Shown: piece after piece, positions 1 through 60,000 of the stretch
How the letters are laid out: each line of letters opens with the position of its first letter
Position numbering within the stretch: position 1 is the stretch's first letter
Source: Vicugna vicugna
Lineage: Eukaryota
Assembly: GCA_013265495.1 (NCBI GenBank)
Contig: MU058009.1
Location: 1,738,001 to 1,798,000 of the forward strand
Direction: 5' to 3'
Length of the DNA stretch: 60,000 nucleotides
The notes under the pieces: model-generated
What the model was told of the DNA's origin: nothing
What the model saw: the letters and a program-made list of their open reading frames with translations, nothing else
Database searches by the model: none
Made by a program: the position numbers and the translations under genes

Positions 1-1562
1 GAATCACAGGGAGACATTAGGGACAAAGCTGCCCACTCCCTCTGGAGCTGCCTGCATTTCACAGAGTGAGGGAATTCAGGCCCGGGCTGCCGGAGATGGA
101 TGGTGCACGTGAAGCCGGGCAGGCTGAGACCAGAACGGGAGCCGGTGGGGAGACAGCAGAGGCCTTCTGAGTGCACCCAGACTCCACCAGACTGGCCCTA
201 ATGGTTCTGCTGGAAGGGAGCCCCTTTTGATAAAGGTGAACTTTGGAGGCTGAGACGAGGCATGAGGTCGGGGCTGGGCAGGGGGAGACGGAGCAAAGAG
301 ATCTTACCAGCACACCCCTGGGAAGTCTTGCAAACAGGGAGAGGTGACAGGCAATGGAGCTGAGTGAATTCCACCCTCAGTTACAGTCTGGTCACTGAAA
401 GACCCCTGGACTTAAATCAAAGGAGCTACAACCCCCACAAAGGCCCTCTAGTGCCTGGGCAGCCCTCTGTCCCCTGTAAAACTCCGATGTGCAATGATCA
501 CCAGAGATGGGTGAAGCGGACTCCGTGGTATCTCCAATTGGAGATGCTCAGAAAATGTTTGCCCAGTGACTTCCAGAAGCTGTGGGATTGGAAGCATTTT
601 ATTTAGAGCAGGGTCACTCAGCTTACGTCCGGGAGGAGAGAGATATAGCAAACGCTGGACTGGACTCTGTTTATGGGACAAAAGACAATTTTCCAAGCAG
701 CTGACAGCAGAGGCCGGCATCGGGCTCAGATGCGGGAGAGTGGATATGGCAGTGCCCCGGTGGGCATAGCTGGTGTTCCAAAGCCTCTAGACACTTGGCC
801 TTTCCTGTTGAAAGCTTCAAGGGAAGCCCCCCAATTTGGAACCTTAGACCTGGCAAATAAGCAAAGAGAAAAGTGGTCCCAGTTATTTTCTCGGACTCCC
901 ACTCTCTCTGACGTGTTAGCATTAACCCTGCTAGCATTAACCAAAAGCAAACATCTGTCTTACTCTCTCGGTCGTCAGCCGGGCTGAGACGTCGTCCCTG
1001 ACTGCAGACACCTCTCACGTGGATACTGTCTCCAGAGGGCTGTGTGTGTGTGTGTGTGTTTTAAGGTAGCTTTATCACTTCCTTTCTAAAGTACTTGGAG
1101 CAAGGAAAAGAAACAACACACAATCCAATAACCTTGACCGCTGAAAAGTCCTCTCCTTCCTTCAGGGGAGCAATTTCGTTTTTAAAGAGTTGTTTGTCAT
1201 AAAGACAGAACAGCTGAAACTTCAGCAGTTGGGATTTCAGCTTCGAATTTTTCTTTTCTTTTAGTCATGAGTGGTTTCAAATCGTGCTGAGGTCCTTTGG
1301 CCAAAACTTGGTGATTGCAGCTCAATGGCGCCCCCTGAAGGCCAACAGGGAGGAGTGCAGCAAAAGAAGACAAGGTGGGAAATCTGGAGGGGCCCGTCTC
1401 AGGCGGAGTCAGTAAAACCAAGGGGCTGCAACCCTCCCCAGCTCCGACACCACCCAGCCGGCTATGCGTATGCCCACGCAGTCCTTGGATTGAATTTCGG
1501 CAAAGACGAGTTAACCTCTCTGACTCCGTTTCCCTTTCATGGATGGAAAGTAATTTTTTTTT

Positions 1563-1765
1563 TTGCAAAGTATTATTTTTGGATTGCTTACTATTCGGCA
1601 GGCTCTGCTCGAAGTGCTTGGCATGTGTTAACCCATTTAATCCTCACAAAAGCCTATGATTTCTGTGCTGTTATTATCCACTGTATACAAATGAGGAAAC
1701 TGGGACACAGAGTGAGTTAGAAACCCTCACAACTGGTAACTGGTAGAACCAGGTTTGAACCTTGG
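1563..1765 (-). mobile_element. MIR
   Basis: catttaatcctcaca...atgaggaaactggg MIR core. Confidence 0.85.
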
Positions 1766-2024
1766 TGGCATGGTCGGGATCCTGGCCTCAGTCACACATC
1801 CCACTGCCTCCGAAACTTCCCGGTGGGGCCCCCGGAAGGTCTCCTGCATCACTCTGAGCCTGGCACGGAGTAAGTGCTTAGGGAACAGCAGATACCTTTT
1901 ATTAGGGTCGCTCTCCTGGTCAACCACTTCCATAGGCAAAAACGTTGTGACTTCTCCGGGCCTCCATGCCTTCATCTGGAGGATGGGTCCATGGAAATGT
2001 CCTCCCAGGCATCTTCAAGTGCGT

Positions 2025-2180
2025 GGTTTTGGTTTTTTTTTTTTCTTTTTTTCTCCTGGGGGCTGGGGGAGGGTAGTAATTAGGTTTATTTATTTATTTT
2101 TAAGAAGAGGTCCTGGGGACTGAGCCCAGGACCTCATGCATGCTAAGCATGCGCTCTGCCACTTAGCTATACCCTCCTCC
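2025..2180 (-). mobile_element. tRNA-derived SINE, camelid-type
   Basis: Reverse complement shows A-box (TAGCTAAGTGG), B-box-like region, AAATAAACCTAATTAC tail and poly-A. TSD tcaagt(g/a)cgt at 2015-2024 and 2181-2190. Confidence 0.85.
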
Positions 2181-2764
2181 TCAAGTACGTATTCTATGCT
2201 AAGCTAAGAATCTCATAGAAGCTCCTAGATAAACCAGTCACTTCACCTCTCAGGACATCTCCTGATCAATGGCGGCTGGTGACCCTTAAGAACACCTCTG
2301 GCTTGGTGATATTTTAGGTCACTTCCAGTTGACCCCTGAGACGTAGAACACCATGGACCGCAGGCATGGACCTTCGGCTTCTCCCCGCAGCTCTGCCCTT
2401 GCTGAGGGGCCTCGGAGCCTGTGTAACGGGAAGGCTGGCTGGGAGTCCTCACGATGTGACGGGGAAGCAGGCTTGAAGGCAGAGAGGTGGTCTAGTGTTC
2501 TGTCCCTCCGGGCGCACTTGCCCACCCAGTGACACAGCTGGCCATCTCCGCCCCACACAGCTGGACACAGCAGCAGAGGGAGAACGCATGCGGGGTCCAC
2601 TCAGCTGGGCCAAGCTCCTCTTCCCGCCCTTAGGTGGGAGAGAGAGTCCAAAACAGGTTAGCACCCAGCGGCACACACACACACGTCCTACCATGCACAC
2701 AGAGGACCGGGAAAGGGAAATAACCGAGAGAATGCTCACTGCATTTTAAAACTTGATGAACTCC

Positions 2765-3228
2765 TGTGTGACTGGCTTATTTGACTCAGCACAATGCCCT
2801 CCAGGTTGGTCCGTGGTGTCATACGGCAGTATTTCCTTCTTTTTCAGGCCAAATAGTATTCCACCATATGTGTGTACACCATATCACTTTTTCTTTATCC
2901 ACTCATCTGTCAGTGGGCATTTGGGCTGCTGCCGTGTCTCGGCTACTGCAAAAGCGCTGCAGTGAGCACGGGATGCAGATATTTCAAGACCCTGCTTTCA
3001 GTTCTTTTGGATGAATGCCCAGAAGTAGAATGGTTGGATCATAGGGTGGTTCTATTTTTAATTTTTGAGGCCCTTCCATACTGTTTTCCACAGCAGCTGC
3101 ACCATTTTGCATTCCCACCAACAATGTACAAGGGTTCCAAGTTCTCCACATCCTCGCCAACACTTGCTGTCTTTTTGGTTTTTGCTGATAGCAGACAAAA
3201 CAGATGTGACGGGCTATCTCACTGTAGG
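2765..3228 (-). mobile_element. LINE-1 fragment (ORF2 C-terminus)
   Basis: Minus-strand translation includes LKIEPPYDPTILLLGIHPKELK, typical of the L1 ORF2 end. Confidence 0.9.
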
Positions 3229-3329
3229 GAAATAGATGAAAATGAAGTGCCAAATGAACGGATAAAGAAACAAGTGAACAGTACTTGGGCCATGGGAGCA
3301 CCACATCTAAATACGCTGTGTATGAATCC

Positions 3330-3494
3330 GGCGGGGGGAGGGTACAGCTCAGTGGTGGAGCACTTGATTAGCATGCACGAGGTCCTGGGTTCGACCCCCA
3401 GTACCTCCGTTAAAATAAATAAATATAAATAAATAAATAAACCTAATTACCTCCCCAAAGAGGATTTTTTTAAAAATTAAAAAAAAGTTGTAAT
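3330..3494 (+). mobile_element. tRNA-derived SINE, camelid-type
   Basis: GGGGAGGGTACAGCTCAGTGG...GGTTCGACCCC...AAATAAACCTAATTACC. TSD tgtgtatgaa at 3317 and 3495. Confidence 0.88.
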
Positions 3495-3614
3495 TGTGTA
3501 TGAAACCAAAACAGTAAAGTGTACACATTCTTGGTATTCTTATTGTTGACATTAACTTGTGACAACGGGAGAAAAATTCAGTCCAGGGAGAACTTCTCAG
3601 TTATCCCTGTGTCT

Positions 3615-3664
3615 CACACACACACACACACACGCACACACGCATGCACGCATGCACACACACG
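3615..3664 (+). repeat. Imperfect (CA)n microsatellite
   Basis: Seen directly. Confidence 0.9.
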
Positions 3665-4761
3665 TTGTTATAAAGAGAAACTCCTTCTCTGCATACTTTA
3701 TTTTAATGAAAAGGACAGGTGAGTTTAAGGCGGGGAGGGAAATAAGACCTCGTCTTCTCTGGGGAAGGGTCTCGAAGCATGCCTTCCAGTGGGAAGCCAA
3801 AATTAGCAGCCTTCCTTTGGAGAAAGGAGAGGTGCCGAGTTTCTCTCAGTGCAGCAGTCGGTGAGCACAGGCAGAGATTTCAAGGAAGCCGAGCTCAAGT
3901 CCCTCGCCAGACTGTGCCCCTTCTGGCAGCTTCCCTGACTGCAGAGCCGGGAATCTGTGTTCTGCGCCTGGAGAGACCCCTTCTGCTCAAATGCTGATGG
4001 TGCAGCACAGCCCATGCCACGTTCTCACAGGAGATGCTGGGGAAACAGGCGAAGGCTGGAATCCAGCCACCAGGCAGAGCCTGGTCTCAGGTGCTCGCCC
4101 GGGCAGACACCTGGGGGCTGCTCCTCCCTGCAGCCCTGGACTCTGGGCACCTCCTGCCGTCTGGGCACCTTGAGTACAGAGAAGGAAAAAGTCCATTTGG
4201 CAAAAAGGACCAAATGGATGGATTGTGCTACTCATCTGGAAAGCAGCATCATTGTCCTAAAACCGCCAGAACTGCTGAGCTGAGCCGAGCCCAGGGAATC
4301 CCCCAAAGCTGGGGGTCCCACCTGCTCCCACACGCCCCACGGAGGAAAGGGACAGCCTCTCAAGCTCCTGATACCAAGCGGGGCTCCGAGCCAGGTAATG
4401 TGATCCTTCCCGGGTCCCCACCCCGCAGCTTTCTCATAACCCTGGATGCCCGCAGCACATAGACTCAAAAGCTGCCAACAGTCCTCTTTCTGAGAAGGAG
4501 CAGGAAATGGGGGTCCCTGAGATCCTGGAGGGCCCCTCTTCAAACGCTCTTGCCAGACTAGAGGCGTCCAGTCATTAGGGAAGACCACAGCTGCAGAATC
4601 TGGGGGCCGTCACATTGAACCCCAGGTCTCCTCCACCTCCAGGGTCTAGTTCATCCCTCCACTCGCCTGTCTGGCCCCGTTCCCAGCATGCACTAGGCAC
4701 ACAAACACCATTTCCCGGGTGCACTGGGTTGACAGCAGGATTCCATCCTTTCCATCGCCAC

Positions 4762-4782
4762 CATCATCATCATCATCATCAT
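4762..4782 (+). repeat. (CAT)7 trinucleotide repeat
   Basis: Seen directly. Confidence 0.9.
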
Positions 4783-5412
4783 CGAAACAGCAGTGGCTCC
4801 CACAGCCCCCAGTGCCCCAGGTGCTGTGCTGCAGGTGGTCGCCTCCCCTCTTCCAGGGCAGAGGTGGCTGGATGACAGCAGTGCCCAGGAGAGCTGGGCT
4901 GCGCCCCAGGCCGGACCCCCCTGCTGCCTGCGCACAGGTGCGCTGCCACTCGGAGACACGTCCTCCTCATCCAGCCCCTCCGGGGTCTCCACCATCTCTA
5001 GAGTGGTCTCCAGAGTGGCCTCCTTCTTGGCCAGGGTGGATGATAGGCCAGGAACTTCCTCACCACTCACAAGCCAAGACCAAATACTGGTGGCATTTGG
5101 CAGAGTCCTTAGGCGTTTATGAGGCGTTCTGCTCAGCAGAGGTGAGCAGTGAAGGTGACACGTGTGGGTCTTGGTAGGCGTGTGACCGTGTGTTTGACTG
5201 AGCGGAGTGGGAGGGAGAGTCGGAGAGGAGTGAGCAGGAATTACAGTAACCAGGAAACCGTCCTGACTAGGCTCCTCGCCTCTCTCTTCTAAACTGCCTC
5301 ACAGCCACCACCTCCCCCCACCACGCCTGCCTTTCTGGACGACATCCAGAGAGGCCTCCCGCAGTCAGCTCCTCCCCGTCTGCGTCAAGTCCTGGGAAAG
5401 CTCGGAAATTGT

Positions 5413-6424
5413 AAGCAGCTCATACAACTTAATAATAAAAAAAACAAACAACCCAATCCAAAAATGGGCAGGAGACCTAAACAAGCAATTCTCCAGTGAA
5501 GACATACAAATGATCAATAGGCATATGAAAAAATGCTCGATATCACTAATTGTCAGAAAAATGCAAATCAAAACTACAATGAGGTATCACCTCATACCAG
5601 CCAGAATGGCCATCATTCAAAAGTCCATGAATGATAAATGCTGGAGAGGCTGTGAAGAAAAGGGAAGCCTCCTACACTGCTGGTGGGAATGTAGCTCGGT
5701 GCAGTCACTGTGGAGAACAGCACGGAGATTCCTCAAAAAACTGAAAACAGACTTACCATATGATCCAGCAATGCTACTCCTGGGCATATATCCAGAGGGA
5801 ACTTTAATTCAAAAAGACACCTGCACCCCAATGTTCACAGCAGCACTATTTACAATAGCCAAGACATGGAAGCAACCTAAATGTCCATATCAACAAATGA
5901 TTGGATAAAGAAGTTGTGGTATATTTATACGAAGGACTACTACACAGCCATAAAAAAGAATAAAATAGTGCCATTTGCAGCAACATGGACGGACCTGGAG
6001 ATCATCATTCTAAGCAAAGTAAGCCAGAAAGATAAAGAAAAATACCATATGATATCACTTATATGTGGAATCTTAAAAAAAGACAAATGAACTTATTTAC
6101 AAAACAGAAACAGACTCACAGACGTAGAAAACAAACTAATGGTTACCAGTGGGGAAAGCAGGTGGGAAGTGATAAATTGGGAGTTGGGGATTTGCAGATA
6201 CTCATTACTGTATATAAAATAGATAAACAACAGGTTTCTACTGTACAGCACAGGGAACTATATTCAATGTCTTGTAGAAACCTATAATGAAAAAGGATAT
6301 GGAAACAAAGATACGTATGTATCTCTATGACTGAATTGTTACACTGGACACTAGAAATGGACATAACATTGTAAACTGACTATACTTCAATAAATTTTTT
6401 TTAATTTTTTAAAATTAAAAAAAA
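5413..6424 (+). mobile_element. 5'-truncated LINE-1 (ORF2 C-terminal region, 3'UTR, poly-A)
   Basis: HMKKCSISL...HCWWEC...[14 protein letters not shown]...TWKQPKCP, a frameshift near 5888, then 3'UTR, AATAAA and an A-rich tail. Confidence 0.95.
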
Positions 6425-6999
6425 CAGAGAAACCTACATCTGAATTCCAGCTTCACCCTAATGGATGACCTTCCTGAGCCTCAGTTCACACCTATAAAGA
6501 AGTCTCTGTTCGGTGCTCTCAGATAGGCTAATATCTGTCGGGACAAGACACGGTTTGGACCGGATCAAGGCGTGCACGTCAGGTGAAGGGCTGGAGAGAC
6601 GGTGTGGGTAAAAGAGCAAGAGAACTTTGACAGTGCAGGAGAGGGGGTGTAGGTAAGAGCGGGGGTGAAGGGTGGACAGGGATTTTGCACATTTACAAGC
6701 CGAGGGGAGCAAGCAACGGAGAGGGAGCTGCTAAGACACAGGAAAAGAAAGTCATGCCTCTTGGAAGATCCAGGGAGAGCCAGGGGGACGTGGAGCCAGG
6801 CGGAGTCGGAGGAACCGGCCCTGCCCTGCGGAAGTCTAACCCGCTTCTGCTCGGAGCTGGGCAGGGCGCAAGCGTCGGGGCAGCAAGGCGCAGAGGCGCA
6901 GCGGGTAAGCAGCCGGTGGCACGTGGGAAGGATCATTTCTGGTCGGCGCCCCTCTCTTCTGTGAGCACCAGGGTCTAGAATATTCAAAGGGAGCTTGTA

Positions 7000-7111
7000 G
7001 GGGAGGGAACAGCTCAGTGGTCCTGGGATTCCGCATGAGGTCCTCGGTTCAGTCTCCAGCGCTTCCATTAAAATACATGAATAAACCTAATTACTCCCAA
7101 AAAAATAAAAT
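7000..7111 (+). mobile_element. tRNA-derived SINE, camelid-type, internally altered
   Basis: Same head and tail as the other copies. TSD aaagggagctt at 6986 and 7112. Confidence 0.85.
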
Positions 7112-9744
7112 AAAGGGAGCTTACAGTGAGAATGGAGAAGGCTTGAAGCAGGAGGGAGGGTCCTGGAAGAGAGAGGACCCCAGAGCAGTGAAAGAGCTGA
7201 CTGGAAGCTCTGAGTCCAGCTGAGCGACTTTGAGATATAAAATTGGAGTCTTATTTTTCAAATGTCCTTAAAAAAAAGAAGGGGCTTTAGAGGATGAAAA
7301 GTTAGACTGTGGATCCCTGAGGCTGCCCTGGCAAGCGTGGGGAGTGGACATGAGACGGGGAGGCTGCGAGGAGACAGAGAAAGGACATTGGCCGAGCGGT
7401 GAAGAGAGGCCTTCATGCAATAAACGAGTCGTGGGGATGAGCAGCTGGGCGAACGCAGCTGACCCCAAACACCTGAGGTCTGGTCCCAAATTATTTTGGA
7501 TCCCAAACTGACCTAGGACTAGAGACAGAATTCGGCCCAGCGTCAGGAAAGCACAGAGACCATCATCACAGAGGCCTCTCAGGCAATGTCCTCCCATCTG
7601 CTGCTGCTGTCCTTTAGACTCTGTCCTGGAGGAGCGAGCTCCTTGTTGGGAGCAGTGGGGAGGGACCAGGGCCACAACCCGGCCAGCCAGGTGCCCAGGG
7701 TGCCAGGCGGGAACACTCACTGTCGTGACGGGCGGTCCTGTCAGCGTGCCGGCTTCCCTGCAAGATGAGCGTCCACAGCCCATCGGGGCTCCGCGGTGCA
7801 GAAAGAATAAAGCAAACACGCCGCCCGGCTTGGGACTCACAGGCTAACACTAGCAATCTGGTAGGAACGGGCATAAAAGACAAATAAACTCTAAAATGAG
7901 AAACAGAATCAGCAAGGCACACACACGCCCCGCTCTGGCCAGCGGAAAGTGCGGTGAACCCAGACCACCCGTGTGGTTTCCAGCGTCCGCAAACAAGGGG
8001 CCCGGCGAGGGCCACCCCATCAGCACGGGCTCTAGGATTTGCTCCCAGCACCGAGCACTAGCATCTGACCATCTCCCACGTGCCAGACGCCACAACACAT
8101 CCTGGTCCTTCCTTTCCGGAAGTTTGCAGGTTGGTAGCTCGGCCCCGGGGCAGCCCAGGAGCCGGGGGTGGCAGGCCGGACTGGGAAGAGCGGACCAGGG
8201 CCCTCCGCCTGGCGGCCACGTCCTTTGCCTCCACATCCGAGGCCACCGCCAACCAGGAGGAGGGGGCCCGCAGAGACCTCGAAGCCCTGCCTGCCCTCCT
8301 CCCCACCTGTCTCCGTGAATTAGAAGCCTCTGAAAGGCCAAAGTAAACAAAGAACAGCGCTGAGCTGTCCCTGACCTGAGAACCCAGGGGGCTTCTGAGG
8401 GTCCCCTGGCCGCCCCGCCCCTGGGAGGCCCACGGGCAGCCAGGAATCTCACCCCCCAGGGACCAGAAGCAACAGGCCCCCCAGCCAGAAATTCCTTTCC
8501 TTCTCCCCTCCCTGCCCGCTGGTTACTCCTTCCTTGTCTCCCTCCCTCTCTCACGGGGCCTGGCAGGGGACCCCCTGGGAAACGGGGCCTGCTGGCAACC
8601 TCAGGAGGATGACATGATGACACGTGGGCCACGAAAGTCCACAAGGTTCTCTCGTAAAAGTCTCTGGTGTCTCAAGGGGAGCGGACCAAAGGCGGACGCC
8701 ACCCGCAGGCGCGCCGCTGCTCGCTGTGGGTACCTCTGGGCCTTGAATCTGTCTGCTCCCCAGGCTCCTCTCTCCCACCAAAGGAGGAAGCCCAGGGGGG
8801 CCGAGGTGGGCACGGGCCTTCCAGAGAGAAGGGGGGCTTTGGCAAATTACACTTTATTCAACTATTGTCCAGAGCCGAACAGAAAAGCCCGAGAAAAAAT
8901 AAAACGTGACTTACTGGGTTTTGGTTTCAATTAGCACGTTGACACTCTGTTCTCTGTTTGTCATGTTTTCACTGTGTTTGGTGAGTGTGTTGACACAGCC
9001 TTGGGCTGGGAGGAGAGGTCCTCGGCCAGCTTTCTGTTCCCTCCAAACACCCAGCTTGAAGGGAAATCCACAGCTCCCTGCAGACCTGTCCTCCCTCCCG
9101 GGGGCTGTGGGTTTAGCGTCCCCCTTTGTGACCCTTGCATTTGTAAGAAAACTCTGAGCACCACTGAGCTGATTTCCACACAGTGGAGATGCTTGCAAAG
9201 AGGTCATCCTGTGCTTTCTGATTTAACCCCCTCCCCCCAGGTGACGGGGCTGGTGTGGCCCACAGAGCCCTACCCCAGCCTCGCCCATCTCCTCGCCCAT
9301 CTCCCCGCCCCACCGCACTCCCGCAGGCACGCTACACCCCGCACTCAGGGGCTGCTCTCCTCCCGGACCACGCCAGGCTCTCCTACAGCTTCATCCGGAG
9401 TCCTTCCCCCACCAAGTCCACGCGGAAGAATCTTTGTTCGCCTTCAAGTTCCTGCTCAGATGCCCCGAGAAAAGGTCTCCGACCCCACCAGACAGAGTAC
9501 GGTGTGCCTCCCGCGGTCCTGGCGCGTCTCACTGGGCAGGGTGATTACAGGCTTGCTCTGTCCGTCCCGCTGCGCGCGGCTCCTCAAGGGAAGGGCTCAG
9601 CCTCGCATCCCCAGGCGGGAGGCAGCATTGCCTGCCTGTGGGAGGTGCTCACAACTCCTCTTGTTCAACGTCGGGGGTGAAGGAGGGCAGAGTCACAGAG
9701 ACAGGGAGACGAAGGAAGAGAGAGACTTGTCTTTCTCTTTCTGA

Positions 9745-10090
9745 CTCACTCTTACGTGGAATCTGAAAACAAAAAGATAAAAATGAACTTATTTACAAAA
9801 CAGAAAGAGACTCACAGACACAGAAAACAAACTTACAGTCACCAAAAGGGAAGAGGGGAGGGATAAATTAGGAAATCTGGATTAACAAATATAAATTACC
9901 ATACATAAAATAGATAAACAACAAGGTCCTACTGTACAGCACAAGGAACTACATTCAATATCTTATAATAGCCTATAATGAAAAAGAATCTGAAAAAGAA
10001 TAAACTAAATCACTTAATCATACACCAGAAACTAACACAGCATTGTAAATCGACTAAACTTCCATAAAAATTAAAATCAAAAATTAAAAG
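9745..10090 (+). mobile_element. LINE-1 3'UTR fragment
   Basis: Colinear with 6055-6420 (e.g. atgaacttatttacaaaacagaaa, taaaatagataaacaaca) and ends in an A-rich tail. Confidence 0.9.
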
Positions 10091-11254
10091 ACGGGAAGAA
10101 AGAAAAGAAAGAAGGAAGGGGAGGAGGGAGGGGGGAGACTGAGCACCCTATTCTTAGAGTCTCAAAGCTGGTGCCAACCAAACCTCTGCTGGGACAGACA
10201 CCTGTGTCCCTCGGTAATGTCCCCTACCCTCCAGATTCCTTAGCTGCTGTAAGAATCACAAGTTCTGGGTCTCCTGCCTTCAGGGGCGGGGACAGCAGAG
10301 AAGCGAATTCACACTGTGGTATCAGTGACTAATATTTATCTCTTCTTATTTAATATTTGAAATGTCAATAGTCTCTATTGCCTTGACCTCGGTGAGCGAG
10401 GGTGATGGAATGTCAACTCCTCCGCCAGGGGCATTGTTTGTGGGGCAGAAGGGAGATGCTGAGTTTTGGAATTAACCTGCAGATTTTATTCAGCTCGAAT
10501 GCTGACACCCAAATAACTGCCCGTCCAACACTGAAGTCACCCAAGAAGGCCCCTGCCCTGAAGAGACGCCCATGAACTCAAGGTCTCTGAAATCCTCCTC
10601 TGGAATCTACAGAGGAAGTCTGAGCATTTGGGGCGAGTGGGGAGTGGAGCAGAGAGACTAGGGGAAAGAAGGAAGGAAGCAAGAAAAGAAAGGGAGGGAG
10701 AAACTAGGGCCTTGGGGAGCATTTGGCACAGTTGGACTCTTGGTGCGCCCGCCTCGTCCACGAGCCGAGAGCCTTTACAGGATGTGTTGGTCCTGATGGA
10801 AACAGGAAACTTAGGGGAAGTGCCCGGAAGAGGAAAAAGTGTTTCAGAAAATAATCAACACTCTGCAGGCCCAGAGATGGTACTGGGCTGGGCACGAGCT
10901 AAGTAAGATAAACAGGACACCAAATGATCTTCAGAAAGGGGCCAGTGGCTTACATGCATTTTCTTCCATAGGGAATACTTCAGAAAGCAACTTTATTCTT
11001 GATTTTGGATAATTGAAGACATGCAGATTTTTTGGCTTTAATTTTTATGTCAAGGTAGCCAACAGTGCAGTTGAAAGCAGAATGCATTTCTTCCAAACCA
11101 CTGCAGCTCAGAATTCCGCACAATCACTACTCCTCCCCTCTCCCCACCAGACCCTTCCCATCAACAATGAAGCACGTTCAAGTCTCTGTAGTCCTTGAAA
11201 TATATTTGTATATGTTTTCAACCCCACATCTCCTTCTACCCTGGTGATTGTCAG

Positions 11255-11418
11255 TCTTGGTTGTGTGTTAGGATCACCTGGGAGCTATAAAATTTCTCAG
11301 TGCTTGGGGCTAACTCCCGGAGATTCTGTCTTAATTGGTCTGGAGAGTGGCCTGGGCTTTGGGATTCTTTAAAGCACGTCACATAATTCTAGTGTACAGA
11401 CAGGGTTGAGAACAGTAT
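11255..11418. mobile_element. MER5-like hAT-Charlie MITE
   Basis: gatcacctgggagct...agattctgtcttaattggtctgg...cagggttgagaac. Confidence 0.75.
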
Positions 11419-11429
11419 GAGCCCTAACC

Positions 11430-12812
11430 CTCCGCTCCCCTTCTCAGCAAAATTCCTGGAAGTTTTTCACAAAACCTGTTCCATTCCCTTTTCTCCTAAC
11501 CTCTCCTCAAACCACAACAACCCATCACTTCTCTAAAATAATTCTTGCTAAGGTCACCAGAAGCCCCAGTGCCATTAAATCCCACAGGTGCTTTCCAGCC
11601 CTCATCTCTGCTGCTCCAGGTAACAGCTCTGCCCCTGCGTTTTGATGCCCTCTCTTCCTTTAAATGCTGAGACCCCACACTCCTCAGCTTTTCCTCTGAC
11701 TTCTCTGCTGCTCCTTTCAGTAGCCTTTGAATGTCCATCCTCTCTGCCCAGCTCCCGAAGCCCTGGGCTGGGCCGTTTGTGAGCAGGAATCCCACTCATT
11801 TCCTCCTTCATGGGGGACAGTCTCCCTCATGCCCGTGACTGCAGTTTCCATCTGTCTTTGAGGGTTTACCAATTTGCTTCTCAAGTCTGGACCTTTCCAG
11901 AGTGCCCTCTTCTACGTGACATCTCTCATGGCCTCAGGTTGTCCCGGGCGGACACCATACTTGTGACCGTCTCTCTGTGCCCCAAGCTCCAACCCTGGGC
12001 ACAAAGCCAGAGGCCAAGATTCCTCCTGACAGCTCCCTCCCTCACTCCCCACATCCAGCCTATCACCAAGTGCCAGTCCTTGCACTTCCTCAGATCTCCT
12101 CTCCACCCACTTCTCCTCCACCCCCATGACCACCACCCCGAACCAGCTGCCCATCTCCCTCAGCGACTGCAGGACCCACCCAGGCCCTACCCTGCCATCC
12201 ATCGTCACTTCAAGGGAGCTTTGCAGGCCACAGATCTGTGTGATCAGCTCCCCACCAAAACGCAGTGATGACGTACCATTTATCTTAAGAGAAAAGAGGG
12301 GAAATGAAAAATAATCAAGAGAAAAAAGAAGGTTCTTCCTGGTCTGGTCACTGCCCTCCCCTTCACTCCCTGCGTTCCGATCATGGTGCCCCTCCAGCTC
12401 CTCAGGTGTGCTGAGCTGCCTCTTGACGCGCGGCCTTTGTGCATTCCTTTCCCTCTGCAGAGAAGGATCTCCCTTACCCCACACCATTCCCCGCGCTCAG
12501 CTAACATCTTCTCATTTTTGCTTACCCAACTCAAACATGATTTCTGTGTGGAACCCTTCCCTTCCCTCTACACCCCTCCCTCCCTGTGTGCCTGCGGGTC
12601 GTGAGGTATTCCACACCATCCTAACATCATACACCTTTCCTTTCCTTTAATGTAAGCATCACTGTGTAATCATGAGTTCATTTTTGTGGGTTTCTGACTG
12701 ACGTGGGCCTTCTGTGACTCTGCCCCTGAGGGCAGAGACTGGCATTGATTCTAACTCATCTTCCTCAGAACCCATCACTGGCATGTAGTAAGTGCTCAGG
12801 AAATGTTTGCTT
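11430..12812 (+). mobile_element. LINE-2 fragment with 3' end
   Basis: Pyrimidine-rich L2-like body (cttgctaaggtcacc) and terminus gagggcagagact...tggcatgtagtaagtgctcaggaaatgtttg. Confidence 0.75.
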
Positions 12813-13244
12813 AATCAAAACTAAATCTAAAAACTATTTTGTGTAACACAAGGGATAAAAAATGAAACGGTCAGAAATTACAAAGGAAATACACAAAACA
12901 TAAGCCTAAACAATGTTACGTTCAATCACACTAGCTTTGAAAACAAGTATAAGGGATTTAAACATGCTGCCACTTCAAGCCTTTTTTTCAGGGATTACAC
13001 AGGGACTTATAGACTTTCATACAATACAATGTTTAGGAAAAAGTCAGGATGTAAAGTTTTGTATAATAAAATCCTAATTTCGACCTCCTCTTCAATAAAA
13101 ACCAAAAAGGAGGCTTTAAAGTGTTAAAAGCAGATATTTTGGGCAGTAGAATTTTATCTGACTTTTATTTTCTTCTTTATATTTCTCAGATTTTTCTAAG
13201 TTACTTGTAAGAGAAACATATTAATCAGAAAAAAATCTCTTGGT

Positions 13245-13700
13245 TGATTATGCTTTCTGTTACAAGTTAAAGAATATCAAACTCAGAGTAGCTTAAACAA
13301 GGACAGGACTTTACGGCTAACATAGCTGAGAATGTTTGGTTATGGTTTAATCACGGCTCTGGCTTCAGTTCCTGCAAATAGGTTTTTGGGTTTTTTTTGT
13401 TTTTTTGTTTTTTGGTCTGTTTCTCTGTTTAGCTTCATCCCCAGATTGACTTCTTAACAACAAAATGGCTGCAGCGGCTCCAGGCTTCCCATCTTTATAA
13501 CACATCGGACAGAAGGAGAGAAGCACCTGTGCCACCCTGGACCAGCCTAGGATGCAGGCTTTCTTCCACCAACCCCTGTGGCTGGAGGACGCTGCTAGGT
13601 CATTTGTTCACAGCCAAACTAGAGATGCAGTCAGATTCCCTAGAACCACATGGGGCACCAAACAGAAATTCAGGGCTGTGTGAAATAGGTAAGGAGGGAA
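13245..13700 (-). mobile_element. Old MLT1 (J/K/L-like) LTR
   Basis: ctttctgttacaag...aactcagagtagcttaaacaa...aaaatggctgcagcggctccaggc. Confidence 0.6.
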
Positions 13701-13789
13701 AGGAAGCTTGACAGACATATCTGCTATAAACATTTTAAAGTAAAATACTTGCTTACCTAATTTAGAAGATTAAAAGCCACTATAATGCA

Positions 13790-15005
13790 GTAGAAAGGCA
13801 GTGGTACAAAACAAAGACGTCTCCTCTCTCCACTCCCTTTCAGCATCATGCTGGAAGTCCCTGCTAGTGCAATGAGGAAAGAAAAGGCATTGCAGATTGA
13901 GCGGAAGACATAAAACATGAAACGATCTCTTCACAGGTGACACAGGTGTAGAAAATCCAGAAGAATAAAAAAATGACTTCCAAAAAAAAAAAGAAAAGAC
14001 ATTATAGCAAGACTGTAAGGTTAATACACAAAAGTCAATTGCTTTTCTATACACCAACAATGAACAAGTCGAATTTAAAAGTAAAAACACAATCCTATTT
14101 CTGTTAGCATCCAAAAACCTGAAATACTTACATAAAAATCTAACAAAATAGATACAAGATCCGTGTGAGGAATATTCTAAAATTCTAATGAACAAACTCA
14201 GAGAAGAACCATATAAGTGGAGAGATATTCTTGGATAGAAAGACTCAATATTGTCAAGATGTCAGTCCTGACCAACTTGATCTATAGATTCAATGTGATG
14301 CCAATCAAAATCTCAGCAAGCGTTTGTATGGATATCAACAAACTGATTAGAAGGTTTACAGGGAAAGTCCAGAGACCCAGCATAGCCAAGACAATATTGG
14401 AGAGGAACAAAACTGGAGGACTGGCACCGCCTGACTTCAAGACTTACTATGAAGTTACAGTAATCAAGACAGTGTGGTATCAGCGAAAGAGTGACAAATA
14501 CATCAAAAGAACAGAATAGAGAGCTTAGAAGTAGACCCACGTAAGTGCAATCAACTGATCTTTGAGAAAGGAGTGATGGCAATTCAATGGTGAAGAGACA
14601 GTCTTTTCAACAAATGGTGCTGGAACAGCTGAACATCCATGTGCAAAAAAAAAAAAAAAAGGAATCTAGACACAGACCCTACACAAAACTAACTCAGGAT
14701 GGCTCGTAGCCCAACATGTAAAATCCAGAAGGTGTCACAGGGGAAAACCTAGCTGGCCTTGGGTCTGGGGACGCCTTCAGCTACAACGCCTGAAAGAAAG
14801 AAGATGAGCCAGGTTTCATTAAAATCAAAACCGTATGCTCAGGGAAGGACATAGCAAGATAATTAGAAGACAAACCACAAATTGGGGGGAAATAATACTT
14901 GCAGAAGTCACATCTGATAAAGGACTGTTATCCAAAATACAAAAGGAACTCTTAAAACTCAGCAACAAGAAAGCAACCTGATTTAAAAATGAGCCAAAAC
15001 CTTAA
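13790..15005 (+). mobile_element. Old LINE-1 ORF2 fragment
   Basis: SWIERLNIVKMSVL...GGLAPPDFKTYYEVTVIKTVWY motifs, degraded. Confidence 0.9.
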
Positions 15006-17214
15006 AATGGTCAGAGCAAAAGTGGGACAGGAGCCTCGTAAGATCACCCTCACAAACTAGTAACTCAGATCTGTTCTAAATACATAAAGAAAGAACTAGC
15101 TTTAACGCGCTGAAGCTACGTCACACCGTTTTATGGTTAGACCAGAAATGAGCTAACGGTGTGACACGCACGACACAGATGTGAAATATCATCACGCTAG
15201 AAGTCGGTGGTGAGTCAGTCTTCACTTGCTCACCAGACGTTTGCTCCGGATTTTCTAAAACGCAGGTGTCCGATGTCGACACGGCCACTGTGCAGAACCA
15301 TCAGTGCGCATTTTCACAAGGATCGCCGCCCTCCTCCACTATTCGAACAAAGGGCTGGGCAGCGTGGTAATTTACTCACCTTCTGAGCATCGTCAGGTCT
15401 AGGCAATTGTTAAAGTTAGCTCAACCCGGAAAAGAGAAGAACAATGAATAAAAGTGGCCTTCTCTTGGGATCAACATAAGGGGCAGGGGGTGTGGGAGAA
15501 CGACAGAGCAAAGAAATGTACATTTAGGGAAAGGCTCCGTCCGTGGCCAGGAGAAGGGCGTCCCCTGTGGAGGACACAGGCGAGATTACCACTGAAGTCT
15601 CCTTTTCTCCCCAGCCCCAGGCAGCGTGGGGCCCTAGGATGTGCCATTAAGCTTTTCCTCAAAGTCTTCACGAACTGACTCTCTCCACCCCCGACTTTCA
15701 TCCCAGTGAAAACTTTGCCTGGCATCGCAGCATCAGGGAAATTAACCTCAGAGGGGAAAATAAATTCTTACGTCTCGCCCCAACCCTCAGTAAGAATACC
15801 GTAGCTGTTTCTTGTGAGCACCGCAGTCTTGTTTGACAATATAATGAGATCTGGTTAAACAGATGAAAAATGCCTTAACCTGCATGTTTATCTCAACCCT
15901 GGCCACAGCTTTCGGCCCCCCTCCCAGGCGCTCCCTTCTCTGCGGAGAGAGTCAAGAACCTTTCCTTGCAGCCCGTGGCTCTGAGCTGGCATCTCGCGGC
16001 ACCACGCCCCTTCTGTAATAGCAGAAGGCAGGAGTTTCTGTCAGCGTGAATTTCCTGACGTGTACAGGCCGGGGTCATGATCTCAGTGGTGCCTGGGGGC
16101 AGTTTCTTCTGTCAAACGTCTGGAAGCGAATGAGAAGAGAAAGGGGAGAGTGACTGCAAGAAACCAGCAGGAGGAAGGTTGGCGAGTGACGCTCAGCAGT
16201 GCTCGTCTGGAGCTGGGCTGGATGGGGGGTGGCTGGGACCCCCACCAACAAGCAAACCCCAGGAGGCAGCCTCTCAAGGGTCTGGAGAACCAAGCTCACA
16301 GTCGAGACAACTCCTTTCACGTGTAATTCACGTGACCAGCTGGCCGTTCCTTCCAAGCCAAGCCTACAGAGAACACAGTGACAGGGGTCTGGGGAGCTGT
16401 CCCATTACTGCAGACAAGGTACGTACCCAGTCGGGATAACTCTGAATGAGAAGTGCCATTTGACACACGAATACATAGTGTGAGAAAGACTCTGACCCAC
16501 CCGACGCTTTCCAACCCATCTTCCCCAGGGTTTCGCCTTCTAGCCAGCTGTCTCTTTATCTCTCCCTCGCACAGATCCCTAACACTCAGCACATAGTATC
16601 ATACTTATCCATTTATGTGGCTTTTCCCCACCCGACCGAGCTCTTGAAAGCAAGGAATTATCTCCCACAGACCTTCACTCCCAGAGGATGCTCCACAGAA
16701 ACACATTAGTTGCAGTAAACCACTTATTTAATGAATAGAAAATGGCCATTTGAGAAAGAACAGGAAAAAGAAAACATAGCATAAGGGTAGCGCTTTGGGG
16801 CCTCCAGGAACCACTGCAAAACCAGGTGGTCGTGCACGTGTAACAGCCGTGCTTCCTGCCAATAAAGGGACTCCTTCCACCGTGATGCAGTGTCCCCGGC
16901 GCTTCACCGCTGCTGCCTGCCGCGGTGCCGGGCGGCATTGCCGCCCAGTTAAACCGCCTGTGCTTCCTCAGCTTGGACGTGATTTTAACGAAGGATTAAG
17001 TGATTTTCAAAAGCACCCTACGAGGTATAGAAAGATACCAGTGTAACTAGATTTTTCAACAGTTTGGTAGGAGAGAGTTAAGCAAATGTCTTTACCTGGT
17101 ATTGTACTGTCTTTCAGTGAGTCCCTTTACTTTAGAATACACTGTGCTGGACCCAGCCGGACTGGACTGGGTTGGATTGGATCGGATTGAAGCTGATATT
17201 TTCCAAGTGTTGCC

Positions 17215-17310
17215 TAGCCCAGCAGACGGTAAACTCCTAGAAGGCAAGGGAGGACCTTGGGTTTTTCCCTACCCAGGGCTTGGCACGCGGTAGTCACTCA
17301 ATATTTGCAG
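17215..17310 (+). mobile_element. LINE-2 3' end
   Basis: gtaaactcctagaaggcaaggg...ttggcacgcggtagtcactcaatatttg. Confidence 0.6.
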
Positions 17311-20300
17311 AATATAAAAGTAAGAGAGTTCTTTGGGAAGGAGCCCAAAAGAATCTAAGATCTACCTGTCACTTCTGTCTGGCTTCGCCCTCCTAGTAAG
17401 GTGGACGATATTGCTGTTTTTATTCTTAATTATGCTGAACATCGTCATTTAGAGGAAAACCATAAGCCTTAAGTTCCTCATGTGAAGGTTTTGTGTCTGT
17501 TTGTTTTGAGGGGTTTACTTTCTTTTTTAAGTGGGTGTAACGAAACGAACTCCAAAGGGCTGAGACCGTTCAAACCGCCTCCCGCAGACGGGAGCGCGCC
17601 CCGCTCCCCGGGAAGCCAGCCCTCAGCGGAGGCCGAGGCGCGGCGCGGAGCGGAGCAGAGGGAGGCCAACAGGGTGCGATGCAACACTGACGAGAATAAA
17701 GGAGACCCATGCCACCATCTTTCCCCCTCGACGCGGTTTCCACAACGTTAGGATCGACAGAAAGCTGCAATTTCCCCCCAAAATTGAGATGTCCCCTTTA
17801 AAATGATCTCTCTGGTTATCACTGGGGCAGCTTGTGTCTCAAGGGTCATTAACCTTCCACCCTGCACCCCTCATCCTGGGCTCCGGGAGTGTCTGCCTAA
17901 GAGAGTAGCTTCCAGAGGGGGTCAGTGTTCCCTCTTAGGAGCCCCCAGAGCAAATGACTGAACAGATTAGGACGGATTAGACAGATAACAATTCAGACCC
18001 TTTTACAAGCACATTTTTCACTCGACACTCAAATTCCCTTCTGTGCCCCGTAGTCTCACACAACCCAACGACTGGATAGTATTACTGAAATATCTTTGCC
18101 CCAGCCGAGTGCGTGGAACTGTGCAAAGCCAGATGTTCTTGTAACCCTGTTTTACTGAGTTATTTATATCCATATAATATTTGACATTTCCTGTGTTGTT
18201 AAAGAGTTGGGGGCCCTTGACGTATTTTTAAGAGAACAGTGCCGACTTTTCATTTTTTTTCTTTGATGCCCTGGACCAGAAATAAGTAATATAAAGAGAG
18301 GCTGTATTAAACAGATGTTTAGATATCTCAAGTCAACCTTGTTTTAATGCCTTTCATCTTAAATGATCTTCATGAACAGAAAGATGCGAGAGTCAATGAA
18401 TATACGAAGTACACACCTATGGGCCTGAAATAAGTCAGCCAACAGAGAAAGAAAAAATGTTAATAAATATACAAAATATATAAAAATAAAAAATACAATC
18501 CATATTTCTAAGACTAAACTCTATGGAGTATTGATGTATGAAGTATATCCTCTCTGAACAGATACAGAAAGGGCTAATTAAAAATTTTCCAAGCATAGGA
18601 AAGTGTTAGCTCGAAGACTTCTCTAGCTAAATGAAATAATGGAAACTTTATAGAGTTAAAAGTATTTGGTTGATGCTAAGTGGTAAGAATACTTAAACTG
18701 TACCTGAAATTTGGTATCAGAGAAGGTAATCATTCTTTTTCTTTGTTTATTGTAAGGATCCACTCACAAACTCTCCTTTTTTATTTCTAAGATCTCCAAA
18801 TTTTTAAAAAGCTTTCTCCTTTACAGGATGTGACAGGGAGGGGTCCTGGTTTATCATTCTTGATAACTTTGACTGTTCCACCCTGAGAGCAAAAGTCATA
18901 GAAAAACAGAGAAAAAATAAGTGAATTATTTGAGGTCTCTGGTCTTCAGAGCTGCTTTATAAACTTCTTCAAAACTCCCCACACTCATTTTTTTGTTTGT
19001 TTTCGTGTGTGTTTAAGATCCGCTTCCTTTCCTGAAGGCAGAGGAGATGTGTATATAACCTTGTGCAGAGAAACTTCCAAAACACCTTCTGCCTTCCACT
19101 GTGTCTTGTTCACCCCACCCTGTACCCTCCTTCACTCTCCGAAGCTGAGGACTTTCCTGACAAACCCAATCCTTCCCACCAATTTAAGGAAACAAGATGC
19201 CACGGCCGGCTGGTGCCTATCTGACCACACGAAGCCTGCCCGCTCCAGTGCAGTGGGCAAATCCCTTGCAAATCCTCTAAGCTGTGATAAGTCTCTAGTC
19301 TTCAAATAGTGGACAGATCCTCTTGAAACACACAGGTCAGGACGGCCCTCAGGGTACCGGCTGGCTCATTTGTGTCATCAATTTCCCGGCCCTTTACCAC
19401 TGATTCTAACAAATTCTGCACTGAACTGTATCAGGGCAGTCTCACTGCTCCCTTGGGATTGGGAGTCCAGCTCGGGACCCGTGACCAGGGTTCTCACCAG
19501 CTCTGCATCTCCCAGACTCTTCTAGACCCTAGTTAGCCTACTAGTCTCTGGCTCCCGAGTCAAGATCTTCTTTGCCCACCTCCTGAATTCTTGGCATTTT
19601 TCCTTCTCCTCGTAGTCCACACACTGCTCTTTTCCTTAAAAAATTCTCTGGATGTTTCGTCTCATTCAACATATGTTGTCTGTTTTTGCTTCTTTACTAT
19701 TTATGCCAGAACCTTCTCCCCATGACTACTGACAACCTCTGTCCAACTCTAGAAAATCTCCCACCAGGAGGCAACTCAGTTCACTGGGACAACAGTGACA
19801 AGCTGCTGGCCTAGGCATTTAGGAAGGGATGGAATTCTGTTCACAGTCTCCTCCTACTGGCCTTCAAATTCACTCACCCGGTATATTCCTATGGAAGCCT
19901 TTCCTTCTCTGAAGTAGAATCTGAGCACCACACACAACCTTCTGTTTCACTAGGCTGCTTCTTACGGAACAAAGACTCAAGTCCAAGAGGTTTCCCTCCA
20001 AAAAACTCAAATCTGAGAGATATTTCTCCAGAAAGTCTAGCCCTTTCTTCAAAGACATCAGTTGATTCACCTAGTTGCAGCCTGGAGTTTATGAAACGAA
20101 AGTCCAAGGGTTGACTCTGGGGTGGGGAAGTTCATTTCGCATAAAGACTTTCACAGTCACAAGTAATACCAGCAACCTAGCAGCTTCTCCAAGAAAACTG
20201 GACTACTGGACGTGGATGACTTAAGGCAATCCACCAGCACCACATGGAAAACAGCAAACAAAAATATGCTACTAAGGTTGGTAGTATAAATGTGAGAACC

Positions 20301-21573
20301 ATATGTTCAAGTCTAAAGAAAGATATTTATCCAGACAATGGAGAGAAAGAATGATGTAAATTCTGGGAGCGTTAGAAGACATCTCTGTAGAGCATCACAG
20401 ATTCTAACATATTAGAAATAAATGTAAACACGAAAACAGAGGCAACGGATCTAGCACTGTGTCTGTCTTATAATAAGCACTCTGTAACTCATAGCTAGAA
20501 TCAGTATGGTTATTATATGAGGTAGAGTCTCATCATCAAATAAAGAAATGGAGGTGCCCTCTGCCAAGCCAGAACCACCTCTCCTTCCTCCTGCCCCTAA
20601 TCTCTACTCTCAGAGCAAAGACGGTTTATTAGACTGGTCAGAACAGCCACCATTCAGCCCCCAGTTCCGAGCATAACATTCAGAAAAGTTTAAAAAGCAA
20701 ACACCCAGTCACCAGATGTCTTTAACATCTGGCTAAACCCATAAAACTATCCTCTACCACCACCACCTCCTTCCTCACGCCAAAGCGTAGAGGGGGCAGA
20801 AAGACGTATGAAATCTCTGATGTCGTGAAATAAGATCTCAACATATTCGTCTTTGTCATTTTTTTCTCTCTTTGTGGTGTGTCCTGACTCTCTCCTTGTT
20901 ATTCAGAGGAATCCACATGGCTGTAAGGAAAATTTCGACTTCTATAGCAAGAAAATTAAAAGAGAAGAAATTCTAATATGCTGTTCTTTTTACAGTTCTA
21001 ACCTGAGCTCCTACAAATCAAAAGGGAAGGTCCTAAGAGTAACAGGAAATAATGTGTCACCGAAATGCATAAACCAGGAGGAGAAGGAAGCGATCAGAGC
21101 CTTTACCATAAAGAGACCTGGTGATGGTTACCTGGGTTGGCAGGAGAGATGAAAAGGTGCCAAGGTCAGAACCTGGGAACGGGTCAGGGGTCAAGACGAC
21201 AGAATGAAACCTGAGGGCGTAAGGAGGACAGGGAGACAGTCAAGCATCAACAGAAACTACCTACACGAGGGCCCCCAGTAGAGCTGAAGAAAACCTGAAG
21301 ACTGTCCCTCTTTGTTCAGAAAGTCATGTCAGTTGACCTCAACTCTTTGGGGCAAATGCCTTCCCCCGTCAGTTTCTCGCAGAAGACCTGTGTCTCCTCC
21401 AGCAGGACACCTGCCCAGGCTCCAAGACTCTGCTGAGCCTGAGAGTGGGTATCCAACTGTGAGCGTTCCGGGCCACTCACACAGATCCACAGAGGAGGAA
21501 GGGTGGCCTGACCCCTAACCACGCAGGGACGGTTTGGAAAGATCTCAGCATGGGACCGCAGGTACGTCTAGAC

Positions 21574-21811
21574 CGGGTGTCCCCACCTCGGCACTCTCCC
21601 ATGTGGGGCTGGGTGGTGCTCTGTTACGGGGGCTGCCCAGGCTCTTCAGGGTGCTGAGCAGCCTCCCTGGGCTCTCCCCACTAGATGCCAGCAGCACATC
21701 ACCACCGTGACAATTTGATCATCGTCATGGTGACAATCAAATGTCTCCAGATGTTGCCAAGTCCCCTGTGGGAGTGAAGGGGACAGAACTGTCCCCATGT
21801 GAGAACTGCTG
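21574..21811. mobile_element. MER20 hAT-Charlie element
   Basis: cccactagatgccagcagca...aaatgtctccagatgttgccaa...gagaactgctg. 8-bp TSD gtctagac (21566) / gtcttgac (21812). Confidence 0.85.
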
Positions 21812-22764
21812 GTCTTGACAGCAAGGAGGCCCTCCTTACGCTGTCCCATGCCCACCTTCAGCATTTCAGCGCAAGGGGCTAAATTACTTACAGCTGTGAT
21901 GTGTGACCCGCAAGCCACTATCTCAGCCATCTCCATCAGCGCTTGTAACAGTCTCAAAATATTTCAAGCACCGACTACTTCCATTAATACTCCAACACAC
22001 ACACACACACACACACGCACACACACACTGCCTTACAGAGGGGTGGTGAAAACAACTCGAGCACAAACTATTTTACAAGAGCAGTGAGTCAGTCCAGTGG
22101 TTATTGTGAAGGCGAGATCTGCATTGGCTTAAGGACTTAGGGAACAGAAACAGGAAGCCAGATCATGACCAAATAAATGGTAAGACAGTGAACATGGGAA
22201 CAAGCCAAGTGCAGGGCTGGGGACTGGCGGCAATTTTTGTGGAATTGACAAGTTCTCGAACACGTGCTTGAGCAACTGGCGTTATCCTCAGATACTCCCT
22301 AGTAAGCGCCCCCACTTTCCAGATGTATAATATTGAAAAATTAATTTTTCTAATGCTTTTTCGTCATCTGGAAAACGGGGACGTGATAACGTCCTGTACG
22401 GGACTGCAATGCAGATTAAAGGAGCGAAGTTGTTGAAGCAGTTAGCCAGGAGCTGACACAGACTCGTCTCTCAGTACAGTTAGCCACTGTCTTTTCATTA
22501 GGGTGGAATAATAGAGCTGAACTGACAGAGGATGCCAATAACACGTTACATATCACGCGGTGGAGCTCTGACTTAACTGATCCACACTCAGCCCAGCGAC
22601 ACAGATGCAGAGATGGTCACACCCCTTTGACACGGGAGTCAAGCATCTTGCTCCCGGGCACACGGCCAGTGCATGGTTGTCTGAGGCACCAGGCTAGACC
22701 CCTGAGCCCCTCCCTGGGTCCTCTTTCAGCAGGCCGCTCTACACCATGCTAAGAGTCTACACCT

Positions 22765-23130
22765 CTAGATCAGTTAGGACGGCATCAACTCACTTGAATG
22801 GCTTAAACAATAGGCATTTTATTTGCTCATATAACTGGGTGTCCAGAGGTTGGGCAGTTGCCAAGAACCAGGAGACAGGAGTCTGGCTACATTACCCCGA
22901 GATTCTCTCAAGCTGCCTTCCTCTGGGCGTCAGCCTTGTTCTCAGGGCCACTTCCCTTATGGTCTTAAAAAGGCCACCAGCAGAAAATGAGGAGGAAAGA
23001 GAGGACATGGCTATGTACTGCTCTTCTTAAAAGTGAGAAAGAATGTCCCCAGGAGTCTCTGCTATCTTTGCCCCAAACGGAATAAGGTCACGTGACCACT
23101 CCTGAGCCAGTCAGGAGTTCAAGGATGTGT
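22765..23130 (-). mobile_element. Old MLT1-like LTR
   Basis: tggcttaaacaataggcatttttatttgctcatataactg...ggtcacgtgaccactcctgagccagtca. Confidence 0.6.
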
Positions 23131-26100
23131 TCAAGGATGGAACCACCCTGTAGTCAAATCACGGCCCATCCCTGGAGCAGAGGGTGGCTCGACAGCCCCT
23201 GAGAAACCCAGACAGTGCCAGAAAGAGCATGCACCATGGCAAGATTCACTCGGGAAGGAAGGAGGAGGAACAGGAAGGCAGGTAGGCAGTCATCCAACCT
23301 TTTATGATCCAAGACTTAAAGCTTCCTACTGGGAGCATCATTCAGCTTCTATTTTCCCTGGGGTGACCACCTCCTCCCCTCCAAAAGAAAAAAAAAAGTT
23401 TTTAATAATTCTAATAAATCCCTCAACAAGGAAGCGAGCTTGGAGGAGAGTTCTCTGCAACTTGCTGGAATCACATACCCCCGAGCATCTCCTAGAGACA
23501 TTTATCAAAAACTGGAGAAGCAACGAGTCTGAAGGAAGAACAGCTAAATGCGTGAAATCTTCAAAAAGATGACAATTACATGGAGCTGAAATTCCAAACA
23601 CGCAGCCAACCCCCAACTGCTTCATGGTCCTTCTTGTCGTTTAATTTGCTCCAAGTAACCAAAAAGCGGCTCTCCAGCCTCAGTTTGTTATTTAACACGT
23701 CGCAGAGAAGTTGGCTGGCCAGCTTTTTACAAATGGTTCCTCTTCTGAAACGTCATAAATCCTTAGCACGTCTTCAAGTGTTGGGTTTACTCTTTGTTTC
23801 CACGTTTTAGCAGCAGCTGATCCACAGAGAGCGCCTTGTAACGGTCTGAAGATGTCCCTTGAGAACAGGGATGAGGAGCTGAGAAACCCTTCCCGGCGTG
23901 CCGAGGACAAATGGCTACTAGGAAATGCTTTCCTCATGGGTTTGGGGCTTAGGTTGAATCCGGTGCTGAAAGCTGCTGGTGGAAGGCAGAGAGAGGCAGT
24001 CCTGTGGAAGCAGAGAGGAGAGAGCATTTTTACAGGTTGAAGAAGAAAAGAGACGAGAGAAGCAGGGAACTGATGAATCCGCACTGGGGTGGGAGGTGCC
24101 GCTCCAGGAGCAGCGGGAACCCTCCAGGTGCCTGCAGGCCACCAGCTCCCCTGGCCCGTGCCCCACCCCGCCCCATCCAAGCACAGGGTCCCAAGCCCTC
24201 ACCCACTCCCAGGTGAGCCCTAAGAAATTGCATCACCAAGAGGAAAGATCAGCAGCCTGGGAAGGCTGATCTTATAGTTTCAATAAGTCAGCCGCCCATT
24301 AAGTTCTCCCCAAATCCCCGCAAATGACACCTCTACTGTCACCTCCACTCTTTCAGGCACTAACCATTCAACCAGCACGTCTAGAGCCACAACCTCCAGA
24401 AACTCAGCCACCAACTCAAATGTCCACGAGCCAAGGAACCCACACTGAAGGGCAAAGGGGGTGGCCACAGAGCAGAAAGAAGCAGCTGCTCACTGGGGAG
24501 ATTCTTCCAGCCCACGTTTCGCTCGCGGGGGGACCTGCGGGTAGCCCTTGGGTGCAGGGCTGGGGTGCGAGGTTCCGGGGGAGACTTCACAGCCTGCCCA
24601 TCCAGGCGGAGCAGCTCCTTTCGCTCCACACATGTACTCACTAAGTTATGCGAGCTCGAGCCTTCTGTTTCTGTTTATTTGTCTTGCATTGTGTTGTTTT
24701 ATTAACCAGAAACTTGAAAAGGAGGATTTCTTTGTTGTGTTGCCATTTGGCAGAAGACTAGAGGTTACAGTAGCAAACAGAGCCTAAACAATTTTTTTTT
24801 AAAATCTCAATGAAATTTCCTTCCAGAGAGGAAACCTCTGTCCACTTCCCTGTCTCCCGTTGAACCTCTGAAGGACTTCCCGCACCTTACCTTCAAATAA
24901 CAGAACCCTAGCCAACGAAAATGGAAAAACGTAAATTTTTGCACGTAAAACAAAAAATCAGAGGGTGTAGACAGGCCTGTGTCAACAGGGTATTTTTAGC
25001 TATCAGTGAATTTTTAGAATCAAGTTTTAAAGCATGGTTCTCTGCACATGGACCTGGGATGTGCTTTTTAGGAACTCTGCTACCCATGATGATCTGCACC
25101 TCATTTTCAGCAGTGGATAATATCCCCACTTAAAAGACTGGGAAAACAGAGGCCCAAGTGGAGGGAGAGTGATCAGCACTAGTTTCCAGGGATTGAACGA
25201 CAGAGCTGACTGTCCAGACAGGATAATTTCTTGATAACCCCAGCTTCCATCATTCCTGATTTCCATTTCTCAGTATTAGCTCCTTGGCTCCCTCCCTAGA
25301 ATTAAATACTGCCCCTTTGTGGTGCATTACTTTTTGTCTTTCTCCATCACAGACTGACTTCCTCATCCTTAAGCTCAAAAAAGAAAAAGGAAAAAAAAAA
25401 AAGTACAGAAGGATAACTTCTGCAAGGTTCTCAGAATCTCTCTCCCGGATCCTAACAGAATGGTTTTAAAACCGAGGGTGACAGTGAGTGACGGGCTCTG
25501 GCCCCGCCCCTTGGCCAGCAGAGGAGATGAACGCGGCAGCTCAGTTTTCCCTCTGTTTCCCTCAGCAGTCACGGGTGGCTAAGTCTCAACGATCAAGCCG
25601 TGGCCGTTAGAGGCAGGAAATGGACTCGGAGAAGAGAGACGTAGACTTACCCACCATGGAGAGCCCGGGGTGCTTCACGCTCTTCCAGGTCCCAAAGTGC
25701 CACCGGGTTTGCAGCTGAACAAGTCTCCAGGGCTCACGGTGTCCCACCCACTGCATCTCCTGGACTCTGTGGACCTGTATCTGGATCCCTGCGCACGGAT
25801 GCTACCCAGTCACTGCTGACGGGCTGTCCTCAGCTTCCTGAAAACCTGACTCCATCAGGGCAAGGAAATGCCCCAGACTTTGAGCTGAGAATCAGGGGGT
25901 GTGGGGTTCCAGACTTGCTCCTAATTAAGTAAAACATCTTAATGCAGATCGCTTCACCTTTGTCCCCAGCTACGACGTGGTGTGGATCTGAAGGTGGAAG
26001 GACAGAGCCCTGTGCAGGCAGTGATGGAGATAACTTTTATCGACACCGTTCATTCAGAGGTTCTTTTCTGCGGCTGGTGCTGCCTTTGATCGAATATTAG

Positions 26101-26669
26101 CACCTGTAGGATGGCGCTCACCCAGCTAAACGGTGAGAATTCGGGGCTCCAGAACAGCAGCTCCTCCTGCAATCGTGCAACAGTGGTGAGAGAGTAAAAA
26201 AGCAACTAAACAAGATCGTTTATCGACTAAACTAGATAAACTTCTAAAGCCAAACACAGCTCACTGTTCAACCCACCACAATGGGTGTGTGTGTGCGCAC
26301 GCACGTGCGCATGTGTGTGTGCTTATAAACTGGACAGGGCTTGCTTACGTTAGTAATTAGTTGAAGAATGCTATTAGATTATCATGCAGTCTATCTCTGT
26401 TTAAAAATGAGTCAGCATTCAGTCCCTCCTGCCTTTGGTTTTTCTGATAAACGACAATTTATGAATAATGCATTCTTTGCATGTAGACTGATTTCAATGG
26501 AAATAATTTAGTAAATTTTTTATTACAAGTTTTTTCCAGGCATGTTACTACATTTCAGAATAGATACGCTTTGGTAACTTCAGCTACTGAATTCTTTAGA
26601 ACCAAATTTCATTAATTATAACAAAAAGTATTATAGTTTTGAAGATAAGAAGTTCTTTATTCATATAGC

Positions 26670-26905
26670 TAATGATTATCGAGGAGTAAATTCCAGGTAC
26701 TATGCTAAGTATGTTAACACAAAAATTAATTTAATCTTTACTAGAACCTTTGGAGAAACTTGCTACTACTGTCCTTACTTCAATGATGGAAAAGCCTCAG
26801 CTTAGGAAAGTTCAGTAACTGTCAAGGTCATGCAGTCAGGGTCCAGCAGACCCATTACCCAAGCCTAGACCTGCTTGACCCAAAGCTGGGATCTTAATCA
26901 CCACT
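26670..26905 (-). mobile_element. MIR
   Basis: ccaggtactatgctaag...aaggtcatgcag...gatcttaatcacca. Confidence 0.7.
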
Positions 26906-27454
26906 GGATGTGTCCTCGCTGTAGTGTTGGCAATGGTAGCTTAATTACAATTGCTAAATCATTCCTGACAGCCCTATTAGTCAATCCAACTTTTTCAAGC
27001 CCTTCATAGATGCTCAAATTTCAACACATCTTTCTTTTTCAAGGAATTTTCCAGCAAGGGAAGAAAAGGAGATCCTTTTTTAAAAGAAAAGATCCTTCTT
27101 TTTAATTGAAAATGTAATAAAGACATAAGCACAAATAAGTCTTCTGTATGTACAGTATTTCGTGATTGTTCACATCTCACTTTGGAGACCTGTTACCTTC
27201 AATCCCTTAATAATCCAGGGGAAATTTATCTTCACGTTTTGAGTCTCAGGACTGACCCGTTTATGTGATGTTGAATATTGATATTTGTGGCTCATCTCAG
27301 CCATTAGTGACACAGTTGAAAAAGTAGGAGTATGCGGTCAAACGCAGCAATAAAGAGCAGTATTGTGGGTACAAATTCTTTATAAGCTGCAGCTCAAGTT
27401 TTCACATTGTGTTGAGACGTCAGTTCCCTCAGTGGCATTGGCAAGAGGTTAGGT

Positions 27455-29400
27455 ATATTGACCAGTGGAACAGAATAAAGAACTCACAAACAGACCCACA
27501 CAAATATGGTCAACTGATTTCTGACACAGATACAAAGGCAATTCAATGAAGAAAAGACAGCCTTTTTAACAAATGAAGCTGGGACATTTAGCTGTCTATA
27601 TGCAGAATAAGTTAAGTAATAAAATAATGAACCACTACATGTATCCCACTCCTAGGTATTTACCCAAGCACATAGAAAACTTACATACTAACAAAAACCT
27701 GTATATGAATATTTATAGCTTTATTCACAGTCACCAAAAATTGGAGCAGCCTCGACATCCTTCAGCAGGTGAACGGATGAGTAAATTGTGGCACATTCAT
27801 AAAATGAGTACCACTCAACGGTGGACCAGTACTCAGCAACAGAAAGGAACAAGGTATTAATTCACAACAACATGGGTGAATCTTCAGTGCATCTTGCTAA
27901 CTGAAAGAAGCTAGACCCAAAGGAGACATACTGTATTGGTCCATTTATACGACATTGTGAAAGAGGCGAAACTCTGCGGGTGGAAAGCGAATCCCAGTAA
28001 CTGTCAGGGGTTGAGGATGGAAGGACGGGCAGCTCAAGGGAATTTTAGGGGTGATGGAACTGACGGAGAAAGATGGAGTGATGGTGCTGTGCTCTGGAGT
28101 TGCTAGGTATTTGTCAAAAACGCAGAAGTGTGCACCACAAGGCATGAATGTCGCTGCATGTGAATTTTAAAACTCAACCCCAATTTCAGGGGACCCCAAG
28201 ATGGAAGGCAGACTTTGACCAGTGAAATTAACTGTGTTACAAAGGAGTGATGTAACCACACTTAAGGGCTGAGGAAGAAACATGGCCTAAGTAACTTTGG
28301 GAGACAGTGTTTTGCCCAGATACCATAAGGCTAAAAACGAAAAGAATCATAAACTCCGTCTTTTAGCTGGGTGAATGGTTTCTCCCAAGGGCATGAATTA
28401 GCAATTCTGAAATGAGTTCACAGGTGTACTATGGTTGAACAAATAAATTAAGGTATTGTAGAGAGTAAGTGCCAGATTTCTCACTGCTGGAGAAAGAAAT
28501 TACAAATAAGCCAAGAGGAGATGTTAGAAAGAATAAAATAGATACCCATAAGTCCATACTGAAGAAAGAAAGAAAAGAAGGAAGGAAGGATGAAACAGAG
28601 GGAGAGAAAATAAGAAAAAGATATGGGGGAGGGAGGGAGGGAAGAGAAAGGACAACTCGAAAGAAATTTTTCTCACAAACAATTTCAATTAATAAATGTA
28701 GATGAAGTGAGTGGAATCACCATTAGAGCACCACAGAAATTACTGCTCAAGGCGAAATCTGACTATGAATGCTAAAATTACTGAGCCAAAGAGTAAGGTC
28801 TCATGCTAATTCCCCTGCAAATACTTGCTAATTGCAAAGTATCTCCCCCATCCCCTGCAGATTCTTGTTAACTGCAAAAGGAAGGAAAAAGTGACTGTGC
28901 AGGGAAGTATCCTGGCCAACAGCACCTGGTCCAAGTGCTCAAGGTCAACATCACCGGTCATAAGACAGGTCATTGTCATGGGTCCTCCAAAATGATGTGC
29001 TGCAGGAGGCACCTCACATCTGCGTGTCCGTCCCCAAAATATACAAACCCTAGCTAATCATGAGAAAGCTTCAGACCATCCCACACCGGGACATCCCGCA
29101 GAGTAAATACCGCACCAGTGCTCTTCCGAAAAGTCAAGATCGTGCAACAGAAGGAAGGACTGAGTGGCTGCTACAGATGGAGGAGGCTAAGGAGCCCTGA
29201 CACGTAAGTGCTATGTAGGTCCTGGACTGGACCCGGGAGCAGGACAAGGACGCTGCAGGAAAACCGAAGACATCGGAGTAGTCGTAGTTTAGTTAATGGC
29301 GCTGTCCTAACGCTGCATTTTTATACTCACGCATGGCTGTGTAACGTGGGGACGTTAAGGGACGGGTACGCACGAACTCTCCCTACCGTCTGTGTGACTC
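27455..29400 (+). mobile_element. Old LINE-1 (L1MC/MD-like) ORF2 end and long 3'UTR pieces
   Basis: gaccagtggaacagaataaag...caactgattt...cccactcctaggtatttaccc... followed by 3'UTR-like sequence; subfamily uncertain. Confidence 0.75.
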
Positions 29401-30286
29401 CTCCTCGGGCTCAAGGGGAGGGAAACAGAAGGCAACGCTGGGTGTTTTACACATGGAAGGAGAGAAGAGAGCTACGCAATCAGAGAATTGGCATCGGTAG
29501 TGATCAACCCCACCCCACGTAAGGACGTGGAAAATTAATCTATTTCACGGAAGACGTTGATAGAAACTCAACAAGGAAATATGAGATTAGAAGTTAAAAG
29601 ACCTGGGTTCTGGCCAGGCCCTGTGGCTCACCCTGCAAAGTTTGACAAATTGCTTATATAATTACCTAGATAATGTCTAAAACACATTACATAGATAATG
29701 TCTAAAAGATGATTCTAAGAGACTCAGGTTTCTGACATGTGATTCAGTTTTCACCAAGTAAAAGATGCTGATAATAATAATCATATAACTTCCTGAAATA
29801 ACGTATTTAAATATTGCCTTGGAAAAATAGGTAATTTCTGTTTCAGATTCTGTTTCTTCATTTGAAAATTGAGTATGAATTTCTCTAGGGTCCCTTCCCA
29901 TCACATACGACCCTAAGTGCTACATAAAATATATCATGTAAATGTTAAAATAGTAGAATAAGATCCCATTTTCTACATACTTCTTTGACAGAAGTAATAT
30001 GTGAAAGCTTTATTAGCACCGATGACCGTTACAATAGCGCATGTATTGAGGCTGGAATAAAGTTTACCCCAAAGCACAATGTGAGAGGTGGGGAGAGGCC
30101 ATTCTCTTTACAGAAGCAAGATTTGTTTACAAAATTTGCAAAATGCAAAACCGTGGAATTTATATAACCATTTTCCCAGAGCATTAAAATGTGACCTCAT
30201 TTTAACGCAACAATCTAATGGTCCGGAGTTGGTCAGAAGCACCTCAGTTTCATTAGCTGATGTCAGCTGAGTATCCACACAGCACA

Positions 30287-30347
30287 TATGTGTGTGTGTG
30301 TGTGTGTGTGTGCGCACACGCGGGCATGTGTGTGTGTGTGTGTGTGT
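30287..30347 (+). repeat. Compound (TG)n microsatellite
   Basis: Two TG runs separated by cgcacacgcgggca. Confidence 0.95.
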
Positions 30348-30559
30348 ATTCGAGCAAGTAACTCTGGATTCTTTTTTGTGTATTCCACGTGTAAGGAAGC
30401 TGAATGGAGAGCGTGTCTGGAAAGGGACGACCTCCTTAGCTCAGGTGCACCCCAGCACTGGGCGGTCTTGGTGGGTGCCCACTTTTCCTGCCCCTGCAGT
30501 TGTACAAGAGCTTGTGAGCAGTCAGCATCAGTGTGTCCCTTCCGTCCCCGTCCCTGGTG

Positions 30560-30950
30560 GGGCAGGCAGGAAATGCCAGCCTCCTCACAGGAAAGCCTGT
30601 TGCGGTGAGATTTCCCGATTTACTTTATAAAAGCAAGAAGGCCAGATACAGGGGGAGATAAGCGCTCAAGATTGCACGTGCTTATCATCTCCGGGGCCTG
30701 GGCCCACAGCCCTGACCAGTTTCTCTGCTCGAGACGCTGGCCAAAATTCAGTTTGGTTCCAAATCGAAAGGACTGCCCAACTGAAAAATGTGCTCCGCCT
30801 CCACCCTTCTCAGTCCTTGCAAGGAAACCAGGCCAAACAACTCGCAGCCTTTTCACAGGTGTGGTCCTCTGGCCTGGGGAATTCCTAAGGGAATCAAGAG
30901 ACTGGCCCTTCGCGTGGCTGCACATTGCAGCCACCTGGGGGCGCTGCCAT
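30560..30950. promoter_or_regulatory. Candidate haemato-endothelial enhancer at about -15.5 kb with adjacent CTCF motif
   Basis: ETS CAGGAAATG 30567 and CAGGAAAG 30588; RUNX TGCGGT 30601 and TGTGGT 30860; GATA AGATAA 30656 and CTTATCA 30681; E-box CACGTG 30675; NF-kB GGGGAATTCC 30876; CTCF CCACCTGGGGGCGC 30931. Confidence 0.7.
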
Positions 30951-32590
30951 AAGATCGGGGTATCTGGTCCCCAAGCTAGTGGCCAAAGCGATGGTGTCCC
31001 TTGACTCTTATCCAGCTGACCTGCAAAATGTTTGGTGGATACACTGCTCCCTGGTTCTGACTTTTTTGCTGCTGGTGCTGCTAATATTAAAGGTTAGTGG
31101 AATGAAAAGGGTAGGGACTTCCATAGGACAGGACAGCCAGCAGAGGTGGCGAGCTGGGTTAGGAAGGGACAGGCGAAGTAGCTCAATGAAGATCAAGCAA
31201 GCCCCAGTCGCCACCCAGGCGAGCTCACTCTCCAGTCAGATCTGGGGGAAGGGGGTGATGGGGGCAGGAGGGGAGCACCACCCATGGGAAGGAGAGCCCT
31301 ATTTCTTTGGGGTCCACGCCAATCCACCGCTTCTCTTCCAGTCAATTTTTGTAAAACAGAACCAAAGCCATCGCCCCAGGAAGCAGCGCGCAGGCTACAT
31401 GGAGAGTGATGCGCACTCCCCACTGCTCCCAGCTGCACACCCCCAGTCACTGTGAAGCAAGGAGGATTCTAGAGTCAAACACTCAGTTCATTTATGTGCC
31501 ACTCCTAAGCCTGATCTTCTAAAAACAGAAAAAAGGATTTGGAATAAATCTGTGTGCCTCTTGCCCTCCAGCCAAGAAATCTATGAGACACGTTATTTCC
31601 CAAAGTCCAACTTAAAAATACACACCAAGAAAATGAAAACATACCCTCCACTTTTGATGTCTTATCTAGGAAAGCCAGGTTCCCTCAGAGGGACTCACAG
31701 CGCAGGCAGAGCGTCCCCAGTGTTTATTGTGCTAAGTGGGGCACATTGTTTTGTGTTCAACTGTAAAGTCCACTGAAGTGATACTGAGCGACCGTGCTCT
31801 CTCCAGGACCCCGCTGTCCCCTGTCCCCATCTGTCAAAGCTGAAGGTCACCAAAATAATAATAGTGACACATCGGACCAGCATTTGATCAGGCGAGTGTT
31901 TACATAGCATCTTTTTCCTCTAGCAGTTGGAAGCGCTTGGCGAAAAGCCCTTGAGTTCTCAAAAGACTCTCCTCCGACATCAAGGTGAGGACTGTTTATC
32001 CCCTTCCCACTCCCCCACTGCCCACACCTCCCTCCACGCCCGCCGTCCTCATGAGGAAACACGGGGACCATGGCAGGTCGCACTGGCATTGCCCAGCTCG
32101 ACTTCCGTCTGCGGTCTTCTCTTCTTTTTTAATTGGGGTCATCAAGGAAGGAAGGGGCAAAGGCTACGGCATCTATGCTCTGGCCCACACTGTTCCCGTC
32201 CTCCGCAGCCGGAGGGGGTCCACTTTTATTTCTGCGGCATTTTTCTCAGCAGCGTCCCAAAAGGTGGTTGCTTTCTGTTTTCACCGTGTACAGTTACCTT
32301 CTCCATCAAAATCACAATGTGGAGGGGCCAGCTGTCCCACTCTCTGCAACTCGGTTTTGCAACCTTTCATTCCTGGTTCATCTCCCCTCAACCTCTGATG
32401 GCAACTTCTTCCACAAGATGTCCTGAACTTGACGCTTGCTTGGAGTTCCAGTCTCTTTCCTCTTTTTTAGGATTGAGGAAGGCCAGACAGAGCAAAGTTA
32501 ACACAGTCTTTGCAAACTTTGCCTTCTCAGAGATAGCAAAGTGGTATCACTCAGGTCCTTTTTATGACCCATCCCCCCAGCCTTCGCAGA

Positions 32591-32614
32591 GGAAGGAAGG
32601 AAGGAAGGAAGGAA
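32591..32614 (+). repeat. (GGAA)6 microsatellite
   Basis: Counted directly. Confidence 0.95.
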
Positions 32615-33512
32615 AAAGTTCTTTCATTCAATCAGAAAAAAAAGTACCTGTCAGGGATCATACTGGATTTATGACAAAATTGTACTGTAGTTTTTAAACA
32701 GGAACAGGGACGGAGATAACCATAGATGAGACCAGTAACACACTCCTTAGAAGTCTAAAAATATACACAGGATTGCTTAATAAAATAAAAATAGTTAATT
32801 AACATCCATGAAGAGATAACTTAAGGGGGAGAGAAACTTGCTCAGGGAGTTGGAAGAATGGATCTAAAGTATATAAATATCTCGGGTCTTAAGAGCTCCT
32901 CTTTGCCTGAATTCGTAGTCCCATTCATTCTCCAGGGACCTCACCTCTTCAGCCCCCACCCTGGGAAACTGTACATACTTATGATTTACAGGTGGAAGGA
33001 GGGGTGAATCTGTTAGCTGGGGGAGGCCTCTTCTCTTACACCTGTCTGCATGGTCCATTTCTTGCCCCGGGCAACTCTCCATCCTGGCTCTGAATGTTCC
33101 CTATTTTGCATCTCACGCTACCATCCTCAGATCCTCTTTGACACGTGGATGATGTGTATAAATGTTCCTCTGTGTGTGTGTGTGTGTGTGTGTTTGTGCG
33201 CATGTGCGTGCGTGTTGGTATGTGATGGAATCAAAGGACTAACCAGGTCCCACGCATCTTGGAATCCAAAGAGCCTTCTGTCTGACTTCTTCTCCTGGAT
33301 TCTGTTCTGCTCACTGCCTCTATTTCCTGGACTTATCTCCCGGAGCACAGTTCCCGCCCCATCTCTCTCCTTGTAATTTCCAGGAGGTCAATCTAGGTTT
33401 GCAGCCTGTCAAAGGCCACAAAAGGACACAGATAATGAGAGATAAGGAGTCTGATACCTGGCTGGCTACGCTTTAAAATCTGAAATTGCTTGTTGAAAGA
33501 GCAGGAAGCAAC

Positions 33513-33544
33513 TTCCTTCCTTCCTTCCTTCCTTCCTTCCTTCC
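33513..33544 (-). repeat. (TTCC)8 microsatellite, i.e. (GGAA)8 on the minus strand
   Basis: Counted directly. Confidence 0.95.
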
Positions 33545-33811
33545 CCAAAATTGCGAGTGAAAGCAATAGAAAATCCACAGTGGACACTGAAACTCAGCGA
33601 GGTTTTGGACTTTTATCTGGGGCAGAGAGAACCCCAAAGGCAGGAATACTGCTTTCTACTTAAGGCCACATGTGGCCGAAAACATTCTGGATGCACAATA
33701 AATAGATACTGATCCTCATAGGAGGTTTTAGAAGCATTGAGTCAACACAGTCAATTCCCTTTTACTTGTCTGCAGAAACGAAATTATGGTAAAAGACTCT
33801 TCCCACAACAG

Positions 33812-34140
33812 TTGCTGTCGTCCGCTAGGGCTGCCCTAATAAAATACCAGCGCCAACAACCTATTTTCTCACAGTTCTGGACACTAGATGTCCAAGATCA
33901 AGGTGTTGACAGGTTTGGTTTCTCCTGAGGTCTCCCTCCTTGGCCTGCACTGTGTCCTCACGTGGTCTGTCTTCTGGGCTCCTCTGCTTGTAAAGACACC
34001 AGTCCTTTTGGATCAGGGCCCATGCATTTTTATCTCACTCACTGCTTTCAAGGCCCTGTCTCCAGGTCCATTCGCATTCTGAGTGGTGGCCAGGGCTTTC
34101 CCAGGGGAACGTTAGTGGGGGCACCACTCAGCTCCTAACA
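33812..34140 (-). mobile_element. MLT1 (ERVL-MaLR) solo LTR
   Basis: ctagggctgcc...ttctcacagttctgga...gtccaagatcaaggtg...ggatcagggccc...ctaaca. Confidence 0.85.
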
Positions 34141-36645
34141 CCAGCCATCAGGAACAGAACCAAGACTGTTGGAAACCAAAGGCTCTAGCCCTGTGAATTT
34201 GCTTTTGACTCGCATCCTTTCCCAGGTTAAATACTCTCATAGATTATTGACAGCACGCTCTGAGTGGAAGGTATCGCATGATGATCGAACTGTAGTCCTC
34301 TCATTTGCCAAATGAAGAAGCTGGTCTTGAGCGTCTTGCTTAGAATCATAGACTCGGGGATGGCCCGGCGTGGGCGAGGACGCAGACACTCCCCCTGCTC
34401 CCCCACTGGGTGCCTTCCTTGGATTTTGGTCTCCTGATCACTTGCTGCCCAAACTCTGGATTTGCAGCTCTTCAGCCCAAGGAAGCAACTGGGTACCTGG
34501 AGCAAGAAAAGCCCCGCCCCCTCTCCCTTTGGAAACAGCGGAGGGATAAGATGGCTTTCACGAGTCTTCCTACTCCTTTCCCCCAGCCTCCTCTCTTTTG
34601 TGCCTTCTTAGGGCAACTATTACCAATTTCAGCAGTTTTCTTCTGGTAAATTGAAGGCTCCAGGTGGCAAAGGGAGTTGGTCATATCCTCCTGGAGGATA
34701 AGATAGGCTGGGCCCCACTCCCACCCTACCCCTGGTCCCAGACTGCATGCTTAGGGCAGCAGGTATTCCCCCCATGAGCATCCATTACCCTCCCCATCCC
34801 CAAAACATACACAAACTAGGCTGGCTTCTGGGTCTCTGGGATCTGTCTGCAGCTCCAAAACCCTATCTGAAAGGCACTCCAGATTATTCTTCCTTTATTC
34901 TCAGCTCAGCTCTTTTCCCCCAGATCACCATGCATTTATCATTTGCATGATCCTTGGAGTGAACACCCATTCTGTCTTTTAAGATTATCAGAAGAATAGG
35001 AAATAGGACACGTGGTTGAGCATACCAGTCCACTTGTGCGCGTGCGTGCACACACACACACACACACAACCCTGAGGAACTTGGAGACAAAACACCTCCA
35101 TCCACTGACCACCCCCAGGGTGCTTGGGAAGAGGGATGATCGCCTGCTCCCTGGTTAAACCATTTCTGTAAAAATGAAGCCAATGCACCAGCACTGATCT
35201 CATGTACCCCTGCAAGTCAGAAAATGAATCAGTCTCCCTCACTTGGGCGAAATTGTCCTGGCAGTTCTTCCTTAATAACAATGTGATGGTGTCGTTTTTT
35301 GTGTGTGTGTGTGTATTCCCTTCTTTAGTTACTGGTCAGAAAGGAGGGCTTTTGCTAAATAATTGTTTCACTTCTTTGCTTCTCAGTTTCAGTGTGGACA
35401 CTGGGCAGCCAAACAAACCCAGCTCCTGCCTCCAGGGAGCCTGCAATCTAAGGATGGGAGCAAACCTCAGACAGATGTGTCTACAAAGAAGGAAGCAATA
35501 ACAACTTGGAAAACAGAGCAAAGAAAGAATCTAGAGAAAGGCTCTCAAGTGATCTCTTAGGAACCACCTTCAAGAAAAGGAAGAAAGAAGGAGCGAGAGT
35601 GGCAGGGAGGGAAGAAGAGAAGAAAGGAAGGCGGAGAGTGGAAACAATCTAGATGGTGAGGTATTAACTGGACAATTTCTTTAGTTTTCGTCTCCCCTAA
35701 TACAGCTGAAGAGTTCATTTTCAAATCTCTAGCTTTCCTAAAAGAAATTTGTCTTTACAATGCCTGACATCTGTGGAGGACTATTTATTATCTGATGTAG
35801 GAGCACCTTGTTTTATTCATGGCTGTGTGTTTATTCCCTTGGGGAGGGAGACATTCTCTGTAAGAATCCCAGGAACAGGAGCTCGGGGCCGAGGCTGGAC
35901 CTCCAGCCCCTGCCCCTCCCCGAGGCCTGTCTTGTTTTCCTAAGCGCTGGTCAGGAATGCGCTGGGCGGGGGCGCCTGGCCGTCAGCGCCGAGCCCCGCA
36001 GCCCCAGTCACGGTCCCAGGCTGGCCTTTCACCTTCCCGCTCTCCGGGCTGCTCTTATTAAGCGGCAAAATGTTTCAATATGTTGAGCTTTGGGGGAGGG
36101 ACGGAGAGAAAAATCGGGATATTGTTGAGAAGGAAATAATGAATAACCCGGCCGCCAGTCCTCATACCCCCCACGTGGGGAGATCTGGGCGATAAGTGTG
36201 CTTTCTCCAGAAATGGAATCCCAGCCATTGCCTTCTGGTCAGAAATTTCCAGAGCCAGTTGGGGGCAGGGGGGAGGTGGAGAAGAGGGAGCAGGTACTAA
36301 ACAAATTTTCCTGGTGTCCAGAACCAGAGCAATCAGAGATCTGGGGGCCAGAGAAAGAGGAGGAAAAAGTTTGAGAAAGTGAGGCTCATTCTCAGAGGTG
36401 CACAGAACTGTCAGTTTTGTCCTTACAAACCATCACACTCTCCACTCTTACCTGTCAGCTCTGCTCCCCTCTCCCCAGCACCCAACCCCACCCCAGCCAA
36501 GTTCAGCTGTTCTGGTCAGAAGCTGAGCCCCATTCAAGGCCAAGTCTAAGAAATGAGCAACGCTCCAAATTGCAAGAAGACACAAATCGGCAGACCCAGA
36601 AACAGCTCCTTAGCAAGAATGCTTTTAAATGTGTGTGCATTTTTA

Positions 36646-36763
36646 GGTGGGGGAGGGTAATAGCTCAGTGGCTGAGTACACACTTAGCATGCATGAGGGC
36701 CTGGGTTCGATCCCCAGTACCTCCATTAAAAAATAAATAAGCCTAATTACCTTCCCCCCCCAA
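36646..36763 (+). mobile_element. tRNA-derived SINE, camelid-type
   Basis: A-box TAGCTCAGTGG, B-box GGTTCGATCC, perfect 19-bp TSD at 36627-36645 and 36764-36782. Confidence 0.9.
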
Positions 36764-38777
36764 AAATGTGTGTGCATTTTTAAATGAACACCCCTTAATA
36801 TCATTGGTTCTCTGACACTTGCAATCCACTTTGCTCTTATAGACACTGCCTAGAAAACGTGAGTGAGAAGGAGGTATACATCTGGGGAGGACCAAATAAG
36901 ATAAAGGAGTAATCTTACAGGAGGAAAAATCTAAGGGCTTGAGAAATCAAAGTAGATGTCACTTGTATTGTTTAAGTGTAAATAATTATTTGCATTGCAA
37001 CTGTTTGAAACTATATATTCAGCTTAAAGAAGGCCCTGGTTTCCATGACTCCTCCTGGCCTGACAGGGCCATGTGCCTTCACATTTATGGTGGTTTCTAG
37101 TGATCCTTGACATTTCCTAGTAACGTGGGGAGGTTTCTGGAAAAGCAGTGGAGGGCAGATGGGTAGCTGTCTATTAAAACAATTCATCAGACAGCAGTTG
37201 AAATATTGATAAGAAAACGGAAATCAAATTAAAAGACGGGAAAAGAGAGAGGAAGAGGGATTGGGACTGACGGAGCTGGAGGGAGGCAGCGGAGAGGGAA
37301 GCTGCAGGAGGCACAGACTTGAGTGCCTCCCAAAGCCCTAAGTTGTGCAGGGGCTGAGGCTGCGTGTCTGGATACGCTGGAAAGAAAGGCAAACTTTGAC
37401 TCTGGGCAGCCAGCAGGTTCAACTCCGCTCTGTCAAGGATCGGGAATCTGGGCACAGAGGATCTGCACCAAGAGCTTGAACATCGTGGAGTTGCCAGAGT
37501 CCATCTCCTGCTGGTGGCGCAGAAAGGGGTGTCTGAGGTGGGTGTTCACGTTCCTGTGGGGTCTCTGGGACGATGCAGGGTCGCTTCTCTCAGTCTGGCT
37601 GCCTGCTCTAGTTTGCAGCCGGGAAAAGCAAGGCTTTCTGGGGCTCTTTCTCTCGTTCTCTCCTGGGCTTTCTCTCCTGCCCTTTTGATTTTTCCTCCTG
37701 CTCACTCTTCTTGCAAATTTCACTCCAAGTCTCAAAAAAAAAAAAAAGGGGGTGGCTGGGGAGGGGGGAGACTCTGGAGCAAGGGCGCCAGGGGAGAACA
37801 GTGATCGAGAATCTAGGAGACTGGAGAAACGGAGAAACATACCTGGTCCCTGAACTCGTGTGTCTGTTGTGGCTCCAGGAGCCAAAAAGCTGGAATTTGT
37901 TAGTGGAGAGAAAAGTGTTTTATCAGAAACACATTGGCTGCCGTAGAAGCTGCGCCCTGCCACGTTAGAGATGGTCTAAGGGAAGAAGTAAAGGAAGAGG
38001 AGAGAGACAGCCGCCAGACTTGGCGAGGTGGGAGAGATGCACGCAGGAGGCACCTGGCATCCTAGGGCAGTTTCTGTGCCTTCCAGCCTAGATAGTCAAA
38101 CCTCAGACCTCGCCTCCCTGCCATTAAAAATGAGGCTGCCTCATTCATTGTCTTTGTCTCTTCGGGGGGAAAACCTGTTTTCTTCCAGAAGTGGGTGGGG
38201 GTGCTCTGGAAAAGGGGCCTGTGTAGACCTCCTGAAACTTGAGCCAGGCGTCCTTTCAAAGCGATCCGCCAGCAGGGAAGAGGGAGGCAGCTGGACGCTG
38301 GTGGAGTCCTAGTGGTGGTGAGGAACTTAGGCAGAGGATCTGTGCCCAGAGGGCCCCAGCATAGGCAACTCCGTAAATATCTGTTCCTTGGGCCCTTGGG
38401 CTGCGTGGGTGAGGAGACCTACCTCTATCCTGGCTACGTCTGGCCAGGATGGCCCTGGTGTCCCCAGGTATGAAACTACCCAGGCCCTGGGGGAGACGCG
38501 TGTCTCCGATTACCTGTAGGTTACAGGATTGTAGGAAAGAGATCCAACGGCGTGAGCTGGCTCCCCCCACTATCCTTTAGGCTGAACCCTGGGGGAGAGA
38601 AGTGCAGGAAGGGCAGGGTCCAGGTGGATGGGCGCCTCTCAACTCGCCTTCCTCTCCCTTTGCACTTCCGCCTCACCACCCGACACAGCCTCATCCTTCC
38701 TCCACTCGTGAGTGACTGAGGTTTCTCCCACCCAGGTTGGTTCCTGGGCCTTCCTGACCTTTTCTCGCCAACCCAGG

Positions 38778-38816
38778 ATGTCTCAGACAGTCCCTGACAC
38801 GTCGTCTTACGTCAAG
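38778..38816 (+). CDS. FLI1: Putative alternative upstream first coding exon of FLI1 (MSQTVPDTSSYVK), ERG-like
   Basis: ATG with A at -3, in-frame TGA upstream at 38709, 13 codons ending AAG|GTAAGA (phase 0, like MDGTIK). Similar to the ERG N-terminus MIQTVPDPAAHIK. Confidence 0.8.
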
Positions 38817-40927
38817 GTAAGACAAGACAGCGTCTTTAAACAGGTAATGACCCTCAGCCTCTCCCACCCCCTCCCCGACCTAGGGTCCCTTCCACCTTAC
38901 CCCGGGGAAAGAGGTCGGAGAGCGGGCCGCGCTCTCAGCAGGTGGGTCTGGAGCCAGGGGCACTGGCTGGACAAACTGAGGGGGGCGCAGACCCTTGGGA
39001 ATCCCTGGTTGAGGACCAAGGCTCTTGGCCCCTTCGGTTTGGGAGAATGGACGTGGACGAGCCTGGTGAAGGCTGACTGGGGAAGCCGAGACGCCAGCTC
39101 CAGGACCCCTGCAGGCCAGCGTCCAGTCCCAGCCGGCTGCGCGTCCACGCCGCGGGCGCACGGCGGGTTCCCCGAGTCAGGGGTCCGCGTGCACCGGAGC
39201 GTGCGCGTGTGTGCGTCTGGGTGCGGGTGAGTGATCGCGACGTGCTTCTCCGACGAGTTCGACACACCCCAGTCCTCAGGCCCACCTTTCTTGGCCCCAT
39301 TAGCCCCTCGAAAGCGAAGAGTCCTATATTTGACAGCATATCAAAGGGGACAGGTTTTTTTTCCCCCTTTTCCATAGCAGTTCCTAAGAATGTAAACAAA
39401 CCAAGGCCAGGACATCTGGGTTACACGTTTAATGAACTCCCCCAGCGGGGCGGGGCCGAGGGTGCGTACCCCCCCAGGGTGGGGACCGCAGCGAGGTCCT
39501 CTCGCAGCCCAGGCGCGACCTCCCGCTTTCAGGGTAGCAGCCCAGAGCCTTCCGCTGCGCGGAGGAGGAAGGACCACCACCGCTCAGCAAACATACTTCC
39601 AACTCCTTCCCGAAACTCCGCCCCCGGGAGGCCCCCACCCCTTCCGCCTACCCCCCACTAGCCTTCCTGAGTCCGCTAAGCCCGGCAGCGTGGCCGTCCG
39701 AGGACACCGAGCAACTCAGTGGGGTGGGAACGCTCGGGTCCTATGGGGCGCGCCAATTAAGTGTCCAACCCTCCTCCTGTTTCTCTCGAGGGAAATTTGT
39801 TGATCCCAGGTAGCATCTTCTGCCCCACGCTGGAGGTCTGAAGGAGTCTATAGTCACTTTGGGGAAGCGGGGTTCTCCAGGCTTGGCAAGGAAGAGGTGT
39901 TTAATCAATCAGTGATGAAAGTATGAAAAAGGAGTGAATCAATGGATGGGTAATCAGTGAACGCTTGGGTGGACGGCTGGCTCCCAGGAGGTGGCAGAGT
40001 ATACACAGCCTACAGCGCGCTTTGATTCGCGGTGTCCAGCTTTCCCCAGAGGCTAAGGATGCCGTAAACCCCCTCACCCCACTGCTCCCAGAACGCAGGC
40101 ACAGCTGACTGATTTCTTATTATCAGCTCTTCCCCGAGGGCTGCGAAGGGCCCCGGGGTGAGGAGTGGCCGTCTCTCTCCCATCCACAAGGATCCCCCGA
40201 GTCTGCCCCCCACCCCCCGGGATCCACAGCCTCAGAGATGACAAACCCAGAGGGGCCAAAGGGAGCCCAGGAGCCTGACCCTGACCAAGAGCCAGAGAGA
40301 AAGCAAACGGGCCGGGCAAGGGGAGGGGACTGGTGGGGGAAAAGGAGGGGCAGCAGTCTAAGAGCTGTAGCCGCCAGGGGAGCCTCTCACCGCAGGAGCT
40401 CTTTTGAAGGGGAAAAAATGGATTTTTTCAGCAGCCACAAAGTTTGTATTGTTGCACAAAGGGGTGCATTGATGACGGCGAAACGTCCGCGTGGCAGGGA
40501 CAATCTGGGTCTGTTCCGCCGGCTCCCTACGCCTACCATTTGCCAGAGGGGCACAAGCAGTCCGCGGCTGCCAAGCCTCTGCCGTTCCGCCTCTGGCACT
40601 CGACTCGGAGCTTGTTGACAAACACTGCGGGCCCAGGCGCCCAGCCCTGGGGAACCAAGGGTGCTCACTCCCACCGGGCAGCGATCTGGGTTCTAAGTGC
40701 TCGAAGAGGAACGAGCAGGAGAGCGCGTAGGGCGGGTACGAGGCTGTAAAGAGCAAGGGAAAGGTGAAAAGGGAGAGAGCATTGTATTTGTACTAACTCA
40801 TTTAATATTAATAACAACCGTAAGAGGTAGTTTTGCAGATGAGAAACTGAGTCATTAAGAGTGTAATGCAACACAGCTTACAAGTTACAAATAATAAGGG
40901 CAAAGCTGTGCTGATTGCAGGCAAGTT

Positions 40928-41075
40928 CTAAATCCTCACTTCATCTTCACAACAGCCCTTTGAGGTAGTTCCTATTATAACACCAATGTACAGATGAGGA
41001 CTCCGAGGCACAGAGAGGTTAAGGAACTCGTTCAAGGCCACAGAGCTGATAAGTGCAGAGCTAGATACAAACCCA
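40928..41075 (-). mobile_element. MIR
   Basis: cttcacaacagccc...cagatgaggactccgaggcacagagaggttaagg. Confidence 0.8.
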
Positions 41076-42109
41076 AGGGGCTGGGTTTCCCAGTGGAAAC
41101 GTTCGACCAGGAGATTCCACTTGCAGATATGGGGAGGGGCAGGAGACCCAGTGGAGTAATCCTGACCACGTCCGTGCCAGATGTCAGCACTGGGCAATGC
41201 ACTTGCCAGTCCTAGCACCAGGAGCACATCCCTGAAGGTCCCTGGCCGTCCCACTCGAGATTGGCAGGATCCTCCACTTTCCCTCTTTGTGAGTCTTCCA
41301 GATTCCTTGTTCTCGCTCCCCCACCAGCCAGCCCGCTGGTTCAACCCATGCTGCATTCTGGGGGAGACAACCCCCACTAGAGGAAAGGAGGCTGGTCGCC
41401 CTAGAATGTTCACAGCGACGTGGCCCGGGGACAGCATCTGGCTGGCAGGTTCTGAACCAGCGTTTCAAGGACACAGGTCTGTACCTTGAACGCTGTTTGG
41501 GACGTCTGGGAGGCAGGGCGGCTGGAGATTTGGAGACGCTGAATTCTCCCTTCCCCCCAAAGCCCCCATCTAGGCGCCGCCACCGGGTGAGGGTCCCGGC
41601 ACCTGGCTGGTCTCCACCTCTTGTCAGCCTGCGCTCTCTGGTCAGCCTCGGACTCCCTTGGGATTTCCTCCTCGACGCCGAGTGGTCTGGGGACCTGGCC
41701 GGGAGCGCCACGGGCTGGGGGGGGGGGGGCAGAGACCCTCCCCCTCCCGGGCCCTTCCGCCGCAGCGGCCTCCCAAGTAGCGTTTTGAACCCTCTTGGCG
41801 CTAAAGCAAGAACGAGCGTGGGGAGCGGGCAGGGTGAGCTGAGGCTCTAAATCTTCCTTCAATCTGTGAGTAGATGAAGTCTGAGAAACAAATTCAAAGC
41901 AGGCGCGCCTGCAGAGCCTTCCTGCAGAAATATTCCCCGGCATTCAAGCGCATCCAGGGGCTGCTCGAGCTGCCTTGTTTGGCTAAGGTCAGACGAGACT
42001 CGAGTTCTCCAATAAAAATAAATCTCAAATTAATTATGGCCTCGAGCGAGGGGCCAGACACTTGAAGCTGCAGTTGTGCAGTCTGGAGTTTTGGCGCTCG
42101 CTCGCCCAT

Positions 42110-42166
42110 CCCTCCCCCGCCCCCCCCCCCCCCCCCCCCCCCCCCACGCCCCCCTCCCCCACCCCC
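42110..42166 (+). repeat. Poly-C tract (C26 at 42120-42145) with flanking C-runs
   Basis: Seen directly. Confidence 0.9.
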
Positions 42167-45100
42167 TTGCCAGCTCGAGTCCTGCCTGGGCTGCTGGACA
42201 GGAGGGGCCGGGAGGGGGGAGGACGCAGGAGGAAGGATCCGCCCCAGACGCTCTGCCAAGCCTGGCATCTTTCGGGGTTTCAAGTGACCGGCCGTCCCGG
42301 GGTCCGGAGGCACCCCAGGGACCTGGCTCCGGCTGTCGCGTCCTCCCACCCCCCAAGAGCGAAGAAGCCCCGGAGGCTGCGTCTGGAAAGTCTTGACCGG
42401 GTCAAAAGGGCTGACATTGAGCGAGCCAAGACACGTTTCACCCCGCCGCCGCACCCCTCCCCGGGGAAGCAAGACTTCCGCATCTTTGAAAATACTGTCA
42501 AGTGCGGATAGTGCGAGGCCAGTCATCCCACCACAGTTGCAATGAAAATGCTCCAAGTCCAGAGTTTTCCCGAATACTCGCCCCCCGTGGACATGCTTTC
42601 TACAAGTGGCCTTAGACTTAAAAATGTGTAGTGGACTGTTTTGTTGCCCCCCCCCACAGTTGGTAGCTTTTGTTTTAAATGCTGGTCCTGGTCTCTTGGC
42701 TGTCAGCTTCCCCTGACTTGAAAGCCAGCAGGCGCTGGTAGAGTGGGCAGGATGGTCGCGGGCACCAGCTCCTGGGCACCAGTCCTGCCCAGTCTGGGAA
42801 AAGGAGAGGCAAGACAGCCTCTGGTGAGCCAGGAAAGAGGGTGTGAGCAAGTGTGTGGGCTGGGGTAACCAGCCCCTAGCTAGGCCAGGAGAAGGGAGGG
42901 GAGGAGGAGGGGGGAGGAAAAAGAGGGAAGGAGAGAGGGCAGAAGAGGGGTGAGGACAGAGAAGGGGAAGGGTTCCCCGTCCCCAGCTCCAAGCCGATTT
43001 TCATCCCTAGCAGCCTCAGGCCTCACCACAGGCTATCAGTTTGTCTCAATGCAAACATTCGAAATATTCTCTTTGGCTGCTCGTGAAAACAATGTGACCT
43101 GCCAGGATCAAACCATCTTTCCAGATGTCTGGTGGTAACCACATTAAACGGGGCAGACTTGTTTACTGTTGTGTTTGCTTAGGGCTTTTTCCCCCTTCGG
43201 GATTTAAAAAGGCAGCAGCAGCGAGTGGGGCATCAAATCCAGAGTTACGTAAGTGGGCAGACTTGCCCACCGCCATGTCAGCATGGGCGCAGGGGATCTC
43301 AGAGTCCCTCGGAGGACTGCCTAGAGCTGGTGTGTGTGTGGTTGGGGGTGGGGGGACCTGCGTCTTTCTGGGTGGAGGACCTGGTGAATGGACAGGAGCT
43401 CCTCATGGAAGAGCTGGTAAATACCAAAAGCCAGGGCACCAGTGCAGCCAGTGAGTCACTCAAGGGTGACAACTCTGCCACTGCCAGCCTCTTCCCACTT
43501 CCCACCATCTTCAAAATTACGAAACTACCGAAGCTTTGGTTTTACAGGCAGAAACGGAAAGTGTTATTGAGTTCCACAGCTAAAACCAGAGGGCCAGTCC
43601 TTGTTTAAATCAAGTGCCACACTGAGTTCTCCCAAGGGAAGAGGCACCTCCTGCTAAAAGAAGTTGGGGTGCTAGGGATATTGGGGTGACTTACTGATCA
43701 GAGCAGTGAAGACTGGCTGTTATTTGTCAGGCCGAACAGGAGTTGGGAAGAGGAGCCTGGCCACCGTCTGCCACAGAGGCGCCCTTCTCAAGCACTAGCG
43801 GGACTGTGTGTAGAAGGAGAGCTGCCGGCTGGTGTGGGGTGGCCATGAACGGCCTCAGTGTTCGCCCAGCACCAGGAAGGGGGCCTCCTGTGTAGACCGG
43901 AGTTCTTTCTGCCTGCAAGAGGGGGAATGTGGCTGAGGGTGCCTGGTTTCTGGTCAGGTCCGGGTGGGAAGTGGTCTCCCCGCTCTCTCCTGAAAGCCTT
44001 GTTGTTGTTTGAAGGTCGGCAGAGTCTGGGCTGAAAAGGAAACAATTTGGGGTTTGAAAGGATGTAATTCATTCTTCCTTTCCCTTTAACCTCTTTCCTC
44101 TCTGGAAAGCATGTGGAAACGCTGAAGGGAAGAGTGAGAGGGCCGGGGGCCAAGGGGAGGAAAGGGTTAAGCCTGATTTCTTTTAATTGAACTCCAGAAC
44201 TGGTGGCCCCAGGCAAAGGGGGGGGACTGACCCCGCTAGCGGTAACCAGATGTGGCGGTCCCAGGGGAGCCCCCGAGCAGACCCCTGGATTGAGAAGCAG
44301 ACAGGAGGGGGGGGCCTACCACTCCAGGTCTGGTCACGTTCAGACCCGTGTCTGTGTTCGAACCCAAAATTGGAGCTGAATTGATGAGACTAATTTCGAG
44401 AGGGGGTGGGGGGAGGGAGGGAGGGAGGCCAGCGAGCTCTCGGGCTCAACTGCTCCTGAAGAAATAAAGAATTAATGTCACCTTTTTTGCCGCTGTGGAC
44501 ACCCTTTTGAAATTTTTTTCTTTCCAATTGACTCGGATCTCCTCTGGATTTTTCTCCCTCCTTCCCCTGGTGGACTCTTAAATAAAAGTGAGAAAGTCCA
44601 AAGCGTGGTCTGGAGAGCGTGGACAAGGTAACCTGTTTCGGATGTCGGGGAGAAGGGAGTCACGCCTAGAGCGCCCCGGGGTCCCCTCGCAGCCCCGGGA
44701 CTCCCAAGGCTGCCCCAACTGGAGCAGGCGGCACTGCAGAGGGACAGGGAGGTCTCCGAGGGGCGGGGGCCGACAAGGCGGGCCGAGGGGAGGATGGTCT
44801 CACCGCGGGGTGAGGATGACGGTCCGGAGCACCGTCCCGGAGGTCTCACCCGGGAGCGGTCTGAGTCTGTTCAGGGTTGTTGCATGCAGTGTTCTGGAGA
44901 CCTGCCGGCCAGCCGGGAGGGATCGTCTCGCCGTAGTGTAAGTTTCTTGGGGCCCAAGGTGGCATTGCATTGGCGTCTCTGGCCCGGGCGCTGGGGCTTG
45001 GGCCATCGGGTCGGGGTCAGCGCGAGGGGTCTGACCCCAGAAGGCTCGGATAGGCGACCTGGGATGCCGCGGGAACCGGCCCTCGGCGGGCGCCGGGACC

Positions 45101-45780
45101 TCTCCGGTAGCCCAGGTGCCGGGTGCTGAGGCGCGCCCCCCGGATAGCGTCCGTCCGTCCGCTAACAGCGCGCTGGGAGCGGAGTCCACGCCCCCGACGG
45201 CAGGGGTCGGTCCGAAACCGCCCCGAGTCCGCGTCGCCGGGTGAGCCGCTCCGGGAGTCTGCCCGACTCTGCAGCCCAGGGCTCGAGTGGAAAAGTTCCC
45301 ATTGGATGCACTTTTTAGCGGTTAGTTTGCTTCTGTCTGCATCCGGATCTTCCTGGGCTGTAGGCTCCACGTTATCCCCAGCCCGAGTAAACTCTCCCAT
45401 CCCACCCCCCCCCAAAAAAAGTTTGCCTCCGGCTGGGAAAAGCATTAATGAATGTATCTGTGGGAAGAAACGGAAAGTGAATGAGTCAGGAGGGCCACCT
45501 TCGGCCAACGGCCCCGGCGAAAGGAAGGAGGCCGAAGGCGTTTGGTGTCGGACTTTGTGGGGAGGGGGGCGTGCAGACTGCGGGAATCAGGGCGCGGGCG
45601 CCGGGCGTGGACCCCGGCATTGTTCCCAGCTCGCTCTTATCTCCCGGGAGCAAGTATCCTGTGTGCGCAGCGCATGAATGTATCTGGGCATCTCCGCGTA
45701 TATTTATATAGTGTGTGTGATGCGAAAAGCAGGACCAGCAGAGGGGAGGAAGAGAGTGTGGGGTGGGGGGAGGGAAGACG

Positions 45781-45868
45781 AGGGAGAGCAAAGGGGAGAG
45801 AAGAGAAGAGAGAGGAGAGCGGGAGACAGAGAGAGACAGAGAGAGAGAGAGAGAGGGAGAGAGAGAGA

Positions 45869-45910
<42 letters not shown>
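45781..45910 (+). repeat. (GA)n / polypurine tract in the FLI1 promoter
   Basis: About 130 nt almost entirely purine, mostly GA dinucleotide, immediately upstream of the 5'UTR. Confidence 0.95.
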
Positions 45911-45913
<3 letters not shown>

Positions 45914-46172
45914 TCCTCCCCATTCGCAAAGTGAAGTCACTTCCCAAAATTAGCTGAAAAAAAAGTTTCATCCGGTTAACTGTCTCTTTTTCGCTCCGCT
46001 ACAACAACAAACGTGCACAGGGGAGCGAGGGCAGGGCGCTCGCGGGGGGCACGCAGGGAGGGCCCAGGGCGCCAGAGAGGCCGCGCCGGGCTAATCCGAA
46101 GGGGCTGCGAGGTCAGGCTGTAACCGGGTCAATGTGTGGAATATTGGGGGGCTCGGCTGCAGACTTGGCCAA
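45910..46172 (+). other. FLI1: FLI1 exon 1 5'UTR / proximal transcription start region (start approximate)
   Basis: Lies between the GA tract and the ATG; contains ETS cores (ACTTCC 45911, CACTTCC 45938) and the uORF starts. Confidence 0.75.
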
Positions 46173-46190
46173 ATGGACGGGACTATTAAG
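46132..46190 (+). promoter_or_regulatory. Overlapping uORFs: AUG -41 (46132, open through the donor) and GUG -37 (46136 to TAA 46187-46189)
   Basis: Read directly from the sequence; both are out of frame with and overlap the main ATG. Positions match the uORFs described for Fli-1 mRNA as I recall them. Confidence 0.85.
46173..46190 (+). CDS. FLI1: FLI1 canonical coding exon 1 (MDGTIK), phase-0 donor; the gene continues beyond the window
   Basis: ATG GAC GGG ACT ATT AAG followed by donor GTAAGC at 46191. Matches the recalled FLI1 N-terminus MDGTIK|EALSVV, inside a CpG island and downstream of the characteristic GA repeat. Confidence 0.96.
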
Positions 46191-49184
46191 GTAAGCGACG
46201 GAGCAGTGGGCGCGGCGCGGCGGGGCCCTCCGGGGCGGCGAGGCGGCGGGCAGGCTGGGCGCGGGGCGCCGGGGTCCCGGAAGACGTGGCCACTCTCCCT
46301 TCCTTCCGCGCCCCGGCTTCGCGCCGTCTCCTCCCGCGTTCGGGTGGCGAGTCTGGCAGGCGGGGGCTCCCCGCCGAGGGCGATCTCCCCCGCACCCCTT
46401 GTCCCAAAGCGGAGCCCGGCCCCCTCCCACCGCGCTGCCGGCCGGGCTGCGGCGGGGGCGGCGGCGTGAAACCCGGGGACCGGGGCGCAGATCGCAGCCA
46501 GAGGCCGGAGACCTCCGGGGCTACCACTCCCACCCGGCGAGCGGGGCACCCCGGCCCGGCCGCTGGCTTCCTCTTCCCCGAAGCCGAAGGCGGCGGGGGC
46601 GGGAGGACAGCTGCCAGCAGCCCGGGTCCCTGCCGGGTGGGCCCAGGGGCGGGTGAGCGGACTGGTTGCAGGCGGATCGGGGTACAAGTGAGTGTGTCTG
46701 GGGGTCTGTGTGAGCGGGCTCCTCCAGATGGAAGCCCTGTTTACATGTCAGCGCGGGCCGGTTTCCCTTCCTCTTGGTACTTCTGTTGCCGGGTTCTCGG
46801 CGCTCGGGAGTAGCCGGGGCCCTGGGGCTAACGGGCCGGCCTCGCCGCTTCTCCGCCGGGGTGCCGGCCGGTGCGCGCCGCTCCCCGCGCCGGGCTCCCG
46901 CACTCCGAGCCCGGGCTGCGCCGGCTCCGGGACAGGGCTCCCACCGTCCTCGCAAAGAGGGTCCTGCGTGCCTTCAGAGCCGCTTCCAAACCGAGAGGCT
47001 CTGAGCCCGCGGTCCCGGCCACTGCCCAACCAAATCCTGCCCCGCGGCCCCTACCCTCACCCGACACCGTGCGACTGGGTCCAGGCTGCAAAGTGCAGCC
47101 CGGAGGGCCGGGTGAGGGTCTGGGTTTTATGTCAGACTGCAAGACGGTTGACTGCCTGCTCCCTCTGGAAGGGGGAAGTGGGGCCAAAGGCAGAGATGAG
47201 GGACACCCCCTAATGTGACTGGCCTTAGAGGACGGAGAAGAATGAATGGGACCTGGGGTTGGCTGGAGGCTGTCCCAGGACACAGAGCCGGAGCTGATCT
47301 GGAAAACCTATTAGGCTGCCGAGGTGGGGACTGGCAGAGCGTGCCATCGCCAGAACTTGGAGGAATCAAGTCCTAGCTCAGGGCTGAGTAAGAGGAGGCT
47401 AAGATGTGAGGCTTGGAGAATTCAAGAGATTTTTATCATTTGGGTGGGGTGGTGGTTTTTATTTTCTAAGGTTTTTTTTTCTTCTTAAAGTTTGAAATAT
47501 GCTGACTTAAGTAAAAGGCACCAACAGCAGGAACTTGAAAATCTGGAGAGGAGACAACTGATTGTCAAGGGAGCCGCTGAGAGCCTGGGTTCCTCAAGTT
47601 TAAAGTGTGTGCATGAAAGGGGACTCCTATAGGGCGGGGGTCACTGATCATTTTATACCTGTTTCTCTTCAGGTTGGTATGTGCATGCAAGTGTCTCATA
47701 GCCCTGGTTTTGTAATAAGATGCTCCCCTCTAGAAAGCTCCCCCTTGTCCGGAGGCTTACCACTTACCCAGAAGGCACCCTCTGACCCGGAAGGGTGGTA
47801 AGATGGCTCCAGGGTCCCGATGTGGACACCCTAAGGAGAAGTGAAGCAATATCTCCCCAATGCTCAGACCTCTTAGCACAGGCCCCGAGGGTAGGGAGGA
47901 AGCTGTGGTCTGTGTACCCAGGATGTGCTAACCTCTCTAGATACATACACAGGGATTGGCATGGCAGGCAATGAGAACAGGCTTAGACTAGGACCCTGGC
48001 GCTCCGTGCTGGGATGGGAGTGATGGTCTTCCTTCTTGTGTGGGTGATGGGAGACTGTGAGTCCATCCAGACCCTCCCCCAGAGCACTTTTGACTCTGAT
48101 CCGGGTTACCTGGCTAGGAGACCCACCATGAGAGCAAGGCTGTTCAGGCTGTCACCTTCAGTCCCCAGCGCCGTGAAGGACTGCGTCTCTAGTGTATAGT
48201 TCGGTGTTTAGATTGTGTGAAAGCCAGTTTCCTGTTCATGTGTGACCTTCAGATCTTGGGGCTCCCAGACCCCACTCCCACAATGGTTCAAACACTGTGT
48301 TTGGAGAGAACAGTGGATGAGGAGAGGCCACTGGACTTCTGGTCTCCATGCACATTCTGTAAAAATGAAACAGCAGGGCCAAATTACCTCTACAGTCATA
48401 TCTTTCCAATCCTTTCAGTTCCTAAATATCATGCTCATATGCTCTTGCAAGAACATATACCTGCATGCCCACAAAATCCAGTTATATACTGAGAGGGGGT
48501 CTGAAGACACTATATACCATGTTGAATTTGTAGGCGCAAACCCAGAATGTGTGTTCCCAGTTTGAATGGCCTTGACAAATCATCTTTGACTAATTCTGGG
48601 ATGTGATTTTCATGCACCTGCATATTTCTTCCTTGTATACAAAGCATGTTTGTATTTCAAAATACATCGGGGTCTCAGCACTGAGGAACTATTTGGTCCA
48701 GGTTGCCAGAGAAGTCTGTGTTTCTTTGCAGAAGGCTTTTATTTTGTGCATAGTTTGCACAATTTCATGTGAGTACAAAATCTCAGCCTCATCGTCCTTG
48801 CTATAATAAGTCCTTCTGTATCACGCTGTCCACTCCTTTCCAAGAATGTCTCCTGGGAAGGCTCTGAGCATCACATTGGGAGGACCAGAATTTGCAGGAG
48901 CTGTTCCACTCTTCTTTTGCCACAGATAAGTTAACCTACAATATTAAACAACACCCTGCCCCACCCTGCTCTCCACGGCGATAGTATCAGTGTTGAAAAG
49001 CACGTGATGCTGGTTGCTGATTTAAGAATGACCTGGTTTCAAAAACTGCATCTTAGTTCTAGGCAGTCTTCAATTGAATCTACTCATTTCATCAATGGAA
49101 GTTTGATTTAATGTACGTGGTACTGTTAAAGGTGGGGAAGCAATCCGAGAAGATGCAGATGTGGTGAATGAAATATGGAAATGA

Positions 49185-49350
49185 ACAGGGGACTTGGAGT
49201 CAGGAAACCTGGGCTCATCCTCAGCTCTGCTGCTCAGTTTCTGTGTGCCCTGTAGCCAGACACTGAGCTCCCTGAGTCTCAGTTTTCTCATCTATAAAAT
49301 GGGGCCAAAGTACCTCCTTGCCATAAATCACAGTAAGGACTGAATAAAGT
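49185..49350 (+). mobile_element. MIR
   Basis: ggacttggagtcaggaaacctggg...ctcagttttctcatctataaaatgggg. Confidence 0.8.
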
Positions 49351-49479
49351 CTGATACCTTAGTTGAATGTACATTAGTTGTATTTCTTCTAAGGGAATTG
49401 GGCTTTTGGAGATCGATTGGTCAGAAAACTGCATCATAGGTCTGGATTTATTATAATATATATTTCATTAATTCCATAA

Positions 49480-49690
49480 ATATTAATGATGTGTCCATTA
49501 CATTCCAAGGCTCTTCTTGATGGGTTGAGGATAAAACAGGGATCAAAACCCTGCTGGATTTACACTCTAGTGGAGATGACAGACACATAAATCAATAATT
49601 GGATGTCCAGGACGATACATATTCTAAAGAACAGGTTAGAGGGTAGAAAGTGATGTAGCTATATCAGTCAGGATGGTCAGGGAAGATGCT
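49480..49690 (-). mobile_element. LINE-2 3' fragment
   Basis: Degenerate antisense L2 end (acactctagtggagatgacagac...ggtcagggaagatgcttc). Confidence 0.55.
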
Positions 49691-50224
49691 TCCAACAAAG
49701 TCGCAGTGCAGCAGGACACAGCCCACTTTCATCCTTTACCTCAGGAAAGCTCAGCCCCATGCAGCCAGTGCGTGATGGGAGAGCAAAATGGGAAAGGAGG
49801 GTGGCGGTGACAGCTGGGCTTTCAAAACCAGCAGAGAGTCTGAGCCAGAATGGCTCGGGCCACATGTAATCACCACCAGGGCAGCACTCGGCCACCGGGG
49901 AGCTCTGGGGCTGGGCTCCCTGGGGACAGCAGCAGAGGGAGGGCTACCTGGGGGCAAAGATCTTCCTTCTGTCCTCAAAGGGGTTGTTGCTTCCCTTTGA
50001 AGAGTGGACTGCCTGCCCACTGGCACCTTTTCACCTTCCTGTCACCTAGACTGACGGGAACTCTGGGCAGGAGAGACTGTGTCCATTGATCTGTCCCCAA
50101 GACCACGCAGAATTGCCTCCCTCGGGGAGCTACCAAATGGTGAATCTTGTTTGGTTTGTGAATAATTTCTACCAAAAAAGCTTCCATCCACTTCTGCTGC
50201 TGTTCAAATGCAAGCTTAGAGGTT

Positions 50225-50400
50225 TGCAACCTTAGAGCTTTAGAGATTATTCAGCTCCATATTCTTATTTTATGGGTCAGGAAACTGAGGCTCAGAGCAG
50301 TTTGATGAATTACCCAAGATCACATAGCTAACTGGTGACAGGGTCAGGGTGAGAATGCAGGGCTCCCAGCCCCCGGACTAGTGTTCTTTCCACTATACCA
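50225..50400 (-). mobile_element. MIR/MIR3
   Basis: ggaaactgaggctcagag...cccaagatcacatagcta...ctttccactatacca. Confidence 0.8.
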
Positions 50401-52129
50401 GGAACATTTCATTTGCTTTCTTTACATTATTATGAATTATGGGGTCCTGGAGACAGTGTGTGTGTGTGTGTGTGTGTGTGTGAGACAGAGACAGAGACAG
50501 AGAAAGTAGCATTTAAAAGAAAAAGCATGAAGAATCTGACACTTTGGACTAAAGACAGTTCTGCTAGTGAAAAAATGTATTGCTCCCATCTTGAATTATT
50601 TCTGTACTTCAGGAAAAAATTCCAAACTTTTGGATAGGATTTTTTTCATAACTCTTTTCCAAAATAAACCCTTCTCTTTCTGTAGACAAACAAGCTCTCC
50701 ATTACCGGGAGACTACAAAAAATATAATATTTTACTCAAATAGCCAGTAGGCCCCTCTACAGAGCAGGGGCAGGTGAGCTGAATTCCTGTTTCAATTCTT
50801 TTAATAATGGAATACTTGACGATTTAAATAAAATATATTCATGCATTAGATGCATTACAGCATATCTTACAGACCCACCTTCCAATCTGTGTAGTAAGTA
50901 GGTCTTGAATAGCAACCACATTATATAAGATTGAGGATTTCTATGTCTCTTTCTGTTTGGGGTCAACCAGTTAACTTGGCATTGGTTTCCAAAAGTGGTT
51001 GATTTAAACCAAACTTGTTTTCTAGAAGTGTAACATTAGACAAATGCTAGCACTGAATTGCCCCAGCAAAAAAAAAAAAAAGTTGGGAAAATTTTTATGA
51101 CATTGAACCACGAGGCAGGATTTCTAATGGCCTGAGGCCTTTATCCTACCTCAGAGTTCAGAAAATATCCTCCAACTGTAAGTCCACACTCAGGCCACCA
51201 GCAAGGTCCTTGTCTTCTGTGGGAAAAGATTCATTCTACCTGAAGCATTATAGAGAGACTTCCAGATTAGGGACCAACTCTTTAGAGTTAGAATGAAAAA
51301 AAAATCTACTGTTTTCATTTATTTTAGACAAGCAGTTGCATTATGTAGGTATAGGATAATGTTTTTGTTTTGTATTGCTTTGAACAATGTGACTTTCTTT
51401 TCTGGGCCTGTACTTAAAACAGTCTTTCTAAGTCTATCTTTTGCTTGTTGTTTTGGGACAGATTGAGAAGGCACATTGGCCACTGTGTACACACACACAC
51501 ACAATCTCACAAAATCTTCACCAGCCACAACAGCTTGTTTAGAAATCTCAGAGCTGTGCAGCTGTCTTGCCCTCCGCAGAAGACTACACCCTGTTTCATT
51601 TTCTGTTGCTTCAGTGCTGTGTTACCTAGAGCGCTCATCCATTCGTGCGTCAGTTCATCATCTTACTGATGTCACTCCAGTTCTCCCAGCATCAGGAGCC
51701 CACGTATTCTGAGATGTTTCCCCCAGAGGCAGTGGATGAGGTCTGTCTGTCCCAGCGCTGTCACTTTTAGGGCCAATAGCATGGACATTTGACAGAGTTG
51801 GACAGGCTGTGGGATAGCCCTTTTATGTGCAAAGCTAGCTGGCCTTATGGGAATTTAACTGTAACTTTAGTCTCATTGGCATGATGAGGTGACACCAGCC
51901 GTATTAACGCAGGTCAGGAGGCCTGCGGTGTGGCTGTTATGCAGGAACTGGACTAGGTGACTAAGTGCTACGAGGACACCATGCTGGTGGCCAGAGGGCT
52001 GCTGCCCTGGAGACCAGGCGGGAGAAGCCGTGTGCACGCACGCATGCGAGTGTGCATGCGCGCACACACACGCGCACAGCAGAATGGGAAAAGTCATTTC
52101 AACTGGATAGATGGAGAAAGACGGAATAA

Positions 52130-52330
52130 CAGTAGTTATGTGTAGGGTCCCTTCTGTTTACAAAGCACTTTCTTACACATCCTTGCATTAAATCCTCACA
52201 ACAGCCTTGTGGGAGGTGATATCACATCTCTGTTTTATAGGAGAGAAATTAAAGGTCAGGGAGTTTAGGTAACTTGTCTAAGAAGACTGCTAATAGGTGA
52301 CAAATCGGGCTTTCAAGCCGAGTGTTTCTC
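52130..52330 (-). mobile_element. MIR
   Basis: caaagcactt...aatcctcacaacagccttgtgggagg...aggtaacttgtctaag. Confidence 0.75.
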
Positions 52331-54239
52331 TTTCCAGAATGCCTGTTTTTCCTACGTACCAGCCATACTGCCTCTCGGCACAGGTGGATCTGGACTTTGG
52401 TTTCAAAGGACTGAGAGGACTTGGCAGGAAGATGTGGCTCAGGGGCTTTCTGGGGGCTCAGAATACTCTGGGTGGGGTACATTTGAAGGAGAAGGTGAGA
52501 GTGGGAATACTGGATGGAATTAGATTATGGATGACCTTATATACAGTAACAAAGAATTTGGGTCTTACAAAATATGTAGAAAGGAGGAATCGTAAGATTT
52601 TTAACAGAGGGGTGATCTACATAACTGTACAAATCTCTTAGGAACCGCATCCCTCCTATTCTCGTCCTGCTCCTTAAGAAACGGAGCTGGGAGGGGCCTC
52701 CATCACTTAGCAGAGGCCGCAAAAGTGAGCAGCAGGAAGGATTAGATAGAGTCAGGCCATCAGACCGTGCTGTCGGCTGTCTTTCAAGATGCTTGTTTAT
52801 TATACATGCAGTCAGCGGAGGGAGGAGAAACTCCGCTTCACCAGGTCTCATAAAAATGTGACTATCCTTTTCCTCCTGTCACTGTGTCTTCTTGCAGTGT
52901 TCTAGAGCCTTCACCACAAGCTGTCTTTTCATCTGGGCTATTTATCCTGAGCTGCAACTTTAGTTCCTTTTGAGAATGAGTCAGCAGATAGTCACGGAGA
53001 AGAGACAAAAGGAGAGGTTGTTTCCCTGAAACTCAAATCTAATTTCTATGGACATTTAGACAGGACGGACAGATGTCCACAGGTCGGTTGGGCCCATCAC
53101 CTCACGTAGGATCAGAGATTACACATTCAGATGCACTCTCAGGTCCTTTAGATCACTTTTTTGCAAATTCAGAATTGCTTATACCTACTAAAATGAACCA
53201 GAATACTGAAATATTTAAGATAGGTCCCATCTTTGGGGAACAACATGATGTTTAGATCATGATAAAAATCCCAGAGTCTGTAATTTTTCAAGCCACCTCC
53301 AAGAGAATGTGGACTTGAAATGTAAAATGCATTCCCCACAGCAGGACCCATTTTCTCAGACAGCGTCGCATGTCCTGGGGAATGAGGGCCCTTATGTCAC
53401 CCCCATCCCCGGACACACACGCAGGAGGCCAGCACTGCAGGTGCCATGGGAGCTTTAACTCTACACTTCTAGACGTGTGTGGGTTTCCCATGTCGACTGG
53501 AATCTAACATTCCGGCAGCAGAGGTGTTAGGTCTGAATATATGGGCGTTCATTGATTTTATGTGGGACGGCATCTGAGAGTGAACAACTTTTCAATGTTG
53601 TTCATGTAGCAGAAATGTCAAAAAATAGGTTAGTATTGTAAAATAACTGAGCTTATGAGTTGTCTTAAAGTCAACGCTGTTACAGTCTGTATAAATGCAT
53701 ATATTTGGATTGAAGTTCTAATGCTTGAAGAATCCTTTTGTCTTTAGGTATTTATCACTTAATTCATACTCATTCATTTACTCATTCAACTAAACGCTGA
53801 AGACCACTGCCAGGCACAGTGTTCCGCTGAACTCCGCGCAAAGAATCAAGATGCCTGTACTGTTTCTCCCGGGCTTCTAGACAGTAGGGGTTTCTCTGCT
53901 TAACTGATTTTTAGTTCTGACTATTGGAGATTCCAAAAGAAGGAGTATCCACTAGTGAAATCTTTATCTGTGGCTTTGAATTAGAAGGAGATATAGACAC
54001 ACATTCCCAAGGGTAACACCCAGCTTATAACTTTCATTGCCCCTTTACCCTGGCGATATTTGCCCATTGTGTGGACATTTTTGGAAAACCAGGACTACGG
54101 CCAAGGAAACTCCTTCTTTTCTTCTTCTTCTTCTCCCTTTCTTAGCTTTAGTTCCATTTATACATTAACAGAGAGGAAAATATCATAAATAGAATGAAAC
54201 GATAAATAAGACACTGAGAAAAAAAATTTCCATACATTA

Positions 54240-55125
54240 AAAAAGGGTAAGTGTCCTAAGATATAAAGATTACTTATGAATTAATAAGCAAAAGACAGAC
54301 CACTTAGAAAAATAGGCAAAAATGCTACGAATAGGCAGTGCTAGAAAAAGAAATACAAATGGCCAATGAGCATATAAAAAGAATCTCAAGCATGTATATA
54401 AAGATATTCAAGTGAAATTCCAAAATTTGTCACATAGAAGGATAACAAAGAGTAATGATGCTTTATGTTAGAAAGAATAAGGGGAAATGTCACTCTCTAA
54501 CCCTGCTGGTGTGGCTCTAACTTGGCACACTTATTCTGGAAGGCAATTTAGAAACATTTACTGAGATGTTAAGTTTTCATACAAATTTGATCATTTCAAT
54601 TCTAAAAATTTGTCATACAGGCATGTTCACTTGGATACCAAAGACGTATGTACAAGATGTTTATTGTAGCACTGTTTATAATGGCAAAAATTGGAAAGAA
54701 TCTAAACATCCATCAATAGGGAACTAGACAAATACATTTTATAAGACTCATATAAGAAAGTACCAAGCAGCTATTGAATGGAACAAAGTCAATTGTGTAT
54801 CTACACTGATTTAGAAAGTTCTCCAAGGTATATGATTACATGAAAAAAGCAAAGTGCAAAATTGTGGTCCATTTCTGTGAAAAAAAGGAAAACACTATAC
54901 ATATTTATATACATATATATATATATATATTCTTCCAGAAATAGTCTATGCATGAATAATCATATATGTGTGTGTGTTTTCCATTCTTTTTTTTTTTAAC
55001 AGTGGCTGCTTCTGGGCAGGGAAAAGCAGACTTTTTTACTTTTTACACCATAAACATGTAGCATTTGATTTTTTGCCATCACCAGTATATATTACGTTTA
55101 TAATTTTAAAAAACTGATGCAAAAA
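54240..55125 (+). mobile_element. Ancient LINE-1 (L1ME-like) 3' fragment
   Basis: aaatacaaatggccaat...gatgtttattgtagcactgtttataatggcaaaaattgg...catccatcaatagg. Confidence 0.8.
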
Positions 55126-56184
55126 ATGAAGAGGGACCATTGGAAATGAATTTGTAAAAACTAAACTGGACAGCATCATTCTAGCCCTGGCGAGCTGATC
55201 TCGGAGACTTTCGGATCCCATTTTGCAGCAAACAAGGAGAAAAATGGGCCAGCCTAGGATCTGGGGAGTGGGATTCCAGCTCCAGCTCCACTGTAAATGA
55301 GCTGTGGGCTCTTAGACAAGTCATTTTACTCCGTCAGTGTTCGTGTAAATATTCTCACGTTAAAGGTTTCCTTGTGTATAAAATGAAGGTGTGATTTCAA
55401 AAGTTCCTTTCAACTCCCATGTTTACAAGACTCTGATCCCAGGCAGGCTTTACAAGCATGTCTTATTTGGGGGCGTGGATGACTGAGTGTCTCACAGAAG
55501 TTCTACCTGGGCCCATGTGGCTCTTCTCTGTGATCCTGAGACTGAGGCATGGAATGATCCTGGAGGCCAGTTGGAGGCTGAGGGTCTTAGGAGGAGGTGT
55601 TTTGCGAATTTCTGTGAGCTGCTGTTTTTATTACCGAGTGACACGGGGGCTGCGCTAATCCCTCCGCATTAATGTAAGCTAAGAATAGGCGCTGACTCTG
55701 CTTTGGGGTCTTATACTCTTTTCCAAAATTTGGTCTCATTTAAAACCCAAAACACATCTGGCCCCAAGTGCTTTCCCCTTGGACTTTTAAAAAATTCTGT
55801 TTAATTGAAGGGAAATTGAATTCGTCTGGTTTTGATTCATTTACACTTAACTCTTAAAAAGAAAAAATTTGAGGATATATTTGATGTCCAGGAAGAATTT
55901 GGAGCCTCTTAATGAGTTTTCTGGGAGGCTTTTTTTTTCTTCTTCTTCTTCTTAAAACAGGAAGTGTGCTATGCTATGGGCAAACACAGTCAGCCCCGAA
56001 AGGCCCCAATTCAGTCTGAAACCGTATCACCCACCATTTTGCATGAGCCCCAGTGGTCCTCGCTAAGGCCTCTCTTTTCCTGCCCCTCATCTAAGAGTAA
56101 GAGACTCAGGCACCTTCCACGTGAGGGGCCAACAGGGTGGCAGTCAAAGGCAGAAGAAGAAAAAGGAGCAGCTGTGATCTAGCT

Positions 56185-56380
56185 CTGACCATGTGCCAGT
56201 ATTTTTTAACCTCTATGGACACACTGACTTTTGATCCTTGTAACAGCCCTACGCTGCAGGTACCCGTTTCATTTCGGAGAGGGGAAGAGCTTACCCAAGG
56301 CCGTCAAGAAAGCAAGTGGGAAAGCAATGATTTGAACCTAACCCTCTTTGCCTCTGAAGTTCATCAAGCTTAGCCACTGT
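56185..56380 (-). mobile_element. MIR
   Basis: ccatgtgccag...tttgatccttgtaacagccct...cttacccaagg...gatttgaacc. Confidence 0.7.
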
Positions 56381-56959
56381 GATACGTCACCAGTCTGACA
56401 CATGTCCATCGAGCTGAGGCTCCAAACCTAACCCGTGCACTGAGGACCCGGCAGGTTGTGTTGCTGCTTGTCTGAGGGAGCCCCAGCCGCAGTCCGCCCT
56501 GGGCGGGTTCGTGGCCCTGCTCTGTTCCCCACACTTTGTACTTCAGAAGGCCTAGACCCGCGATTCCCCAGGTGAGGGTCCGGTCTGACTGTGCCGACAG
56601 GTGTGCTAGGCAGCGGGAGGGCGAGCGGGGCTGAAACCAGCACGGTCTGTTTTACTTTCAGGAGCCATCGAGACGATTTTTTTAAAACAGGCTTTTGCAG
56701 CTCAATGCAGAGTAGCGTTGTCTGTGACCTGGCCTGGCAGTGCTTCCTCCTGCACCATTCTGCCCTGCCTCCTCTCCTTTTCTCACTGTCTTTTTCATTC
56801 TCCTTTCACTCAGACGCACACACAAACTACACACACTTTATTAAGACAAAAATCCCAATTTTGGAGGGGGTGACATAAAACACAAAGGAGGCAGTGCTTT
56901 ACAAAATTAAAAGGAAATCATCAAGAAAGGCTAACTTCAGGCTCCAGTTTCTCCTGAAT

Positions 56960-57100
56960 AGCATTTCTTGTTATTTCAAGGCTGATTGACTTATAACTGC
57001 ATCCACAGGCCCCTCACATCAGTTCCTTTTATCAGCTCAAGTGAGACTTCCTGTGGACGGGCCCGGCTTCCTGATGTGTTTCCTTTTTCCTTTGGCAGAA
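56960..57100. promoter_or_regulatory. Candidate intron-1 enhancer at about +11 kb (likely Fli1+12 orthologue)
   Basis: TTCC 57023, GATA TTATCA 57029, E-box CAAGTG 57038, ETS ACTTCCTG 57046 and GCTTCCTG 57066, further TTCC cores, all within ~70 bp. Confidence 0.65.
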
Positions 57101-58607
57101 CAAAGACAACCATAGCTCCAAGGATCCTTGGAACCAAACCTAATTTAGCGCTGAAGAACCTATTATTTTAAAATGTCATTCTCGGTGCGGAGAGCCAGGT
57201 GCCTGGCTCCACGTTTGTCCCTGACTTTGTATAGCATTAGGCTGGACCCCAGCGCAACTGTAAGAGGTCAGTGGGCCACTCAGACTCATCGAAGCCGTAG
57301 TTTGATTTCCTTCAAAGAAGGAAAATTAACCCATTCTCCTCGCTAGCACTGCGTGAGCGCCTCCCCCTCCCATCCCATACCCACACACACCCCTTCAAGA
57401 GTTACACGGGATACCTCTGTGTATGGGGTTTACCCTTTTGCAACCCCAGTTCAATGTAACCCATCAGCAAAGAGCTCTCTTATTTAGAGATTTCAGTCAG
57501 TCTCGCTCATCTGAAGCTCTAATTCTAGAAAGATGCATATACAAAAGGAAGCTTCTAATGCTATCCAAATGGTTATCGATGTTAACTGAAGAAGCAATTC
57601 CAGAAACTGGGATATAGATTGTTGCTCTTCTCCTTTGCCTGGAGTTTGCCGAGTCGCCCCTCACCGCTTGGCCTCACCACCTGCTCTACACGTTCTTTGT
57701 GAAAGGCCTTTGGCATCTTCCTGGGTGAGAAGCGGGCCCTACTACGGGAGCCGCTTGCATCTCTGTCCTGTTTCCCAAGGCAAATAGCACAGGTTGCCAG
57801 CTTGCAGTCCCCCAAGACTGTTAGACACAAGAGGCCATTGCACAGAAGAGGTTCTGAGGCCCCGAGGTGGGATGTGTCTAAAGATGACGACCGGGCCAGA
57901 GGCCTTGGCAGCAGAACTCAGGTCGCCATTCATGACAACACGCTCCACGATAAGGGCGTTTGTTTCCAGGAGCAAAGATATCGAGACTCATCATACCCAC
58001 AGGCACTCCGGCTGTCTCTGCCCTTGGGTCCTGTTTCCTGACCATTGGATAACACTCCTGCGGAACTGAACCTGGCACTTTCCATAGGAACCACCCAGGC
58101 AGCTAAGCAAACATGCGGCCACCCAAATGCTTCTGAAGTCACTTTTCTCTTTACAAAGATCACCGATTTGAAATGGAAAACCATTGAAACTGAAATGTAG
58201 CTCTCCTGGCAAGAGGCATATTTCCAAAACAAGAGGAATTATCGTGGATAATTTATACTGATTTTTCCCAACCCAGTCCTTAACGTAGTCACCCCCAGAT
58301 GGAGATGAAGAGGTGTTCTCCAAGAGGAAAAAGACTCAGAAACTGTACGGCAAGAGGGGAGTAGGCGAGCGTGGGTACCAGCATGACTGCGATGCTAAGC
58401 CTCACGTAACCTGCTCTGGTGACGCTGGGGGAGGGGGTGAGCACGAACTCATCGGTACGTGAGGGCGTGAGGGCTTTCCCTTCCTGGCTCTGTGCTCTGT
58501 CGCCGGCCCTGTACCAAGTCCGTGACCAGTCAGGAACCCTAGGACAAAGATCCACACATTATCTCCCTCAGCTCCAGAAATGCTGTTTGTAGGAAACCAT
58601 GTAAGCA

Positions 58608-58794
58608 CAGTCGTCCTCCAGTGTCCCCAGGGGACTGGTTCCTGGACCAAAAATCCACAGATGCTCAGGTCCCTTCCATATCCGTGACTTCCCTATCTAC
58701 AGATTCAACCAATCACGGTTGAAAAATGCTACTAAGAGACCTGATGTTTGTTGACGTCAGGGATGAGGGACCCGCAGAAACACAGGGTCAATTG
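58608..58794. mobile_element. MER2-like TcMar-Tigger MITE
   Basis: cagtcgtcc...ggactggttcctggaccaaaatccacagatgctcaggtccctt...agggtcaattg followed by TA. Confidence 0.75.
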
Positions 58795-60000
58795 TACTGA
58801 CCTTGGTTTTCCCCACGATAGGAGCACATTGGGCCAAAAGGTATGAGTGACCTTGCTCAGATGGGGTCTTTGGTGTAACACTGAACTTCCCTAGAGGTCA
58901 GGGACTTGAGGGCCACTGCACTGTTTGCACTTTTCTAGAAAGGGGAGGGAGGAAGGGCAGATGACTTTTCTGGAAATGTGTTTCAGGAAATTGGCATGCG
59001 TGAGCTTTTCCCAGGGTGCCTCAGGGAAGGCATCCAGTCATGTGGACTTGTCGTTCTGGACACTGGGACCTCTAAGCTCTTCCTTCTGGAGCTCTGTGGT
59101 TCTCCGTCTACTTTCTGGGTCTGTAATGTGCTCAAGGGAGACCATGGTCCTTCCGCCCTGCCTTCTCAGAGTTTGCCCCTGGAAGACCTTGTAAACAAGC
59201 CATGATCAGGCAGTGGGGCTGGGTTTGGAGCTCCTCGGACATAATCATTTCTTCCCATCGGTTTGGACTTGGTATAACCCAGATTTTGTTCGGCCCAGAG
59301 CACCCTTTTAAAAAACTTTAAACCCTGTGTGTATTTCATGGGAAATTTCACACGCCTGTTTCTGATTCACTTCCAATTAAAGGCTCAAAATGCTGGTTTT
59401 GTAAGAGCTCTTTGATGATTCAGATTCTTGTTGGTTCGTCTTTTTCTTTTTTTTCCTCCTAAAAGTCCACAGAAGTTTAATAAGTGTGGCTCAGACATTT
59501 GCATGCTTAATTGTTAAAAATAATTGGAAACAGGAGAAAATTTTTACTGTGTGTGGACAAAACAACCCCATTTACAAGAGAAAAGAGGGAGACAGATGCC
59601 TCGGTGAAGGCAAACTCTCGTGGAAAAATAAGGAATGTGACTGAAGGTGGGCAGCTTAGCGTGCCCAGCACTGGAAGACAGTGAGGGGTGGCCCCGAGCT
59701 CAGTGCCTCTGGAAGGGTCAGGGGAGTGTTACATGCAACACAGGCGTCCCCTTAATGCAGCCAGGAAGCATCGACCAGCTGTCGGTGGAGTGGTCGGTGT
59801 CACAGGAGATGGCCCGGTGGAGGGGCGCTTGCCAGGTCCTAACACTAATTTCAGTTCCCTTCTGATCGGAGGGAGTCCGTGGTCTGCACTACAGCAAGCG
59901 GTCTCCTCCACCTCCTTCCTACTCATATAGAAGCTTTGATGATGAACCGACCTGGGCACACCTCCGGACTAAATGCTGAAGAGACGGATGAAGCAGGTTC

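Follow-up and report, generated by a model that had tools for sequence, protein, structure and literature searches.

A probable alternative 5' coding exon of FLI1 in Vicugna vicugna, shared with many vertebrates and paralogous to an ERG exon

FLI1, the fusion partner in Ewing sarcoma, ranks among the major regulators of blood and vascular development. In the window, i.e. the entire 60,000-nucleotide stretch of Vicugna vicugna DNA analysed here, the coding part of its canonical exon 1, MDGTIK (ATGGACGGGACTATTAAG, donor AAG/GTAAGC), is located on the plus strand at 46173..46190, with an out-of-frame upstream ATG at 46132 in the same exon. The candidate alternative exon under study lies 7.4 kb 5' of this exon. 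Exon 2 is found on the same strand ~66 kb downstream of the candidate exon (G000:C1220:1842837, L003 1501), with a translation that is 96-97% identical to placental FLI1. It starts in phase 0 with EALSVVS, and its acceptor, ...cccccag/GAG, opens a codon; both donors of the alternative exon are frame-compatible with it. A conserved block spans ~38712-38855, and CpG-rich sequence at 39001-40000 adjoins it.

An earlier note on this DNA had proposed, from the sequence, that FLI1 has an alternative coding exon for its N-terminus, and each of the elements it named is in place. The end of the preceding intron (38712..38735, plus strand) holds a candidate branch region, a pyrimidine tract and the acceptor AG at 38734-38735 (tttctcccacccAG/G). 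It is followed by a 42-nt 5' UTR (38736..38777, plus strand), which lacks an ATG and has no stop in frame with the start codon; 8 of its 14 codon positions are invariant in five sequences. The start codon at 38778-38780 has A at -3 (38775) and T at +4. The in-frame TGA upstream of the acceptor, at 38709-38711, would be intronic if the acceptor at 38735 is used. From the ATG, 13 codons (38778..38816, plus strand) encode MSQTVPDTSSYVK and end in phase 0 at donor 1, AAG/GTAAGA (38817..38822, plus strand, GT at 38817-38818), which would yield a 13-residue N-terminus. Such a structure by itself is weak evidence, since the window harbors three arrangements in which an ATG with R at -3 is followed by 8-40 open codons and a phase-0 AG/GTRAG (two on the plus strand, one on the minus strand), and it is homology that makes 38778 significant.

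Three points go beyond the earlier note: a second donor with its 22-residue form, an upstream exon, and serine as residue 2. Past donor 1, an optional nine-codon extension, VRQDSVFKQ (38817..38843, plus strand), leads to donor 2, CAG/GTAATG (38843/38844, GT at 38844-38845), likewise in phase 0, and thereby to a predicted N-terminus of 22 residues. Our first protein search, with a 46-residue read-through query, recovered four genomic open reading frames among six candidates and no annotated isoform, because the 13-residue match is too short for E <= 10 in the database used; the annotated isoforms surfaced with the exon 2 translation as the protein query. All four genomic read-through frames retain the ATG, the frame, both donors and MFQTVPDTSSYVK, as well as the intron-end region 38712..38735 (VTEVSP[TI]Q), and their conservation reaches ...QVMT past donor 2 before it collapses.

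The upstream exon, delimited in its 3' part, occupies 37409..37537 on the plus strand, with donor GAG/GTGGGT (GT at 37538-37539). It contains no ATG, and an in-frame TGA is present at 37397-37399. Its identification comes from the annotated FLI1 isoform X6 of the deer Odocoileus virginianus (P0168), residues 10-58 of which match 37409-37543 in tblastn (E 3.5e-11, 59% identity). The deer N-terminus also matches 38730-38843 (E 1.5e-17), such that the model aligns to the window as two blocks, 37409-37543 and 38730-38843, and departs from the genomic read-through just 5' of the acceptor at 38735. As the model passes directly from the upstream exon to the predicted acceptor, the exon at 38736 is internal, which bears out the earlier suggestion of an internal exon preceded by a non-coding one. 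The same upstream exon is found in both species; in deer its frame is open from an upstream ATG, whereas in Vicugna vicugna the frame is closed by the TGA at 37397-37399 and no ATG precedes 38778.

The proposed fusion to exon 2 is annotated in many vertebrates, as the earlier note had cautioned might be the case in automated gene models. The alternative peptide is joined directly to EALSVVS in 76 of the 159 FLI1 cluster representatives retrieved, and 39 alternative N-termini occur among the first 120 FLI1 proteins listed. Of these 76 peptides, 72 read MFQTVPDTSSYVK and four MFQTVPDTASYVK. In 52 of the 159 representatives, K13 is fused directly to EALSVVS, i.e. the isoform seven residues longer that had been postulated, and in 24 of the 159 the nine-residue extension intervenes. 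These annotated forms, MFQTVPDTSSYVK-EALSVVS and MFQTVPDTSSYVKVR.DS.FKQ-EALSVVS, belong to the same gene and share the phase-0 junction with exon 2 at both donors. The Vicugna vicugna peptide is identical to MFQTVPDTSSYVK at 12 of 13 residues, and its VRQDSVFKQ extension is the same as that of deer. Examples among the annotated proteins are XP_070255260.1 (Myotis yumanensis X1), XP_037697866.1 (Choloepus didactylus X1), XP_058145270.1 (Dasypus novemcinctus X14) and XP_070313484.1 (Odocoileus virginianus X6).

Taxonomically, the alternative N-terminus extends over sharks, rays, bichir, teleosts, coelacanth, lungfish, caecilian, lizards, turtles and birds, with the cartilaginous fishes represented by Chiloscyllium, Scyliorhinus, Heterodontus, Mobula, Narcine and Leucoraja. 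Callorhinchus displays a canonical-like MDCSIK, hence both first exons are known in deep-branching vertebrates. The mammals among the representatives are Choloepus didactylus (X1, X4) and Dasypus novemcinctus (X1, X2, X5, X6, X14), and 34 further cluster members add Odocoileus virginianus (X6), Rhynchonycteris naso and Myotis yumanensis (X1). Representatives of most placental orders have MDGTIK or other N-termini, and no human or mouse model with the alternative N-terminus was found among the 15 N-termini examined out of 40 members read from the main mammalian cluster of 1008; clustering at 90% identity conceals most mammalian isoforms, so absence among representatives means little. When N-termini of other species were compared with the window by tblastn (results for eight of 17 queries: P0168, P0018, P0012, P0176, P0146, P0142, P0026 and P0162), hits to the alternative exon came from P0168 and P0142 among the matches listed, while dog (P0018, P0176), clouded leopard (P0012), P0026 and P0162 gave nothing convincing among the matches listed except MDGTIK, with E >= 0.05. 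A 13-residue fish N-terminus matched 12 of 13 residues at 38778-38816 (E 2.5e-4).

Many gene models are partly built by cross-species protein alignment and are therefore not independent proofs of expression. In principle, the locus could be a conserved non-coding element, a piece of an enhancer or promoter with a merely coding look, and the database isoforms artefacts of annotation copied by homology. The conserved block indeed exceeds the 13 codons on both sides, and CpG-rich sequence is adjacent; the flanking conservation nevertheless stops where the acceptor region and the second donor would end, and near-invariance of a peptide between sharks and mammals would be unexpected for such an element. 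Moreover, the Logan-assembled protein P0147 (48 member sequences) carries the alternative N-terminus on a complete 459-residue sequence whose contig, at just 2704 bases, must accordingly be a spliced cDNA. The exon also has a paralogue in ERG, the MIQTVPDPAAHIK start of which appears in experimental literature, preceding the 218-bp 'exon 4' (PMC7493922, in the text available), and two of the seven codons common to ERG and FLI1 differ synonymously only (ACA/ACT, CCT/CCG). We regard the non-coding reading as already largely refuted and its remaining probability as very small.

Residue 2 is Ser in Vicugna vicugna and Phe elsewhere: in all 76 representatives, in all 11 further members with an alternative N-terminus and in all four genomic frames. 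The substitution may reflect relaxed constraint in the Vicugna vicugna lineage. Together with the MDGTIK or other N-termini that prevail in representatives of most placental orders, the absence of Ser2 from 87 annotated alternative N-termini and four genomic frames speaks for a relic, i.e. an orthologue of the vertebrate exon that is unused or hardly used and survives through regulatory overlap or because it has not yet decayed. Against this, the ATG, the frame, the acceptor and both donors are intact, 12 of 13 residues are kept, the models of deer, two bats, sloth and armadillo use the exon, and most mammalian isoforms are hidden by the 90% clustering. We consequently rate a relic as improbable, albeit less so than a non-coding element.

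Considering this evidence, 38736-38816 (or 38736-38843) very probably represents, in Vicugna vicugna, an alternative 5' coding exon of FLI1 of ancient origin, for which we propose the following use. Transcription would begin at a promoter 5' of the canonical promoter, its start site presumably lying before 37409, with the GGAA-rich stretch at 37200-37330 as a candidate, and at least one non-coding exon ending at 37537 would be spliced to the acceptor at 38735/38736. Translation would start at the ATG at 38778, the exon would be left via one of the two phase-0 donors, 38816/38817 or 38843/38844, and canonical exon 1 would be skipped in favor of a junction with EALSVVS of exon 2. The predicted products, MSQTVPDTSSYVK-EALSVVS and MSQTVPDTSSYVKVRQDSVFKQ-EALSVVS, would exceed MDGTIK-EALSVVS by 7 and 16 residues, respectively. 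Congruent with the earlier view that this route bypasses the upstream reading frames of exon 1, the alternative mRNAs would lack that exon and its overlapping upstream ATG, as skipping would remove the out-of-frame ATG at 46132. We infer that such alternative transcripts and proteins are made in Vicugna vicugna. Of the 24 sequencing runs listed for 38000-47000, five are recorded as RNA and contain a share of 0.27-0.39 of the words sampled, a measure that does not constitute evidence of expression.

The near-invariance from sharks to mammals, and the core M-x-QTVPD-x4-[VI]-K in common with ERG, suggest that the N-terminal peptide might be an unstudied functional module, for example a binding site or a signal for stability or N-terminal modification, that gives the isoforms distinct properties, a notion we consider possible but rather doubtful. 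If true, the properties of FLI1 and ERG isoforms from the upstream promoter would be unlike those of isoforms with MDGTIK or MASTIK. By the rules of methionine aminopeptidase and N-terminal acetyltransferases, Met-Ser loses Met and is acetylated by NatA, while Met-Phe keeps its Met. Provided that the peptide is such a module, the change of Phe2 to Ser would then alter N-terminal processing, and the predicted N-terminal peptide of the Vicugna vicugna isoform would be (Ac-)SQTVPDTSSYVK or MSQTVPDTSSYVK.

In the literature searched, the peptides QTVPDTSSY, MFQTVPD and MSQTVPD were not found, MIQTVPD being present in two ERG papers, and no description of the exon was encountered in the searched work on FLI1 isoforms, SENCR, alternative or distal promoters, or uORF/p48/p51. 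Dhulipala et al. 1998 reportedly dealt with a Fli-1b, and Sarrazin et al. 2000 are said to have described overlapping upstream reading frames in FLI1 exon 1. Two candidates for an earlier description were set aside: 'Fli-1B' of PMC3270256 denotes a gel-shift band in the text available rather than an isoform, and the first exon of human NM_001271010, for which PMC5558660 gives chr11:128564020-128564160, could not be tied to the alternative exon. The exon is already in gene models for dozens of vertebrates and absent from the searched papers; given its place in public models it does not represent a discovery, and the present analysis adds one species and the Phe2-to-Ser variant. It is relevant to the design of isoform-specific knock-outs, antibodies and expression assays.

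Among the closest known systems is ERG, where the same genome contains the exon ATG ATT CAG ACT GTC CCG GAC CCA GCA GCT CAT ATC AAG/GTAGGT. This MIQTVPDPAAHIK exon is a paralogue, not an orthologue, of the FLI1 exon, and the likeness claimed in the earlier note holds against it: both have 13 codons, of which seven encode identical residues (M, QTVPD, K), a phase-0 donor after AAG and ~40 nt of 5' UTR behind the acceptor. Unlike the FLI1 exon, that of ERG carries an upstream ATG within the 5' part, and no second CAG/GT donor is visible 27 nt downstream. Across 2.03 Gb, the QTVPD pattern produced two matches, FLI1 and ERG, as many as a reversed control pattern; the MASTIK pattern yielded five, one of them in ERG. 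On the minus strand of contig C4677, ERG runs from the QTVPD exon (3144091) via the MASTIK exon (3078858) to the EALSVVSEDQ exon (3031620), and FLI1 likewise, on one strand, from 38778 via 46173 to the window-equivalent 104837, with differing spacing (~65 kb plus ~47 kb in ERG, 7.4 kb plus 58.6 kb in FLI1). On account of this identical exon order, the layout with two first exons most likely predates the split of ERG and FLI1, as had been surmised. Like ERG, FLI1 can acquire a different N-terminus through a second promoter and first-exon system, with an mRNA that lacks the upstream ATG of exon 1. PMC9781631 and PMC3270256, the available parts of which do not mention the alternative exon, describe FLI1 itself as nine exons spread across 120 kb, with p51 and p48 as its two proteins. 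For p51 and p48 as for the form proposed here, N-terminal diversity originates in the 5' region of the gene, but the two known proteins result from two start codons of a single mRNA, whereas the alternative exon would provide a third type of N-terminus from a separate exon upstream.

The alternative N-terminal coding exon of FLI1 occupies 38736-38816 of the window on the plus strand, or 38736-38843 if a second donor is used. Its start codon, ATG 38778-38780 in a context of -3 A and +4 T, opens 13 codons that by direct reading give MSQTVPDTSSYVK, closed by a phase-0 donor, AAG/GTAAGA (GT at 38817-38818). The predicted acceptor, pyrimidine-rich ...tttctcccacccAG/G, ends at 38735 with an in-frame stop (TGA 38709-38711) just upstream; all of these elements, the +4 base apart, had been claimed in the earlier note, and all are read in the sequence. 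A second plus-strand donor, CAG/GTAATG at 38843/38844, is located 27 nt past the first and is likewise of phase 0, so that either would join exon 2 in frame, making two N-termini possible in this species, with 13 or 22 residues before EALSVVS. The bare structure (an ATG whose -3 base is a purine, then 8-40 open codons and a phase-0 AG/GTRAG) occurs three times in the window, two on the plus and one on the minus strand, and since it is thus not rare, the case for the exon rests on homology.

A protein search with the exon 2 translation as query passed 174 proteins. Among the 120 matches listed, nearly all named FLI1, 39 have the alternative N-terminus; in 23 it takes the form MFQTVPDTSSYVK-EALSVVS, and in 16 it is longer by nine residues inserted before EALSVVS. 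With the first 40 residues of sloth FLI1 isoform X4 as a second query, the combined set comprised 159 representatives: 52 display the short form and 24 the long form, the remainder being canonical or canonical-like (27), having other or partial N-termini (52) or starting inside exon 2 (4). These 76 annotated isoforms join the peptide to EALSVVS, bearing out both the proposed coding exon and its suspected presence in automated gene models. Of these isoforms, 72 have the 13-mer MFQTVPDTSSYVK and the other four MFQTVPDTASYVK, and their distribution spans sharks and rays, bichir, sturgeon, many teleosts, coelacanth, lungfish, caecilian, lizards, turtles, birds and, for mammals, Choloepus didactylus (sloth) and Dasypus novemcinctus (armadillo). 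Cluster members add further armadillo and sloth isoforms, FLI1 of Rhynchonycteris naso, Myotis yumanensis X1 with MFQKVPDTSSYVK, and the long form of Odocoileus virginianus (deer) X6, with an insert of exactly VRQDSVFKQ as in the window. The long form of the models corresponds to VRQDSVFKQ followed by CAG/GTAATG in the window. Models with this N-terminus were not encountered for human or mouse, but coverage of the main mammalian cluster extended to 40 of its 1008 members, 15 of them listed, and this is no evidence of absence; human FLI1 isoform 5, placed in the armadillo cluster, starts MDGTIK. Finally, the Logan-derived protein P0147, 459 residues long with the alternative N-terminus, is encoded on a 2704-base contig, which is possible only for a spliced cDNA, and thus at least one organism makes the transcript.

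The exon and its flanks were also searched, as a 46-residue read-through, against longer proteins. Four ORFs were recovered among six candidates. Each is an unannotated read-through on a contig of another organism's genomic DNA, and all four keep the ATG, read MFQTVPDTSSYVK and continue with VR (a GTnAGn donor). In the alignment of the window with these ORFs, 12 of 13 coding positions are invariant, as are 8 of 14 in the 5' part of the exon and 6 of 9 after the first donor; conservation begins approximately 24 nt before the acceptor and ends after ...KQVMT, right past the second donor. The sole variable coding position is residue 2, Ser in the window and Phe in the four ORFs as well as in all 87 annotated alternative N-termini (the 76 representatives and 11 cluster members). 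Ser2 could be neutral, could alter N-terminal processing or could reflect relaxed constraint.

In many fishes, the lungfish and the caecilian (protein representatives P0069, P0083, P0120, P0114 and others), a further in-frame ATG stands two codons before this start (M-[RTKN]-MFQTVPD); the window reads CCC AGG at this site and is thus without the extra start. Unrelated N-termini precede EALSVVS in other FLI1 models, from dog (MTFQVLNYKPGDSGQ), clouded leopard and jaguar (MDICKIH...), frogs (MHLKKLVEHRK) and rat (P0018, P0012, P0176, P0088, P0170), and tblastn with those of dog and clouded leopard yielded no convincing match in the window. In FLI1, several first exons seem to be lineage-specific.

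A six-frame motif scan of the window placed the canonical start at 46173-46190 (MDGTIK, then GTAAGC), within the main CpG island (~44500-47000) and 7.4 kb downstream of the alternative exon on the same strand. The island also holds a (GA)n tract of ~58 copies (45796-45909), ~260 nt ahead of the canonical ATG, and an imperfect poly-C run of 57 nt (42110-42166) is found in a small CpG-rich block at 41501-42500. Exon 2 (EALSVVS...) lies outside the window. In the 2.03 Gb assembly from which the window derives, and where it spans C1220:1738001-1798000, the degenerate pattern EALSVVS[DE]DQSL returned exactly two matches, with none for the control, and assigned FLI1 exon 2 to C1220:1842837, on the contig and strand of the window, downstream of exon 1 by 58.6 kb and of the alternative exon by ~66 kb. 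Its acceptor, ...ctgccccccag/GAG, begins a codon, and the exon measures 212 nt.

Two blocks of deer X6 align to the window, residues 55-92 to 38730-38843 (E 1.5e-17) and residues 10-58 to 37409-37543 (E 3.5e-11), the latter ending at a good plus-strand donor, GAG/GTGGGT (37537/37538). Moreover, the deer protein parts from the genomic read-through immediately ahead of VG[SP]WAF, the predicted acceptor position. Congruent with the earlier proposal, the two blocks and the donor support an internal exon that would be preceded by non-coding exons. The upstream exon of the window has an in-frame TGA (37397-37399), and a sequence scan found ATG absent from 37372-37537 and from 38736-38777; thus, within the exons known, 38778 is the first ATG of such a transcript, and the longer open frame of the deer model is not conserved. 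Just upstream of the non-coding exon, 37200-37330 is CpG-poor and GGAA-rich, with several GGAA cores. GGAA is the core of the ETS site, and the segment may be an upstream promoter carrying such sites.

An upstream promoter, presumably active in this species, would drive transcripts running from the non-coding exon(s) to 38736-38816 or 38736-38843 and on to exon 2, while exon 1, being a first exon, would be skipped. The mRNAs would then lack the out-of-frame ATG 46132, consistent with the claimed bypass of the exon-1 uORFs. This ATG lies 41 nt before the canonical start, which its frame overlaps; as judged by eye, this frame would end in exon 2 after splicing. Sarrazin and colleagues reportedly described overlapping upstream reading frames of Fli-1 in 2000, an upstream ATG being said to modulate FLI1 translation; ATG 46132 fits these frames. 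The products would differ from canonical FLI1 solely at the extreme N-terminus, where the alternative and canonical sequences may differ in function.

In passages of two papers, FLI1 is a gene of nine exons that spans 120 kb and gives rise to the proteins p51 and p48 (PMC9781631; PMC3270256). The strings 'QTVPDTSSY', 'MFQTVPD' and 'MSQTVPD' occur in no main text of the searched literature, and further literature searches found nothing on the alternative exon. The finding is real and its interpretation right; public annotation already includes the exon for dozens of vertebrates, mammals among them, and what the window shows is a known feature in a further genome, with a Phe2-to-Ser variant. The only reading with some novelty, which we regard as rather doubtful, is that the near-invariant peptide has its own, so far unstudied function.

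The exon has a paralogous counterpart in ERG. The pattern Q-T-V-P-D-x4-[VI]-K-GT matched the genome twice, as did its reversed control, so the count proves little by itself. The two matches are the window exon and a site on the minus strand of contig C4677, reading ATG ATT CAG ACT GTC CCG GAC CCA GCA GCT CAT ATC AAG/GTAGGT, or MIQTVPDPAAHIK; the ERG protein starts MIQTVPDPAAHIK-EALS in a passage of PMC7493922. Equal in length, the two peptides share 7 of 13 residues, just as the earlier note had stated, and for two of these seven residues the codons differ, though only synonymously. The MASTIK start of ERG (only one of five matches to the MASTIK pattern falls in this gene) is found ~65 kb downstream on the same strand of C4677, with the EALSVVSEDQ exon another 47 kb downstream; thus, the three-exon order is common to both paralogues. 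Both first-exon kinds occur in cartilaginous fishes among the FLI1 representatives. The simplest reading of these sequences, supporting the claimed antiquity, is that the two-first-exon layout predates the ERG/FLI1 split. Unlike the FLI1 exon, which is without one, the ERG exon bears a short upstream frame in its untranslated part, ATG CTG ACT CAG TTG GCC TCC TGA (1530-1590, minus strand, of L002, the stretch around this exon in the same genome).
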